Origin: Leucoraja ocellata
Lineage: Eukaryota
Assembly (NCBI GenBank): GCA_036785375.1
Contig: JAWMAR010000252.1
Span: forward strand, 186,001-250,000
Reading direction: 5' to 3'
Length of the DNA stretch: 64,000 bases
This document shows, in pieces, positions 1-64,000 of this stretch (position 1 is the stretch's first letter; each line of letters opens with the position of its first letter). The notes below the pieces were generated by a model that saw only the letters and a program-made list of their open reading frames with translations, was not told the origin of the DNA and did no database searches. A program made the position numbers and the translations under genes.

Positions 1-445
1 CTCTAGTTTAATTTATTAGTGTCATGTATACTGAGCTATAGGGAAAAGCTTTTGTGTGTGTGTTATCTAGTCAGCGAAAAGACTGTACATGATTACAAAA
101 ATAGCTGTCCAAAGTGTAGAGGTACCGAATAAAGGGTATAATGTTTAGTGCAGGATAAAGTCCAATAAAATCCAAATGAAGATAATTCGAAAGTCTCCAA
201 TGAGGTAGATGGGAGGTTAGAACTGCTTTCTAGCTGGTGAGAGGGTGTTCAGTTACCCAATTACAGATGGGAAGAAACTGTCCCTGAATCTATAGGTATA
301 CATTTTCAAACTTCTGTACCTCTTGCATGATGGCGGAGGAGGGAAGAGGGAGTGGGACTGACTGTTGGTTATGTGGGTGGACTTGCTGAGGCAGCATGAA
401 GTGTAGATGGAGTCAATAGAAGGGAGGCTTGTTTGCATAATAGTC
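1..445 (-). mobile_element. Rex1/Babar-like LINE 3' fragment
   Basis: Encodes RYRSLKMYTYRFRDSFFPSVI (Rex1-type RT C-terminus), followed by a 3' UTR ending in a taaac-like tail. Confidence 0.6.
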
Positions 446-1244
446 AAACCATGCACTGTCCTGCCCTTACTTACCTGAGTAACATAGCCTTAAACTTTAA
501 CCTTTATTGTGCACAAGATGACAACACGTGCCCAAACTTAGCAGGCTGCTTTGTTGTACACATTTGGCTCAGCTGGCTTTCATTTTAATTAGCACAGTGA
601 CCCTGTGGAAGCGATTGCAGCTTTGCTGCCTAATGTAATCGGAACTGGGGTCAGTGGTGACCACAAGGGTCAGTTTTAGCAATTTCTCCTCTGCCCTGGA
701 ATATTTCAGGCCCCAGCAGAAGAGCTTGGACTTCCCCATATGCAAAACCAATAGCATCTTGTGAAACTTCCAAACAACTTTCAGCCACAAAAACATCCAT
801 CACTAGCCAGAGGATAGACACTAAATGCTGGAGTAACTCAATAGGTCAGGCAGCATCTTTGTAGAAATGGGACGGGTAACATTTCAGGTCGAGATCCTTC
901 CTTCCGTGCCCTGTTTTCACAACAGTCCTCCTTCCGTACCCTAAAATTCCTCCATCCAACACTAGCCAGCTTGCTCACCCATTAAAATCAGCCCTACCCC
1001 ATTACTTGGTCAAGAAACAAACTGTTTGGTGTAATATCAAAATGTTTTTAAGGATATAAATCTTTTCTCTGTGCTAAAGCAATAGGACTCACTCTCTAGA
1101 TTTTAGCTATCGGCAGCATTTCACCAGGAAACCAGACTGCAGGTGTTTGATAAGGGAAGGGTATTGATGATCAGTTGATATTTATAAAGAATACAATATA
1201 ATTTCTAAAATCACCCAGCAGTTTGATGTGCAGCATATTCTCAC

Positions 1245-1357
1245 CTGGCTGTGGCTGGCAAGGTGAGAGTATAAGCTGAGGGCACGTTATTTCTGCACTG
1301 GCTCTCACGCTGGTTGATTGGCTGAACCCGAACATGAGCTGTCCAATCCTCAGACGT
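1245..1357 (-). CDS. LAMB4: Laminin beta-4 exon, LF domain (gene continues past left edge)
   Basis: 113 bp, CAG/GTGAG. TSEDWTAHVRVQPINQRESQCRNNVPSAYTLTLPATAR resembles human SAADWTVQ...FALPAATR. Confidence 0.88.
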
Positions 1358-1459
1358 CTGTGTTAGTCGAGAAGAAACATACACAATTATATTACAGATA
1401 TATTTTTGTTCAATGAAATTTAAAAGGAAGAATAGTCAGGAAAACCTGAGTTTTTCAAA

Positions 1460-1690
1460 GCTTGTACGTTCTCCCCGTGACCGCGTGCATTTTCTCAGAG
1501 ATCTTAGGTTTCCTCCCACACTCCAAAGACATAGAGGTTTATAGGTTAATTGGCTTTGGTAAAATTGTAAATTGTCCCTTGTGCGTGTCGGATAGTGTGA
1601 ATGTGCGGGGATCCCTGGTCAGTGTGGACTTGATGGGCCGAAGGGCCTGTTTCCGCGCTATATCTCTAAAGCGAAAATTGAAACTAAATG
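1460..1690 (+). mobile_element. HE1/V-SINE-like SINE, 5'-truncated
   Basis: Core gtacgttctccccgtgaccgcgtg...ttcctcccacactccaaagac and tail gggccgaagggcctgttt. Confidence 0.7.
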
Positions 1691-2109
1691 CTTGAGGTTT
1701 ATAGCAGGAGCAAAGACTGAGGGAGGTCTGAACTAATAGAGTTTTGACACATTTAATGGTGGGTAAATGGAACAAACTGCCATTCCAGGATACTACAGTA
1801 AAATTATAAGGTTTAAAATGCACGTAGACGGGTATAAGGATAGTAAATATTTAGAGGGATACGAGCCAAATACAGGCAACTGGGACTAGCTTAATTAGAC
1901 ATGGGAAGTTGGACCAAAGGGCCTGTTTCCATGCTGCATAATTTGATAAGTCTACAACTCTATGTTACTGGCTGGGAGTGTGGGGAATAAGATGATCTGA
2001 GTACTATAAACAGACAACATTTAGAAATAGGCAGGGAAGAGGAAAGCATACTAGTGTTTTGAGTAAATATCTATGATTCTTGAGAAGGGGCAGAAGGAAT
2101 ATGAACAAC

Positions 2110-2447
2110 AGGAAAAATGTTCCCAATGTTGGGCGAGTTCAGAACCAGGGGCCCCAGTCTTAGAAAAAAAGGGGCGGTCATTTAAGACTGAGGTGAGAAA
2201 AAACTTTTTCACCCAGAGAGTTGTGAATTTATGGAATTCCCTGCCACAGAGGGCAGTGGAGGTCAAGTCACTGGATGGATTTAAGAGAGAGTTAGATAGA
2301 GCTCTAGGGGCTAGTGGAGTCAAGGGATATGGGGAGAAGGCAGACCCGGGTTATTGATAGGGGACGATCAGCCATGATCACAATGAATGGTGGTGCTGGC
2401 TCGAAGGGCCGAATGTCCTCCTCCTGCACCTATTTTCTATGTTTTTA
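2110..2447 (+). mobile_element. CR1-type LINE 3' end
   Basis: FKTEVRKNFFTQRVVNLWNSLPQRAVE motif plus the typical 3' UTR ending ttttctatg. Confidence 0.8.
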
Positions 2448-2601
2448 TGAGGTAGGAATTTGGCATTTGTTTTCCCAAATGTAGGAGAAAATTGGGAGCA
2501 GATTCAAGGTTTGGGTAGATGTGAATCTGATCAGCAACGAATGATGTTGGATACTACTGGGAATGTGTACGCTGAAATACATTGTTCTGTGCGTAAATTA
2601 C

Positions 2602-2781
2602 CTCTGTCTCATAGCGAATGGCAGCTGTGAAATCCACTGGGTATGGAATATTATCCACTCTAAACCGCAGTCCTGTTCCATGGGGTACACGGGCAAATCC
2701 CAGGCCAGTCCAGGTAGCCGGCCGATCAGGTGTAGCTTCCCTAGGAATAATCTGCACCTGGAAATCTGGATTCACTGTTTG
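2602..2781 (-). CDS. LAMB4: Laminin beta-4 exon, LF domain
   Basis: 180 bp, TAG/GTAAT. QTVNPDFQVQIIPREATPDRPATWTGLGFARV...NIPYPVDFTAAIRYETE. Confidence 0.93.
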
Positions 2782-3208
2782 CTAAAGGAAACGGAAACAT
2801 TGCCAAAATAGATTAATTATTCCCTATAATATCCTGAGAGAGCATCTCTCAGGATTTAAAAACAAACATTCTCCACAAAGCCTTTACCTTAAGCATAAAT
2901 TAAAGAGAACTGCAAATAGTTTGACCAGACACTGATGATCTTCAAGTGGTCAGTCGGGTCTGATAGGCCCTTGCATCTATAGTGCACTCCTCGCAGACAG
3001 GATGATACAAATAAAATGCCTATACATGGAATCAGGGGAGAAGATTGTAAAACATTGGATGTGAAATGAAATATGTGGTCACAGAGGAGGAACTTGAAGA
3101 GGATTTTGAAAGAGAGAATGGTGACAAGATAGAGACCTCTAGGGCAGAAATCTCCATTGGGGTAATAAGGAGGCACTTTGTTCTAAGACCACAAATTTTC
3201 TCATGACA

Positions 3209-3438
3209 GTTTCTTGAGTGTGGAATTCTCTGCCTCAGAGGGCGGTGAAGGCGGGTTCTCTGGATGCTTTCAAGAGAGAGCTAGATAGGGCTTTTAAGAA
3301 TAGCGGAGTCAGGGGATATGGGGAGAAGGCAGGAACGGGGTACTGATTGGGGATGATCAGCCATGATCACATTGAATGGTGGTGCTGACTCGAAGGGCCG
3401 AATGGCCTACTCCTGCACCTAATGTCTATTGTCTATTG
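3209..3438 (+). mobile_element. CR1-type LINE 3' end
   Basis: tggaattctctgcctcagagggcgg...gaagggccgaatggcctactcctgcacc with a (gtctatt)n tail. Confidence 0.75.
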
Positions 3439-3439
3439 A

Positions 3440-4280
3440 GGAGGCCCAGATATTGGTGCCTTGACTGTCACTTTAATGTAATTGGCCCATGAAAGATCAT
3501 TGGTCGTTTTAACTCCAAGGAACTTGAAGTTCTCAACTAATTCCACTTCATCACCACACTACGCTTCCTGAGATCGATAACTACCTCCTTCATCTTGCTG
3601 ACATTGAGGAAAAGGCGGTTGTTCTGACACCATGCTATGAAGTTGACAATCTCCTTTCTGTACTCACTCTCTTCAACGTTTGTGATCCGTCCCACCACAG
3701 CATTGTTATCTGCAAACTCATAGATGGGGTTAGGTTGCACAGTCGTGATTGTTCAGTGAGTATAGTCGGGGCCTATAAACACATCTTTGTGGGGCGCAGG
3801 TGTTGGGAATTATTGTGGAGGATGTGATCCACCGTTCCTCACTGAATGTGGGTCAATAAGTCGAGGATCCAGTGAGGGAGGGGGTGCTGATTCCTAGGTC
3901 CAGCAGTTTGTAGATTAGTTTTTGTTGGGATTATGCTGTAGAAGGCAGAGTTACAGCCAATAAATAGGAGTCTGAGATAGGTATCCATCTTTAGATGTTC
4001 CAGGGATGAGCTTAGGGCCATGGAGCCAGCATCTGCTGTGGACCTGTTGCAATATGCCGTGGATAAAAGTTATCTGGGAGGATGGAATTAATGTGGACCA
4101 TCACAAATGTCTTGAAGCACTTCATGATGGTGGATGAGATACCCCCTGGACAATAGTCATGAAGTCTCGGTACCATATTTCTCTTTGACACCGGATGATG
4201 GTGAACGTCTGGAAGCAGGTGGACTACTCAGAATTGAATTGTAAGAGGTTAAAGTTGCCTGTGAACACCTCTGCCAACTC
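3440..4280 (-). mobile_element. Rex1/Babar-like LINE RT fragment, degenerate
   Basis: FADNNAVVGRITNVEESEYRKE...WCQNNRLFLNVSKMKEVVIDLRK and YLRLLFI..SAFYSIIP motifs. Confidence 0.75.
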
Positions 4281-4498
4281 AATTTGAATTTTGATAAATC
4301 CTTGAATTTGTCTCTTGTGGCTTATGACGTAATTTAAACTATTTAACTGTGACTAGTCGGCTACTTAGACAAGTGGAAACCAGACAGGCAATCTGATTCC
4401 TATGTTTTTCCATAAAAAACACTGCTGAGGGTATTTACATGATTGTATTATCATCTGTGAGATTTTTACACCAGGAAAGCTATTGAAACTCAGCCTAC

Positions 4499-4627
4499 CC
4501 TCTTCCTCTGATGCCTCAAATGACGTTTAGCAATCCTTTGAAGTATCAGTCTGCCTTCATCCACCCGATAGTTGTAGCCTTGCTGCCGTAAATACTCATC
4601 ACATGACGGCATAGATGTTGGCCTCAC
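4499..4627 (-). CDS. LAMB4: Laminin beta-4 insert exon with polybasic C-terminus
   Basis: Strong acceptor tttcttttctcag| and donor |gtaggc, 129 bp, phase 0-0, stop-free: VRPTSMPSCDEYLRQQGYNYRVDEGRLILQRIAKRHLRHQRKR. Confidence 0.82.
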
Positions 4628-4722
4628 CTGAGAAAAGAAACTAATTTTATCATCTGGGGAACTAAAGCGTTTTGACCAGTAGATTAATTCACTCAGAGAA
4701 ATGTTTTATTGCTCCCACTACT

Positions 4723-5021
4723 GGGGCGGCACGGTGGCACAGCGGTAGAGTTGCTGCCTTACAGCGCCAGAGACCCATGTTCGATCCCGACTATGGGTGC
4801 TGTCTGTATGGAGTTTGTACATTCTCCTCATGCCCGCTTGGGTTTCCCCCGGGTGCTCCGGTTTCCTTCCACAGTCCAAAGATGTGCAGGTTAACTGGGT
4901 TTGGTAAAAATTGTAAATTGTCACTGGTGTGTAGGAGAGGGGTAGTGGATGGAGATCACTAATCAAGTGATCGGCACGGATTCGGTGGGTTGAAGGGCAC
5001 ACGTTGTACCTCTAAACTAAA
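4723..5021 (+). mobile_element. tRNA-derived SINE (HE1/V-SINE-like), near full length
   Basis: tRNA-like head (A box tggcacagcgg, B box gttcgatccc), conserved V-like core, ctaaa tail. Confidence 0.85.
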
Positions 5022-5763
5022 CCAGAGATAACTATCAAAACATGAGGTCAAATGATCGTGAGTGGAATTTGACCTCCACAACATGTGCATTTAGTACTTT
5101 TAACCTTCACGATTCTTTGCACAAATAGAGTAACTCTCAAATCCATATTATATAATTATTCCAATTATTATGTCAACATTTTGCAATTCACATCTGATGA
5201 ACCTATGCAAGTGTAATTTCATTCTAATTCTGGAAGTACAGAATGTCCTGCATTAATAACATAGCAGAATGGCATGAGAAGCAAACAGCTAAGGTAAAAC
5301 CTGGGGACAAAGAGATAAAATGCAGCACAGACAAATGGAATTTGATTATCTTTTTTTATATATACCAAAAAATGACACCTTTTAAAATGAAATGTATAAT
5401 TTCATTACCCATCAAAACCTTCAATAGAGGCACAAGAGACTGTAGGTGCTATAATCTGGAGCAAAAAAAAAAACTGCTGGAGGAACTCGGGGGGCTAAGC
5501 AGCATGTGTGGAGGCAGAGGGATGGCCAATGTTTGAGGACCTATATTTCAGGCAGGGAAGATCTATTTTCCCTCAGGATAGTTTTGTTATCTTAATGGAC
5601 AGTGTTAGAATAAAGCATGTGCCATTATTCTATGGCCCCCTCTAGTTAGGTGACAGTACAAGGAGTCAAGATGGCGCAAATCCAAGATTAAGTTTCTTTG
5701 CAGCTGCTTGATACAGATATTATCCAAAAAAAAACCAGACTAAGATATTTCAGAGGTACAAAC

Positions 5764-5917
5764 CACGAAGGAAGCGCTGTTGCCTAATGGTTGTGCAAAC
5801 TCAGCTTCGTACAAGTAGTAATCCAGCGGAGGGAAAAAGTAACCAGGTGCTGGTTCATTACACTGGAGGCTGATGATGTTGGGTAGACACCGACATTGTC
5901 CATCTTGCTGGGAACAA
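5764..5917 (-). CDS. LAMB4: Laminin beta-4 exon, LE5 and start of LF (domain IV)
   Basis: 154 bp, CAG acceptor. [51 protein letters not shown]; the donor GTG|GTTTGT was chosen on phase compatibility. Confidence 0.88.
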
Positions 5918-6139
5918 CTGCAGAACACAAACAATATGTTTCAGCTCACAGCAGTGGAAAGACCAGACTCCACAGAGCAATGCTACATCCTTTTCAGCTG
6001 CTTCAATTATTCGTGCAAAAATCTGTATTATGAAGTTTGCTACAAATTTCTTTATTTTTACCATTTCAGACATTAAATCCAATTTCTGAAAATATCTATT
6101 CTAGTCAAATAAACACATCTCAGTACTCCTGGACTAGGA

Positions 6140-6860
6140 GTCAACACCCCTCTCTGCAAATGCAATTTTGTAATCCTGATCCCTGGGATTACAATCAATG
6201 AAGATAAACATCAAAACATCAACCACAAAAATTCTCAACACCAGTGCCGTGCAAGGATGCATCCTCCACTATATTTCCTGTACATACACAACTATACAGC
6301 CACAATTTGCTCTAACACCAGTTACAAGTTTTCAGATGACAGTGGGCCAGATCTTGAACAATGACGAGATGGGAGTACAAGAAGGAGGTAGAGAGCTTAG
6401 TCACATGGAGTCAAGACAACCACCAGTCCCTCAAAGCCAGAGAGAGGAAGGAGTGAGCCATTGACTGGTACTGATTGAGGATGATTGACTGGGGTACTGA
6501 TTATGGATGATCAGCCATGATCACATTGAATGGCGGTGCTGGCTCAAAGGGCCTACTCCTGCACCTATTGTCTATTGACTCTAGGAAACAGGGTAGTGTA
6601 CACCGTCCACTCGGCATCAATGGTGTTGAAATGGAGCATCAAGCTCCTGGACATAAATATCACCAAATATTTGTCCTGGACCAACTACACCAAAGCTAGG
6701 CCAAGAAAACACAACTAAGAGAGTTTGGAATGTCTTAAATGACCCTTACCAACCTTCACTATTGAAAGCATCCTATCAGGATGCATCATAGCTTATTTTG
6801 GCAATAACTCTGCCTAAGTGTGAGTAATTACAGAGAGTTGTGGATGTAGCCCACCCAGTT
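6140..6860 (+). mobile_element. Rex1-like LINE fragment with a nested CR1 3' end (about 6465-6580)
   Basis: ILNTSAVQGCIL and VGQILNNDE remnants; CR1 tail gatcagccatgatcacattgaatggcgg inside it. Confidence 0.6.
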
Positions 6861-7256
6861 AATGTAAAGCAATCTAACTGGTTTCCCCTGTCCTCTCCCC
6901 ATTGCACCACAAATTCTCAAATAATTGCTCAGCTCCCAATTGAGCACCAGGCAATTGAATCTGCCTCCACTGCTAATTCAGCATGTATCCCAGATCTCCT
7001 TCATTCTATGCCCTCCAGTTTCTTGAGCTCTCTGACAATGGAAAATGTGTATTTCTATTCACTCTTTTTCTTAACATTTCATAAATTTAAGGACTAGCTT
7101 CAGGTTCTGCCTCATCTTCCACTTTTTTTAGTCCAATCATTTTTAGCCTCTGAATAACTAAAGTTCCTATCTTTGCAATAATTTCAGTAAACATCTCTGA
7201 AACCTCCATATTTTCCCTTCAGCATAGCATCCAGAACTGAATGTAATTACATGGAT

Positions 7257-7460
7257 ACATAGATACATAGACAATAGGCGCAGGAGTAGGCCATTTGGCC
7301 CTTCGAGCCAGCACCGCCATTCAATGTGATCATGGCTGATCATCCACAATCAGTACCCCATTCCTGCCTTATCCCCATACCCCTTGATGCCGCTAGCCCT
7401 AAGAGCTCTATCTAACTCTCTTTTGAATGCATCCAGTGAATCGGCCTCCACTGCCTTCTA
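7257..7460 (-). mobile_element. CR1 3' end
   Basis: Reverse complement of the CR1 3' UTR seen at 2250-2447. Confidence 0.75.
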
Positions 7461-8182
7461 TAAAGGTTTATCACAATTCCCATATTCTTGTACTATGTAC
7501 CTCTATGCTTTTTGTAACCTACCTTTTGAAACCGCTCTACCACATCCAACAAAATATGTACATATTTTGCATATCTTTTTGTTCTTCTATCCCTTTTAAA
7601 ATGCTGTCCCCTGGTGTATATTGCCTCTTCAAATTCTTCCTCTTAAAATGTAACGTCAATCATTTTTCTGCATTAGATTTCACCAGCCACCCACCAGCCT
7701 CACTGCATCTACTTCAAAATTATCAGTTTCCTTCTTATAGCTGACTATGCTTCCGGATTTTATGCCAACAGCATGTTGGCCAGTAGATCCTAGTCCAAGA
7801 CCTGAATGCACATTACGAAAAGCAGTGGTATTGACCATGAGGGAACTATTTTGTACACTGTCTTTCTATCACTACAACTCTCCAAAAGCCAATTTTCTAT
7901 CCATGCTGCTGTGCCCCTTATAATTTTATGTGCTTCCATCATGATCACAAGCCTCTTCACTGGCATCTTATCAAATGAGTTTGGATGTCTACATGTACCA
8001 CATCACTCCATTTCTCTCATTGTTCCTCTCTGTACTTCATCGAACAGTTAAAAGGATGCGATTTACATTTAGCATGCTCAAATTAATGTACAATTGTGAT
8101 CAGAGGTTCAATCTCTGATCAAACTTTACTTCAGCTGGGCTAGTCTGTAAGGACCAGAAACATTGCCAAGAATTATACTTAC

Positions 8183-8262
8183 ATATTATCATAGGCCCCT
8201 CCAATGTCACAGTCACAGGGGGAACAACCATAGAGACTATTGCCAAGTCCCCAGTAGTTCGG
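8183..8262 (-). CDS. LAMB4: Laminin beta-4 exon, LE4/LE5
   Basis: 80 bp, TAG/GTAAGT. PNYWGLGNSLYGCSPCDCDIGGAYDN; not in the ORF track. Confidence 0.93.
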
Positions 8263-8802
8263 CTATGACAAAATACAAAAATACATTAGAAGTTGCTTTG
8301 AACAAACTTTCACATGATAATATAAGTACTTATTGTAAGCCTGATATCTCAGTCATCCTTTGTTGTGAACCTGGATCTCCTCCATGTAGGTATTGTGTTC
8401 CTAGAAAGGTGTCCATTACGTGATTTTGTGCAACATGAACCTTTGACAAAAATTGAGAAAATTTGTTGTTTCTGACACATTTAGTGTTTTGTTATTTTTC
8501 TCTCACATATATTCCTTGAGAGCAAATTTTTATTCCGTATCTCAGATTTGTTGGTGGTGAATTGTGAATTGTGTATTGGGATTTGTACCAATATCATTAC
8601 CCAATCTGTTGTAGTGTGGGAGTGCACCATATGAGGATTGCGTCGCAGAGCTTTGCTTGTACTTAAACAACAAGGAGGCATTTGGTGATGTAATGAATTA
8701 TATTGCAATGCACCAGAAGATTGCTTCCGAAGGTTTCACTCATGGTATAACAATGAATGTTTGGAGACATTTGGTAAGACTAAAGATTGTATTGTAACGT
8801 AC

Positions 8803-8915
8803 CAGACACTGATCACAATTCCTTCCAATGGCAGTTCGTTGACACTGGCACTCTCCAGTGACTGGGTCACAGGCCGAGTGTGTTAACACACTGCCCCTGG
8901 GATCACACCCACAAT
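8803..8915 (-). CDS. LAMB4: Laminin beta-4 exon, LE4
   Basis: 113 bp, CAG/GTACG. CGCDPRGSVLTHSACDPVTGECQCQRTAIGRNCDQCL. Confidence 0.93.
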
Positions 8916-11408
8916 CTGAAAACAGAGTCAAAATCCCTTTCCTGTTAAACTCCAATTATCCATTTGCATTAACGATCTATACAAAAACCCCAAAGAATTT
9001 ACTGGCTCTGCCATTAGTTCTCCACTCAATATTATCTCGTGATTCTTGGTCATCCGTTGCTTTGAAGCTCATTAATAAAATTTTAACCAGCTGTTCTTTG
9101 CGACTGCTGCAAGTTCAGTGCCATCTCGTGACTCGTGCTTTGATACCATGGCACCATACATAGAGTGCCTGCTGTAACTTCCCAGCTCATTAGAGAGAGG
9201 ATGGAAAAGTGCACAGTGTGGCCATGCATTCAAGTCTGGAAGAGGGAGGTATTCCTGGGAGAGGCAATTAGGAGAGCCCTCCTGCTCCTTTTCTTTCCAT
9301 TTCTCCACTCAACGAATCGCAGAACAATTCCTTGGTTGTGCTTTAAACAGCCACAGTGGCCTCCCTAAGAACCACATATTTTGTCACATTACCCCTGTCA
9401 GAGCATGTGCAGCACACAAACTCCACCAATTTACGCCTCAAAGGTTTGTTTAGATACTATATAATTTTCATCTGTCATCATTCACTGCACCAAGCATATA
9501 ATTACATTTTCTTCCAATATTTACATTACGTTAGAAAGGCACCAATTATTCATTACAAAACATCCCATAGGCAAATGCATTGGAGAACCAATTCATCAGT
9601 ATCCAATGAAGAGATGCCTTTAAATAATGGGCTCTATCCATTGACACCTCACAGTTACTCCATCAAGCTTCACGTTGCCCTTGACCCATCGAATGTGTTG
9701 GGTTGCAGACAACCCCTTGCACGGGAAGACCACCCCAAGTTTTATGCAGATCAAAATGAATATTTCCCTGAGTTTAATCTTTCAGCAGCAGCCAATGTGT
9801 CTTAGTGTCTGATCCTGGGAATGGCTCTTGGAGCATACAATTCCAGGTTATGCAGCTGCTTAGGATGGAGGTTCAGCCTATGCCCTTCCTGACCTCATTG
9901 GTAAACACACACATGAGAGTGATCCAGGTAATGGTCTCATATGCAGCACAGCCACCTCGTGGGCAATGTCCATTTGGATTAGGACTCTGGCTGTGATTGT
10001 AGGATTCGACATAAAGTTCCCCGCCTCACCAGAAACCAAGCCAGGTCTTGGCACTTTTTTAAAAGTTCTGGCAATGAGATGTTTTACCGAATGACAGTCA
10101 ATCTGCTTGGAGTATCATTCAACAAGAGCCAAAGTCTCTTTTTCTCGCTGGGCCAAGGGATGAATGTCTTATGATCAGAAGTGCTTTTCTCTAGTTTTAT
10201 TATTAGAGCTAGATGGTGTGACATTGTCCAACTGAATAGAATGTGCATGGCAACAAGGCTGCACTCACCCTTCACCGGATAGGAGACAGGTATGGCCTGA
10301 GGACATCATAAAGCCTGTCCACGTCATAGAGCCTCACCACATCCAGCAACATGGTCAACTCTACACCCCTGTTGACGAGGTTGTTTCGTGCAAGAAAGAG
10401 GGTGAACCTCTTTCCCATTCACAATTTCTGGGTCATCTTGGCTGAGCCTTTCACCTAGTCACTAGCTGCAGTATGCTTTAAGAAACATTATTTGCAGCTT
10501 ACCACACTGGTACCTCGCTAAGCGCTGAGGGCATGTGCCAGGTCAAGGGCACCAATAGATTCAGTGTTAAAGTGGTAATTGTGGCACTATGTAGAGAGAG
10601 ATGTTTTACTAGCAGCACTGGCAAGGGCTTCTGCCCTCCCTGGTTGGTGCCAAGCTTTGCTCTGCAAGGAAGATGACATGAATCCCTGCTCACCACTCAC
10701 ACTCGCAGTGGGTCACCCATGGGTTGGTGTTTAGAGATTAGCTTCAAGGGATGGTTTTGGGTGAGCTGGGGGCGAGTGTTTTCTCATCCCACCTAAGACC
10801 ACCCTCACAGGCATTCTGTGCACACCATGCCATGGGCTATTTTGTGCTGTTGGAGCAAGGGAACAGATTCCTGGCGCAGTGCCACACTACCCAAGCAGAT
10901 ATCTTTTTAATAATACAATAGATATTCTTAGCTGTGAATGTTCATACTCAAGGATCAAGAGCCATGTACTGAATGAGCACTCAGTGGAGTGGCTCTAAGC
11001 ATGGTGCTAGTGCAAGTAAAGCACCTGGCTATCATTACTCCCATACTTAGAAAAACTCCCCTACCACACACACTTGGTCAACACATAAATTGTTAAGCAA
11101 ACTGTCTTCCACCTCTAACGCATCTGTTGAACATTTGTTCCCATTTTGATTATTCTACTTCTACTTTCTAAATTTGCAACAAACTGGCCTGACTTTGGGC
11201 AGAGATTTTTGTGTGTACGCGCGTGTGTGTGTGCATGTGTGTGCTTGTCTGTTTATGTGGACAGTTAGAAGGACTGCATATATTCAATTTTTAATCCAAG
11301 ATTAGCGGACTGTACAGATTGTTAAAGAGAAGAAATGCTAGGGGTCAAGAAGATTTTATTCAATTTCTTTCTACGGAACTGCAGTTGTGTCAAGATAGTC
11401 ATTTATAG

Positions 11409-12379
11409 TGTAAGTTATTGGGGCAAATCCTCCAAAATCATGGAAGAACTCGGATAAGGACATGGACATTTTAAAAAAGACAAATTTGCTGGCTGCAACG
11501 AAAAAAAACCCCAATCCACAAACCTGTCTGGCATGTGGACTTTGGCATCAAACAACTGTGCGAATTGGGGTGGACAGGAACGGCTGAGACGGAGATAACG
11601 AGATTATCTTGGATACACAAAGGAAGGAACCAAGCCTCAGCAGACGGTGGTAAACAGGCCAGCCCAAGCTCAATCACCATCTTGGATGACCCATCCATCG
11701 AGACAATAGGAGCCCGTCCAGGCGATGGGATAACGATCAGGCTGAGGGATCATGACATCAGCAAACCCCTTATCATCGGATGCCTATTGTTCATGCCAGA
11801 TCGAAACTGGGAATCATCAAAAGAACCCTTTTCATCCAGAGGACCACCTGGAAGCTCAGGTATAAAACAGAAGTCAAGCCAGAACTCTTTCTCTTTCTTT
11901 CTGCCCTGCTGGACGGCTCGTGAGCCCAAACTGTAAGTACCCCAGTGACCTGGTGAAATTCCCGAAATAGTATAGAGGTTAAGAAAATATAGGGGGTAAA
12001 ATTGTGTAAAGTAAGTTTTACGACGTGCCCGATAGTTTTCCGTCCACAGTCTTAGTTTAAAGCATAAGTTTAGCTACGTATTATGTAGTGTTGGTGAGAT
12101 TCGATTTCTCATTGTTTAATAAAGCCTGTAAATTTTAGACTTGCTTTGAGTCCATCTTGGTTTCTGTTTTCTCTCATCAGCACACTCTGGTCAATTCAAC
12201 CTTTTATCATATCCCACCATAATTCCGAGGTCTAGAACCTAGGGGAATCCCTTTTGTTGTATTCTCTCTCTTGGAAACCGCTCAAGTGGAGTGGTGGCCG
12301 TTTGACCCTCTGACAAGGGAGAGAATAACTCGGGCAGTTGGGCCCAAAGTGAAATAAAGGGAAAGGCAAAACCCCTACA
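11409..12379 (+). mobile_element. Solo LTR of the env-bearing element at 58761-64000
   Basis: TGTAAG...CCTACA termini, 4-bp TSD ATAG on both sides, TATAAAA at 11861, AATAAA at 12118. Near-identical in reverse complement to 58761-59752. Confidence 0.93.
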
Positions 12380-13334
12380 ATAGTTTGACTGGATATCCCA
12401 ATGTAAATAATATCAGCACATGATAGAATGAAGATTCCCAAAGTGGCCACGAGGTGGTGCTAACAGCGAACCTTTCAACAAATTGCTCACGAAGAGTAGA
12501 AAATCTTAAGATGGCCATCACATTAGAGTCTGCTCTAGAAATAGACTGACAATTTATATCTGTTAAACAGTTCCAGCAAACATCAATTCTGATGGCCAAT
12601 GTCTTGTGTCCCAAGGGCACTATTTTCCTGTGTGGCAGCTCACTTTAATTTTTAAATGAAGTACACAAAGCTACAAAACTTTGGGAAATTGGGCAGTCCT
12701 ATTGGTAGATGTGCACCTTGCTCTGGTTTCCTTTAAGTAGTGCTGGATTGGAGATTTATTTTTAATGCTGAAACTGGAGGAGCAGGAAAATCCCATGGCA
12801 ATTTGTTTGCCATTGACATCCCAGCTCCCCTCCACCACCTGCTGGCACCCACCTGTGGGCCACTGCCGGTCCACAACATAGTTCTTCAGTTAGGTGGCAG
12901 CGTTGTGGAGCGTTCGCTGTTACTAAGACCAGGCCCAGGTCTAATTGCTTTTGTTCCTTGAGCTTTTGTCTCTGGGCACAGTTAATGCCTGATAACATTT
13001 AGAAGAATCTCCAGCTGAAATGCTCACAAGAACACAAACATGTAAAGCCACAGGATCCTAAAGCACGGAAACAGGCCCCTCGACTCATCATCTATGCAAA
13101 CCAAGATGCCTCAGCTAAGATTGTCCTATTTGCTCTTGTTTGGTTCATAAACCCCTAACCCTTTCCTATACATGTACCTGACCTAATGCCTTTTTAAATA
13201 TTACGATTGCACCTGACTCAACTACTTTCTTTGGCATATATCCACCTATGTAACAAAAGTAGCCCCTCAGGTTCCTATTAACCCTCTACCCTAGGAAAAA
13301 GAGTCTGTGAATTAGAAATATTGAGGAAACAAGC

Positions 13335-13598
13335 ACTATAGCCCACCGAGTCCACGTCGACCAGCGATCACCCCGTACACTAACACTATCCTACACAATT
13401 TTACAATTTATCGAGGCCAATTAACCTACAAACCTGTACATCTTTGGAGTGTGGAAGGAAACCGGAGCACCTGGTGAAAACCCACGCGGTCACAGGGAGA
13501 ATGTACAAACTCTGTACAGTTAGCACCTCTAATGAGGATTGAACCCGGGTCTCTGGCACTGTGAGGCAACAACTTTGCCATAGTGCCATTGTGCCGCC
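13335..13598 (-). mobile_element. HE1/V-SINE-like SINE
   Basis: Reverse complement of the SINE at 4723. Confidence 0.8.
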
Positions 13599-13970
13599 CA
13601 AAGTCATTCACCCGTGCCAATCGAGGTTTAACAGCATGTTTAGGAAACCATCATTGATCGAGCACTGGGCCTTCTACAATGAGCAGGATGTTTACATTGC
13701 AGTCACTGGTGACATCAAATCATTTCAAAAGTAAGTGTTATTTGAACTCATGGGCAGGTTTGAATGGATCACAGCTGCCTTGGAACTAGTCTAGGTTATG
13801 TGCCAATATTGAGGTCGGGACCAAATTCACAATTTCCTGTTATAGATCGGAGAATGTTACCTGAACCCTGGCTGACATTATGCAGTATATTACATTCACC
13901 AAAGGAAACATTAAGAGTATTTAATTACTCAAACGTGGAAGATTGAAATAGTTCTTTGGCTCACACTTAC

Positions 13971-14150
13971 CCTCACATCCTTCAACATTGGCAGCATTCA
14001 GGCCAAAATACCCAGAACGACAATGATCACATCTTCTTCCTTCTACATTTCTTTTACAAATGCAATGGCCGGCAACTGTACGAAGATGCAGATCTGTGTG
14101 ACCTTCACACATCCCATTGTTCACCGAGCCTTCAGGATCACAGTTGCAGG
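13971..14150 (-). CDS. LAMB4: Laminin beta-4 exon, LE3
   Basis: 180 bp, TAG/GTAAGT. CNCDPEGSVNNGMC...GHCICKRNVEGRRCDHCRSGYFGL...GCE. Confidence 0.95.
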
Positions 14151-14507
14151 CTATGGAGCAAAGAATATGCACCAGACTGATGTGTTTGTAGGCACATACA
14201 AAATCGCTTTGCCCTCCTTCAGACAGCAGCAGGCAGCATTTAGTACCTTTAAGGTTATTTTGAGTATCTTTAAGGTTATTATTGCTGCAGTTATACTGGT
14301 TATCTCTAAAGTGTCTTGATAATCTAATTAACACCCTTGGCAATGTTTTTTGTGGGGGAAATAATGTCCCTCAATTTTCTTCCCCGTAGAGTGCTTTCAC
14401 TTTCACACACATAAGCTCTAATGCTTTTGCTTAATTCATCTCTTTTCACATAGCATCATGTACAGTGAGAATTTATTTGAAATGTAATAGAAATAAAGCA
14501 AACTTAC

Positions 14508-14696
14508 GGACACACGTATATGGGTCAGAAATTGTTCTTCCATGGTCCTGATGGAAGAAGGGCCTGCACTGGTCACAGTTTTGACCCATTGTATTGTGTT
14601 GACAATCCTCACAGACCCCACCACTTACACTTCCACTGGCCAAGTATACAGCTATGTCAAAATGACATCTTTCCGAATGTCCATTGCAGTTACATC
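14508..14696 (-). CDS. LAMB4: Laminin beta-4 exon, LE2
   Basis: 189 bp, [52 protein letters not shown]...DPYTCV. Confidence 0.95.
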
Positions 14697-16435
14697 CTGA
14701 AAAAGGAATGGCAAAATGAAATGATTTGGACAAGTGAAATGAGAACAATGAAGTAGAACGATGCATTTGGTGATGAAGTTACATTCAAATAATTGCATGA
14801 ATAACCTTTCTATGTAAAAACAATTAAATGTATAGTAGTAACAAATCTCATTTGTGCACCTGAAGATAAACATCTTAGAAGTTTCCACATAATTGAGTGC
14901 ATTGTTGTGCCTTTGAAAAGTTTACACAAGTATAATTAATAATATTTTTAATACAATACTTTTTTGATTAAAAATAGATCCAGATTTTGTAGGATATAAC
15001 AAAATGCCAGCAGTGCCTGCTGCTGACGCCAAAGAAGATGGCCCCACAATGATGGTGATTTTGTGAAGCTATCTTGAATGAATTTAGTTCTGTTAATAAC
15101 AAAAGGCAGCTTTATCAATGTCATGTACATCATTCAACAACTGAGCAGCCAGTGAGTGCGTGTCTTCAGCATTGTTAATGCAACACAAAATGGTGCAAAT
15201 GTCAGTCACACAGCTGCTGTGAGGCCAAACTGAGAAGAACACTGCGTAGAAACAAGGGTGTCAATGTTTACAGGGAGAAGGTAGGAGAATGGGGTTGAAA
15301 GGGAAAGATAGATCAGCCATGATTGAATGGCAGTGCAGCGTGGATGGGTCGAATGGCCTAATTCTGCTCTGATGTCTAATGGTCGTATGAACAATCGCAC
15401 TGAAGCCAGCAAACCAGGAAGCAATAGGCAGGATGCATCATAACCTTTCTATAATTTAATTGAAAGAATAAATACTGGGTCATGATCTTGGAATTAAGTT
15501 AGAGATAAACTTTCCTAAACAAAAAAAAAGCACAAATTTTAATTAAAAAATCAAGATGTTTTAAATCATAGAATTGAGAAACCTAACTTCATAAAAGATA
15601 AATTTTTCAGATTTCTGCAGTAATTTTGTCTCATTATGCCACTAAATCCACAGTTATATTTCACTTAAGAAAACTTTTCTAGAGCTTTTTACACTGAACG
15701 TTGTACCAAATTCTCCATGATGCAGGATGTGACAGCCAGCAACTTCTCGGTTGCTACAGTTTACTGCACATGACACAAAGTCACTGGCAGCTTCACAGTG
15801 TAATTGCCTGAATTCAGTTTGGCTATTCATTAAAGCTGGACACTCTGGGGCATTACTCCTTAAAAATTGTCAGGTTGCATTAGGCATAGAATCATTCAAC
15901 ATGTAAACAGACCCTGCGGCCTTATTTGCCCACACTGACCAACATGTCCCATCTACACAAGTCCCACCTGCCTGAGTTTGGCCCATATCCTTCTAAACCT
16001 GTCCTATCTGTGTGCCTGGTTAAATCTTTCTTAAACTTTACGATAGTACCTGCCTCAACTACATCCTCCGGCAGCTTGTTCTATACACCCACTACCCTTT
16101 GTGTGAAAATGTTACCCCCCCCCCCCCCCCCCCGCCAGGTTCCTATTAAATCTTTTCCCCCTCACCTTAAACCAAATTCTTGAAATAATCTCCTTTGGCA
16201 AAATGCAAACTAAATTGGGCAGAAACTTGAACAAATAGACAATGAGTTGCTTTTAAATTTTCACTCATTGAATGTTCAGATTAAAACAGCAATCCTTGGT
16301 CTTTGCATTGATCTAACAGAACATGTCAGCACCATTATAATTTAAAAACAATCCAGTAAAGTTTAAAAGCTGAATCTTTAGGATTTAAGTGACAAGTTAA
16401 ACAAATTGAAAAAAAAAAGATCGTACAGTCCTTAC

Positions 16436-16556
16436 TTTTACATTCATTTGCCTCTGTTCCTCTAGCTGGTTGCCATGGTGAATCGTTGAACAAGTCCTTA
16501 CACCTCTCGCAGTTTATACCTTCTGTATTGTGCTGACAGACGCATTTTCCCTGAAC
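16436..16556 (-). CDS. LAMB4: Laminin beta-4 exon, LE1
   Basis: 121 bp, CAG/GTAAG. VQGKCVCQHNTEGINCERCKDLFNDSPWQPARGTEANECK. Confidence 0.95.
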
Positions 16557-17344
16557 CTGTAATAGAAACAAACTTCAATATTTGTGACCTGGGTAAACAT
16601 TGCTACATCGTGTGTGGCTGAGACTTTGTTGAAACAGAAGTCCCCAGAAAGAAAAAAATAGTGAATACAGCCACATGTCAAATTCAAAATCCACCCCTAA
16701 AACTCCTTCTGCTCTCTTGGCCTGCTTCAACCTTGCATCCCATTCTATGTCCTTCAGTGTGATTCTGGCCTCCGTCATCTGTCCTCAGTAACAATCTTCT
16801 GCCGCCTTGTGTTTGATCATTCTTGCCCTAATTTTACCTCTTCCCAAGCCCCTCGTTCCTCACTAAGCTTCTCCCTATGAAACATAAAGGATATATCATA
16901 TTCTAAAGATAGACACAGAATGCTGGTCAGGAAGCATCTTGGGAGTAAAGAAATAGGTGACGTTTCTGATCGAGACCCTTCTTCATACCCTTCTATCATA
17001 TTTTATATCTTATACAGTCTAGAGGTAGACTAGTAGAAGACTTTAGATAGACTAGATACACTTTAGATCATCTAGTAGATCACCTGATTTTTCTCAGTAT
17101 ATCCTTTGCACTCAAAGGTAAAAATAAAGGTTGGTAAATTAAACGAGCAACAAATATATTTACTTCATGGAACTATTTTCAAAGCAAGAAGGCATCTATT
17201 CAGTTGCATTGTTTTTGCCAAGCTTCCTCTGGAACCTTCTATCCAAAAACGCTATTCCATCACAGAAGCAGTGTTGTATGAAATTAGTCTTAAAGGGAGT
17301 GGCAGCAATAAAGAAACAATTATTGTCCACAGACTAATATTAGA

Positions 17345-17660
17345 AGCAGCGCAATGGTGCAGCAGGTAGTGCTTCTGTCACATGGGTCCTGTGACTTGAG
17401 TTGATCCTGATTGCCTGTGCTGTGTATGTGTAGATTGCCCATTCTCACTGTGACCGTGTAGGTTTTTCACTGGATTTTTGCACATCCCAAACACGTGCTG
17501 GTTGGCAGGGTTCAATGGCTGCTGTAAAATACCTCTAATGCAAGTGGGTGGTAGGAGATTACAGTGGGTTGATGGGCATGTGAGAGACCACAGGTTACAT
17601 GGAAATAAGTAGAGGAAAGGGACTAATGGAATTGCTCCAACATGGACTCAATGGGCTGAA
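17345..17660 (+). mobile_element. Older V-SINE-like SINE
   Basis: Diverged tRNA head atggtgcagcaggtagtg and core attctcactgtgaccgtgtaggtttt. Confidence 0.6.
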
Positions 17661-18336
17661 TGTCTAGAAAAATATGACAAAATTAAATATGATGCACATG
17701 ATACATGATTGTTTAGCAATTTTACATGTCATTTACTAATCTCAATTACAAAATGATTTCCTTTGTTTTAACATATAATAGGGTATTACTCAACCAAGAA
17801 AGAAGGTTTATGCGAGGCATTCCAGTAATTTTGTGATGTGTTATTTGATATATTTTGTTTGTAACTTATTGGTTTGATCATAGACCGATAAATGTGTCAA
17901 ATTACAGATCCACACTGAACAGAGGATGCCAATTATAACAAGACAAAGATGATTTATGACAATGTTCCATGGTTTAAGCAAAGAGACTGTTTACTTAAGC
18001 AAAGGAATAGTTTTACTTGAAGTAAATCAGTCAAGAGGAAATTTAATAGAAGCGTTCAAAATTGTTGCTCAAGCAGATGGCCAGTAATTACTTTAAGTGT
18101 TTTGGCAGGTTTGGTAAAGAACAGAGATTCAAGCCTATAGTATGAGAAGAAATGGGGGGTGAGGGTGCGTAGATACATTTCCCTTTTTATACTTTTGTTG
18201 CAATCTGAATATACTCCACCAGAGCGAGGTGGTAATGAAAAGGATGGTATCTTTTTAAAGGAAAATAAATACACTTAAAAAGAAAAGTAGTAGCAGAGCA
18301 ACAGGGAAAAAGAATGGGAATGGGGCTACTTGAATA

Positions 18337-18615
18337 CTGACGGTCCCCTACTTACGTAAGGGTTATGTCCTACCGACACTTGTCCATTATATGTTACATA
18401 GATTGGAAACAGAAGTGCTACTGCGCATGCATAAATTTACTGTGTGACGCAGAGACCACATGGGAGCATCCACGAGAACAGCTGACTTGCTTGCGGAAAT
18501 AATAGCTACCAAGACTACTGAGATATGTAATGTAAATAAAGCAGTGACCTTAAAGAATTGCTTATGTAAGTGAGAGTTTACATCAGCCAGCTATTACATA
18601 AGGCAGGGAGTGCCT
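18337..18615. mobile_element. Degenerate Tc1/mariner (Tigger-like) MITE
   Basis: Termini gacggtcccctacttacgtaa / ttacataaggcagggagtgcct form imperfect TIRs. Confidence 0.45.
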
Positions 18616-19059
18616 AACTCCTTTAAAGTGCTGCACTGTATGATGATGTGAGCAGCCTCCTCTTATGCTTCCATGTAAAGTCCTATAGTTATTGTATGTA
18701 GAATGCCCCTACAAAACATTGCAGAGATGGCTGATAGGGCTGTTCTTGTCCTGTTCTATTTGGGCCCTAATATCTCTTCTGCAAACCTTGCAGAGTGTAC
18801 CACTTTACTAGTTCCAGGAGAGACAGGTGTCGTCAACAATTGCTGTTGGAGATGGAATGCGCCATTGGGAATTACAATAAAGACCTTACCCTTGCCAAAG
18901 GATCCACAGAGGTTTAGTTTAGTTTAGTTTAGAGATACAGTACTGAAACAGGCCCTTCGGCCCACCGAGTCCGCATCGACCAGCGATCCCCACACATTAG
19001 GATTAGCATTATCCTACACACACTAGGGCTAAAATTACATTTACAGCAAGCCAAGTACA

Positions 19060-19906
19060 ATAAGTAGGTGTCTGGGCAGCGCGAGCCACGTCGCAGCGGC
19101 CTCTGCAGTCCGTCTGTCTTTTTTTATTTTCTTGTCTCGTTTGAGTGTAGTTTACAGTGGTTTTTTTAACTGGGTATGTGTGGGGGGGGGGGGGGAACTT
19201 TTAAAATATTTCCCCTGTACGGTGGACTCGGCCTTTTCTCTGTCGGGTCTCCGATGTCGTTGGGGCCTAGCACCGTGGAGCAGCCTCCAACCGGAATGGC
19301 TTGGGGCTTCAGTCGCGGAGCCTGCGGACTTACGCACCGTCTCGGACTGGCCGAGTTCGGAGCAGGAGGAGCTGTGGTGGCGCGCTGCTGCGGCCCGACC
19401 CCAGAGATTCGGAGGCTCCAGCCGCCGGCCCGGTGGACGGTGACATCGGGAGCCCCTGGGTCCCTGGTGGGAGACCGCTTGTCGGAGCTTCCACAACGGC
19501 AACTTCTCCCGCCCGAGTTGCGGGGTTGAGGATGACCTGGAGCGGGGCCTTACATCGCCCAGCGCGGCTTTAACGGCTGCGGGACTTACTAGCATGCGCC
19601 GGGGGCTCCAACATCAAGACCCAGAGCGCGGCCTTGCATCGCCCAACGCGGCTTTAATGGCCTCGGGACTTATTTACCACCGCCTGCCGGGGGCTTTGAC
19701 TTTGACATAGAGAGGAGAATGGGGAGAGCAGGGGAGAGATAAGACTTTGCCTTCCATCACAGTGAGGAGGAGATTCGCTGTGATGGATGTTTGTGTAAAT
19801 TGTGTTGTGTCTTGGTTCTTCCTCTTGTTTGTATGACTGCAGAAACTAAATTTCGTTAGAACTTCTGGGTTCAACTGACAACAAATAAAATCTAATCTAA
19901 TCTAAT
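19060..19906 (+). mobile_element. GC-rich non-autonomous retroposon with (AATCT)n tail, nested in a minus-strand SINE (about 18912-19985)
   Basis: Shares the 5' motif ctgcagtccgtctgt and the 3' end gactttgccttccatcacagtgaggagg...aataaa(aatct)n with 51137-52074; host SINE halves flank it. Confidence 0.7.
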
Positions 19907-20063
19907 CAATTAACCTACAAGCCTGTACATCTTTGGAATGAGGGAGGTAACTGAAGATCTTCGAGAAAACCCACACAGGTCATGAATCTATTTATGAATT
20001 TTTAAACATTAGAAGCGACGTTTGAAGTTGTAGCGAGACCACAAACGTTAGTGAGATTCTCAC

Positions 20064-20278
20064 CATTCCTTGTTGGTTGAAAACATCACCCCTTATATTA
20101 TCAACTGGAATACAGTGGCTGGCATGTCCAAAGCAGAAGCAGCTTCCTCGAACAACCATCTCATACAGAGCATAATAATACTTTTCATCCGGTCTAGCTT
20201 GCCTTCGCCGCAAGCGTGTATCACCCAGAGTGTGCAGTTGGGTGAAATTTATCCGCAGATTGGTAAATGATATTTGAG
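20064..20278 (-). CDS. LAMB4: Laminin beta-4 exon, end of LN and start of LE1
   Basis: 215 bp, [27 protein letters not shown]...[23 protein letters not shown]...GM. Confidence 0.95.
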
Positions 20279-20499
20279 CTGAGGAAGACACGAGACAGAA
20301 ATTTAGCTTATGGCAAAGTGTGATGGAAAAACATTAAGGGTGTGAGGACTAGCAACTGCTTGATTAGCACCCCATTGTTAACTATGTATTCAGAGAACCC
20401 ACCGATACACTACTGTTCACCGCCAATGGAATTGGGCAGATGCCGCATGAGAGCACTCACCATTAGGGACGTGAAGCAGGGAATCTTACTCATAGGAGT

Positions 20500-20750
20500 C
20501 CCTGGCTCATGATCGCACATTGCGGAGAAGGAGCATTCAGGTTAGCTATTGTAATGTTGGCTTCTCTTGTCAGATACACGCAGTAGCCCAACCAAAACGG
20601 CAGCAAGGACACACCACGTTCTGAATGACCAAGCTGCCCACCCAAAATCCACCCCCTGCCACACCTGTGGCCAGTCTTCAGAAACCATATTGGTCTCATC
20701 AGCCACCTGGGAACCACAGAACCAGAGTAAAAACAAGTCTTCAGCAAGGA
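20500..20750 (+). mobile_element. RTE-type LINE 3' fragment
   Basis: Frameshifted C-terminal C2H2 remnant CHTCGQ..RNHIGLISHL. Confidence 0.5.
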
Positions 20751-20921
20751 ATTTGATAAAGTTCTGCATACATAGTACACATACATAGTGCACTGAAAAT
20801 GTTATCACGGGTACATAGGGTGATCAAGAAGGCTTTTGGTAAATTGGCCTTCATCAGTCAGGATATTGAGTATAGAAGTTGGAAGGTTATGTTACAGTTG
20901 TACAAGACATTGGTGAGACCA

Positions 20922-21860
20922 ATGACCAATTAAAGTTAGTATGCAGGTGCAGCAAGCAATCAGGAAGGCCAATGGAGTTTTGGCCTTTATTGCTAGGGGG
21001 ATTGAGTATAAAAACACGGAGGTCTTGCTGCAGCTGTACACAGTATTAGGGAGACCACATTTGGAATACTGTGTACAGTTCTGGGGTCCATACTTAAGAA
21101 AGGATGTACTAGCCCTGGAGGCAGTGCAGCGAAGGTTTACAAGATTAATTCCTGCAATGAGGGGATTGACATATGAGGAAAGGTTAAGTAGGCTGGAACT
21201 CTACTCTTTGGAGTTTAGAAGAATGAGAGGCGATCTCATTGAAACATATAAGATCGTGAGGGGCCTTGATCGGGTGGATGCACCGAGGATGTTCCCAATG
21301 ATCGGGGAAACTAGAACTAGGGGACATAGTTGCAGAATAAGGGGGGGCTCTTTTAAAACTGAGATGAGGAAGAACTTCTTCACCCAGAGGGTGGTTAATT
21401 TATGGAATTCACTGCCCCAGGGAGCAGTGGAAGCAGAAACTTTAAATATATTTAAGACTAAAATAGATGGTTTTTTAGCTGCCAAGGGGATAAGGGGCTA
21501 CGGGGAGAGGGCAGGGATATGGACCTAGGTATGGTTAGTATAGTAAGACCTGAGTGATCTCCTGGACAAGTGTCGATCGCCTAGATTGGGGTCGGAGAGG
21601 AATTTCCCGGATTTTTTTCCCGAATTGGACCTGGGTTTTTATCCGGTTTTTTGCCTCCCCCAGGAGATCACGAGGATCTTGGGGTGGAGAGGGGTGATAG
21701 CGGTATAAAGGGGAGGGTAGTGTCTTGTGTTCTGTGTCTTGTGTCTACTGTTTGTGGGTAAGTGTGTCTGTTTAGTGTTCAGCCATGAGCGAATGGCGGT
21801 GCGGGCTCGATGGACCTGGTGGTCTGCTCTCGCACCTACTTTCTATGTTTCTATGTTTCT
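20922..21860 (+). mobile_element. Younger CR1 LINE 3' part (intact 195-aa ORF2 C-terminus) nested in an older CR1 (about 20811-22380)
   Basis: RPHLEYCVQFWGPYLRKD...LYSLEFRRMRGDLIETYKI...FFTQRVVNLWNSLP, (ttctatgt)n tail. The host CR1 resumes at accacactttgag. Confidence 0.9.
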
Positions 21861-22580
21861 ACCACACTTTGAGTAGTGTTCAGTTTTGTTCAACTTGCTA
21901 TCGGAAGGATATTGCTGAACTACAAAGATTGCAGAGAAAATGTATGCATATGTTGCCTGACTTGAGGCCCTGAACTATGGGGAAATTTTGTGGAGGCTAG
22001 GACTTTGTTCCTTGGAACGAAGGAGGCTGAGGGGTGATCTTATAAAGGTGTGTAAGATCATGAGGGGAATTGATAGGGCAAATGCACAGTCTTTTACCCA
22101 GAGTACTGGAATCAACAACCAGAGGACATGAGAGGGGAAGGATTTAATGGAAACATGAGTGGCAAATTTTAACACATAGGTTGGTGGGTAAATGGAATGA
22201 GCTGCCAGAGGAGGGAGTTGAAGCAGGCACTATAACTACAATTAAAAGACATTTGGACAGGTGCATGGGTAGGAACGATTTAGAAGGATATGGGCTAAAC
22301 ACGAGCATGTGGGACTAGTGTAGATGGGGCACGTTGGTCAGTATTGGGATGAAGGGCCTATTTTCATGCTGTATGACACGATGACTCGAAGTCATTATTG
22401 GTCTTGGGCAACTGTCTATGGAGACAATTTATACATCTTGTTTCTGCTCAAGGCACTTGAATTAATCTTAATAAATATATGTCAGATGGCCACCATGAAG
22501 AAAGAATAGTTCAGGTTCATTCTTTGATGTTGCAAGCACTGCAAATATCCGTTTTGTTAAAACACTTGAGAATCGCTTAC

Positions 22581-22644
22581 CTTGTATCTCGGGACTGTAT
22601 GGATTATGGATTTCGAAATGTGGATCCAATGCTTTCAGAACAAT
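22581..22644 (-). CDS. LAMB4: Laminin beta-4 exon, LN domain
   Basis: 64 bp, CAG/GTAAG. IVLKALDPHFEIHNPYSPEIQ. Confidence 0.93.
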
Positions 22645-22937
22645 CTGGAAATGCAACATTCTTTTAAACTAAGGCTTAGTTGCACTGATTTGTACAGTGG
22701 CATTAATTTGTACAAAAGCATTGCAATTATAGGTTAATCATTAAAATATCTGCATGAAAGATTTATGAACAGGGCAGTAAATTCTGAAGTGGCTGTATTA
22801 CATGAATGGGGAATGTTTTGTTTGGAAATCATTCCAAGTGCCAGAAATTACAAGCGACTGGTAAAGATAATTGCAAACTGCACAGGAATAGCTAAGTTAT
22901 CCATGTACCAAAATTGTATCTGTCCATGAATCTGTAA

Positions 22938-23164
22938 AGGGCCTGTCCCACTTTCACGACCTAATTCACGACCTTTTTTACTCGTGGCCATTTTTCATCA
23001 GGCTAGAAAAACGCCCCAACCTACTTGATGCCACGAGTACCTACGACTAGCATCACGACCTACCTACGGCCTCCTACGATTTTGTGACGACCATGCTGTG
23101 AGTATGAGTCAAAGGCAAACCCGGCAGAGGTCGTGAATTAGGTCGTGAAAGTGGGACAGGCCCT
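22938..23164. mobile_element. PIF/Harbinger-type MITE
   Basis: TIR agggcctgtcccactttcacgacctaattcacgacct with a perfect inverted partner; TAA TSD. Confidence 0.88.
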
Positions 23165-23245
23165 TAATAATAACCCATTTGGATAATTATAAAGATGATA
23201 CAAACGGATGAAAACATGGCGAGGAAATTAATTTTGACAGCTTAC

Positions 23246-23434
23246 CTCTCCATCTGTAGAGGGTTCAAGGTCAGAGTATTTTGAATCGCATATTATGTCA
23301 CCCACTCTCTGCGCAGGGGCAGTATTGATGTTTGGGAAGGAGCGCACACAGTCATATGCAAAGTATCGTAGGGCTTTCCATGTATGACCGTAATCTGATG
23401 ATTTCTCCACGAGCATCGCTGCCGGACGAAAAGT
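23246..23434 (-). CDS. LAMB4: Laminin beta-4 exon, LN domain
   Basis: 189 bp, [37 protein letters not shown]...[14 protein letters not shown]. Confidence 0.95.
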
Positions 23435-24169
23435 CTGAGTGATGAAAGAGTAGATGGTCAGAATGTTTCATTGAAATAGAGCAACAGGTCTGTCTATTGA
23501 CTTACTATCCCCATCAACATTTTTCACACGATCTCTGCAGAAGTTGAAATGAATACAGTGGGATTTCAAATTGTCAAATGTTTTTGCAAGGGAATCACTT
23601 TGGGAATGTTGTCCATGACTGATCTTCCTCTGGGATCTCTCCTGGCCTGGCAGTGGGAGGGATGTTGGGTGTTCTGTGCAGCAGGCCACCAAGTGGTGGG
23701 TCATTGAAGTTAGTGCATTGAGACTTAGTGCGGGACTCAGACTCATGAAGGTAATTTTGGCATTTGTGTTGCTATAGGGGAATGCAAAGGGAGAATAGAA
23801 AGCCAAGTTTTTCCCTCCAAAATCATGTTTCATATGGATGAATTACCAGCCAGTAATCTTATTGCCCTGCATTGAATATCAGAATATGGACAACTAAGTT
23901 TTGTTCCTGTGAGTTAATTAGCTTGGTGCTTGGAATGGGTTCTGAGACTTGAATGAAGTGTGAGAAAAGACCAATGGCCACTGATGTTGGGGCACACATG
24001 TTGTAATTCCATGACCACACCCTCAAAATAAAGAGTTTTGCCACACACCAGGGTTAGGGCTAGGTTAGAACTTTGTTTCAAGGTCAACGACAACTTGTTT
24101 TATAACATTACCAATGAACAGCACTTGAGAGAAGCACCAGCAAACAAAGATTACGTATCAAAATAGTGA

Positions 24170-24671
24170 TTTCAGGAGCAGCGACCATGGACTTGGTCAA
24201 GGTAGTACATCTGAAAGGTCGTTCCAGGTGGCCCAGCTGCTGAGAGGACTCTCCCGATGCCGGGGCAACAGCACGCGGTGAGAACAGCCAGGAACATCGG
24301 GCCTCCGTAGAGGCAATAGCGGAGGCCTCAATAGGCCTGACTTTGGGAGAACTGGGGATGGGGACTGGACATTGTGCCTTCCCCCACAGTGGTAACCTTT
24401 GCGGGGGGATGATTTTTGTGTGTAAGTGATTATTTTAGTTTGTGTCCAAGATGGCTGTTGGAAGGGAGAGTGTACGCTGGCGCGGTTTAGCTGCCGCTGC
24501 TCTCTCTTCACATTGTGTTTTTGATTTTTTTTGTCTTTGGATCGAATTCTGTCTTTAATTTGTGTATTGGTGATGTCTTTATTATTTATTTTACTCCGAT
24601 TATATGTTTTTTTACTCTTGTTAAATTCTGTAAGGTGTCCTTGAGACTTTTGAAAGGTGCCCACAAATAAA

Positions 24672-24707
<36 letters not shown>
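24170..24707 (+). mobile_element. Non-autonomous retroposon with L2-like 3' end and (TAT)n tail
   Basis: tgtaaggtgtccttgagacttttgaaaggtgccc..aaataaaa(ttat)n. Confidence 0.6.
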
Positions 24708-25780
24708 CTTAAGAAAGAGAGTCAGGTGCACAGACCTAAGGAGCACATTTGAGTGATGAAGGTGAAAGCAGCAGAAAGCAAGGGTGTCAATAATCAAGCA
24801 ATTTAAAGCAACAGAACACAAGTAGGGCAGAAATCTAGGATTGTAGGGCTGAAAGTGTTTGTAGTTATAGTGTGAGTGAGGTCACTGGGACTCCAAAATC
24901 AGAATAAGCGCATTAAAAGAAAGATATTGGGATTTAGAATTTCTGAGTCAGCAATAAAAATGATATACACAACTAGATAACATACAGACAGCAGATTACA
25001 CATTTACTTAATGTAAATATGTAGGTGCATTGAGGAGGAATTAGATGGAATTGATGTTTTGTTATTTTCATATGGGATATGGGCAATATTGATCAGCCTA
25101 ACGGTTATCACCCATCCCCAATAATCTTTAAAAGCAGGTGGTGAGCTGCATCTAATGAGGCACTTCAACTGTGCATTTGGGTGGGAAGTTCCATTTCAGA
25201 CATGGGTTTCGGCCCGAAACGTTGCCTATCTCCTTCGCTCCATAGATGCTGCTGCACCCGCTGAGTTTCCCCAGCATTTTTGTGTATCTCAGAAATAATC
25301 AAAATTGGCCACAAAATGTAATTTAAATTGGCCCATCATTATCAGAGATGTGGGAAATAGCCACCGCTTTGTGTTGGTATATATTGTTTTATCAATATCA
25401 CTTTCCAAATACTCATAAATACTGTAACCAGTATGTTGCACTAACAATCTGCTTTGTCAAATGAAAGAGCTTACAGTGAAACTCAGAAGCAAACAGCAGA
25501 TTCGAGAGAGATAAACTTTCTGGAAGATTTAGAGAGGAATATGCACAAGGTTACATAATCCATAAATATTACAGATACGAAGAGGGTATTTTATGTCATT
25601 CTGGCACTGTTGACAAATAAATAATTAATACATGGCTGTATTAAAGATAAATAGATGAAGCAGCGTAGAGAAGCATCCTGCCTGATTACATATGAATACA
25701 GGTTTATCAACATAAGGAAAAGCTGCCCTTTCCAATAGCTTAGTAGTTGAGTAGGAATAAACAATGTTTTCAAGTGTTAC

Positions 25781-25854
25781 CTTGAAGGAAAGAATCAGAT
25801 GACTGAATTGAAAAAGTGTCTCCAGGTCCAGCTGGATACTAACATGGTGCACAC
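25781..25854 (-). CDS. LAMB4: Laminin beta-4 exon, LN domain
   Basis: 74 bp, AG/GTAAC. GVHHVSIQLDLETLFQFSHLILSFK. Confidence 0.93.
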
Positions 25855-27090
25855 CTACAACAGCAGAGAAAATCATTGGAATTCAGAAACATGACAAGCT
25901 GTAAATTGTTGATCTGTACAGACAAGAATAATAGCTGGAAGCAGCTGTAACAGCCAACATATGATTATCTTGCTTTGAATTATGTTCTTCTTTCTGTTAT
26001 TTCAAGTATTAACCTGTATTGACCATTTTCAGAGGTTCTTCCTTCCTCTCTCGGTGATAGCTCCCATATTCCCTAATTCTTTCCCAATTCCTCTCACCAA
26101 ATTAATTTCAGCATATTTTTGATTATTTCGCCCTTACACTTCCTGAAGATTTTTCCCAACATCTCTTTGACCTGGGACCTTCTCGTTCCAGCTACAGTAA
26201 GTTCAATGTCATTTTGTATCGATTTAATGGACCTGCTTTGCTCAGACACTTCAGGTAATTAAGTGTAACGTGTAAAGTGAAAAACACATTGGTTTGTGAC
26301 TGCTCACGTACAAGAGCAACTAGACAAAGATTATGCACCTCTTTCCATCAGATAATTTATGCTTGATTAAGATTTTAAAACCAAGCTTATAAAAGTGATT
26401 CCAAACACCATTATTTCAGGATTTGAGTTAATTCACTATGAATTAATAGCCTAATAACTGGCTGTCATCCTCCAGCATTCAATTGAAAGAATCTAAGTAG
26501 ATTAAAAAAATCATATATGTTCAATTTTTTTTTACATTTTCTTTCCTGTTCTCGTGTTCATGGGTTTCTGTTGAGATAATTACTTTATTGTGAAGTTTAT
26601 TTTTCTTATCTTTTCTTTCATTTGCTTATTTACATTTATTTAAGTAAAACATGCTGGTGTCTCATTATTCTCTGCTTTACATTATTTGACAAAGTTAAGA
26701 TCCACCTAATTACTTTTCAGGTTTAATGTTTATTTCCAATAAATATTGCTGAATACGTCCCCAACAAGAATTAAATGCCCACAAGCTTATTTAGTGTGAA
26801 TGTCAAGTTTCAGCTATCAATAGTTATATCTATCTGCATCCAGGGTGACTTCATAAACAACTTGACAATGTCAGGTAGCATTTCAGACTTGGTGATTGTT
26901 GCTTAATGCAGATGCCTGCCTTACTGCTCAGAAAATAAAGATGTTGTGTTGATTTGAAGTTTTAAATGTAAAATGTGGTGCTTTTTAAAAAATAATAATA
27001 AAGTCGTATTTTTTTAAATATTGTTGAAGGCCAAATGATGAACTTTGCATTGAACCTTAGTCTATGTACTTTCTCTTTCTGCAAACATAC

Positions 27091-27226
27091 CATTTTTTGA
27101 CTGCCACCATTTCTTTTTCCGATCAGGTTCAAAAGCTGTGATCACATTTTCAATGCGATGGCTGAAGGTGGAGCTGACAGGATTGAAAGGTAATCTTGAA
27201 TCGCATGTAAAACACTTTTTATCATC
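27091..27226 (-). CDS. LAMB4: Laminin beta-4 exon, LN domain
   Basis: AG/GTATGT boundaries, 136 bp. DDKKCFTCDSRLPFNPVSSTFSHRIENVITAFEPDRKKKWWQSKN; not in the ORF track. Confidence 0.93.
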
Positions 27227-27300
27227 CTAATTTTGGGGAAAAAAAGGAGATTATTCAGTCTCTCTTAAACCAGTGCATGAAGTCTCATTTTGTGTACATT

Positions 27301-27438
27301 ATTTTTCTTGTGTATGGCGTGCACAGCCTAAAGTTGTAGGACAACTTGTTCTATGTGATCTTATTTGACTGTGCACACCGGGTTGATTGCATTTGTCGAA
27401 ACAGGGCGGACCACGTGAAGGTTGCAATCTCCCACCCC
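27301..27438 (-). mobile_element. Short retroposon with 12-bp TSD
   Basis: TTTGTGTACATT is duplicated at 27289-27300 and 27439-27450; A-rich (caagaaaaa) 3' end on the minus strand. Confidence 0.75.
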
Positions 27439-28747
27439 TTTGTGTACATTGACAAACAATTTTAATTAAAGCTTTGCTATCTGATCTGCTGAACTATCTT
27501 GATCTGTAAAAATCCAGGCAGTGGCTATGGAATTGATAATCACCACAGGTTCAGGTTCAGATTACTGACGAAGACTTCTTTCTGACTCTTAGCAGCATTG
27601 TATTTGTAAGGCAATGTTCCCAGGACAGGTGTAAACCACCTCAACAAATGTCCTCGAATCAGAACGGGTGGACCTTGTTAAGATAATAAAGTTGTTTTCT
27701 TTGTTGACTTTTGTTGGAATCATGGCCTCTACTTCATGTTGGATTTCCTCATCTTCTCACCACAGTGCAACACTTCACATTTCTCAGAGGCAAATTTGAT
27801 CTGATACCAAACCACCCATTAGTACACTTGTAACACTTTAGTAATCCAGAAACTACAGTTGCCAGTAACCTGAAATAATAACAAGAAATTCTGCAATCAC
27901 TCAAACTTCCGACAGCATCTGTGTATAAAGTACTAGAATTAATCTTTTGGTCAAAAACCCTTCACCAGAATCTTTTGAAGTTCAATACTATCCTCCACAT
28001 AGTTTATTGTGCATCGAAGTCTATGTCATATGGAAATTTGGAAATTGTGCCCTCTTGCTCCCTGTCCTGCCACAAATTCCAGCTTCAAACTTGACGACAA
28101 GCCTTTATATGGCACCTTATCAAATGCCTTTCCTTCATCAATCCCCCCTGTAACAAGAAGAAAAAATCAGTTCAATTAGACACAATTTATATTTAGCAAA
28201 AAACCCACAAAATGCTGATGTAACTTGTCAGGTCACTCAGCATCTCTGGAAGACATGGATAGAAGATGTTTCAGGTTGGAACCCTTCATGCTGTTTTCTC
28301 CAATTCATCCAAATTGGGTCAATACGTTAATTCTGTCTCTGAGAGACATATGAGCAGAATGGATGTGACACAAAACTGACCCCATTTACATTGACTTTAC
28401 ATTGAAGAATCCTGTCACCAATAATCTAACCAAACATTATGTGTTTGGATTAATTGGTTTGTGACCTTCATAAACCATCAAGAGGTTGATGCGTGTATTA
28501 TTGTATCTGAGAAATATGATTTCAGATCTGTTATTTAAAAACAAACCATTTTCCATTATAATCATTATTTTGAGTTTGTTCACATACTGTAAAAGCAAAC
28601 CTATGAAAATGAAGTGACCAGCTTTATTTTATTTCTTTTCAGCCGTTACTTCCTGCAAAAATGTTCATGCTTGGCTGGATTTGACTGTTAATTTACATAG
28701 CTCAGTGGAACAGCAATAAATGAATATGGTTTATTACATCTTCTAGG

Positions 28748-28977
28748 CCAGGGCGATCTTTTCGGCGACTGACGTATAAGGTCACCGAAAAATTTGCGGC
28801 GTGATGTGGCGGTGACGTGGCGTTACGCGGCGTGATGACGTAATGATGCGCGGTGTTTTTTCAAGTGTCGCAGCATTTTTTTTGTCGCCGCTGGACTTTG
28901 AAATGTTCAAAATCTTTTGGCGACACTGATATGACGCCGGCAGTTGCCGAAAAAAATCGCCAAGTGGGACAGGCCCT
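28748..28977. mobile_element. Partial Harbinger-type MITE
   Basis: Right TIR aagtgggacaggccct as in 22938-23164; CpG-rich body; left TIR missing. Confidence 0.65.
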
Positions 28978-29256
28978 TCTCTTCCAGAAAGAAACTCTAA
29001 TCTGCATTGACAGTTTCTTCCCAGCTGTTATCTGTTACAACTGGATCATCCTAACACAACCAGAGAGCAGTGCAGAACTACTATCTACCTCTTTGATGTC
29101 CTTCGGACTATCCTTGATCGGACGTTGCTGACTTAACCTTGTACAATACGCTATTCCCTGATCATGTATTTATACGCAGCACACAACAAAAAGCTTTGCA
29201 CTGTACACAGTGACAATACACGTGGCAATAAACTAAACTAAACTGAACACGGCATC

Positions 29257-29408
29257 CAGTGGCGGACTGGGTCTAAAAATATTGGTTGCCAGGAGACAAA
29301 GGGGGCCCACCCACAATTACAATGCTATCACTTCATCAGGGGCCCACTTGCCATCACTTGCTATCATTTGTCATCGGGCAAGCTGACACCCTGGCCAGTC
29401 CGCCACTG
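29257..29408. mobile_element. hAT-type MITE
   Basis: 14-bp TIR CAGTGGCGGACTGG/CCAGTCCGCCACTG with perfect 8-bp TSD ACGGCATC. Confidence 0.88.
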
Positions 29409-31606
29409 ACGGCATCACAGTGCTGCAACGACTGTGGTGCATTCTGATTCTACAATGCATCTTAAAGTACAAAAGACTTTTGATTCTACAAAATGCTCAG
29501 GGCATTAAATTCATCTGATCACTGATGTGACAATTAGTGACACAATCAGTATTAATTTTCACTAATGCTGAAGCTATGGAATGCAGCTACTGAATATAAT
29601 CACTAAATGATTCATGATCGACATAACCTTTTAATTGAAGATAGACACAAAAATCTGGGGTAACTCAGCAGGACAGGCAGCATCTCTGGAGAGAAGGAAT
29701 GGGTGACGTTTCGGATCAAGACTCTTCTTCAGACTAGTTAGGGATAAGGGAAACTAGAGATATAGGCGATGATGTATAGAGATTAAAAAAATGAATGAAA
29801 GATATGCAAAATCACAGTTTAAGTAGTCAAATGTTCAAATTACCCTTACTGAGTAAAATAAAATTCCATTCAGATTTGCAGGAAGTAGTTATAGTTTGAA
29901 AATATGAGTTCCTTTTATCTCAATGTGGACTTGTGCCAGTATGCTGCATATCTTGGCTTGTTAGGAGTCTGTCTGTTCAGGAGCCTCCATTACTATAACA
30001 CACTTCTTAATAAAGACATGAACTAACGTGCAGGGATAACAAAAAAGGCACAAAAATCTAAATTGAGCATGCATTAGGAATTTGTTATTGAACATTGCTT
30101 TATTAATGATAGCTTATAGAAAATTTGTTTTACATCCGAAAGACCTCCGTCAATTGCTCTTCCTGCCATACAATATCTTGCATGGGCAGAAAAGTTGGAA
30201 ATATTTTTAAACCACAAAAAAAAGGCTCTTCTTCGGTACCTTTATTCTAATATTTGTAACTTTAATGCTCAACAACCTGTTCCTGCACGATTATTACCAA
30301 ATTATGTTGGCAGAATATTCTTCAATTTTGGAACTGAAAAAATGTAGCATGTTTTGACCTGTCTGTTTGGTCTCTTTGATTATATTCAGTAGATCATGCT
30401 GCACCATGATTATAAGCAGCAGGTAACATTTCATCGATACTGCGTTGCATCATATTTAACATTCTATTTAATTTGATGTAAGTAAGCGTTGAAAGAAACA
30501 TGGAAGGTGGATCTATGTAAAACAAGTGGCCCTGTTCTGGCAATTACTCCATTTAATGTGCTATATATCTTTAAGCACGCACAGAGATCAAGCAAATAAA
30601 TTGCCTGAGAACCTGGAAACATCAGTCATAGGAAATGTTCAGTGGAGCTGGCTCGATGCCTTGAGTTGGGGGCTTTTTGATGTCATTATTTATAAATAGA
30701 ATGGGGATTTCCTTTCTGTTTTATGAGTTTCTGAACTCTGCTTTCCAAAATCTGACTTCAGGTACCAGTAAAGTATCAGTCGATATTCTAACAACCCTGG
30801 AGGTCACCCTCTACTCTTGAAACAATGACAAGAGCCCAATTTCAATAGCGGCCTGATAAGAAAAGAGTATGAATTCTCATCCAAGCGTCAGTCCATGTGG
30901 TTCTTCAATAGACCGCAGAGCACTGTTGTGCACAGCTCAGGGCCATGCTGACTACCTGTTTCTGTTCATTCCCCAAGATTGTACAGCAGTAGGATGTTTC
31001 TGAAGCTTTAGCCACTGCTGCTCAACTTATTAAAGTGTACAGAGGCACATTAGAATGTCCTCCTCTTTGTACATCCAACTAACACTGAAAATAATACTCA
31101 AGTAATTTGAGCTGGTCCATTATCATCTGCATCAATGAATAATCAATCATAACGAAGATACAAGGAACTGCAGATTCTGGAAGCCTGAGCAAAACATAAA
31201 GTGCTGAAGAAACTCAGCAGTACCTGTGGAGGGAATGGATATATGACGTTTTCGTCAAGATCCTACTTCAATCTGATTGATTTGGGTGGGGGTAGGGGTG
31301 GGGGTGGGGGTGGGGGTTATAGATCCTGAACTGGGAAGCTCTTATAGCTATCTCTGTTTTAGCTTTTGATTTTCAGCACTCCTTTTCCAAAACCAGCCTT
31401 ATCCCCATCCTCTCCAGCCAATTGTGAGATGTTCAGGTCTCATGCGAAATGTTGCTCCTGCACTTCATCCTATACAACTGAATCAATTTATACATCCAAA
31501 AAGTGCCTGTGTTGAGTGAAATATATTATTCATATTATTTACAATATTTTACCAGATTCAAAGATATTCAGCATTCCCCCTCTCTGTCTTTACTGCAGCT
31601 GACTTA

Positions 31607-32461
31607 AGGGCTTGTCCCACTGAGGCAACTTCTCAGCGGACTGCCTGCGACCTTCAAGCACTCGCCTGAAAAACCCCGAACTGGAACGGCGACCGTCATA
31701 CACACACACACATACACACATCGCAAAGGCGGGGGCCAGGGAAAGTGGGGTAGCGCTGTTGGAAATTCACACAGTGCAAAGCCAAGGTGATACAGACACA
31801 CACCGCGATGAACAGGAAAGTACAGTGTACGGTCAGTCCTTTAAAAGAGCAGGGGGAGGGGGGAGAAGGGGAGAGAAGTTGGGGGTGGGAGAAGGAGTGG
31901 AGACACTTTTAAGAAACCAGACAAGTTTTAATAAGCCAGAGATACCCAGCTGTTTAGTTTAGCGGGCGTTTAACATTACCGGTCAGTTTTCCTTGGTTCT
32001 GAAAACTCGTGCTTACGTTCCCCCCCCCCCCCCCCCCCCCAATGAGCCAATGAAAATGCCCGATCAGCAAAGATTAACAAAAACTACCTACGGCTACCTC
32101 GACTCCCTACAACGTCGCACCAAAATTTTTCATCATGTTGAAAATTTTTCAGCGACCAAAAATCAGTTGCCATGGAGAAAATCGATACTTTTGTAGTCGT
32201 AGGTGACCCCACTACCACTGCACCTACGACTACAAAAGTATCGATTTTCTCCATGGCAACTGATTTTTGGTCGCTGAAAAATTTTCAACATGATGAAAAA
32301 TTTTGGTGCGACGATACTGAGGCTGCGACTAGTTCCCAGAATGCGGGAACTCCTTGCGACCATGAAGGAGACTCAACAGAGACCACAAGTGACCATGTGG
32401 CGACCATGTGACGATCATGAGGCGAGCGCAGAGTCTCCTGCACTTGCCTAAAAAGTCGCCA
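31607..32461. mobile_element. Harbinger-type non-autonomous element with internal perfect hairpin
   Basis: tta|agggcttgtcccact left TIR; 93-bp perfect inverted repeat at 32113-32205/32221-32313; right TIR truncated. Confidence 0.7.
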
Positions 32462-32693
32462 ATCCTGCTTAAAAGGTTCAGGCAGCATATCTGGACATGG
32501 AATTATAGAACTTTGAACAATACAGCGCAGGATTAGGCCGTACAGCCCACAATGTCTGTGCCAAACATGATGCCAAGACCAAATCTAACCAACCATTGCC
32601 AAAATGTTGATATGTCACATAGTCTCGACATTAATATTGTACAGTAAGGTGGAATAACAATGGATTTTTTTTCTCTCTTAAGCAAGAACTAAC

Positions 32694-32851
32694 CTGTAAG
32701 TGACTTAGGATGCAATATGTTTCAGGTCCATTCTGGCCACAGGTTGAGGAGGCAGAGAGCCGACTGTTGCGACCCACAAGCAAGTCTCCAAGAGGTGGAT
32801 AGCATGAGCCAACATTGCAATCGTCTTGAGAGTAAGCAAAGCTTATCAACA
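32694..32851 (-). CDS. LAMB4: Laminin beta-4 exon (end of signal peptide, start of LN domain); first confidently visible coding exon
   Basis: ttacag| acceptor and |gttagt donor, 158 bp. Encodes [52 protein letters not shown], matching the LAMB4 N-terminus as recalled (QDDCNRGACHPTTGDLLVGR...). Confidence 0.93.
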
Positions 32852-34930
32852 CTGTAACAGAGATATGGGTAAAATAAATTAAACTTGCTGTTTGCCTGAT
32901 TCCTAATGACGTTGTAAATCAATGTCCAAATAGATGGAAACATCAAGTTATTCCTCGTGCCACAGTCTGATTTTACATTTCCCTGGAGAAGTTCTCCTCC
33001 AATGTTAGCAGTCACTTTTTAGATTTGTATCTATGTTTTCAACCCCCTTTGTGGCCTTCCCCCTCTCTGTCTTTACTGCACCTCACTTACATTATTGGCA
33101 ATCCTGATTAAAATGGCAGACAATGCAGGAGCAACTCAGCAGTTCAGGCAGCATTTCCGCAGCACATGGATAGGTGACGTTTCAGGTCGGCACCCTTCTT
33201 GGCAGAACTGCAATTTTTGAAAGTTGTGAATCCCCAATCCTCAAGGATGTGGACTCATAAAACTAAATGATCATCCCACCAACAGTGAGCAGGAATTGGT
33301 TGCTCTTACTCCTTGATGTTCTGTTTAAAATTGTAAGTAGGCACATTGGCACTGGATTGGATTTTTAAATATATTTTGATATAACTTGACCCAAACCAAC
33401 AGTTTGGGTTAAGTTACATGTCTAAAGTTTCTGCCGAAAGTTTCTAATGCTACATACACTAAGACATCATTCAGGCCGGAGTGGATTACCCACTAATTAA
33501 ATCTGAATGACAAGTTTCACAAAGCAAAGAGTTAGGCAAGCAGCCTACACAATAAAACATGGCCCAGCTTGTTCAGAACACAGATATTTTCCAGTCACCA
33601 AACGATTAATGTAGGATTGTGAAAATTCTCTTATAATTAACTGCATTACTGTCTCAGAAAATAATCAGCTTTGTTTGGAGTTCTGTAGTGCCATGTTAAG
33701 TTAACTGATCATATTAGAATAATTTTACTAGCATGAAACAATGACTCTTGCCAGTTAGTCGTGTGAGTCTGGAACAGGAATTAACACATTACCAACAGTT
33801 GGCTTGTGATCTGTTTCTGCCTGCTGTGGAAACTACATGGTGACATTCTGAATCCTACAACAGAAATGTAAACTTTAAAGTCTGTAATTTTTTTATGATG
33901 TTACAACAATGTTTGCACCACAAAACACATCATTGGCTAAAAAGCTATTTGGAGCAATATAAAAGTAGTAAATACATCATATGGCCCCAAGTGTTTTTTT
34001 TTCCCTACTTTGACACAATTGGATAGAGGGGGCCTAAACTTTATTTCGAGCAATAAAACAAAGGATCCTGCAGCTGAATGTTGACTTAATCCAGAGGAGC
34101 AACTTGTGCAGAATTCGGAATGGCTCAGTAGCTACTAAGAAGCTTTCACTTTGGACTTTAGGGCAGGATTTTTGTTCTTCCTCACACTTCGTTTTTTAGT
34201 GTTGAACTTTAATTGATGTCAACAATAGTGTAACATGCAGATTTGTTTACAGTGAGATTTTCAACCTTAGAAGCCTTGAAACAGTTCCTGTGTATTTAGA
34301 GAATAACCAGGTTTTATTGATCCCTGAAACCATGATTCTTAAGGAGCCAAGTTGCAAACTGCTTTTCCTCAGGCTTGGATCTCCCTCAACCTCAAAATTA
34401 ATCACCAATGTGTAACCTGACTGCTTTGTCCGTTGAGGTAGCTCTCAGTTTCTTGGCCTGATTACTGCTCCATCTCAATGGTCACATGAGGGAGGCCATC
34501 CAAACTGCATCGTCAAGGAGAGGTATATTTTGTCTAATGTGTCCTTCAGGTTGAGTTTTAGATGAATAAAACAATATTTGAGCTATGAAGGAATGTGGTT
34601 CAATGTCTGTAAACGTTATTTTTAAATACATGAGAGGTTGTTTGGCACCACCGGCGGGTCTTCTGGCGGGGATTTTCAAGTGTGCTCTCATAATTTTGTC
34701 TGGATTAAAGGAGGTGCAAAACATAAATTTCTGAGATGCAGATTCACTGCAGATCACAAACTGATTATTGAAAATCACTTGTTTAAGAAAGAACTGCAGA
34801 TACTGGAAAAATCGAAGGTAGACAAAAAGGCTGGAGAAACTCAGCGGGTGAGGTAGCATCTATGGAGCGAAGGAATAGGCGACATTTTGGGCCGATACCC
34901 TTCTTCAGACTTCAGACTTAAAATCACTTA

Positions 34931-35614
34931 AGCCCCTGTCCCACTTACGTGTCCTTGTCACGCTAATTACACGACTTTGGGGTCATGTTGAGCCGCGAAG
35001 GTCGCGAGCGACTTCATTCGACCGCACAGCCGTCTGGAGCGTGTGATGTTATTTGAAGATTGACACAAAATGCAGGAGTATCTCAGCGGGACTGGCGGTG
35101 TCTCCGGAAAGAAGGAATGGATGATGTTTCGTGTCGAGACCCTTCTTTCAAACTGAAGAAGGGTCTTGACACGAAACATCATCCATTCCTTCTTTCCGGA
35201 GACACTGCCAGTCCCGCTGAGATACTCCTGCATTTGTGTCTATCTTCAATTTTCTTGGCCCCATTCTGGGAGTAGAAGTGGGGACGGCTCCTGACCGCAA
35301 CGGCCGTAAGCCCCAGGCCGAGTTCAGCAATCGTTTGCCTGCTTTTGCTGCTGTTGAAGGTGGGACGTTGCATCGCGCCAGGGTATCGGGCCTGTCCCAC
35401 TATGGCCGTCAGTTCCGCGACAGGACGTTGGCGCGCAAAGTTTTCGTTCGCTACAAAAATTTCGGAGCCCCGCGCGATGTCGCGCACAACTACATACCCC
35501 TCCGCGCTTCTCATTGGGACCGGCCCCGCACGGCCATACGATGCCCGTGCACCTCAACGCGACGACGAGGTCGCGTAATTTGCGTGCCAAGGACACGTAA
35601 GTGGGACAGGCCCT
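34931..35614. mobile_element. Harbinger-type MITE carrying a Penelope/MER6-like foldback
   Basis: TIRs agcccctgtcccacttacgtgtcctt / aaggacacgtaagtgggacaggccct, TTA TSD, internal inverted repeat at about 35053-35249. Confidence 0.85.
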
Positions 35615-36699
35615 TTAGTCTTTTCAACTGTACTCACCAAGCAGAGCCACAGCCTCCAGCCTCATCCTGTAGAATGTAATCAGCAACACTGCTATTACTT
35701 CTGAAAGAAAGTTATGAAACTGAACAGCATTGTTCAAAAGGAGTCATGCCATATTTCATAGGCGAGAAATACTTGAATATGCAAATTATACCTGTGTTCA
35801 GGCATGTACGAAATACACAGTTTAGTTGTGTGTGATGGAGAATCCTAAATGTGGTGGAATTGAACTGATGGTTTGGTGCAGAAAACACAGTGGTTACCTC
35901 CATAACTGTAATGGGAACTGAAATTACCTGCAAGCTTTGGTGAAAGCCTATCCTGACAGTGTGGTGCACTGTTCGCTGCTGTCAATTTCACTGCACTCTA
36001 AAGCTGGACTTCTCATGTTGTTAATTAGTGGAATGAGAATTGCCGAGAGTTTCCTAGGTAAGGTCTGCTTCAGTGGGTGGGCAAGTGGGAAGTACTGGCA
36101 GTCAACTACTTACAGATGAAATTCTGGGCAAATACTTGCTGCCAGTTGAGGAAATTACATGAAAGCAAATGCAGTAAACCAGCTTTTTGAAATAAAAGCC
36201 AAATAAATCTCAGCATATTATCTGGAAGTTATGACAATATCACCTCCTCTTTATTTCCCTTCCCTATCCTTTCTCCCTCCTTTCCTTGCTTCACATCCTG
36301 TCTTCTCTGAAGGTGGCATTCCTGCCTTTAAATCATCTCAGTCCAGAGATTTCAGTGTAAAATCTATCCTGACATTCCAGTCTTTTATTGAGCACCTTCA
36401 GAGTTGCTGTTCTTGGCAATTTCCAATGGAGAGCAGAAACATTATTTTGGTATTCAAGCCAATGTTTATCCAGCAACTAATTAAAAAAAAAAAGGGTTTT
36501 CTGATGATGATCATTATGCTGTTTGTATGCATTGTTGCTGCTAGCTGGTGAATTCCCTGCAGTATCTTATTGTATATTATTGCCGTATCACTGTCAAAAG
36601 ATTTCCTTTGCCAGAAAGAGCTTTGAAGACGGTTAAATGCAAAAGAGGATGTACAATGTTGAGTTGTGGTGACGCTGCCTAACAGAGCCAACAACTCTA

Positions 36700-36995
36700 G
36701 ACGGCACAGTGGCGCAGTGATAGAGTTGCTGCCTTACAGCGCCAGAGACCCAAGTTTGATTCTGACTACGGGCGCTGTCTGTTCGGAGTTTGTACGTTCT
36801 CCCCATGGCCTGTGTGGGCTTTCTCCGGGATCTCCGGTTTTGTCCCACATCCCAAATATGTGTGGGCTGGTTGTACAATTGACCACTGTAAATTGCCCCT
36901 GGTACATAACTGAGTGGTGGAATCTTGTAGGAGAGTGGGGACAATAAGTAATGGGATTACCACAATAACTGGCACAGGCATAATGGATTGAATGT
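36700..36995 (+). mobile_element. HE1/V-SINE-like SINE
   Basis: acggcacagtggcgcagtgatagagttgctgccttacagcgccagagacc head and V-like core. Confidence 0.8.
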
Positions 36996-38338
36996 AGATT
37001 GTCATTTGAAAATGTGGAAAGATTTCATTTTTGGCACAATAAACGCCCTCTCTATTTTTGCCAAGAAAGTCCCCTTATGCTTTGCTTATTTGTAAATATT
37101 GAGTTTAAATATACTAAATTCAAATATAGAAGAATCACTCAATTATTACTTTTCTCTACTGTATTGCAATGTTGGAATTCCCTGTTTTCCACCACAATTA
37201 TTAAGGGATTGATTTGTTTGTGTCCAATCCTCAAATTCATATTGTTTAAAACACTTACATCAGAAATATAGCAGAGAGAAGACACATGCTAACTACGATC
37301 TTCTCAAGCGCAAATTACTGTGATTTCAGCGAGGTCAACATCTCGTACAATTATTAAGATAAAGGTGGGATTGATTACTTGCATTACTCAATATATTGGC
37401 CAAAGTAAGATCAAAAATGCAATCTGAGGGAATTGAACTAGATTAGTCGATAAGCTTAGTTTTAACTTCCCAGTTTTGTGATTTTTGCAGGAGGAACATG
37501 GTGAAAATCAGCCTGTCAAATTTTGCAAGTATTGTAAAATTCATTCCGGGGTGTAGGAACTCCCCTAAATAATGCTAAATACATATATTTTTTGAACAAC
37601 ATTACATAGCTAATCAGCCTTCTCTTTATATAGGAGAAAATATATCTTTAATTTATATTGCAATCTAAACTCAAAATTAAGGGTTGGATATGTTTTATAC
37701 TGTAAATACTAATCTATACAGTTTGCACGAAGAAACACGGACATTTTAAAGCTAAAACTGCTATTGCAACGTTTTCGTAGTGAATGTTTGGTAGGAGTCA
37801 ATTTCAATAAAGGAATAAATATTTCAGCATGCTGTTCTTGCGTTTTAATTTTGAATCTTATTTTTCTAACAAATGCATCTTTTGCTCTGCGTTGCTGCTA
37901 TCTACGAAGAGCAACAGGATTTTTATGTAACTTGAGCTCCATGAGTAAGTAGCCAGCCAGCTGTTCAACATCCAAACAGTGATTATGGCAGCAATTCAGA
38001 CCACCTATGCAATTTTACAAAGTTTCATAACAACTACGAATTTATAGCACAAAAATATTTGATTTGCCATTATTCCATTAAATAGAGAAATGCTAGCAAA
38101 TTTAAGTGATCATTTTGATTTGAGTTATTGAATGTACCTTGTATGAAATAAATAGAAATATGCAAGTACAATTTGGGAAAGAGCACAAAACAAATATTCA
38201 CAAAAATGTTCAGAAACATCCATTTAATTTAAAGAGGCTAAAAAATACATTTTTTTTTGCCTACCTTGCTTTTTATGAGCTCTTGTAAAGCATATGGCTT
38301 AACCAGGAGAATGATGTACAACAAGTAAAAGCACACTG

Positions 38339-38642
38339 ATATGCATTATCAAGGCTCTTACAATGCTGAGCCTCCCATAAAATGCAACTCAAATTAAAGG
38401 TACTTGATATCAGAATGTGGACCGTGAAGAAATTCATGCTGATTCTTGCTGGTGGTAGTTTGATGAAAAGCATAGCTGAACTTTTAATTATACATTTTAG
38501 ATCAGCTATTTATTCATAAAACTAAAGCAATGAATTCACCATGAATTTCTTTTGGTTTCTGTATCAAGAACAATAATTTTGTGTTGCATTTTATGGGAGG
38601 CTCAGCAAACAGAATTTGATAAGAGCCTTGATAATGCAATAT
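38339..38642. repeat. About 300-bp imperfect palindrome (old foldback/MITE)
   Basis: gcattatcaaggctctta..gctgagcctcccataaaatgcaac pairs with gttgcattttatgggaggctcagc..taagagccttgataatgc; further inner paired blocks are centred near 38490. Confidence 0.75.
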
Positions 38643-38799
38643 TAAAGCAGATGAGCTAAAACTTGTTGAAAGTGATAGGTTTTAAGAGTTGTCACAAAGC
38701 AAGGCAGGGGGACTAATAAACAGAAGGAGAGGTTCATGAGGGAATCCCAGAGCATAGGACATTGGCTGCTGAAGACTGGTATCAATGCTGGAGTCATGA

Positions 38800-39270
38800 A
38801 ATGTATAGGAAGGAACTGCAGATGCTGGTTTACACTGAAGATAGACATAAAATTATGGAGTAACTCAACAGGTGAGGCAGTATCTCTAGGTGCTTACAAC
38901 CCAGCGATATGAATATTGATTTCTCTAATTTTAAATAACCCTTGCATTCCATCTTTCTCTGTATCTCACCCACCCTAGTCATCCTACTAGCTTGACTGTC
39001 ATCCTGCTGAATGTCACTGTTCGTACCCCCTCGTTATCTCATCTTCCACGGCCAACAATGAACCATTGTGGGCTCCCCCTTTCCTTAATCGTCCTTGCTG
39101 GCCTTGATTAGTTTCATTCTTTTGTTCTTTGCACCTCCTCATACCTCCAAATTCCCTCTCCCCTGACTCTCAGTCCGGAGAAGGATCTCAACCCAAAACT
39201 TCACCTATTCCTTTTCTCCAGAGATGCTGCCTGACCCGCTGAGTTACTCCAGCATTTTGTGTCTATCTTC
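38800..39270 (+). mobile_element. Penelope-like element 3' remnant
   Basis: LQPSDMNIDFSNFK* GIY-YIG C-terminal motif followed by the gaagg..cccaaaac..cacc terminal repeat seen many times in the window. Confidence 0.6.
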
Positions 39271-41613
39271 AGGAGGGATCAAAAGTGGGTAAATGCTGGA
39301 GGGTATAAGCAGAAGAGTGTGGTGATCATGAGGAATTATAGGGGCTGGAGAAGATTACAATAAATAAAAGCCATAAGAGGGAGAGATTGGAAAACTGGGA
39401 AATGCATGTTAAAATTGTGATGTTGCCAGGATGAAAGTCAATGGACCCAGTTACATGGAGGAAATTAGAGCTTTGAGCAGCATGTAAAACCAGGTAATGC
39501 TGGAAACACTCAGCAAGTTAAACAGTGTTTACCTAATTTATTCAATCGATTTCCCTTCCATCGTGTCCAGCTTGCCTGACCTGCTGAATTTCCAGCCTTT
39601 TCTGTTCTTATTTCAGGTTCTCAGTATCCACGTTTAGGTACTGATTTTCAATTTTAGTAGCATGTTTTTTAATGGATATTGAACTAACCCACTGTTGGTA
39701 AATTTACTGGAGAGGAGTCCGGGAAACATAATGTATCTGCATTTGGAAAGGTAAGGATTGATTAGAGATAGTCAGGTGGGCATGGCTTTGTGCAAGGGAA
39801 ATCATATCCCCAAAAATCGATTGTTTTTTTTTAAAAGGTGACCAAGAGAAGTGATGAAGACAGAGTAGTATATGTTGTCTACACGGACATTAGCTGGTCC
39901 AGAAGTTTACATCACATAGGGTCTACAGTATGTTGCCCAATTGAATACAAAATTAGCTAGATGGTAGGTTGGAGAGTGGTAGTATAGATGTTCAGAGATA
40001 GTCAGAGGTGACACTATTATTGGTGGTATAATGGGCAGTGACAATGGTTATCTAAGATTACAGCAGGATCCAGAACAACTAATTATCTCTCTACATCGCT
40101 GTCTATATCTCTTGTTTCCCATTCCCTTGTCTGAAGAATGTCTCGACCCGAAATGTCACCTATTCCTTCTCTCCAGAGATGCTGCCTGTCCCGCTGAGTT
40201 ATTGCTGAATTTTGCATCTATCTTCGGTTTAAACCAGCATTTGCAGTTTCTTCCTACACATTTCACCTGTTCCACTGCAAAATCTTCTCAAGGTGATTTC
40301 TCTCCAGAGATGCTGCCTGTCCCATTGAGTTGCTCCAATATTTTGTATCTATCTTTGGTTAATTGTAGCAATCTGTTCCATTGGTTCAAAATATTCTCTG
40401 GAAAGGAAGAATTTCTTGATGGTCAATCTGACGCTGCCCTTCCATAAATTTAAAGCATGGTCCTCAGTCAAATATTAATCTATTCATTTGAACCTGATCG
40501 CATTTCAATATTTTATATCTCAAATTCCCAGATTCTGAGCTTCTCTACAGCATGCAAACCCTTTATTTACAGCTAATCTCAAAGCTTAATTGCAGAAACC
40601 TCCATTACTCTTTTAGAAAAATCCCTTTGAGCAAATAGCCTGGGGAAGAGTTACAATCACTAGCAACTCAAAGTCATTTAAAAAATACTGATCCGAGTCG
40701 GAATCAATACCTTCCGTTTTGGCTTTTGAATAGTCTTAATTCATATGTTTACCCTTTGCTTCTCTCAGTATTCCAAAACTCCCATGTAGGAGTTGACAGA
40801 GAATGGATAAAACTGACACAGTTCAATTCAAACTTGCCCCAAAAGATCATGAACGAAAAATGTATGGGTGACTAAGCCATTATATTATTCTTGTAAAAGA
40901 CACTCTGTTTTTCTGCCTCCTCTTCTGCATAAATGTAAACTTGTTTCCATCTAGTCATATCCTGGATGTCCATGCATAGCAACACACTGCACTTGGCTAT
41001 CTTGTCTTTATGTGCAGTTCCCTTTCCAAGATTTTAGGTTCTTCCAGTAGTCTATCAGTTGGTGTTGGATTAGAGTAGTTTGTTTGTCATACGATGATGT
41101 TGACACCTGCTGAATGTCAGATGTTGACCTTATTTATCCTTGTAAAAAGGGTAAGAAGTATGAAACTTTGCCTCACAGTGGAGGCATCTAAAACTAGAAT
41201 TTAGTAATCAGGGTTTAATCTTAAGGTGTAAGAGGTTTAAAAGGGACATATGTATTTTTACCCAGAGGTGGTTGGAATCAAGAAGCAGTTGAGTGGGAAG
41301 CCAACATTGAAGAAGTAAATAGATGATTACCTGCCAAAACATAGAAGGCACTGAACTAAATGAGATTAGTCCTCGATGGTTTCTATGGGCCTGGTTGGAA
41401 AAAAGGTCTATTTCTGTGCTGTGTGACTGACTTGGTCCAATGCTTTATTCAAGTGGACTCCTCACAAATCTAATTAGCTAGGACTCAGGACTAATCTGCA
41501 GGAAGACCAGCTTCAACAATAAGAGAAATGCTTTCAACAAATTCTTGGAAGATCGATTTAAGATTTTGTGGAGAATGAACTACATTGACTGCTGAAAAAC
41601 GAACTGACCAGTG

Positions 41614-42017
41614 TGTAGTAGCCATTTAGCGTAACTCAGTATGTTATAAACTATAACCAGTTACCTTTAAATTTTATCTGCCTGTAATTATGCGAGTGGG
41701 ATTTATTATGAAGTTGGAGGCGTGTTCGTGGCTGAGATTTGTGCGCAGACGCTTGTATTTTTAGTTTTAGTTTTTGAAGAAGCATGGGGGAGAAGGCACA
41801 GCTTTCAATCATGCCAGAGTGTGACCATGCCGGAGTTTGACCATGTACGAGTTTGACTACGAGTAAGATCAAAATGTACTTAAACAAGAAGAAGTTTGGA
41901 TGAATATCTCACTGTTTTTACTACGACAATAAAGAAACTATCAATTAAGAGACTGGGTTTTGAAGATTTATCTTTGAATGACTTTGAATATGTTGTGGAG
42001 AGCTCGCATGTGTAACA
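41614..42017 (+). mobile_element. Probable 5' LTR of a BEL/Pao element
   Basis: TGT...ACA termini and AATAAA near 41928; ends exactly where homology with the second BEL internal copy begins. No canonical PBS seen. Confidence 0.55.
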
Positions 42018-44257
42018 AAGCTATCTCCTTACCCCTGTCTTCAATCATAGTGGCTAGAGGAAAAAATTCCTTGAACGATATAATAATCTGCCACTACATC
42101 TAATCGAAAGCTACCTTACAGACAGGAGGTAGAAGATTGGTCCCATAGAAGAGGGTCAGAAGATTGGGCTGGATCTCTGAAGAGAGATTACTGCCAGAAG
42201 AATTATTTCCAGAAGAGAAACTGAAGACTGGTTCCTTGCAAGAGGAACTGAAGGAAATAGATCTCAGCCAGAGATTGGCTAAGAGATTTAGAGTCTACCT
42301 GACCGGTAGGTTAATGGAAAGCCGCATGACTTATCTGAAGATTGAAAACTTCACCACAAAATCAACACTCAGCAGAATGTTTATCAATAGTGACTGAAGC
42401 GAACTGAAGAGGCCCTGTTTGTCCAATTGTCCAAGACCTGTTTAAATCCTTGAAGCAAGTTGGAGCAGGTGAGTCAGAGGAGCCACAAGGTGGCGGAGAG
42501 AGGCCAAGATATGAGAAGAGACAAGTTAAACTCACCAAAAAGGCCCGAGTTGCATTTCTGAAAGAAAGCCAGAAGGAGAGAAGCAAGTTATGGAAGAAGA
42601 TGGTGAAGTTATTTGAAATCCAGAAGGAACTAATGGAATCAGATGAGAACGTGAACAAAGTGCAATCTAATCGGGGGCAACTATTCAGCCTTGGTAAAGA
42701 AGTTGGAGATAAACAAAAGGCACTGCTGGATTCACAGCCGCCTCAGGAAGAAGGCGAAAGATACACCCAATGGTTCAAAGAAAAGGTGAAGTTATTTGAT
42801 GATTCTATGGAAGATGTGAAAAGATGGTTAGCTGAAGTTGAACAAAGAACCGAGTGTGTTATTGAAGGAGATGCTATGCAACAAGGTGCTGAAATGGAAG
42901 AGGAGATTACACCGCATGATGGTATCTCAAATGTATCTACACTAAGATTAAGACATGAATCTGGTTCTATAGCCAGTTCAGTGTCAAGGACCTCTGCACG
43001 AATGGAAGTTGAAGCTGATCTAGTCGCTCTCTCAATAAAGCGGATGCCTTGGAGAAGAAACATGAGATTGAGCGACAAGAAGAACAGCTGAAAGAAGAGA
43101 TGAGGCGACAAGAAGAACAGCTGAGGCAACGAAAAGAACAGCTGGAACTAGCCACAAAGTTGGCAGTTGTCAAATCGAAGAAGGAGATAATGGAAAGTGA
43201 GGGTTCAAGATACGGCTCGAAAGAATCTGATGGGATGAGCTCTTATTCCAGAAAAGAAACTGCTCAAAAGGAAACAACAGCTAAATCAAATCCGCAGCCA
43301 GAGGATATCCGGCCTCGTGACTCAGAACTAGCACGTATCCAGTTGATAGGTGACAAAGCTTCATCTAGGCAACTGGGTGCTAGACCGAAGCAAAGTACTT
43401 ATGGAGTGTCTGTCGAGGCTCGGGACAAACCAGCAACTCAGTATCCCTTTCTGAGGCCTGATACACAGGCTCAAGCTAGCCATATTTCTGAGGCCTGTTT
43501 ATCATCTGTTTGTGCCAACCAAGGATCTCAAGGTGAACTCTTTGAATTGGCGGAGAATGAAGCTGAATTCAACAAGCTCATAGGACTACAAAATCTCTCT
43601 TCCACCCTACCACCAATAGAAATTCCTAGATATGATGGTGATCCTTTGCGGTTTGAAGCTTTCATAATGGCGTTTAACAAAGTAGTAGAAATGAAAATTA
43701 CTGATAAAAAAGAGCGCTTACGATTTCTGGTGCATTACACAAGCTGAAATTCTAAGGCTTGTAGAAAGTTGTCTAAATAGGCCTGAAAGCCAAGGCTGTC
43801 GAGAGGCAAGAAAGTTACTTAAACAACATTATGGTAATGAACAGAGGATTGCTAATGCATACATGAAGGCCTATGCTTGGAAAGATATCAAGTCAAAATG
43901 TGTAGGCATTAAGTGAGTTTGCGATATTGCTTAGAGGTTGTTGTAGATCGATGAATAATCTCGACCACACGGAGGAAATGAATCTGCTTAGTAATACTAG
44001 ATCCATCATTCTAAAACTGCCCTTTAGACTTAGAGAAAAGTGGATAGATAAAGCAGGCCAGATAATGGAAACGAAGAATTGAGTTGCCATGTTACCAGAC
44101 CTGGCGGATTTCTTGGAAAGGGAAGTACGGTTCATGTTAGATCCACACCACGGGAGTATTCAAGATCACAAAACCAATTGCAACTGTCAAAGGTTCTACC
44201 TTTACTAAAACTAAAGGAAGATCAGGACCTAAGGGAGGTAGTTTTGCTACCGCTATA
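42018..44257 (+). mobile_element. BEL/Pao retrotransposon internal region (leader and frameshifted gag), 3'-truncated
   Basis: Coiled-coil ORFs 42450-43747, then LPPIEIPRYDGDPLRFEAFIMAF...KERLRFLVHYT and IILKLPFRLREKW...LADFLERE..DP (DUF1759-type Pao gag). Confidence 0.85.
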
Positions 44258-45552
44258 ATCATCACCTCCATGTGGTTGAAATTTTTCATCGAGTTACAAC
44301 AACCTCTAAGAAATATCGCAAACTCATTTAATGCCTACACATCTTCTGACTTGATATCTTTCCAAGCATACGCCTTCTCCATGTATGCGTTAGCAATCCT
44401 CTGTTCGTTACCATAATGTTCTTTAAGTAACTTGATAGCCTTGCCTCTTGATAGCCTTGGCTTTCAGGCCTATTTATTCAACTTTCTACAAGTACTTTAG
44501 CATTTCTGCTTGTCTAATACAGCAGAAATCGTAAGTGCTCTTTTTTATCAGTAATTTTCATTTCTACTACTTTGTAAAATGCCATTATGAAAGCTTCAAA
44601 CCGCAAAGGATCACCATCATATCTATGAATTTATTTTGATGTTAGGGTGAAAGAGAGATTTCTTTTAGCTATGAGTCTGTTGAATTCAGCTTGATTCTTC
44701 GCCAATTCAAGGAAGCCATCTTGAGATCCTTGGCTTGGCACAAACAAATGATAGACAGGCCTCTGATAATCATACTGGCTTGCTCGAGCCTATGTATCAG
44801 GCCTTGGAAAAGCGTACTGAGTTGTTGGTTTGTCCCGAGCCTCGACAGACGCCCATATGTACTGTGCTTCGGTCTAGCACCCAGCTGCTGAGATGAAGTT
44901 TTATCTGCCCGCCACTGTTCCAATGGGTGTTTAAAGCCATGAAATTTGGTGATCCTCGGTTGTGAAATTGATCTCCATTTGAGCAGTTCTTCCTCCCAAA
45001 CAAGAGTTCTTCCCATGTTTCTTCTCTAAGGCATCCGCTTCTATTGAGAGAGCAATTAGATCAGCTTCAACTTCCATTCGAGCAGAGGCCCTTGATGCTG
45101 AATTGGCTATAGAACCACATTTATGTCCTAATCTTCGTGTAGATACATTCGGGATACTTTCTTGTGGTGTCATCTCTTCTTCCATTTCAGCATCTTGTTG
45201 CATAGCTCTTTCAACTGTAGAGTGCATATGTTGTGGTACAATTTCAGATAACCACACCTCCACCACTTCGATGAATCCATCTAAAAACTCAGTTTTCTCT
45301 TGAAACCCACCAATGACGAGTGGCTTTTCCCGGCCTCATGGCAGAGGTTGATTAATTGAAACAGATTAGATTGTACTTTCTTCACGTTCTCATCTTATTC
45401 CATTAGTTTCTTCTGGTTTTCAATTGATTTGGTAAACTGTTTCCATAAGTTGTTTCTCTCCTTCTGGGTTTCTTTCAGGTAGGCAACTCGGGCCTTACCT
45501 GCTTCTTCTCGATAAATGAGTTCTCTGTAGCTTTTAATTGACTTGTTAACTT

Positions 45553-48500
45553 TTTATTTTATTTATTTTATTAGAAGTGAGTACAATGCATTGGTACAAA
45601 AATTATGTTAACATATTACATTCTATGTACAACTTCCCTTTTTTTTAAAGAGAGAAGTGAGAAAAGAGAGAACAAAAAGAGGGTGTAAAAAGTGAAGAAT
45701 AGACTAGTGAGCGTGAGTGAAAAACAGATCAAGAAAAAGTGAAAGAGAAGGAATAAGTGAAGAAGGAAAGCAGGAGGGATATTATTCAATCGTCACAATG
45801 AGATGATTTTTTAAAATATTCTAAATCATCTTTCACCCATACCCGAAACTTTTAGTTTTCATAATACTATGTCACCACATGAATCCAAGAAATCAATAAA
45901 TGGGGACCAACCCCTTAAGAATTGGTCTTGTTTGTCTATTAGGAGCAGTCTCATTTCTTCCAAATGTGCTGTGTCCAGCATATTACTAATCCACATTTTA
46001 AATGTTGGTATATTAGCATTTTTCCAAAATTTAAGTATGTGTTTTGTTATTAACCCATAATTGAAAAATGAGTTTTGGTGTGTATTTAATTTGTTCCCAT
46101 CTCCACTTACTCCAAATATAATCATTTCAGTATTAGGTTCCATTTTTGTCTTAAATAGCTTTGAGAATATATCAAATATGTCACACCAAAATTTATAAAG
46201 TTTTGTACAAGAGACAAATGAGTGCGTAATATTGGCATTTTGAGAAAGACATTTATCACAAATGGGAGAAATATTTGGATAAAATTTATTCAACCTAGTT
46301 TTGGAATAATATAATCTATGTAATATTTTAAATTGAATTAAATTATGTCTAGCGTTGATCGAACATTTATGTATATGTATCAAATATTTTTCCCATGTTT
46401 CTTTTGAGATTTTTATCATTAATTATTTTTCCCAGTCTTCTCTCATTGCCTCTGTTGATTGTAATTCTATGTTTAAAATACTGTTGTACAAGTATAATAT
46501 TAATTTTTTTGACTCCGCCTTGATATTCATTGCTTCTTCCAGTGGGTCTAAAATTATACTTTGGAATCTTGGTATATATTTCTTCATAAAGTCACATACC
46601 TGTAGGTATTTAAAATATTGATTGGTATTCAATTTAAATTTAAATTTTAGCTGTTGAAATGAAAATACTTTTCCCAATACATACAAATCACCTACCTTTT
46701 TAATTCCCACTTTTTCCCATTGTTTATATGTTTTATCCATACCAGATTGTTTAAATACTGGGTTATTCACTATTGGTGTTAGCACTGATAAATTTCTTAA
46801 TTTTAAAGTTAATTTTCTTTGTTTCCAGATTTGTATTGTATTTTGTATAATTGGATTCTTCTTATATAACATATTATTCAGCTTTATTGGGGAAAAGATG
46901 ATTGCTCCTAGATCGTAGGGGGCGCAATCCTCTTTCTCCATTCTTATCCATTCCAACTGTTGAGCAGAACTGTCCAACCAATAAATTATATTCTTAATAT
47001 GTACTGCCCAATAATAGTATAGAAAATTAGGTAGTGCAAACCCCCCCACCTCTTTGGGTTTGCACAAGTGATTTATTTTAATTCTATGTGCTTTATAATC
47101 CCAAATAAAGTTAAAAATATTCTAGTCTAATTTTTTTTTTAAGTGTTTTGGTATATATATCGGTATAGATTGGAATAAATATATTATTTGTGGTAGCACT
47201 ATCATTTTTATAGCGTTTATTCTGCCGATTAGTGATAGTGGGAGCGTTCTCCAAAATTTAATCAGGGAATCAAATTTATTTAATAATGGTATAAAATTAG
47301 CATTAAGTAATGATTTATATCTTCTAGTAACTTGAATACCCAGATACTTATTTTTTTCCGTTGCAATTTTAAATGGAAATTTTAATAGGTGATTCGCTTT
47401 CTGGGGTTTTAATGACATAATTTAACTTTTATTCCAATTTATTCTATAACTGGAGAAAGAGCCAAATTCCTCTATTAGATTTAATAGATTTGGGATGCTC
47501 GTTTGGGAGTTTGTAATATATAAAAGTATATCATCTGCATATAGTGATATTTTATTACTAGTATCCTTAGTATTATATCCTTGAATATCTGGATGCCTTC
47601 TTATCCTTTCAGCAAGTGGCTCTATCATAAGTGCAAATAGCAAGGGTGATAAAACACAGCCCTGCCTATTGCCCCTCGATAATTGAATTTTTGAAGATAA
47701 TATATTATTTGTTAGTATTCTTGCCATTGGTTTATCATATAGTAATTTAACCCATCTCATAAAATTCTCTCCCATATTAAATTTTTGGAGTACTTTGTAT
47801 AAATACTGCCATTCTACCTGATCAAATGCTTTCTCTGCATCCAGAGATATAACTGATAAGTCTTCCTTTTCCGTTTTGTATGAATACATTATATTAAAAA
47901 GTCGTCTCAAATTGTTAGATGATTGTCTTTTAGGTATAAAGCCCGTTTGGTCCGGATTTATCAATTTATTAATATATTTACTCAATCTTCTTGCTAAAGT
48001 TCTAGCTAAAATTTTCTGATCTGTATTTAGGAGTGATATGGCTCTATATGAGCCCGGCTCTTCTAAGTCCTTATCATTTTTAGGTATTAACGTAATTGTG
48101 GATTCGGCTAATGTTTCTGGTAATTTATTTTCAGTAAAGGCATACATATATAATTTAAATAACCGTGGTACCATTAACTCCTGGAAACCTTTATAGAATT
48201 CATTATTAAAACCATCTGGTCCTGGTGTTTTCCCATTTTTCAGCTCTTTTATTGTTTCACATTTCTTCCCTTGTGATCTGTGCTCCTAATTCCTCTTGTT
48301 CCAAAATATCCAATTTTGGCAGATTACAATTATCTAAAAAATCTACAATTATATTGTCTTCTATTTTAATTTTAGACGTATATAAGTTTTAATAAAATTG
48401 GGCAAACATTTTATTAATATCCTGGGGTAACGTTAATAGTTCCCCATTCTTTGATTTGATTTTAGTAATAGTCTTTTCCTTCTCCTGTTTCTTCAATTGT

Positions 48501-49352
48501 CTAGCCAGAAGTTTATGTGGTTTATCACCAAATTCAAACTGTGCCTGTTTTGTGATCTGAAATAATCTTATTACTCTTGCCGATAATATTCAATTAAGTT
48601 TAAATTTCAATAATGTGATCTTGTTATGTTTATCTATAGTTGGGTCTTTTGCGTTATCTAATTCTAATATTTTAATTTCCTTTTCTAAAGTCTTTTGATC
48701 TATGGAGTTCTTTTTATTTTGGTAACTTTGATATGAGTTTATAATTCCACGTATAAATGCCTTAAAAAATTCCCATAATAAAGATGGTGAAATGCCTGGT
48801 GTCTCATTTGTATCAAAAAATAATTTCATTTGTTGTTTTAAATACTCATAACCTTGTGGATTATTAATTAACTGTGTATTAAATCTCCAAAACGATTTTA
48901 TACCTGGTGTTCCCTCTAGTTTTAAAGTAAAGGTCAATGGTGAGTGATCAGAAATAATACTATTGTGATATTTAGGGTTAATCGTATAAGGAATTAATTT
49001 TGTATCCACTAAGAAATAATCAATTCTTGAATAAGTTTTATGTACCGCTGCGTAAAATGAGTATTCCCTTCCCATAGGGTTGACTATTCTCCATACATCT
49101 GTTATTTTAGTGTTTTTTATATATATGTTTAAAAATTCACTAGTTTTAGATTTAACCTTACTCTTCCTTACTTTTATTGATTTATCTAAATATGTATCTA
49201 TAACACAATTAAAATCCCCCCCTAATATTACATTTCGGTAATTATACTCATCTATTATATCCGTAATTTTCTTTAAAAATTGGGGGTTATCAAAATTTGG
49301 TAATAAATATTTATCAGAGTCAGTGGTGTAGAATAAATTTCTATTAAAAAGA
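45553..49352 (-). mobile_element. L1-type LINE, 5'-truncated, disrupted ORF2
   Basis: Endonuclease YSRIDYF/SDHSP, RT LDAEKAFD/RQGC/YADD, C-terminal CDKC...HSFVSC, A-rich tail, 17-bp TSD AATTGACTTGTTAACTT (45536-45552, 49353-49369). Confidence 0.95.
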
Positions 49353-49403
49353 AATTGACTTGTTAACTTGATCCCATATCGAGTTTCCCCTCATTCTGGT
49401 ATC

Positions 49404-49480
49404 TTTCCAGGTAAGCTGCTTGTCCTTGGCTTCCAGGTAAGCTGCTTGCCCTTGGCTTCCAGGTAAGCTGCTTGTCCTTC
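49404..49480. repeat. 26-bp tandem repeat, about 3 copies
   Basis: ttccaggtaagctgcttg(t/c)ccttggc repeated within BEL copy 2. Confidence 0.85.
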
Positions 49481-50582
49481 TTCTGGCATACCTTGGCCTC
49501 TTTCCGCCACCTTGTGGCTCCTCTGACTCACCTGCTCCATCTTGCTCCATGGATTTAAACAGGTCTTGGCAGATTGCCAAATCTGCCAATTGGGCAAACG
49601 GGACCTCTTCAGTTTTCTTCAGTCACTATTGATAAACATCGATGCTGAATGTTCCAAAACACCAGATAAGAAACTAAAACAAACTTGACTTTCAGAAAAC
49701 ATCCAAATATTTTTGAAGTATAGAAGTGACTTCATTTCAGAAAGAATGTGTCTTCTCTCAACTTCAAAACAAACCAAGGCCAAACACCTGGATCTTCAGT
49801 CACCTTCTTGCCCTTGGCTGCCTTCCAAACTTAGCAGAACATGCTTCTAATACATTTTCCAGACTCTTAGAGCCTGTACCTTTAGAAAACACAACGTCGA
49901 TCTTTACTTTCACAGACTCTTATTAAGAAGCTGTTCTGAATTAAAGCGCTCCAGCTTTCAAATTCACAGCGTAATACAATAGCTGTTCTACTCACAATTT
50001 CGTGGTGAAGTTTTCCTCCCTTAGATAAGTCGTATGGCTGTCAATAAATCTCAAAGGCAATCCCTGGCTGAGATCTATTTTCTTCAATTCTTCTTCCTCG
50101 GAACCTGTCTTCAGTTCCTCTTTGGAACTAATTCTTCTGGTAGTAATCTCTCTCCAGAGATGCAGCCCAATCTTCTGACCCTCTTCTTTGGGACTAATTC
50201 TTCTACATCCTTTCTGTAAGGTAACTTTCGACTAGATGTAGTGGCAGATTATTATATCGTTCAAGGAATATTCTCCTCTAGCCACTATGATTGAAGACAA
50301 GGGTAAGGAGATAGCTCATCATGACACCTGATATTCTGTTCTGGTGATGTAGTCTGAAGTTCCTGTCACTGGCCAAGGAGCAGCCTGTAACGTTCAAGCC
50401 ATATTGCCCAGTATGTTCCTATTGCATGATCCTGATGAACATAAAACATTTACCCCACTTCTTCCTCCTTCCTGACTGACTGAATATTTACAACATGTTT
50501 TGTTTTCTCTGTAAGCTAAGTCCTAATGTGATTTACAGGGCAGCGGACAACTATTTTTCAGTTGTTTTGCTATTTCTGCCCT

Positions 50583-50601
50583 TTTTCGCCAGAGGGCGCT
50601 A
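50583..50601 (+). promoter_or_regulatory. Candidate CTCF site
   Basis: CGCCAGAGGGCGCTA matches the CTCF core CCASYAGRKGGCRS with mismatches only at the 5' end, in non-repetitive AT-rich DNA. Confidence 0.4.
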
Positions 50602-51136
50602 CATGATTGCTTATACCCAGAGCACTTAAGTGTTTTGTTTGTAGAAATGCAATTAATGTTGAGTCTGAAGAAAGGTGAACAGCTTGCTGTTCCACACACA
50701 TATCAGGCTTTATTCACTGAAATGTGTCGATGACAAAACATCATCAATTTAGAAAGTACACAAAAATGCTGGAGAAACTCAGCCGGTGCAACAGCATCTA
50801 TGGAGCGAAGGAAATAGGCAACGTTTCGGGCCGAAACCCTTCTTCACTTTAGAGCTGTTTCCTCATTGCTCCAGACTATTGCTGATCCCTGAGCCTTCTT
50901 TACCTCTGCTAACTTATCCCAAAATACCTGATTCCCATCATTCCTCTTTAAGACGGGCACTTCATTTAAATCATCACTCTGAGTGTAAAAGGTTCCTCAT
51001 AGTCTGTCTGCGTAGGTGATCTCCTGTCGCCCTGACTACTTTTAATTTAGTTTAGAGGTACAGCATGAAAACTGACTCGTTGGCCCACCATGTCCACACT
51101 GACCACTGACCACCTATTCACGTTAATTCGATATTA

Positions 51137-52074
51137 ACTCCGGAAGTGGTGGCGCTGTTGAACAGCTGCAGCTCGCCTGCAGTCCGTCTGTTTTTACTTT
51201 TTTTGTTATTCTTTTTTGTCTTGTTTTAGTTAAATTTTAGTTTATTAGGTTGTGCTATGTGTGGGGGGGTGAAACATGTTTTCTTGTCTCTTCCTTCGGG
51301 GGAATGCGACTCTTTTTGTCGTATCCCCCTTCTCTGCCTCCGTCTGCGCTGAGGCCTAATGGCTGAGCTGGAGGCCTCCAACTGCGACCGACCTCAAGGC
51401 TCCGGAAGCAGAGCCAGCCAGGACTCACCAACGCTGGCCGAATTCGGAGCTGTGGTGGCGTTCCGGCGTTCCGGTGGCGGCGACCCGACTCGAGGTTGAG
51501 ACGGTGCTCCGGTGGCGGCGGCATGACTCGGGGCTGAGGCGGTGCTCCGGTGGCGGCGGCATGACTCGGGGCTGAGGCGGTGCTCCGGTGGCTGAGGCGG
51601 TGCTCCCATGGCGGTGACCTGAATCCGGGGCTCGGCCGCGGGCCGGTGGACGACATCGTCGGGAGCTCGCAGGTCACAGGCTGGTGACCTGTTTTTACGG
51701 AGCTCCCGCGGCAACAGCTACGTCCACTGGACTGGAGGGCGGCAGCTTCGGCCACCCCGGGCCGCGGAGCTTGAATCGGCCCGTTCGCGGAGCTCGGTTG
51801 AGCCGCGGGACTGACTACCATCGCTCGGTGAGGTAACAACATATCGCCTCTGCACAGAGGGAGAATAAGGAGGGAAGAGACAGTGGCTTTAAGACTTTTG
51901 CCTCCGTCACTGTGAGGAGGTGCCTGGTGAATTCACTGTGGTGGATGTTAATTTGTGTTTATTGTGTGTTTTGTTATTTATTATTATATGTATGACTGCA
52001 GGCAACGAAATTTAGTTCAGACCAAAAGGTTTGAATGACAAATAAAGGAATCTAATCTAATCTAATCTAATCTA
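51137..52074 (+). mobile_element. GC-rich non-autonomous retroposon with (AATCT)n tail, nested in a SINE
   Basis: TSD ATATTA, internal tandem of about 39 bp (ggtgctccggtggcggcggcatgactcggggctgaggc), same ends as the 19060 element. Confidence 0.75.
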
Positions 52075-52289
52075 ATATTATCCAACTTTCTCAATTCCCT
52101 GCAGACTAGGCACAATTTTACTGAGACCAATTATCCGACAAAAACGCGCATCTTTGGGACGTGGGAAGAAACCTATGGGGGTCACAGGGAGAACGTGCAA
52201 ACTCTACACAGACAGCATCCAAGGTCAGGATTGAACCTGGGCTCCTGCCACTGTGAGGCAGCAGTTCTACTAGCTGTGTCACTGGCCCG

Positions 52290-53926
52290 CCCATACTGTT
52301 CAGCCACTGTACAAATGGGAGCCATTGGGACTGCAGCTAACTTCTTCAAGTCCTTTTTATAGATTTGGGGTAGCTCATATTTCTCATCATACCCATATCT
52401 ATATGGCTCATTGTCTAAACTTCCCCAGTCAATGTCATCTCCACCCACTGGCAGCCACCACCATTCTCACTCATGGTTTCTCATGTTACTCATCCTATGT
52501 GCGCTCCACTGCTGCTAATTTTACCCTATCTTGTTGGTTCTCAACCATGGCTGCGAGTAAATTTACCCCTGTTTAATTTTTACCCTTTCCTTATCTCCAC
52601 CACCATGATTTGTAGTCACCAAGGAGTAACTCGGGTATTTTTCTCTTAATTTTTTATTATGATCCATAATTTTTTGTACTATGGATCAATTGGTTTTCTT
52701 ATCAGTAGCCATCATCAATACGTCGAATACCCTACTGATACTTTATATTATTTTAAACCACCTTCAGGTTTCTCCCCAGCACAAGCTGCCTTTGTGTCTT
52801 ATTTCACTGGACCAGTACTTGTCGTCTTATATATATATCATTGTGATAAAGACGGTTCCGAGTCAGATTCAATACCATCAGTTTAGGCTTTTAAATAGTC
52901 TTAATTCATATGTTTACCCTTTGCCTCTCTCAGTATTCCAAAACTGCTATGTAGGAGTTGACAGAAAATTGATACCACTCACACAGTTCAATTCAAACTT
53001 GCCCCAAAAGGTCTTGAGTGATAAATCCATCATATTGGATGACTAATCCATCATATAATTTGTGTGATAGTCACTCTGTTTTTCTGCCTCTTCTGCATAA
53101 ATTTTAACATGTTTCCATCTTATAATAGCACCTAATGTCTTATATATTTAATTGGATCAATACTTTTCATCTTATAACTTTTCATCGCTTTTCATCTTAT
53201 ACATTTCATCTTGACAGTATTGAACGTCTTACATCACCATGTTTTAATACTCTACCCATCTTGCCCAGCAAAATCATCCATGATTTATTTTTCCTCCAAA
53301 TTGTTCTCTAAGTACCACAATTTTCAGTTGTCTGACAACAGTATGGGATCTACTGCAACTATAGGTGGTAAAATTAAACATAATCACCCAATAAGGAGCC
53401 ACACAATTGACAGCCGCCCTGCTCGCTGCTCCATTTGTTGGAGGGTATTATGTTTGACCTGTACCCTTTCACTTGGGGCCCACTCAGCCTCTTTATTACA
53501 GCTTAGATCGGGTGTGCCCACAAAGAAAATCTTGTAGAGCAGCGGTGAATTTCTCAAACAAGTCGGTTTATTCAAGGCCTTAACAGTATCGTGGAAGCAC
53601 TCTGAGAGAACCCAAAATGCCTCACAGCACCCACAGCCTTTTAATATCCGGCAACACCATAGTTACATGCGGATTTTATATTTTTGAAGTAATTCAACAG
53701 TGATTAACCTTTCTGTTCTCTCTTCATTAGAAAACCTTTGACCGATTTGTCTTGCAAATGGGTGTCAAAAAGTGACTTATCTTATCTCATGATTAGTTAC
53801 ATTGCCTTCAGCCTGCCTCGTTTAAAACCCGCTGTGTTTAGTTCCACGCCTTGAAAACAAAATACTTCATAAATCTAGTTATTGCCTCGCCTAACGAGCT
53901 ATTTTGGCCTCCTCCGTGCTACTACA
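52290..53926 (-). mobile_element. Truncated LTR element: LTR (53436-53926), tRNA-Ser PBS and decayed internal region
   Basis: TGT...ACA termini, TATTAAAA and AATAAA, then AA-TGGAGCAGCGAGCAGGG (53417-53433), one mismatch from the complement of the tRNA-Ser(UGA) 3' end CCCTGCTCGCTGCGCCA. Confidence 0.7.
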
Positions 53927-54169
53927 GTTTGTAAACTCTTGGGTTAAATATTTTACTCTTGGGTTTAATTGTTATAAATATTGCCCAATTTCTCACAGTT
54001 TCCAGAATTTCCTCTATCACAAGGCAATCCGTATTCACCTTTCATATTACTAGGCATGTTGCAATGTAAAAAATGTCCACATAATGAAGAGGGTGTAGCC
54101 AAATTATCTTTAAAAAATGTTTTGTGATGCTTTAAAGTGTTCGTGATGAATGGAAACACGAAAATCAAG

Positions 54170-54700
54170 AAAGGACTGGAAAGGTGCTGGAAAAAATAGA
54201 CTGCTGGAAGAACTCTGGGTCGAGTAGCATTCGTGGAGGCAAAGGGATGCTGTACATTTCAGGTGGAGACTCTGGATTAGGACTGAGTGTAGAGAGAAAA
54301 TAGTTTATAGAAGTGAGAGGGAGGCGTGTAGGCAATATGTGGAACCATATGAGGGAGTGTGAAATGCAGATGGAGCAGGTGGGTGAATGATAAGAAAGGT
54401 GAACAAAGGGAAAAGAAAACCCAGATAGGTAGTTATGTTGGTGATGGGAAGATTAAATCCGGTGCGGGATAGGAATGAGTCTGGGTAACCGGGGGGGGGG
54501 GGGGGGCATTCAAAAGGTGAACAAAGGAAAAGAGAACCTGGGTGGACTGGTGTGAAAGGAACACAAAGGAATGGGTTATCTGAAATTGGAAAATTCAATG
54601 TTCATGCCTTGTAGGTTATCAAGACAGAATGTAGATGTTGCATTTCTACCTTGTACTTGGCCTCACCCTGGAGAAGGCAGAGGACAGGCAAGCTAGTGTG
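54170..54700 (-). mobile_element. Penelope-like element 3' remnant
   Basis: GMNIEFSNFR* motif on the minus strand plus a purine-rich UTR. Confidence 0.55.
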
Positions 54701-56385
54701 GGACTGGAAGGTGAAGTTGAAGTGATAAGCAACTGGAAGTTCGGGATGGCCATTGTGTATAGTACACAACTGCTTCCAGGGACCACTTTCTGGTGTTTAA
54801 TTAGGTCATAACATGGATTATAGAAAAACATCTAAAAAAGATGGGAGTGAAAGACGAGGAAGGAAAGAGACAACGCACACCCACTCTCACATCCACGAAC
54901 AAACACATTGACTTCTAAAGCCTCTTCTATGTGGAAATTGTAGGTTATTAAATCAGAAAACTGATAATGAGCATCAGTCAATTGGATGGACAATTACAGC
55001 AGTCAAAAAATAAATACATTTAGACACCCAACTATTTCTAGAAATTATCATTGATATAAAGGGGGAAACATGAATTTCTGAAAACCTTGAATAGGCACAA
55101 GAAAAGTGCAATGGTAATGCAAGTGTAAGTGCAAGAAAAGACACTGCTTCCTTTGAACAAAGAAAGCTTCTCTGGCTGTTCAAGATTGTTGACGCTTTAT
55201 GTGTTTCTGTTTATTCTGTGTTTTCTCGGTTTAAATCTTGTTTCTTTCCTGGCTTGAAACTTTTGTAGGTTGAATGCCTGTGAGAGAGAACCTGGGTGGA
55301 CTGGTCGGAAAGGAACACAGTGGGAATGTGTATTTAGGCATTCTTTTTGATCTAAAAATGGACAGCATTCATTTATAGATATATAAATGACTTGGACGTT
55401 ATTGTAAGTTAATGTTGGTGAGTGAGTTTGCAACTGACACCAGCTATGCTGCAGTATACTGCAGGATATAGATCAGCTGCAGAAACCGGCGTAGAAATGT
55501 CAGAGTTTAATCTGAGCAAATGTGAAGTGTTGCACTTTGGGAGGTCACATGTAAGTACTATATCCAATTAATGGGAAGATTCTTTGATGTACGGTGAGAT
55601 CTCGGGGTTTAAGTTCATTGATCCCTGATGCCATCCTTCCTCACATCTACTGCTCTTCAATCTGTCCTGATCTGCAAGCTGCAAGCATGGAGTTTGTGCA
55701 ATCTTCGTTCATTTTGCATATCACGTATTCAACAACTGGAACGTGTCTTGACACCGAAAAAATGTGTGATAGGAAGTGAAGGTGATCTAGTGCCACTAGA
55801 TTTCGCAGTTATAGGGACTGACACAGCACCTGACTTAGAAATCACAGTTAGAGCTAAAATGTACACATATTGAGAGGTGGGAATAAGAGAATAAGGGAGC
55901 TGGGATCGAGGGAGAAGGTAGGCTAGGCTTCAGCTCACCAAATTGTACTCAGAAATGTTTCTGCTTTCTTCTAATAAGTTGCTGTCACTGTTGCCCTCAT
56001 CCTCCTGATCATACTTAATGTCATCATGAGAAAGCATCACCAGCAGCAAGGCTACAAATGCCTGGGAGCATCTGCTTTGAGCAGAAAGCTTGCAGCCATT
56101 AAAGGTAGTTTACCACCTCCAGTCATAGCACTCCCACTAGGCGAGTGAAACTAAACAGGTTTGATGGTCACAGCCAATTTTGTCATAATCACTGCATATT
56201 TTAGAAGAAATACCCCTTTAACTAATCTGAAGGCACCATGATCTTTTCAACCAGAACTATTCAGGTGTGGGAGGATAGGTGTGTTTCAGTTGTTGAATAT
56301 GTATTTATCTGAGTGAGATCAAGAGCTGCAATGTGCTCTGGTGTCAAATCAGTGCAATGGCCTAAAACGCAGTGCAATGGCCTTA

Positions 56386-57652
56386 CATAGACATAGACAT
56401 AGAACATAGAAAATAGGTGCAGGAGGAGGCCAATCGGCCCTTCGAGCCAGCACCCCCATTCATTGCTTTCATGGCTGATCGTCCCCAATCAATAACCCGT
56501 GCCTGCCTTTTTCCCATATCCCTTGATTCCACTCGCCCCTAGAGCTCTATCTAACTCTCTCTTAAATCCATCCAGTGATTTGGCCTCCATTGCCCTCTGT
56601 GGCAGGGAATTCCACAAATTCACAACTTTCTGGGTTTGCTTCCTGTCTGCCAACCAATTTTCTATTTGTGGGCAGACAACCATCAGGCTATTGAACATTA
56701 CAGACAGCAACTAAATTTCGGACTATGAACTGTCTTTGTCGCAGTAGCGACTTCGGGCTTTTGTTATGTTTTGCACTAATATTGGGACTTTTTTTAATTT
56801 ATTGAACTATTTTTCTCACCTCAGTCTTAAATGGCCTCCCCTTTATTCTAAGACTGTGGCCCCTGGTTCTGGACTCGCCCAACATTGGGAGCATTTTTCC
56901 TGCATCTAGCTTGTCCAGTCCTTTTATAATTTTTATGTTTCTATAAGATTCCCCCTCATCCTTCTAAACTCCAGTGAATACAAGCCCAGTCTTTTGAATC
57001 TTTCCTCATATGACAGTCCCGCCATCCCAGGGATCAATCTCGTGAACCTACTGCCTCAATCACAGGATGTCCTTCCTCAAATTAGGAGACCAAAACTGTA
57101 CGCAATACTCCAGATGTGGTCTTACCAGAGCCCTATACAACTGCAGAAGAACCTCTCTACTCCTATACTGAAATCCTCTTGTTATGAAGGCCAACATTCC
57201 ATTAGCTTTCTTCACTGCCTGCTGTACCTGTAAACCAACTTTCAGTAACCAGTGTACAAGGACACCCAGGTCTCGCTGTACCTCCCACTTACCTAACCTA
57301 ACCCCATTGAGATAATAAGCTGCCCCCTTGTTTTTGCCACCAAAGTGGATAACCTCACATTATCTATATTATACCGCATCTGCCATGCATCTGCCCACTC
57401 ACTCAACCTGTCCAGGTCACCCTGCAACCTCCTAACATCTTCTTCACAGTTCACACTGCCACCCAGCTTTGTGTCATCCGCAAACTTGCTAGTGTTGCTC
57501 CAAATTCCCTCTTCTAAATCATTAATATATATGGTAAACAGTTGCGGCCCCAACACCGAGCCTTTCAGCACTCCACTCGCCACTGCCTGCCATTCTGAAA
57601 AGGACCCATTCACTCCTACTCTTTGCTTCCTGTCTGCCAACCAATTTTCTAT
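56386..57652 (-). mobile_element. CR1 LINE, 5'-truncated
   Basis: WLADRKQRVGVNGSFSEW...GSVLGPQLFTIYINDL...KFADDTKL RT motifs, CR1 3' UTR, (ctatgt)n tail. Confidence 0.9.
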
Positions 57653-58760
57653 TTGTGGGCAGACAACCATCAGACTATTGAACATTACAAACACCAACTA
57701 AATTTCAGACTTCGAACTGTCTTTGTCGCACTAGCGACTTCGGGCTTTTGTTTTGCTTTGCACTAATATTGGGACCTTTTTTTTAAATTTATTGATCTGT
57801 TTTTGTTTGTTTTATCAATAGAACTATCAAAGTTCTATTGAGTACTGTGTTTACTGACCTATTATGCTGCTGCAAGTAAAATTTAATTGTTCCATTATCA
57901 AGTGCTATTGAACACATGAAAGACCTAGGTTAAAATTCAACCTGGTTCCATTTCTGAGCCTCAGCTCATGAGATTCAAGGGCCCCACTTAAACAAATGGG
58001 AGAGATACTTACTCATTGTGAATTAATTTGTCACACTGGGTCCATTGTGGCTTCAGGGCCCTAATGAAATTATTCAGCGGCCTAATGTTAGTTGTAGCCT
58101 ATTGCCATTTTACCCTGAAAGAAACATATGACATATATATCCATGTGCCTACAGTGTCCTGTTTGCATGACGTATCTCTCTTTTGCTCTCCTGCAGGGTG
58201 ATATAGAGACATATCAGTTATGGTTGTAGAGGATGCCTACTTGGAAATTATACATACACGCATTTCTAATCTTTTCATTGCTTCAATGTAATATCCCTGC
58301 AAATTGAGAAAACGCAAAGTCGTGTGCAACTACAGTATGGGAATTGTTGCATTTGCTGTCGAATGTATGAAAAGCTGTTAAACAAGGAAATTGTGTTTGC
58401 TTTTCAAATCTAATTTGAAATGTCTAGTGAAGTGACTTTGTCAATGGTGGAGTAATGTTACTACTGCAGTAGGGACACAAGAGACTCACGATGCTGGAAC
58501 CTTGAAAACTTGAGCAATACAGAAACAACTTGTCGGAGGAACTAAGCTGAACAAGCAGCAACTGTGGAGACAAATGAACAGATGGCATTCCAGGTCGAGG
58601 TCCTTCTTCCTTCAGGGATAATGGAAAGAATCTGATTCTCAGAAACTGGGGTCATGGTGACCTACCTGGTTACATAATTCTCCCTGGTTTCATGAATTGA
58701 TGGTGAACTAGGTTCCAGAAACCAGTCTCAGTCTACCCCACGACAGAAGGGGAGGAGTTG

Positions 58761-59752
58761 TGTAGGGGTTTTGCATTTCCCTTTATTTCCCTTCGGGCCC
58801 AACTGCCCGAGTTATTCTCTCCCTTGTCGGAGGATCAAACGGCCACCACTCCACTCGAGCGGTTTCCAAGAGAGAGAATACAACAAAAGGGATTCCCCTA
58901 GGTTCTAGACCTCAGAATTATGGTGGGATACGATAAAAGGTTGAATTGACCAGAGTGTGCTGATGAGGGAAAACAGAAACCAAGATGGAGTCAAAGCAAG
59001 TCTAAAATTTACAGGCTTTATTAAACAATGAGAAATCTAATCTCACCAACACTACATAATACGTGGCTAAACTTATGCTTTAAACTAAGACTATGGACGG
59101 AAAACTATTGGGCACGTCGTAAAACTTACTTTACACAATTTTACCCCCCTTTTATCTTCTTAACCTCTATCCTATTTCGGGAATTTCACCAGGTCACTGG
59201 GGTACTTACAGTTGGGCTCACGAGCCGTCCAGCAGAGCAGAAAGAGAGAGAGAGTTCTGGCTTGACTCCTGTTTTTATACCTGAGCTTACTTTGAAACCC
59301 CCAGGTGGTCCTCTGGATGAAAAGGGTTCTTTTGATGATTCCCAGTTTCGATCTGGCATGAACAATAGGTTTCTGATGATAAGGGGCTTGCTGATGTCAT
59401 GATCCATCAGCCTGATCGTTATCCCATCGCCTGGACGGGCTCCTATTGTCTCGATGGATGGGTCATCCAAGATGGTGATTGAGCTTGAGCTGGCCTGTTT
59501 ACCACCGTCCGCTGATGCTTGGTTCCTTCCTTTGTGTATCCAAGATAATCTCGTTATCTCCGTCTCAGCCTTTCCTCCCCACACCATTCGCACAGTTGTT
59601 TGATGCCCAAGTCCACAGGCCAGACAGGTTTGAATCTTTCTTTGTGGATTGGGGGTTTTTCCGTTGCAGCCAGGAAATTTGTCATTTTAAAATGTCCATG
59701 TCCTTATCCGAGTTCTTCCATGATTTTGGAGGATTTGCTCCAATAACTTACA
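58761..59752 (-). mobile_element. 3' LTR of the env-bearing retroelement
   Basis: TGTAAG...CCTACA on the minus strand, preceded by purine-rich GTAGGGGCA; matches the solo LTR at 11409-12379. Confidence 0.92.
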
Positions 59753-60038
59753 TGCCCCTACGATACGTCCAGGCTTGCACGGACCATATCGATTGACAAA
59801 GTTAGTGGGCAATCCTCAAGCCTCAAGAGCTGTAAACACTCCTGGTGAGAAGGTGAAATTATGTACCCAGAAAGCCCCCTTAATTGCTAAACTAGGCCCT
59901 CAAAGCACATTAACTTACACTATACACCTTTTACTTTACATCAATCCCACAAACCATACAGTACCCTCACGACCATTCCCTGAAAACGCAGGGATTACAA
60001 CATATGTACAAAAACTATTGCACTAGAGTACAGACATT

Positions 60039-61667
60039 TTACAGTGATGGGATGTCATTTCGGTGACGTCGGGCGGCTCGATTTACCAGCTGTTGTAATT
60101 TGGCCATCCTCCTCCGCCTATTAAATTTGTAATTAATGCATAGCAAATACAGCACAATTATCCTCTGGCAGATGATCAGAACATGGGACACGATGCGGAC
60201 CCATGCTGGAACTATGATCCAGGACTCCAGGTCTCACCAACTTGGAGACTTGATCTCTTCGATCTCCCTGGCGTTATCCATAGTCTTTTGTTCCAGGGAG
60301 AAGAAGTGTTTGTGGGACAACTCGACCGTCACCAGCAACTCTTTTAATTTTTCATTCACTGGGGGAATATCATACCCAAAATGGGCAACATAGTTAAATA
60401 AGTCAGTTACATTTTCTCGTACCGAGAGGTGAACCGAAGAAGGTTCCGGGATGGGTAATATTCGCTGCTGTGCCACATGGACTTCTGCCCTGGGTTTAAA
60501 GCAGAAGCTGCTGTGCGGTATCGGGCACCACCGCTGTGATCCGTGCTGATACCGCTGGGCACTTGTGGTGACACAGTACGTCCCACTGCATATATACGCC
60601 ACCTGTGGAGGGACATGGTCTGCCGCCATCGCCTCCATGGTGCAGTTTATAGGCTGTGCCCCAACAACCCTGAACCCACACTGAGGCCTAGCCTCAGCGC
60701 CCATGTGCTGGGGACACAGGATTACCTGTGCTCCCCGGCTCCGACAACCCAAAAGGTCAATGCCTGTCACAGCTTGCTCCCTCACTATGACATAGGGCGG
60801 GACCTTCCCGTAGCGAATATGCACCCCCCCACGAACAACTCCCACGTTCTCCACTCGGTACAGAGGAGCTGGTCGTGCCGAGGTTCCCATCACCGGGATT
60901 CTTACAACCACTCCCATTATGGTGTGATTGGATTTTCCGCAATCCACCGGTACCGGGTAGGCCTCGGAGGCCACACGAAGCTGACAAGGACTCAAAGTGC
61001 TGTTATAAGGGTGTAGCGCTGCTGGGTGCTGGTTGCTTATCCAGGAGGGGACCCGACCTTGCCTCAGGTCTTCCAGGTTGCTTCTCCCCTCCCCCAACAA
61101 CCACACACCATACAGCCCACACACCTCATTCTGTGCAGCCTGATCGGACGCCTGATCGGACCTCTTTAATCAAAGCGTTTATCGTTTTTGCATGTGTCTC
61201 CAATTGTGCTATGATTTCTTTTAGATGTAGAGTCATTGCCACCTCTTCGTGCAGTCCCGAACCTACCACCGAATTTTCATCCCCCAGAACCTTTCGTAAC
61301 TGGCCCTTCAACTGATTGATCTGCAAGGCCAGTTCTACGTAGTCTATGCTATTAATAATAGAAGTCCCCGTGTTAAATGCTGTAAACCCGTCGTTAACCA
61401 CCCCTTGTCTTTACCTACCGGACCCCAAAGTGAAATCCCCTCCCCCGCGGTACATCTCTTCTATGTCTATGTCCCCAAAATCCAGGTTGTGGAATTTCTG
61501 GAACATGTCTTTTAGCAGGGCCTGATATAATAATTCCGTCTCGTGGGGGCACCATGCGGGTAACCGCACTTTCAGTCAAATCCGATGGACTCCTCCGTGT
61601 CCCCGTGATGCGCCACGCACGTCCGGAGGCACATCATTGCCATCATCCATACGGCGGGGCTACTGAT
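60039..61667 (-). pseudogene. env-like class I fusion glycoprotein (F-protein-like), disrupted
   Basis: Splice acceptor at 61668, hydrophobic leader, R*RQ|GVVNDGFTAFNTGTSIINSID (decayed cleavage site and fusion peptide), heptad region, Cys-rich domain, second heptad, W*DLESW, TM segment, basic tail. Contains stops and frameshifts. Confidence 0.75.
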
Positions 61668-61855
61668 CTGGAAAACAAAGCAAAACACCTCCTTGCCTCC
61701 ACAAAGCTATCCGCCTAAAATGGCATTTGGGGTTTTGATTTTGTCTGTTGTGGTTTACTTTTCCACAGCACATCCCTTCGATCCCGTACTGTCTGTCCCT
61801 GTACTCCCCTGTAGCTATACAAAACCCTATATCTAATTACGCTAACTACATCTAC

Positions 61856-62640
61856 TTACACACAAACCAATGCTATATACAACGCCACCCATCTCCGGGT
61901 GGCCAACTCATAACTGGTCCCCGTCACGCTGGGGCCACCCCTCTGGTGGGCCCACCCATGCAGGCCAGAACTCCTCCTGTCGAGGGGCCTGTCACTCCTA
62001 CGTCTGACTGGGGGTTCCCACACCAGAGGTGATACCTCCATCTCCTCTGTTTCTGCTAGTTCTACCTCTCTTAGGCAGTCTACGGTACCTGCATGCGGAG
62101 GGCTGGAGTCGGCCTCCTTCTCCGCTGCTTCCAGTCCTCGTCCCGGAACACAGCCGGCTACTTCAGGCTGACTACCTGTGGACTCGCCTGGCTCCCCTAC
62201 GGTTTCCACATCAACCCGGGTCTGTTCCTGATCTTTACCCCCATACGGTCCCTCTACCTGCAAATGGCTGCTGAGGCAGCCTTTAAAATGGGGTCTTGTG
62301 CCTGGATCGTGGTCAGGTCCGGGGCCAAAACCACTCCCGCACTCTCCTTTTCTCGAGGCTGCTCCCTGGCTGCAGCTACCTGTCCTTCCTCATGGGGATC
62401 CCATGCTTTCCCACTCCTGACTCCTTCTCTGGCCCTCTGATTTCCCTCGCCCCGTGGACTATAGGGCACCCCACTAGATAGAGGGGATGTACGGGGGTTG
62501 TCCGTGTGGACAATGCTACTGGAAGCACCAATGTCCAGCAGATAACTCCCGACCACATCCTGGACCTCCATCTTGACCCAGGGTCTCCCACATGGGCCAT
62601 ACTCTAACGGGCATAGGAATATGGGCTGTTTCGCTGGCAG
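61856..62640 (-). pseudogene. Internally deleted pol (half protease, RNase H end, integrase N-terminal stub, pol tail)
   Basis: YLLDIGASSSIV protease motif, GEGNQRA.REG RNase H-like C-terminus, DLTTIQAQDPIL, RRSDR tail. No RT or DDE core in under 0.8 kb. Confidence 0.7.
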
Positions 62641-64000
62641 TCATAAAGGTGCCGGGGGTGCGGATACGGGCGCGCCCTGGCCTGTTGCCATGGCTACCTG
62701 TCCGGACCCTCCCGCCTTGGACTGCAAATAGTTCAATAGATCTCTTACAGCTATTGTTCCCGGCAATGCCGCTCCCTTCTCCGGGGCTGGGTCGACTGTT
62801 ACCAGGGTCCTATCCCCACTGCTCTACTTGGGTTTCGGCACTCCCTCTTGTAGTGCCCGGGCTTCCCACACCCATAGCACACCAGCCTCATCTCGGATGA
62901 GGTCTGGCTGCCTTCCTGTTTCCACTGCCTCTTTTTTGGGGGTGCCGGTACTATTTCGTGCACCTTGCCCTTAAAGGGCTTCTCCTCACTTCTCCCCCCA
63001 TTGCGGTATGCAAGGGTGAACTTCCTGATCACCTCCGCCTCGTTAAGGTTTGGGTCAGCTGGGTTGAACCAGTGCTCGGCCCTTGCCCTAACTCGCGGGA
63101 GGCAATTCGCCACCAGAGTCTTCAGCCAGTGAGCTGTTCTCTCATCTAAATTCTGCCTATCTAAAGGCATCCCACATGCTCCCTCATACACTGCCCACAG
63201 CCTGTCTGCGAACATGTCCGGGGACTCAGCTACCTGCTGCTTTGTCTCCCCCACCCTGGTGAAAGGACTACCCTGATTCAACCCCATGGCCTCCAGAACC
63301 GCTGTCTGTGCCGCTACCCATGTTTCAGGTCTTCCCCCTTCCCTGGAGGTCACCGCCTTGCATAGGTATGAATCTAGGGTCATCAGTAGTAGCTTTACCC
63401 ATTCTACCTCATCGCAATCGTTTATGTCGGCTGCCTGCTGCACCTCCATAAAATGCAATGACGGGTCTCCCGCCCTGGTTAACCTGGGAAAGTGAGCCAC
63501 TGTCCCCCTCAGCACATGTGCCCCATGGGCAATGATGATATCACTCTCTATGGGCCCCCTATCTGCCTGCCCTACCGGGGGACCATATTTCCTTTGCCGT
63601 ACCGGGCACATCTGCCCTACCCAGGGCTGTTGCCCATTTACCCCCGGCTCTCCCACCATGAACGGTAACTCCACCACCTCGTGGTGTGCTACACATGGCG
63701 CGGAAGCCGCTAACTGAGGGTGCTCTCCCACCCCTCCTTGGGCCTGTCCCTCCCCGGACAACCCGAACCCCACCTGCCGACCCGGACCTATCCCCAGCGC
63801 CTCAGGAGGCGGTCTGGTCTATTCCCCTTTGCCCCTGGGGAATCATCTGCTGAGGGAAGCCCTCTGCCCCCGGGGGACCCCCCTGGTCCTACCTGGTGAA
63901 CCCGTCCCCGAGTCTTGGACAGAGTCTCCTCCAGCTGCGCTATCCTTGCCTGGCAAGGCCTGTGATCATTATCCACTAGCTCACTACGGGCCACCCTGTA
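62641..64000 (-). pseudogene. gag with CCHC zinc knuckle (runs off right edge; two frameshifts)
   Basis: CYGCGKPGHYKREC at 62838-62879; capsid-like helical region in ORF 62799-63773; ends at TGA 62641-62643 in frame with the protease. Confidence 0.85.

Follow-up and report, generated by a model that had tools for sequence, protein, structure and literature searches.

Several described systems approach the endogenous retrovirus family reported here. Lokiretroviruses (PMC7947760) and lokiorterviruses (PMC9040795) are the first; lokiretroviruses (Loki) were found in none of six chondrichthyan genomes, and their integrase groups with CGIN1/NYNRIN (PMC7947760). Endogenous retroviruses resembling snakehead retrovirus (SnRV) include CmiERV lineage I (PMC4422223) and clade Huo (PMC6001957), and one with env is already known from the elephant shark. 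A shark and Xenopus clade of foamy-like elements (FLERVs) was described from pol only (PMC5512871), and foamy Env, of class Ib (F-related), has the F core in common with F proteins too (PMC11468914). Four scenarios for the origin of retroviral Env were set out in PMC7947760, while PMC9040795 favours independent gains of Env in lokiretroviruses and canonical retroviruses.

The window analysed here, a stretch of 64,000 nucleotides from Leucoraja ocellata, holds one provirus of the family and one solo LTR. On balance, the family probably represents a deep branch of Retroviridae outside the lokiretroviruses, comprising "NYNRIN-like" Pols of shark/skate, frog and coelacanth and lying near SnRV, with a predicted paramyxovirus-F-type Env and a likely Ig-fold receptor-binding head.

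The provirus in the window and fuller copies of the family

The element in the window is a dead copy of the family with internal deletions, and otherwise an ordinary dead provirus (Table 1). The preliminary description had read the order gag (CCHC), protease, deleted pol, env and LTR, an LTR of ~1 kb, a 4-bp target site duplication (TSD) at the solo copy, and a series of env motifs; all of these were recovered, the genes on the minus strand and the zf-CCHC of Gag at a Pfam E-value of 1.1e-4. The whole provirus is flanked by its own 4-bp TSD, CAAC. Its 5' LTR (L031:1534-2569) lies just past the window edge, and the coiled-coil N-terminus of gag and an Arg-tRNA primer site, also in L031, lie past the window end. 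Relative to a fuller copy (L041), pol has lost ~2.16 kb at 62457, ~1.15 kb at 62232 and ~0.19 kb at 61990, which leaves no RT, tether or integrase core and little of the RNase H. The env gene is interrupted by stops and frameshifts, and its fusion-peptide region (within 61170..61580) is weakly hydrophobic.

Table 1. Features of the provirus and of the solo LTR, in window coordinates.
Feature	Position	Strand	Remarks
3' TSD copy CAAC (element strand)	58757..58760	-	5' copy precedes 5' LTR, beyond window
3' LTR, 992 bp, TG..CA	58761..59752	-	K2P 0.027 to 5' LTR
env C-terminus: transmembrane helix and basic tail	60039..60233	-	in-frame stop separates it from ectodomain
env F1-like ectodomain	60234..61169	-	heptad A end, Cys-rich beta domains, heptad B; 311-aa open frame
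env F2-like remnant and heptad A	61170..61580	-	frameshift near 61170
Broken furin-type site of env	~61405-61416	-	within F2-like remnant segment 61170..61580
env deletion junction, ~730 nt lost	61577..61581	-	same in 11 of 30 env loci examined
env 5' end: likely signal-peptide region	61582..61667	-	
pol remnants	61990..62457	-	between three deletions relative to L041
Protease 5' part	62458..62640	-	aspartyl motif DIG in window, DTG in L041
In-frame TGA then CTG, gag/pol junction	62641..62643	-	likely read-through
gag: capsid-like region and single CCHC knuckle (~62835-62882)	62799..64000	-	
Solo LTR, same family	11409..12379	+	TSD ATAG; K2P 0.036-0.042 to provirus LTRs

The fuller copy L041 has the domain order PR-RT-tether-RNaseH-IN, with a dual RNase H (PF17919/PF17917, then PF00075), and fuller copies encode an Env of ~785 aa with an additional N-terminal head of ~240 aa. 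The ~730-nt env block is kept in 11 of the 30 loci and missing in 19, of which 11 carry the window junction; its loss (at ~61579, relative to L041) takes the stalk and the first F2 strand along with the Ig-like head. A cleavage site near the N-terminus, as first described, is therefore no family trait but a product of this deletion in the window copy, and in a block-keeping copy the RQRR site stands at residue ~330 of ~785. The gag/pol TGA occurs in every one of the 27 locus records whose flanks match (about 21 distinct copies), and only ~290 nt separate the end of env from the LTR. An independent run (X2) placed the head and the F core on a single contig. For shared variants, omega is 0.33 in the Ig segment (9 N, 8 S changes) and 0.34 in F1; for private variants the values are 0.67 and 0.82. 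This purifying selection on shared env variants makes it likely that at least part of the family's spread went through reinfection, and deleted subfamilies like the window copy probably depended on fuller helpers that copied them in trans.

An envelope of predicted F type with a candidate Ig-like head

Structure prediction makes the family Env a putative fusogen of the paramyxovirus-F type. When its AlphaFold model, built from 46 sequences (mean pLDDT 61), is compared with the PDB by Foldseek, the F proteins of hPIV3, RSV and henipavirus rank first (E 8e-10 to 5e-9; target-normalised TM-score 0.38-0.46), in keeping with the F2/F1-type topology first proposed. Pfam searches gave no gamma-type (TLV_coat) match. 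The likeness to F stood up in this structural comparison but not in direct profile searches: Fusion_gly (PF00523) did not match the family's Env in Pfam (best E=0.1, on a second in-genome family), while the Loki Envs of loci L133 and L134, used as controls, matched at E 1e-5 and 2e-3. Paramyxovirus and pneumovirus F proteins resemble the family Env in predicted fold and in the order F2, furin site, fusion peptide, heptad A, beta domains, heptad B and TM; however, identity is only 8-14%, and these viruses rely on a separate attachment protein, whereas the family Env bears its own N-terminal module.

Among retroviruses, the Env profile scores highest against Loki Env (51 bits, versus 23 for foamy Env and 6 for the SnRV-like reference L104; hhalign 97.7%, versus 81.8% for the C-half of L104 Env), at an identity of 18%, and its best PDB matches are foamy Env (E 2e-4), then 8RM1 and 8RM0. 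An F-type match is also seen in walleye epsilonretrovirus Envs (Foldseek) and in the snakehead-like Env (profile). The earlier view of an F-like Env as a lokiretrovirus speciality is thus wrong: because it is detected in foamy (PMC11468914), snakehead-like and walleye retroviruses as well, an F-type Env is not diagnostic. The family Env further differs from lokiretrovirus Env in its ~240-aa head, its polar fusion-peptide region and the lack of a PF00523 match. In lokiretroviruses, an RXKR site and a hydrophobic fusion peptide come directly after the signal peptide and F2 (mean hydropathy after the cleavage site 1.50), in contrast to the distal RQRR of the family (0.08).

The head of the fuller Envs likely holds an Ig-fold domain, although the call is weak. 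Its language-model neighbours all belong to the Ig clan (0.90-0.94), homologs P0026 and P0047 weakly match Pfam Ig_3 (E=0.0085) and V-set (E=0.045), respectively, another homolog (P0031) is titled "Ig-like domain-containing" in UniRef, and the region is beta-rich in the AlphaFold model at a pLDDT of ~45-60. The family's own copies gave no Pfam Ig match, profile A4 found no Ig match in the PDB, and hhalign of the family head against eight other N-terminal segments returned nothing significant. The gammaretroviral IgV-like receptor-binding domain (bioRxiv 2024.03.17.585361) offers a comparison, being Ig-like, N-terminal in Env and receptor-binding, but it rides on a gamma-type Env, a different fusion machine. 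In foamy viruses the receptor module is inserted between the subunits rather than N-terminal.

Placement of the Pol and alternative origins

The polymerase puts the family outside the lokiretroviruses, likely near the base of the true retroviruses by SnRV. In the RT+tether tree, where Loki is represented by just two sequences and Odin, ERV-L and fish foamy-like elements are absent, the family and the frog and coelacanth "NYNRIN-like" Pols fall on the Retroviridae side (79.8/67), with Loki outside. Grouping this clade with L133/L134 is rejected by RT+tether (AU p=0.0006) and by the tether alone (p=0.031), but RT alone leaves it standing (p=0.085); the lokiretrovirus RT tests overall involve two to three Loki references. 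A clade basal to all other retroviruses is not rejected by RT+tether, nor is a clade with the snakehead-like reference (p=0.26), a grouping absent from the best tree. In the RT tree the family is sister to L104 (88.9/0.984), taken as SnRV on its length of 10,688 nt, that given in PMC12193657. L104 is the best RT match among the viral references (45%), and bit scores from the intact relative P0009 are 190 for L104, 160 for ZFERV-like, 124-144 for foamy and 127-128 for Loki RTs. The RT motif is the retroviral PQG, versus PFG in published Loki Pols; LPQG does not occur in the readable part of the published Loki Pol supplement. Of the original proposal of a lokiretrovirus or a sister lineage, membership fails on these data, and sisterhood is right in part, integrase and Env core being nearest to Loki. 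The cartilaginous-fish host first suggested is supported.

The family and L104 each have a coiled-coil Gag with a single CCHC, a stop in frame between gag and pol, and an Arg-tRNA primer site; no CCHC was found in the Gags of L133/L134 or in two foamy Gags tested. They differ in primer tRNA (Arg(UCG) versus Arg(ACG) in SnRV), stop codon (TGA versus TAG) and Env length (~785 versus 1134 aa, with no BLASTP similarity), and the family, unlike SnRV, has no space for a 3' ORF downstream of env. Against a placement by SnRV, the integrase rejects the clade with the snakehead-like reference without Loki (p=0.008), and the Env profile ranks Loki Env far above foamy and L104.

An unlikely alternative is that the lineage arose by recombination between an SnRV-like 5' half (gag, PR, RT) and a lokiretrovirus-type integrase-env block, or that it passed this block on to Loki. 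The integrase adjoins env, Loki falls within the clade in its best tree (97.4/1), its scores are 200-202 for Loki, 123 for L104 and 102-112 for foamy viruses, and NYNRIN, with which the Loki integrase is reported to group (PMC7947760), is also the name borne by the clade's Pols. The nearness of the Env profile to Loki Env points the same way. However, an integrase tree uniting all retroviruses including the clade, with Loki excluded, is retained (AU p=0.52), as is the clade without Loki (p=0.078), and Env identity to Loki is low. The tether too is nearest to Loki by score (122-127), although it rejects the grouping; such similarity can thus be retained ancestry.

The family could also be the full genome of the basal CmiFLERV/XtrFLERV clade, a quite improbable reading that may be a mere relabelling of the preferred one. 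The shark and Xenopus hosts fit the range found, foamy Env leads the PDB matches of the Env profile, a clade with foamy viruses is not rejected (AU p=0.19-0.23; 0.23 for RT+tether) though absent from the best trees, and foamy RTs, about as similar as any solved RT, head the PDB matches of the RT (E 5e-44, versus 5e-31 for MLV and 2e-26 for Ty3). That ranking is biased, because the PDB lacks snakehead and Loki RTs and foamy ranks lower once L104 is included. Unlike spumaretroviruses, the family has a CCHC in Gag, a stop in frame between gag and pol, an Arg primer site, a signal peptide at the N-terminus and a gap from env to the 3' LTR too short for accessory genes; the foamy loci L130 and L132 lack a CCHC in Gag, read pol in a separate frame and carry accessory genes downstream of env, none of which the family shows.

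Reading the family as a lokiretrovirus proper, which would be the first from Chondrichthyes, fills a gap in the published survey and agrees with the F-type Env core, similar integrase and tether, dual RNase H (tether plus RH, a trait common to all retroviruses) and in-frame gag/pol TGA, as in L134, but is very improbable given the RT+tether result, the PQG motif, the CCHC, the different primer site, the fusion-peptide hydropathy, a short protease region where L133/L134 have ~600 aa ahead of RT, and a bullfrog relative (P0013) that by eye plainly differs from published Loki-Rca. An smc gene is optional in lokiretroviruses; the coiled coil seen in the family is that of the Gag N-terminus. The RT of fuller copies lies outside both ordinary epsilon/gamma elements and Gypsy: a class I origin is dismissed by its position outside the class I clade in the trees that bear on it and the missing TLV_coat match, and Metaviridae (Gypsy/errantivirus) by the dual RNase H and by RT scores, which are 44-78 bits to Gypsy-type loci but reach 124-190 with the RTs of foamy, ZFERV-like and snakehead-like viruses.

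Predicted replication and evolutionary meaning

Under the preferred reading of a deep, non-loki retroviral branch, Gag-Pol would be made via UGA read-through and tRNA-Arg(UCG) would prime reverse transcription. Env, led by a signal peptide, would be cut by furin at RQRR into head plus F2 and F1; the head, modelled as a module hung on a minimal F scaffold, likely binds the cell, and F1 would then refold into a heptad hairpin, fusing the membranes. Receptor binding, read-through and fusion are predicted functions here.

There are hints that the family's Env type may be ancestral for retroviruses. A broader, doubtful proposal is that the shark/skate-frog-coelacanth clade comprises the earliest-branching true retroviruses, that its tether, integrase and F-type Env are ancestral and shared with Loki, that a captured host Ig domain serves as a swappable receptor head, and that, taken with the F-type Env of foamy, snakehead and walleye retroviruses, the last common ancestor of retroviruses would have entered cells by a paramyxovirus-like F, the gamma/beta-type Env coming later. 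The combination of a retrovirus-type RT, a Loki-like integrase and an F-type Env, with F-type matches in snakehead-like and walleye viruses, makes an ancestral F-type Env testable on trees. The family would also provide a retroviral example for a slot in PMC11468914, that of a receptor module placed N-terminally on a minimal F scaffold.

Anatomy and deletions of the family

The family's anatomy, deletions, domain order, tRNA match and conserved gag/pol stop are directly observed, and the element is genuine, with an interest that goes beyond what the window by itself reveals. The window copy is a defective provirus on the minus strand, flanked by its own 4-bp TSD (CAAC), with its 5' LTR in the neighbouring stretch (L031). 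As the preliminary description had reported, Gag contains a CCHC knuckle (E=1.1e-4), the LTR is about 1 kb long, a solo LTR with a 4-bp TSD is present, and the quoted env motifs occur in the window copy, though interrupted by stops and frameshifts. LTR-LTR divergence is K2P 0.027 (range 0.010-0.045 across 12 LTR pairs of the family), which brackets the provirus age at about 60 My or 6 My, depending on which rate is applied (2.2e-10 or 2.2e-9, from the available parts of PMC4422223 and PMC7947760, respectively). The window spans 186001-250000 of C252 in a 3.44 Gb assembly, searches of which gave at least 129 matches for an env fragment (127 of 180 candidates scored) and 771 first-look candidates for an LTR piece (40 scored), both being lower bounds rather than copy numbers.

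The longest family copy (L041) encodes PR, RT (PF00078), tether (PF17919/17917), RNase H (PF00075) and integrase, and relative to it the window copy lacks pol segments of ~2.16, ~1.15 and ~0.19 kb. The window env has also lost a block of ~730 nt that is kept in 11 of 30 env loci and missing in 19; its deletion junction, seen too in run X7, is common to 11 of the 19 block-less loci, indicating that the copies with this junction form a subfamily. A block-keeping copy with one in-frame stop (L009) specifies a product of ~785 aa, comprising a signal peptide, a ~240-aa head, an F2-like part, RQRR at ~330, an F1-like part, TM and tail. The position of the cleavage site near the Env N-terminus, as described previously, is thus an effect of the deletion. 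Since a single contig in run X2 covers both head and F core, their fusion is no assembly artefact.

In three copies the primer site is an 18/18 match to tRNA-Arg(TCG) genes; the site of the window's copy agrees with these at 16/18 bases, and at 18/18 with an intron-bearing variant gene (L072, called tRNA-Gly by ARAGORN). The primer site of the snakehead-retrovirus (SnRV)-like genome L104 matches tRNA-Arg(ACG). In L031 this site falls within the gag open frame and contains ATG codons two bases past the 5' LTR, which may point to an uncommonly short leader. The gag/pol junction reads TGA-CTG in 27/27 matching records, and in-frame stops also occur there in L104 (TAG) and the Loki-type locus L134 (TGA). 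CCHC is found in the Gags of the family and L104, and is absent from those of Loki-type L133 and L134 and foamy-type L130 and L132. Gag-Pol would be made by read-through of this stop; the family may have spread by reinfection, and its deleted subfamilies could have been copied in trans.

Features located in the window and in related loci
Feature	Sequence	Position	Strand	Remarks
3' LTR	window	58761-59752	minus	992 bp, TG..CA
Region upstream of 3' LTR	window	59753-59780		short G run only; long polypurine tract absent
Solo LTR of the family	window	11409-12379		TSD ATAG
Primer-binding site	L031	1510-1535		
SnRV-like Env	L104	6131-9532		
Nested inverted repeats	window	42019-45496		near 44100, longest arms 237 nt
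ORFs with coiled-coil stretch	window	42408-43744		
GC-rich 38-nt tandem array	window	51456-51647		
Two near-perfect hairpins	window	32113-32313; 35068-35235		arms 93 and 80 nt
Presumed LINE-like ORF fragments, by motif	window	45862-49390	minus	endonuclease/RT-like; CR1-like 3' ends
As preceding row	window	56400-57700; 20926-21525		

The envelope

The family Env is predicted to have an F-type fold. Single-sequence searches with Env gave no matches; a search of 1.84 billion representatives found 48 homologs, and of 15 looked up, 13 had names, every one belonging to a shark, skate (one species) or frog, and 2 had none. The model was built from an alignment of 46 rows (A2), from which mis-annotated fusion proteins were excluded, and has a mean pLDDT of 61, reaching 80-94 across much of the F core and low over the head. 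Its top matches in a Foldseek PDB search (E 8e-10 to 5e-9) were the F proteins of hPIV3, RSV and Langya virus, in agreement with the F-like Env originally proposed; the large rmsd (15-30 A) is what one expects when a protein that refolds is modelled as a monomer. Viral fold library matches included lispivirus, baculovirus and paramyxovirus glycoproteins; the epsilonretrovirus Envs of walleye epidermal hyperplasia virus and dermal sarcoma virus ranked 2 and 18, and that of feline foamy virus ranked 46. The A2 profile also matched foamy Env in the PDB (E 2e-4 for 8OZH, which we take to be foamy Env). Its PDB matches further included the foamy Envs 8RM1 and 8RM0 of PMC11468914, whose available part reports an F core in foamy Env.

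Among 163 ORFs of reference loci, A2 scores were 46-52 bits for Loki Env, at most 23 for foamy and 6 (best domain) for L104, with no significant score for gamma-type Env; hhalign gave 97.7% with Loki Env and 81.8% with L104 Env, the latter through its C-half. Downstream of the cleavage site, mean hydropathy was 0.08 for the family, 1.50 for Loki and -0.04 for L104. By eye, Cys and Trp residues at the N-terminus of L104 Env are spaced as in Ig domains, and none of the papers listed in the literature search dealt with an F-type Env of SnRV.

The head is probably an Ig-like domain. Language-model neighbours were all Ig clan for the whole head (0.90-0.91, with low recognition value) and for the head segment of homolog P0026 (0.92-0.94), 2/31 Env homologs gave weak Ig Pfam matches, and homolog P0031 bears the UniRef name 'Ig-like'. 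The head found no Ig match in the PDB and no significant match among 8 other N-terminal segments. Heads on the same F core differ among homologs (Cys-rich in P0030 and P0042, V-set-like in P0047, none in P0062), which suggests head swapping. Env would be cleaved by furin, and the head would bind a receptor, by analogy both with N-terminal modules on an F scaffold (available part of PMC11468914) and with gammaretroviral Env and its IgV-like domain. Literature searches outside subscription journals and Repbase listed no description of a retroviral Env that combines F type and Ig head, a weak negative.

For variants shared by at least 2 of 39 env copies, omega was 0.33 for the Ig segment (9 N, 8 S), 0.34 for F1 (72 N, 66 S), 0.42 for F2, 0.57 for the TM-tail and 0.70 for the signal and N-terminal part. 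Private variants gave 0.58-1.76, and all these values are possibly biased by duplicated loci and CpG decay. At least two further divergent env families of this type occur in the genome: L045/L046 (C67, C595; about 60% identity, and 84-92% to Rhinoraja longicauda protein P0025) and L047-L049 (C345, C691; 26-29%). The similarity of the first of these to the Rhinoraja protein suggests that the host is skate-like. Many near-identical 677-aa homologs (P0060 cluster, 16 members) lie on several chromosomes of the frog Mantella aurantiaca, suggesting a recently active relative.

Placement by pol

The best classification of the family is as a basal lineage of retroviruses related to snakehead retrovirus, whose Env is F-type and likely Ig-headed; at the envelope it would function like a lokiretrovirus. 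Its closest named RT relatives are frog and coelacanth Pols labelled 'NYNRIN-like' or 'Gypsy integrase-like' (50-54%), with which it forms the clade considered here. Reference loci retrieved by motif comprised L104, gamma-type and class I loci, 16 foamy-type, three Loki-type and four Gypsy-type outgroups (a motif-based label). From its equal length of 10,688 nt, L104 is inferred to be SnRV (available part of PMC12193657). The Env of L132 is PF03408; those of L133/L134 match PF00523, resemble published Loki Env by eye and accompany a Loki-Bsp primer site. The intact Pol relative P0009 gave RT bit scores of 190 with L104, 160 with a locus we take to be ZFERV-like, 124-144 with foamy and 127-128 with Loki; tether scores of 122-127 (Loki), 92-107 (Gypsy-type), 74-83 (gamma), 59 (L104) and 14-27 (foamy); and integrase scores of 200-202 (Loki), 123 (L104) and 102-112 (foamy). 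PQG precedes YVDD in the family and relatives and PFG occupies this RT position in the Loki Pols seen, with no occurrence of LPQG in the readable part of the PMC7947760 supplement.

Placement by RT, the defining criterion, speaks against a lokiretrovirus, which the preliminary description had proposed along with a sister lineage. The RT tree (LG+G4, 30 rows) recovered the clade (100/1) as sister to L104 (88.9/0.984) with Loki outside, and AU values for clade+Loki were p=0.085 (RT alone, which does not reject the grouping), 0.031 (tether) and 0.0006 (RT+tether; 28 rows, 433 columns), the short constrained searches in all AU tests slightly lowering their likelihoods. RT+tether allowed clade+foamy (p=0.23) and clade+L104 (p=0.26), and its best tree placed the clade, itself weakly supported as monophyletic there, as the first branch of Retroviridae (79.8/67). 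The integrase tree (LG+G4, 26 rows) nested Loki among frog/coelacanth rows (97.4/1), with AU p=0.008 for clade+L104 without Loki and p=0.52 for all retroviruses without Loki. A quick PMSF tree of 51 rows did not resolve the family, L104 and Loki, and carried a warning of long-branch attraction.

Related chondrichthyan ERVs are already published from pol; the full anatomy and mixed affinities of the family appear new as far as the literature was covered. In the available parts of these sources, lokiretroviruses are defined with 0/6 chondrichthyan genomes positive (PMC7947760), a shark+frog FLERV clade is known from pol only (PMC5512871), elephant shark carries an SnRV-like ERV with env (PMC4422223), and only gamma-type Env is treated (bioRxiv 2021.11.23.469661); related literature, likewise available in part, includes PMC9040795, PMC12440569, bioRxiv 2023.10.26.564294, PMC6001957, PMC10699275, PMC12690878, PMC12583693, PMC9447858 and bioRxiv 2024.03.17.585361. 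The window's genome also holds a very abundant, apparently young class I-like ERV family (L097-L103, L150), with open Pol frames of up to 1335 aa on dozens of contigs.
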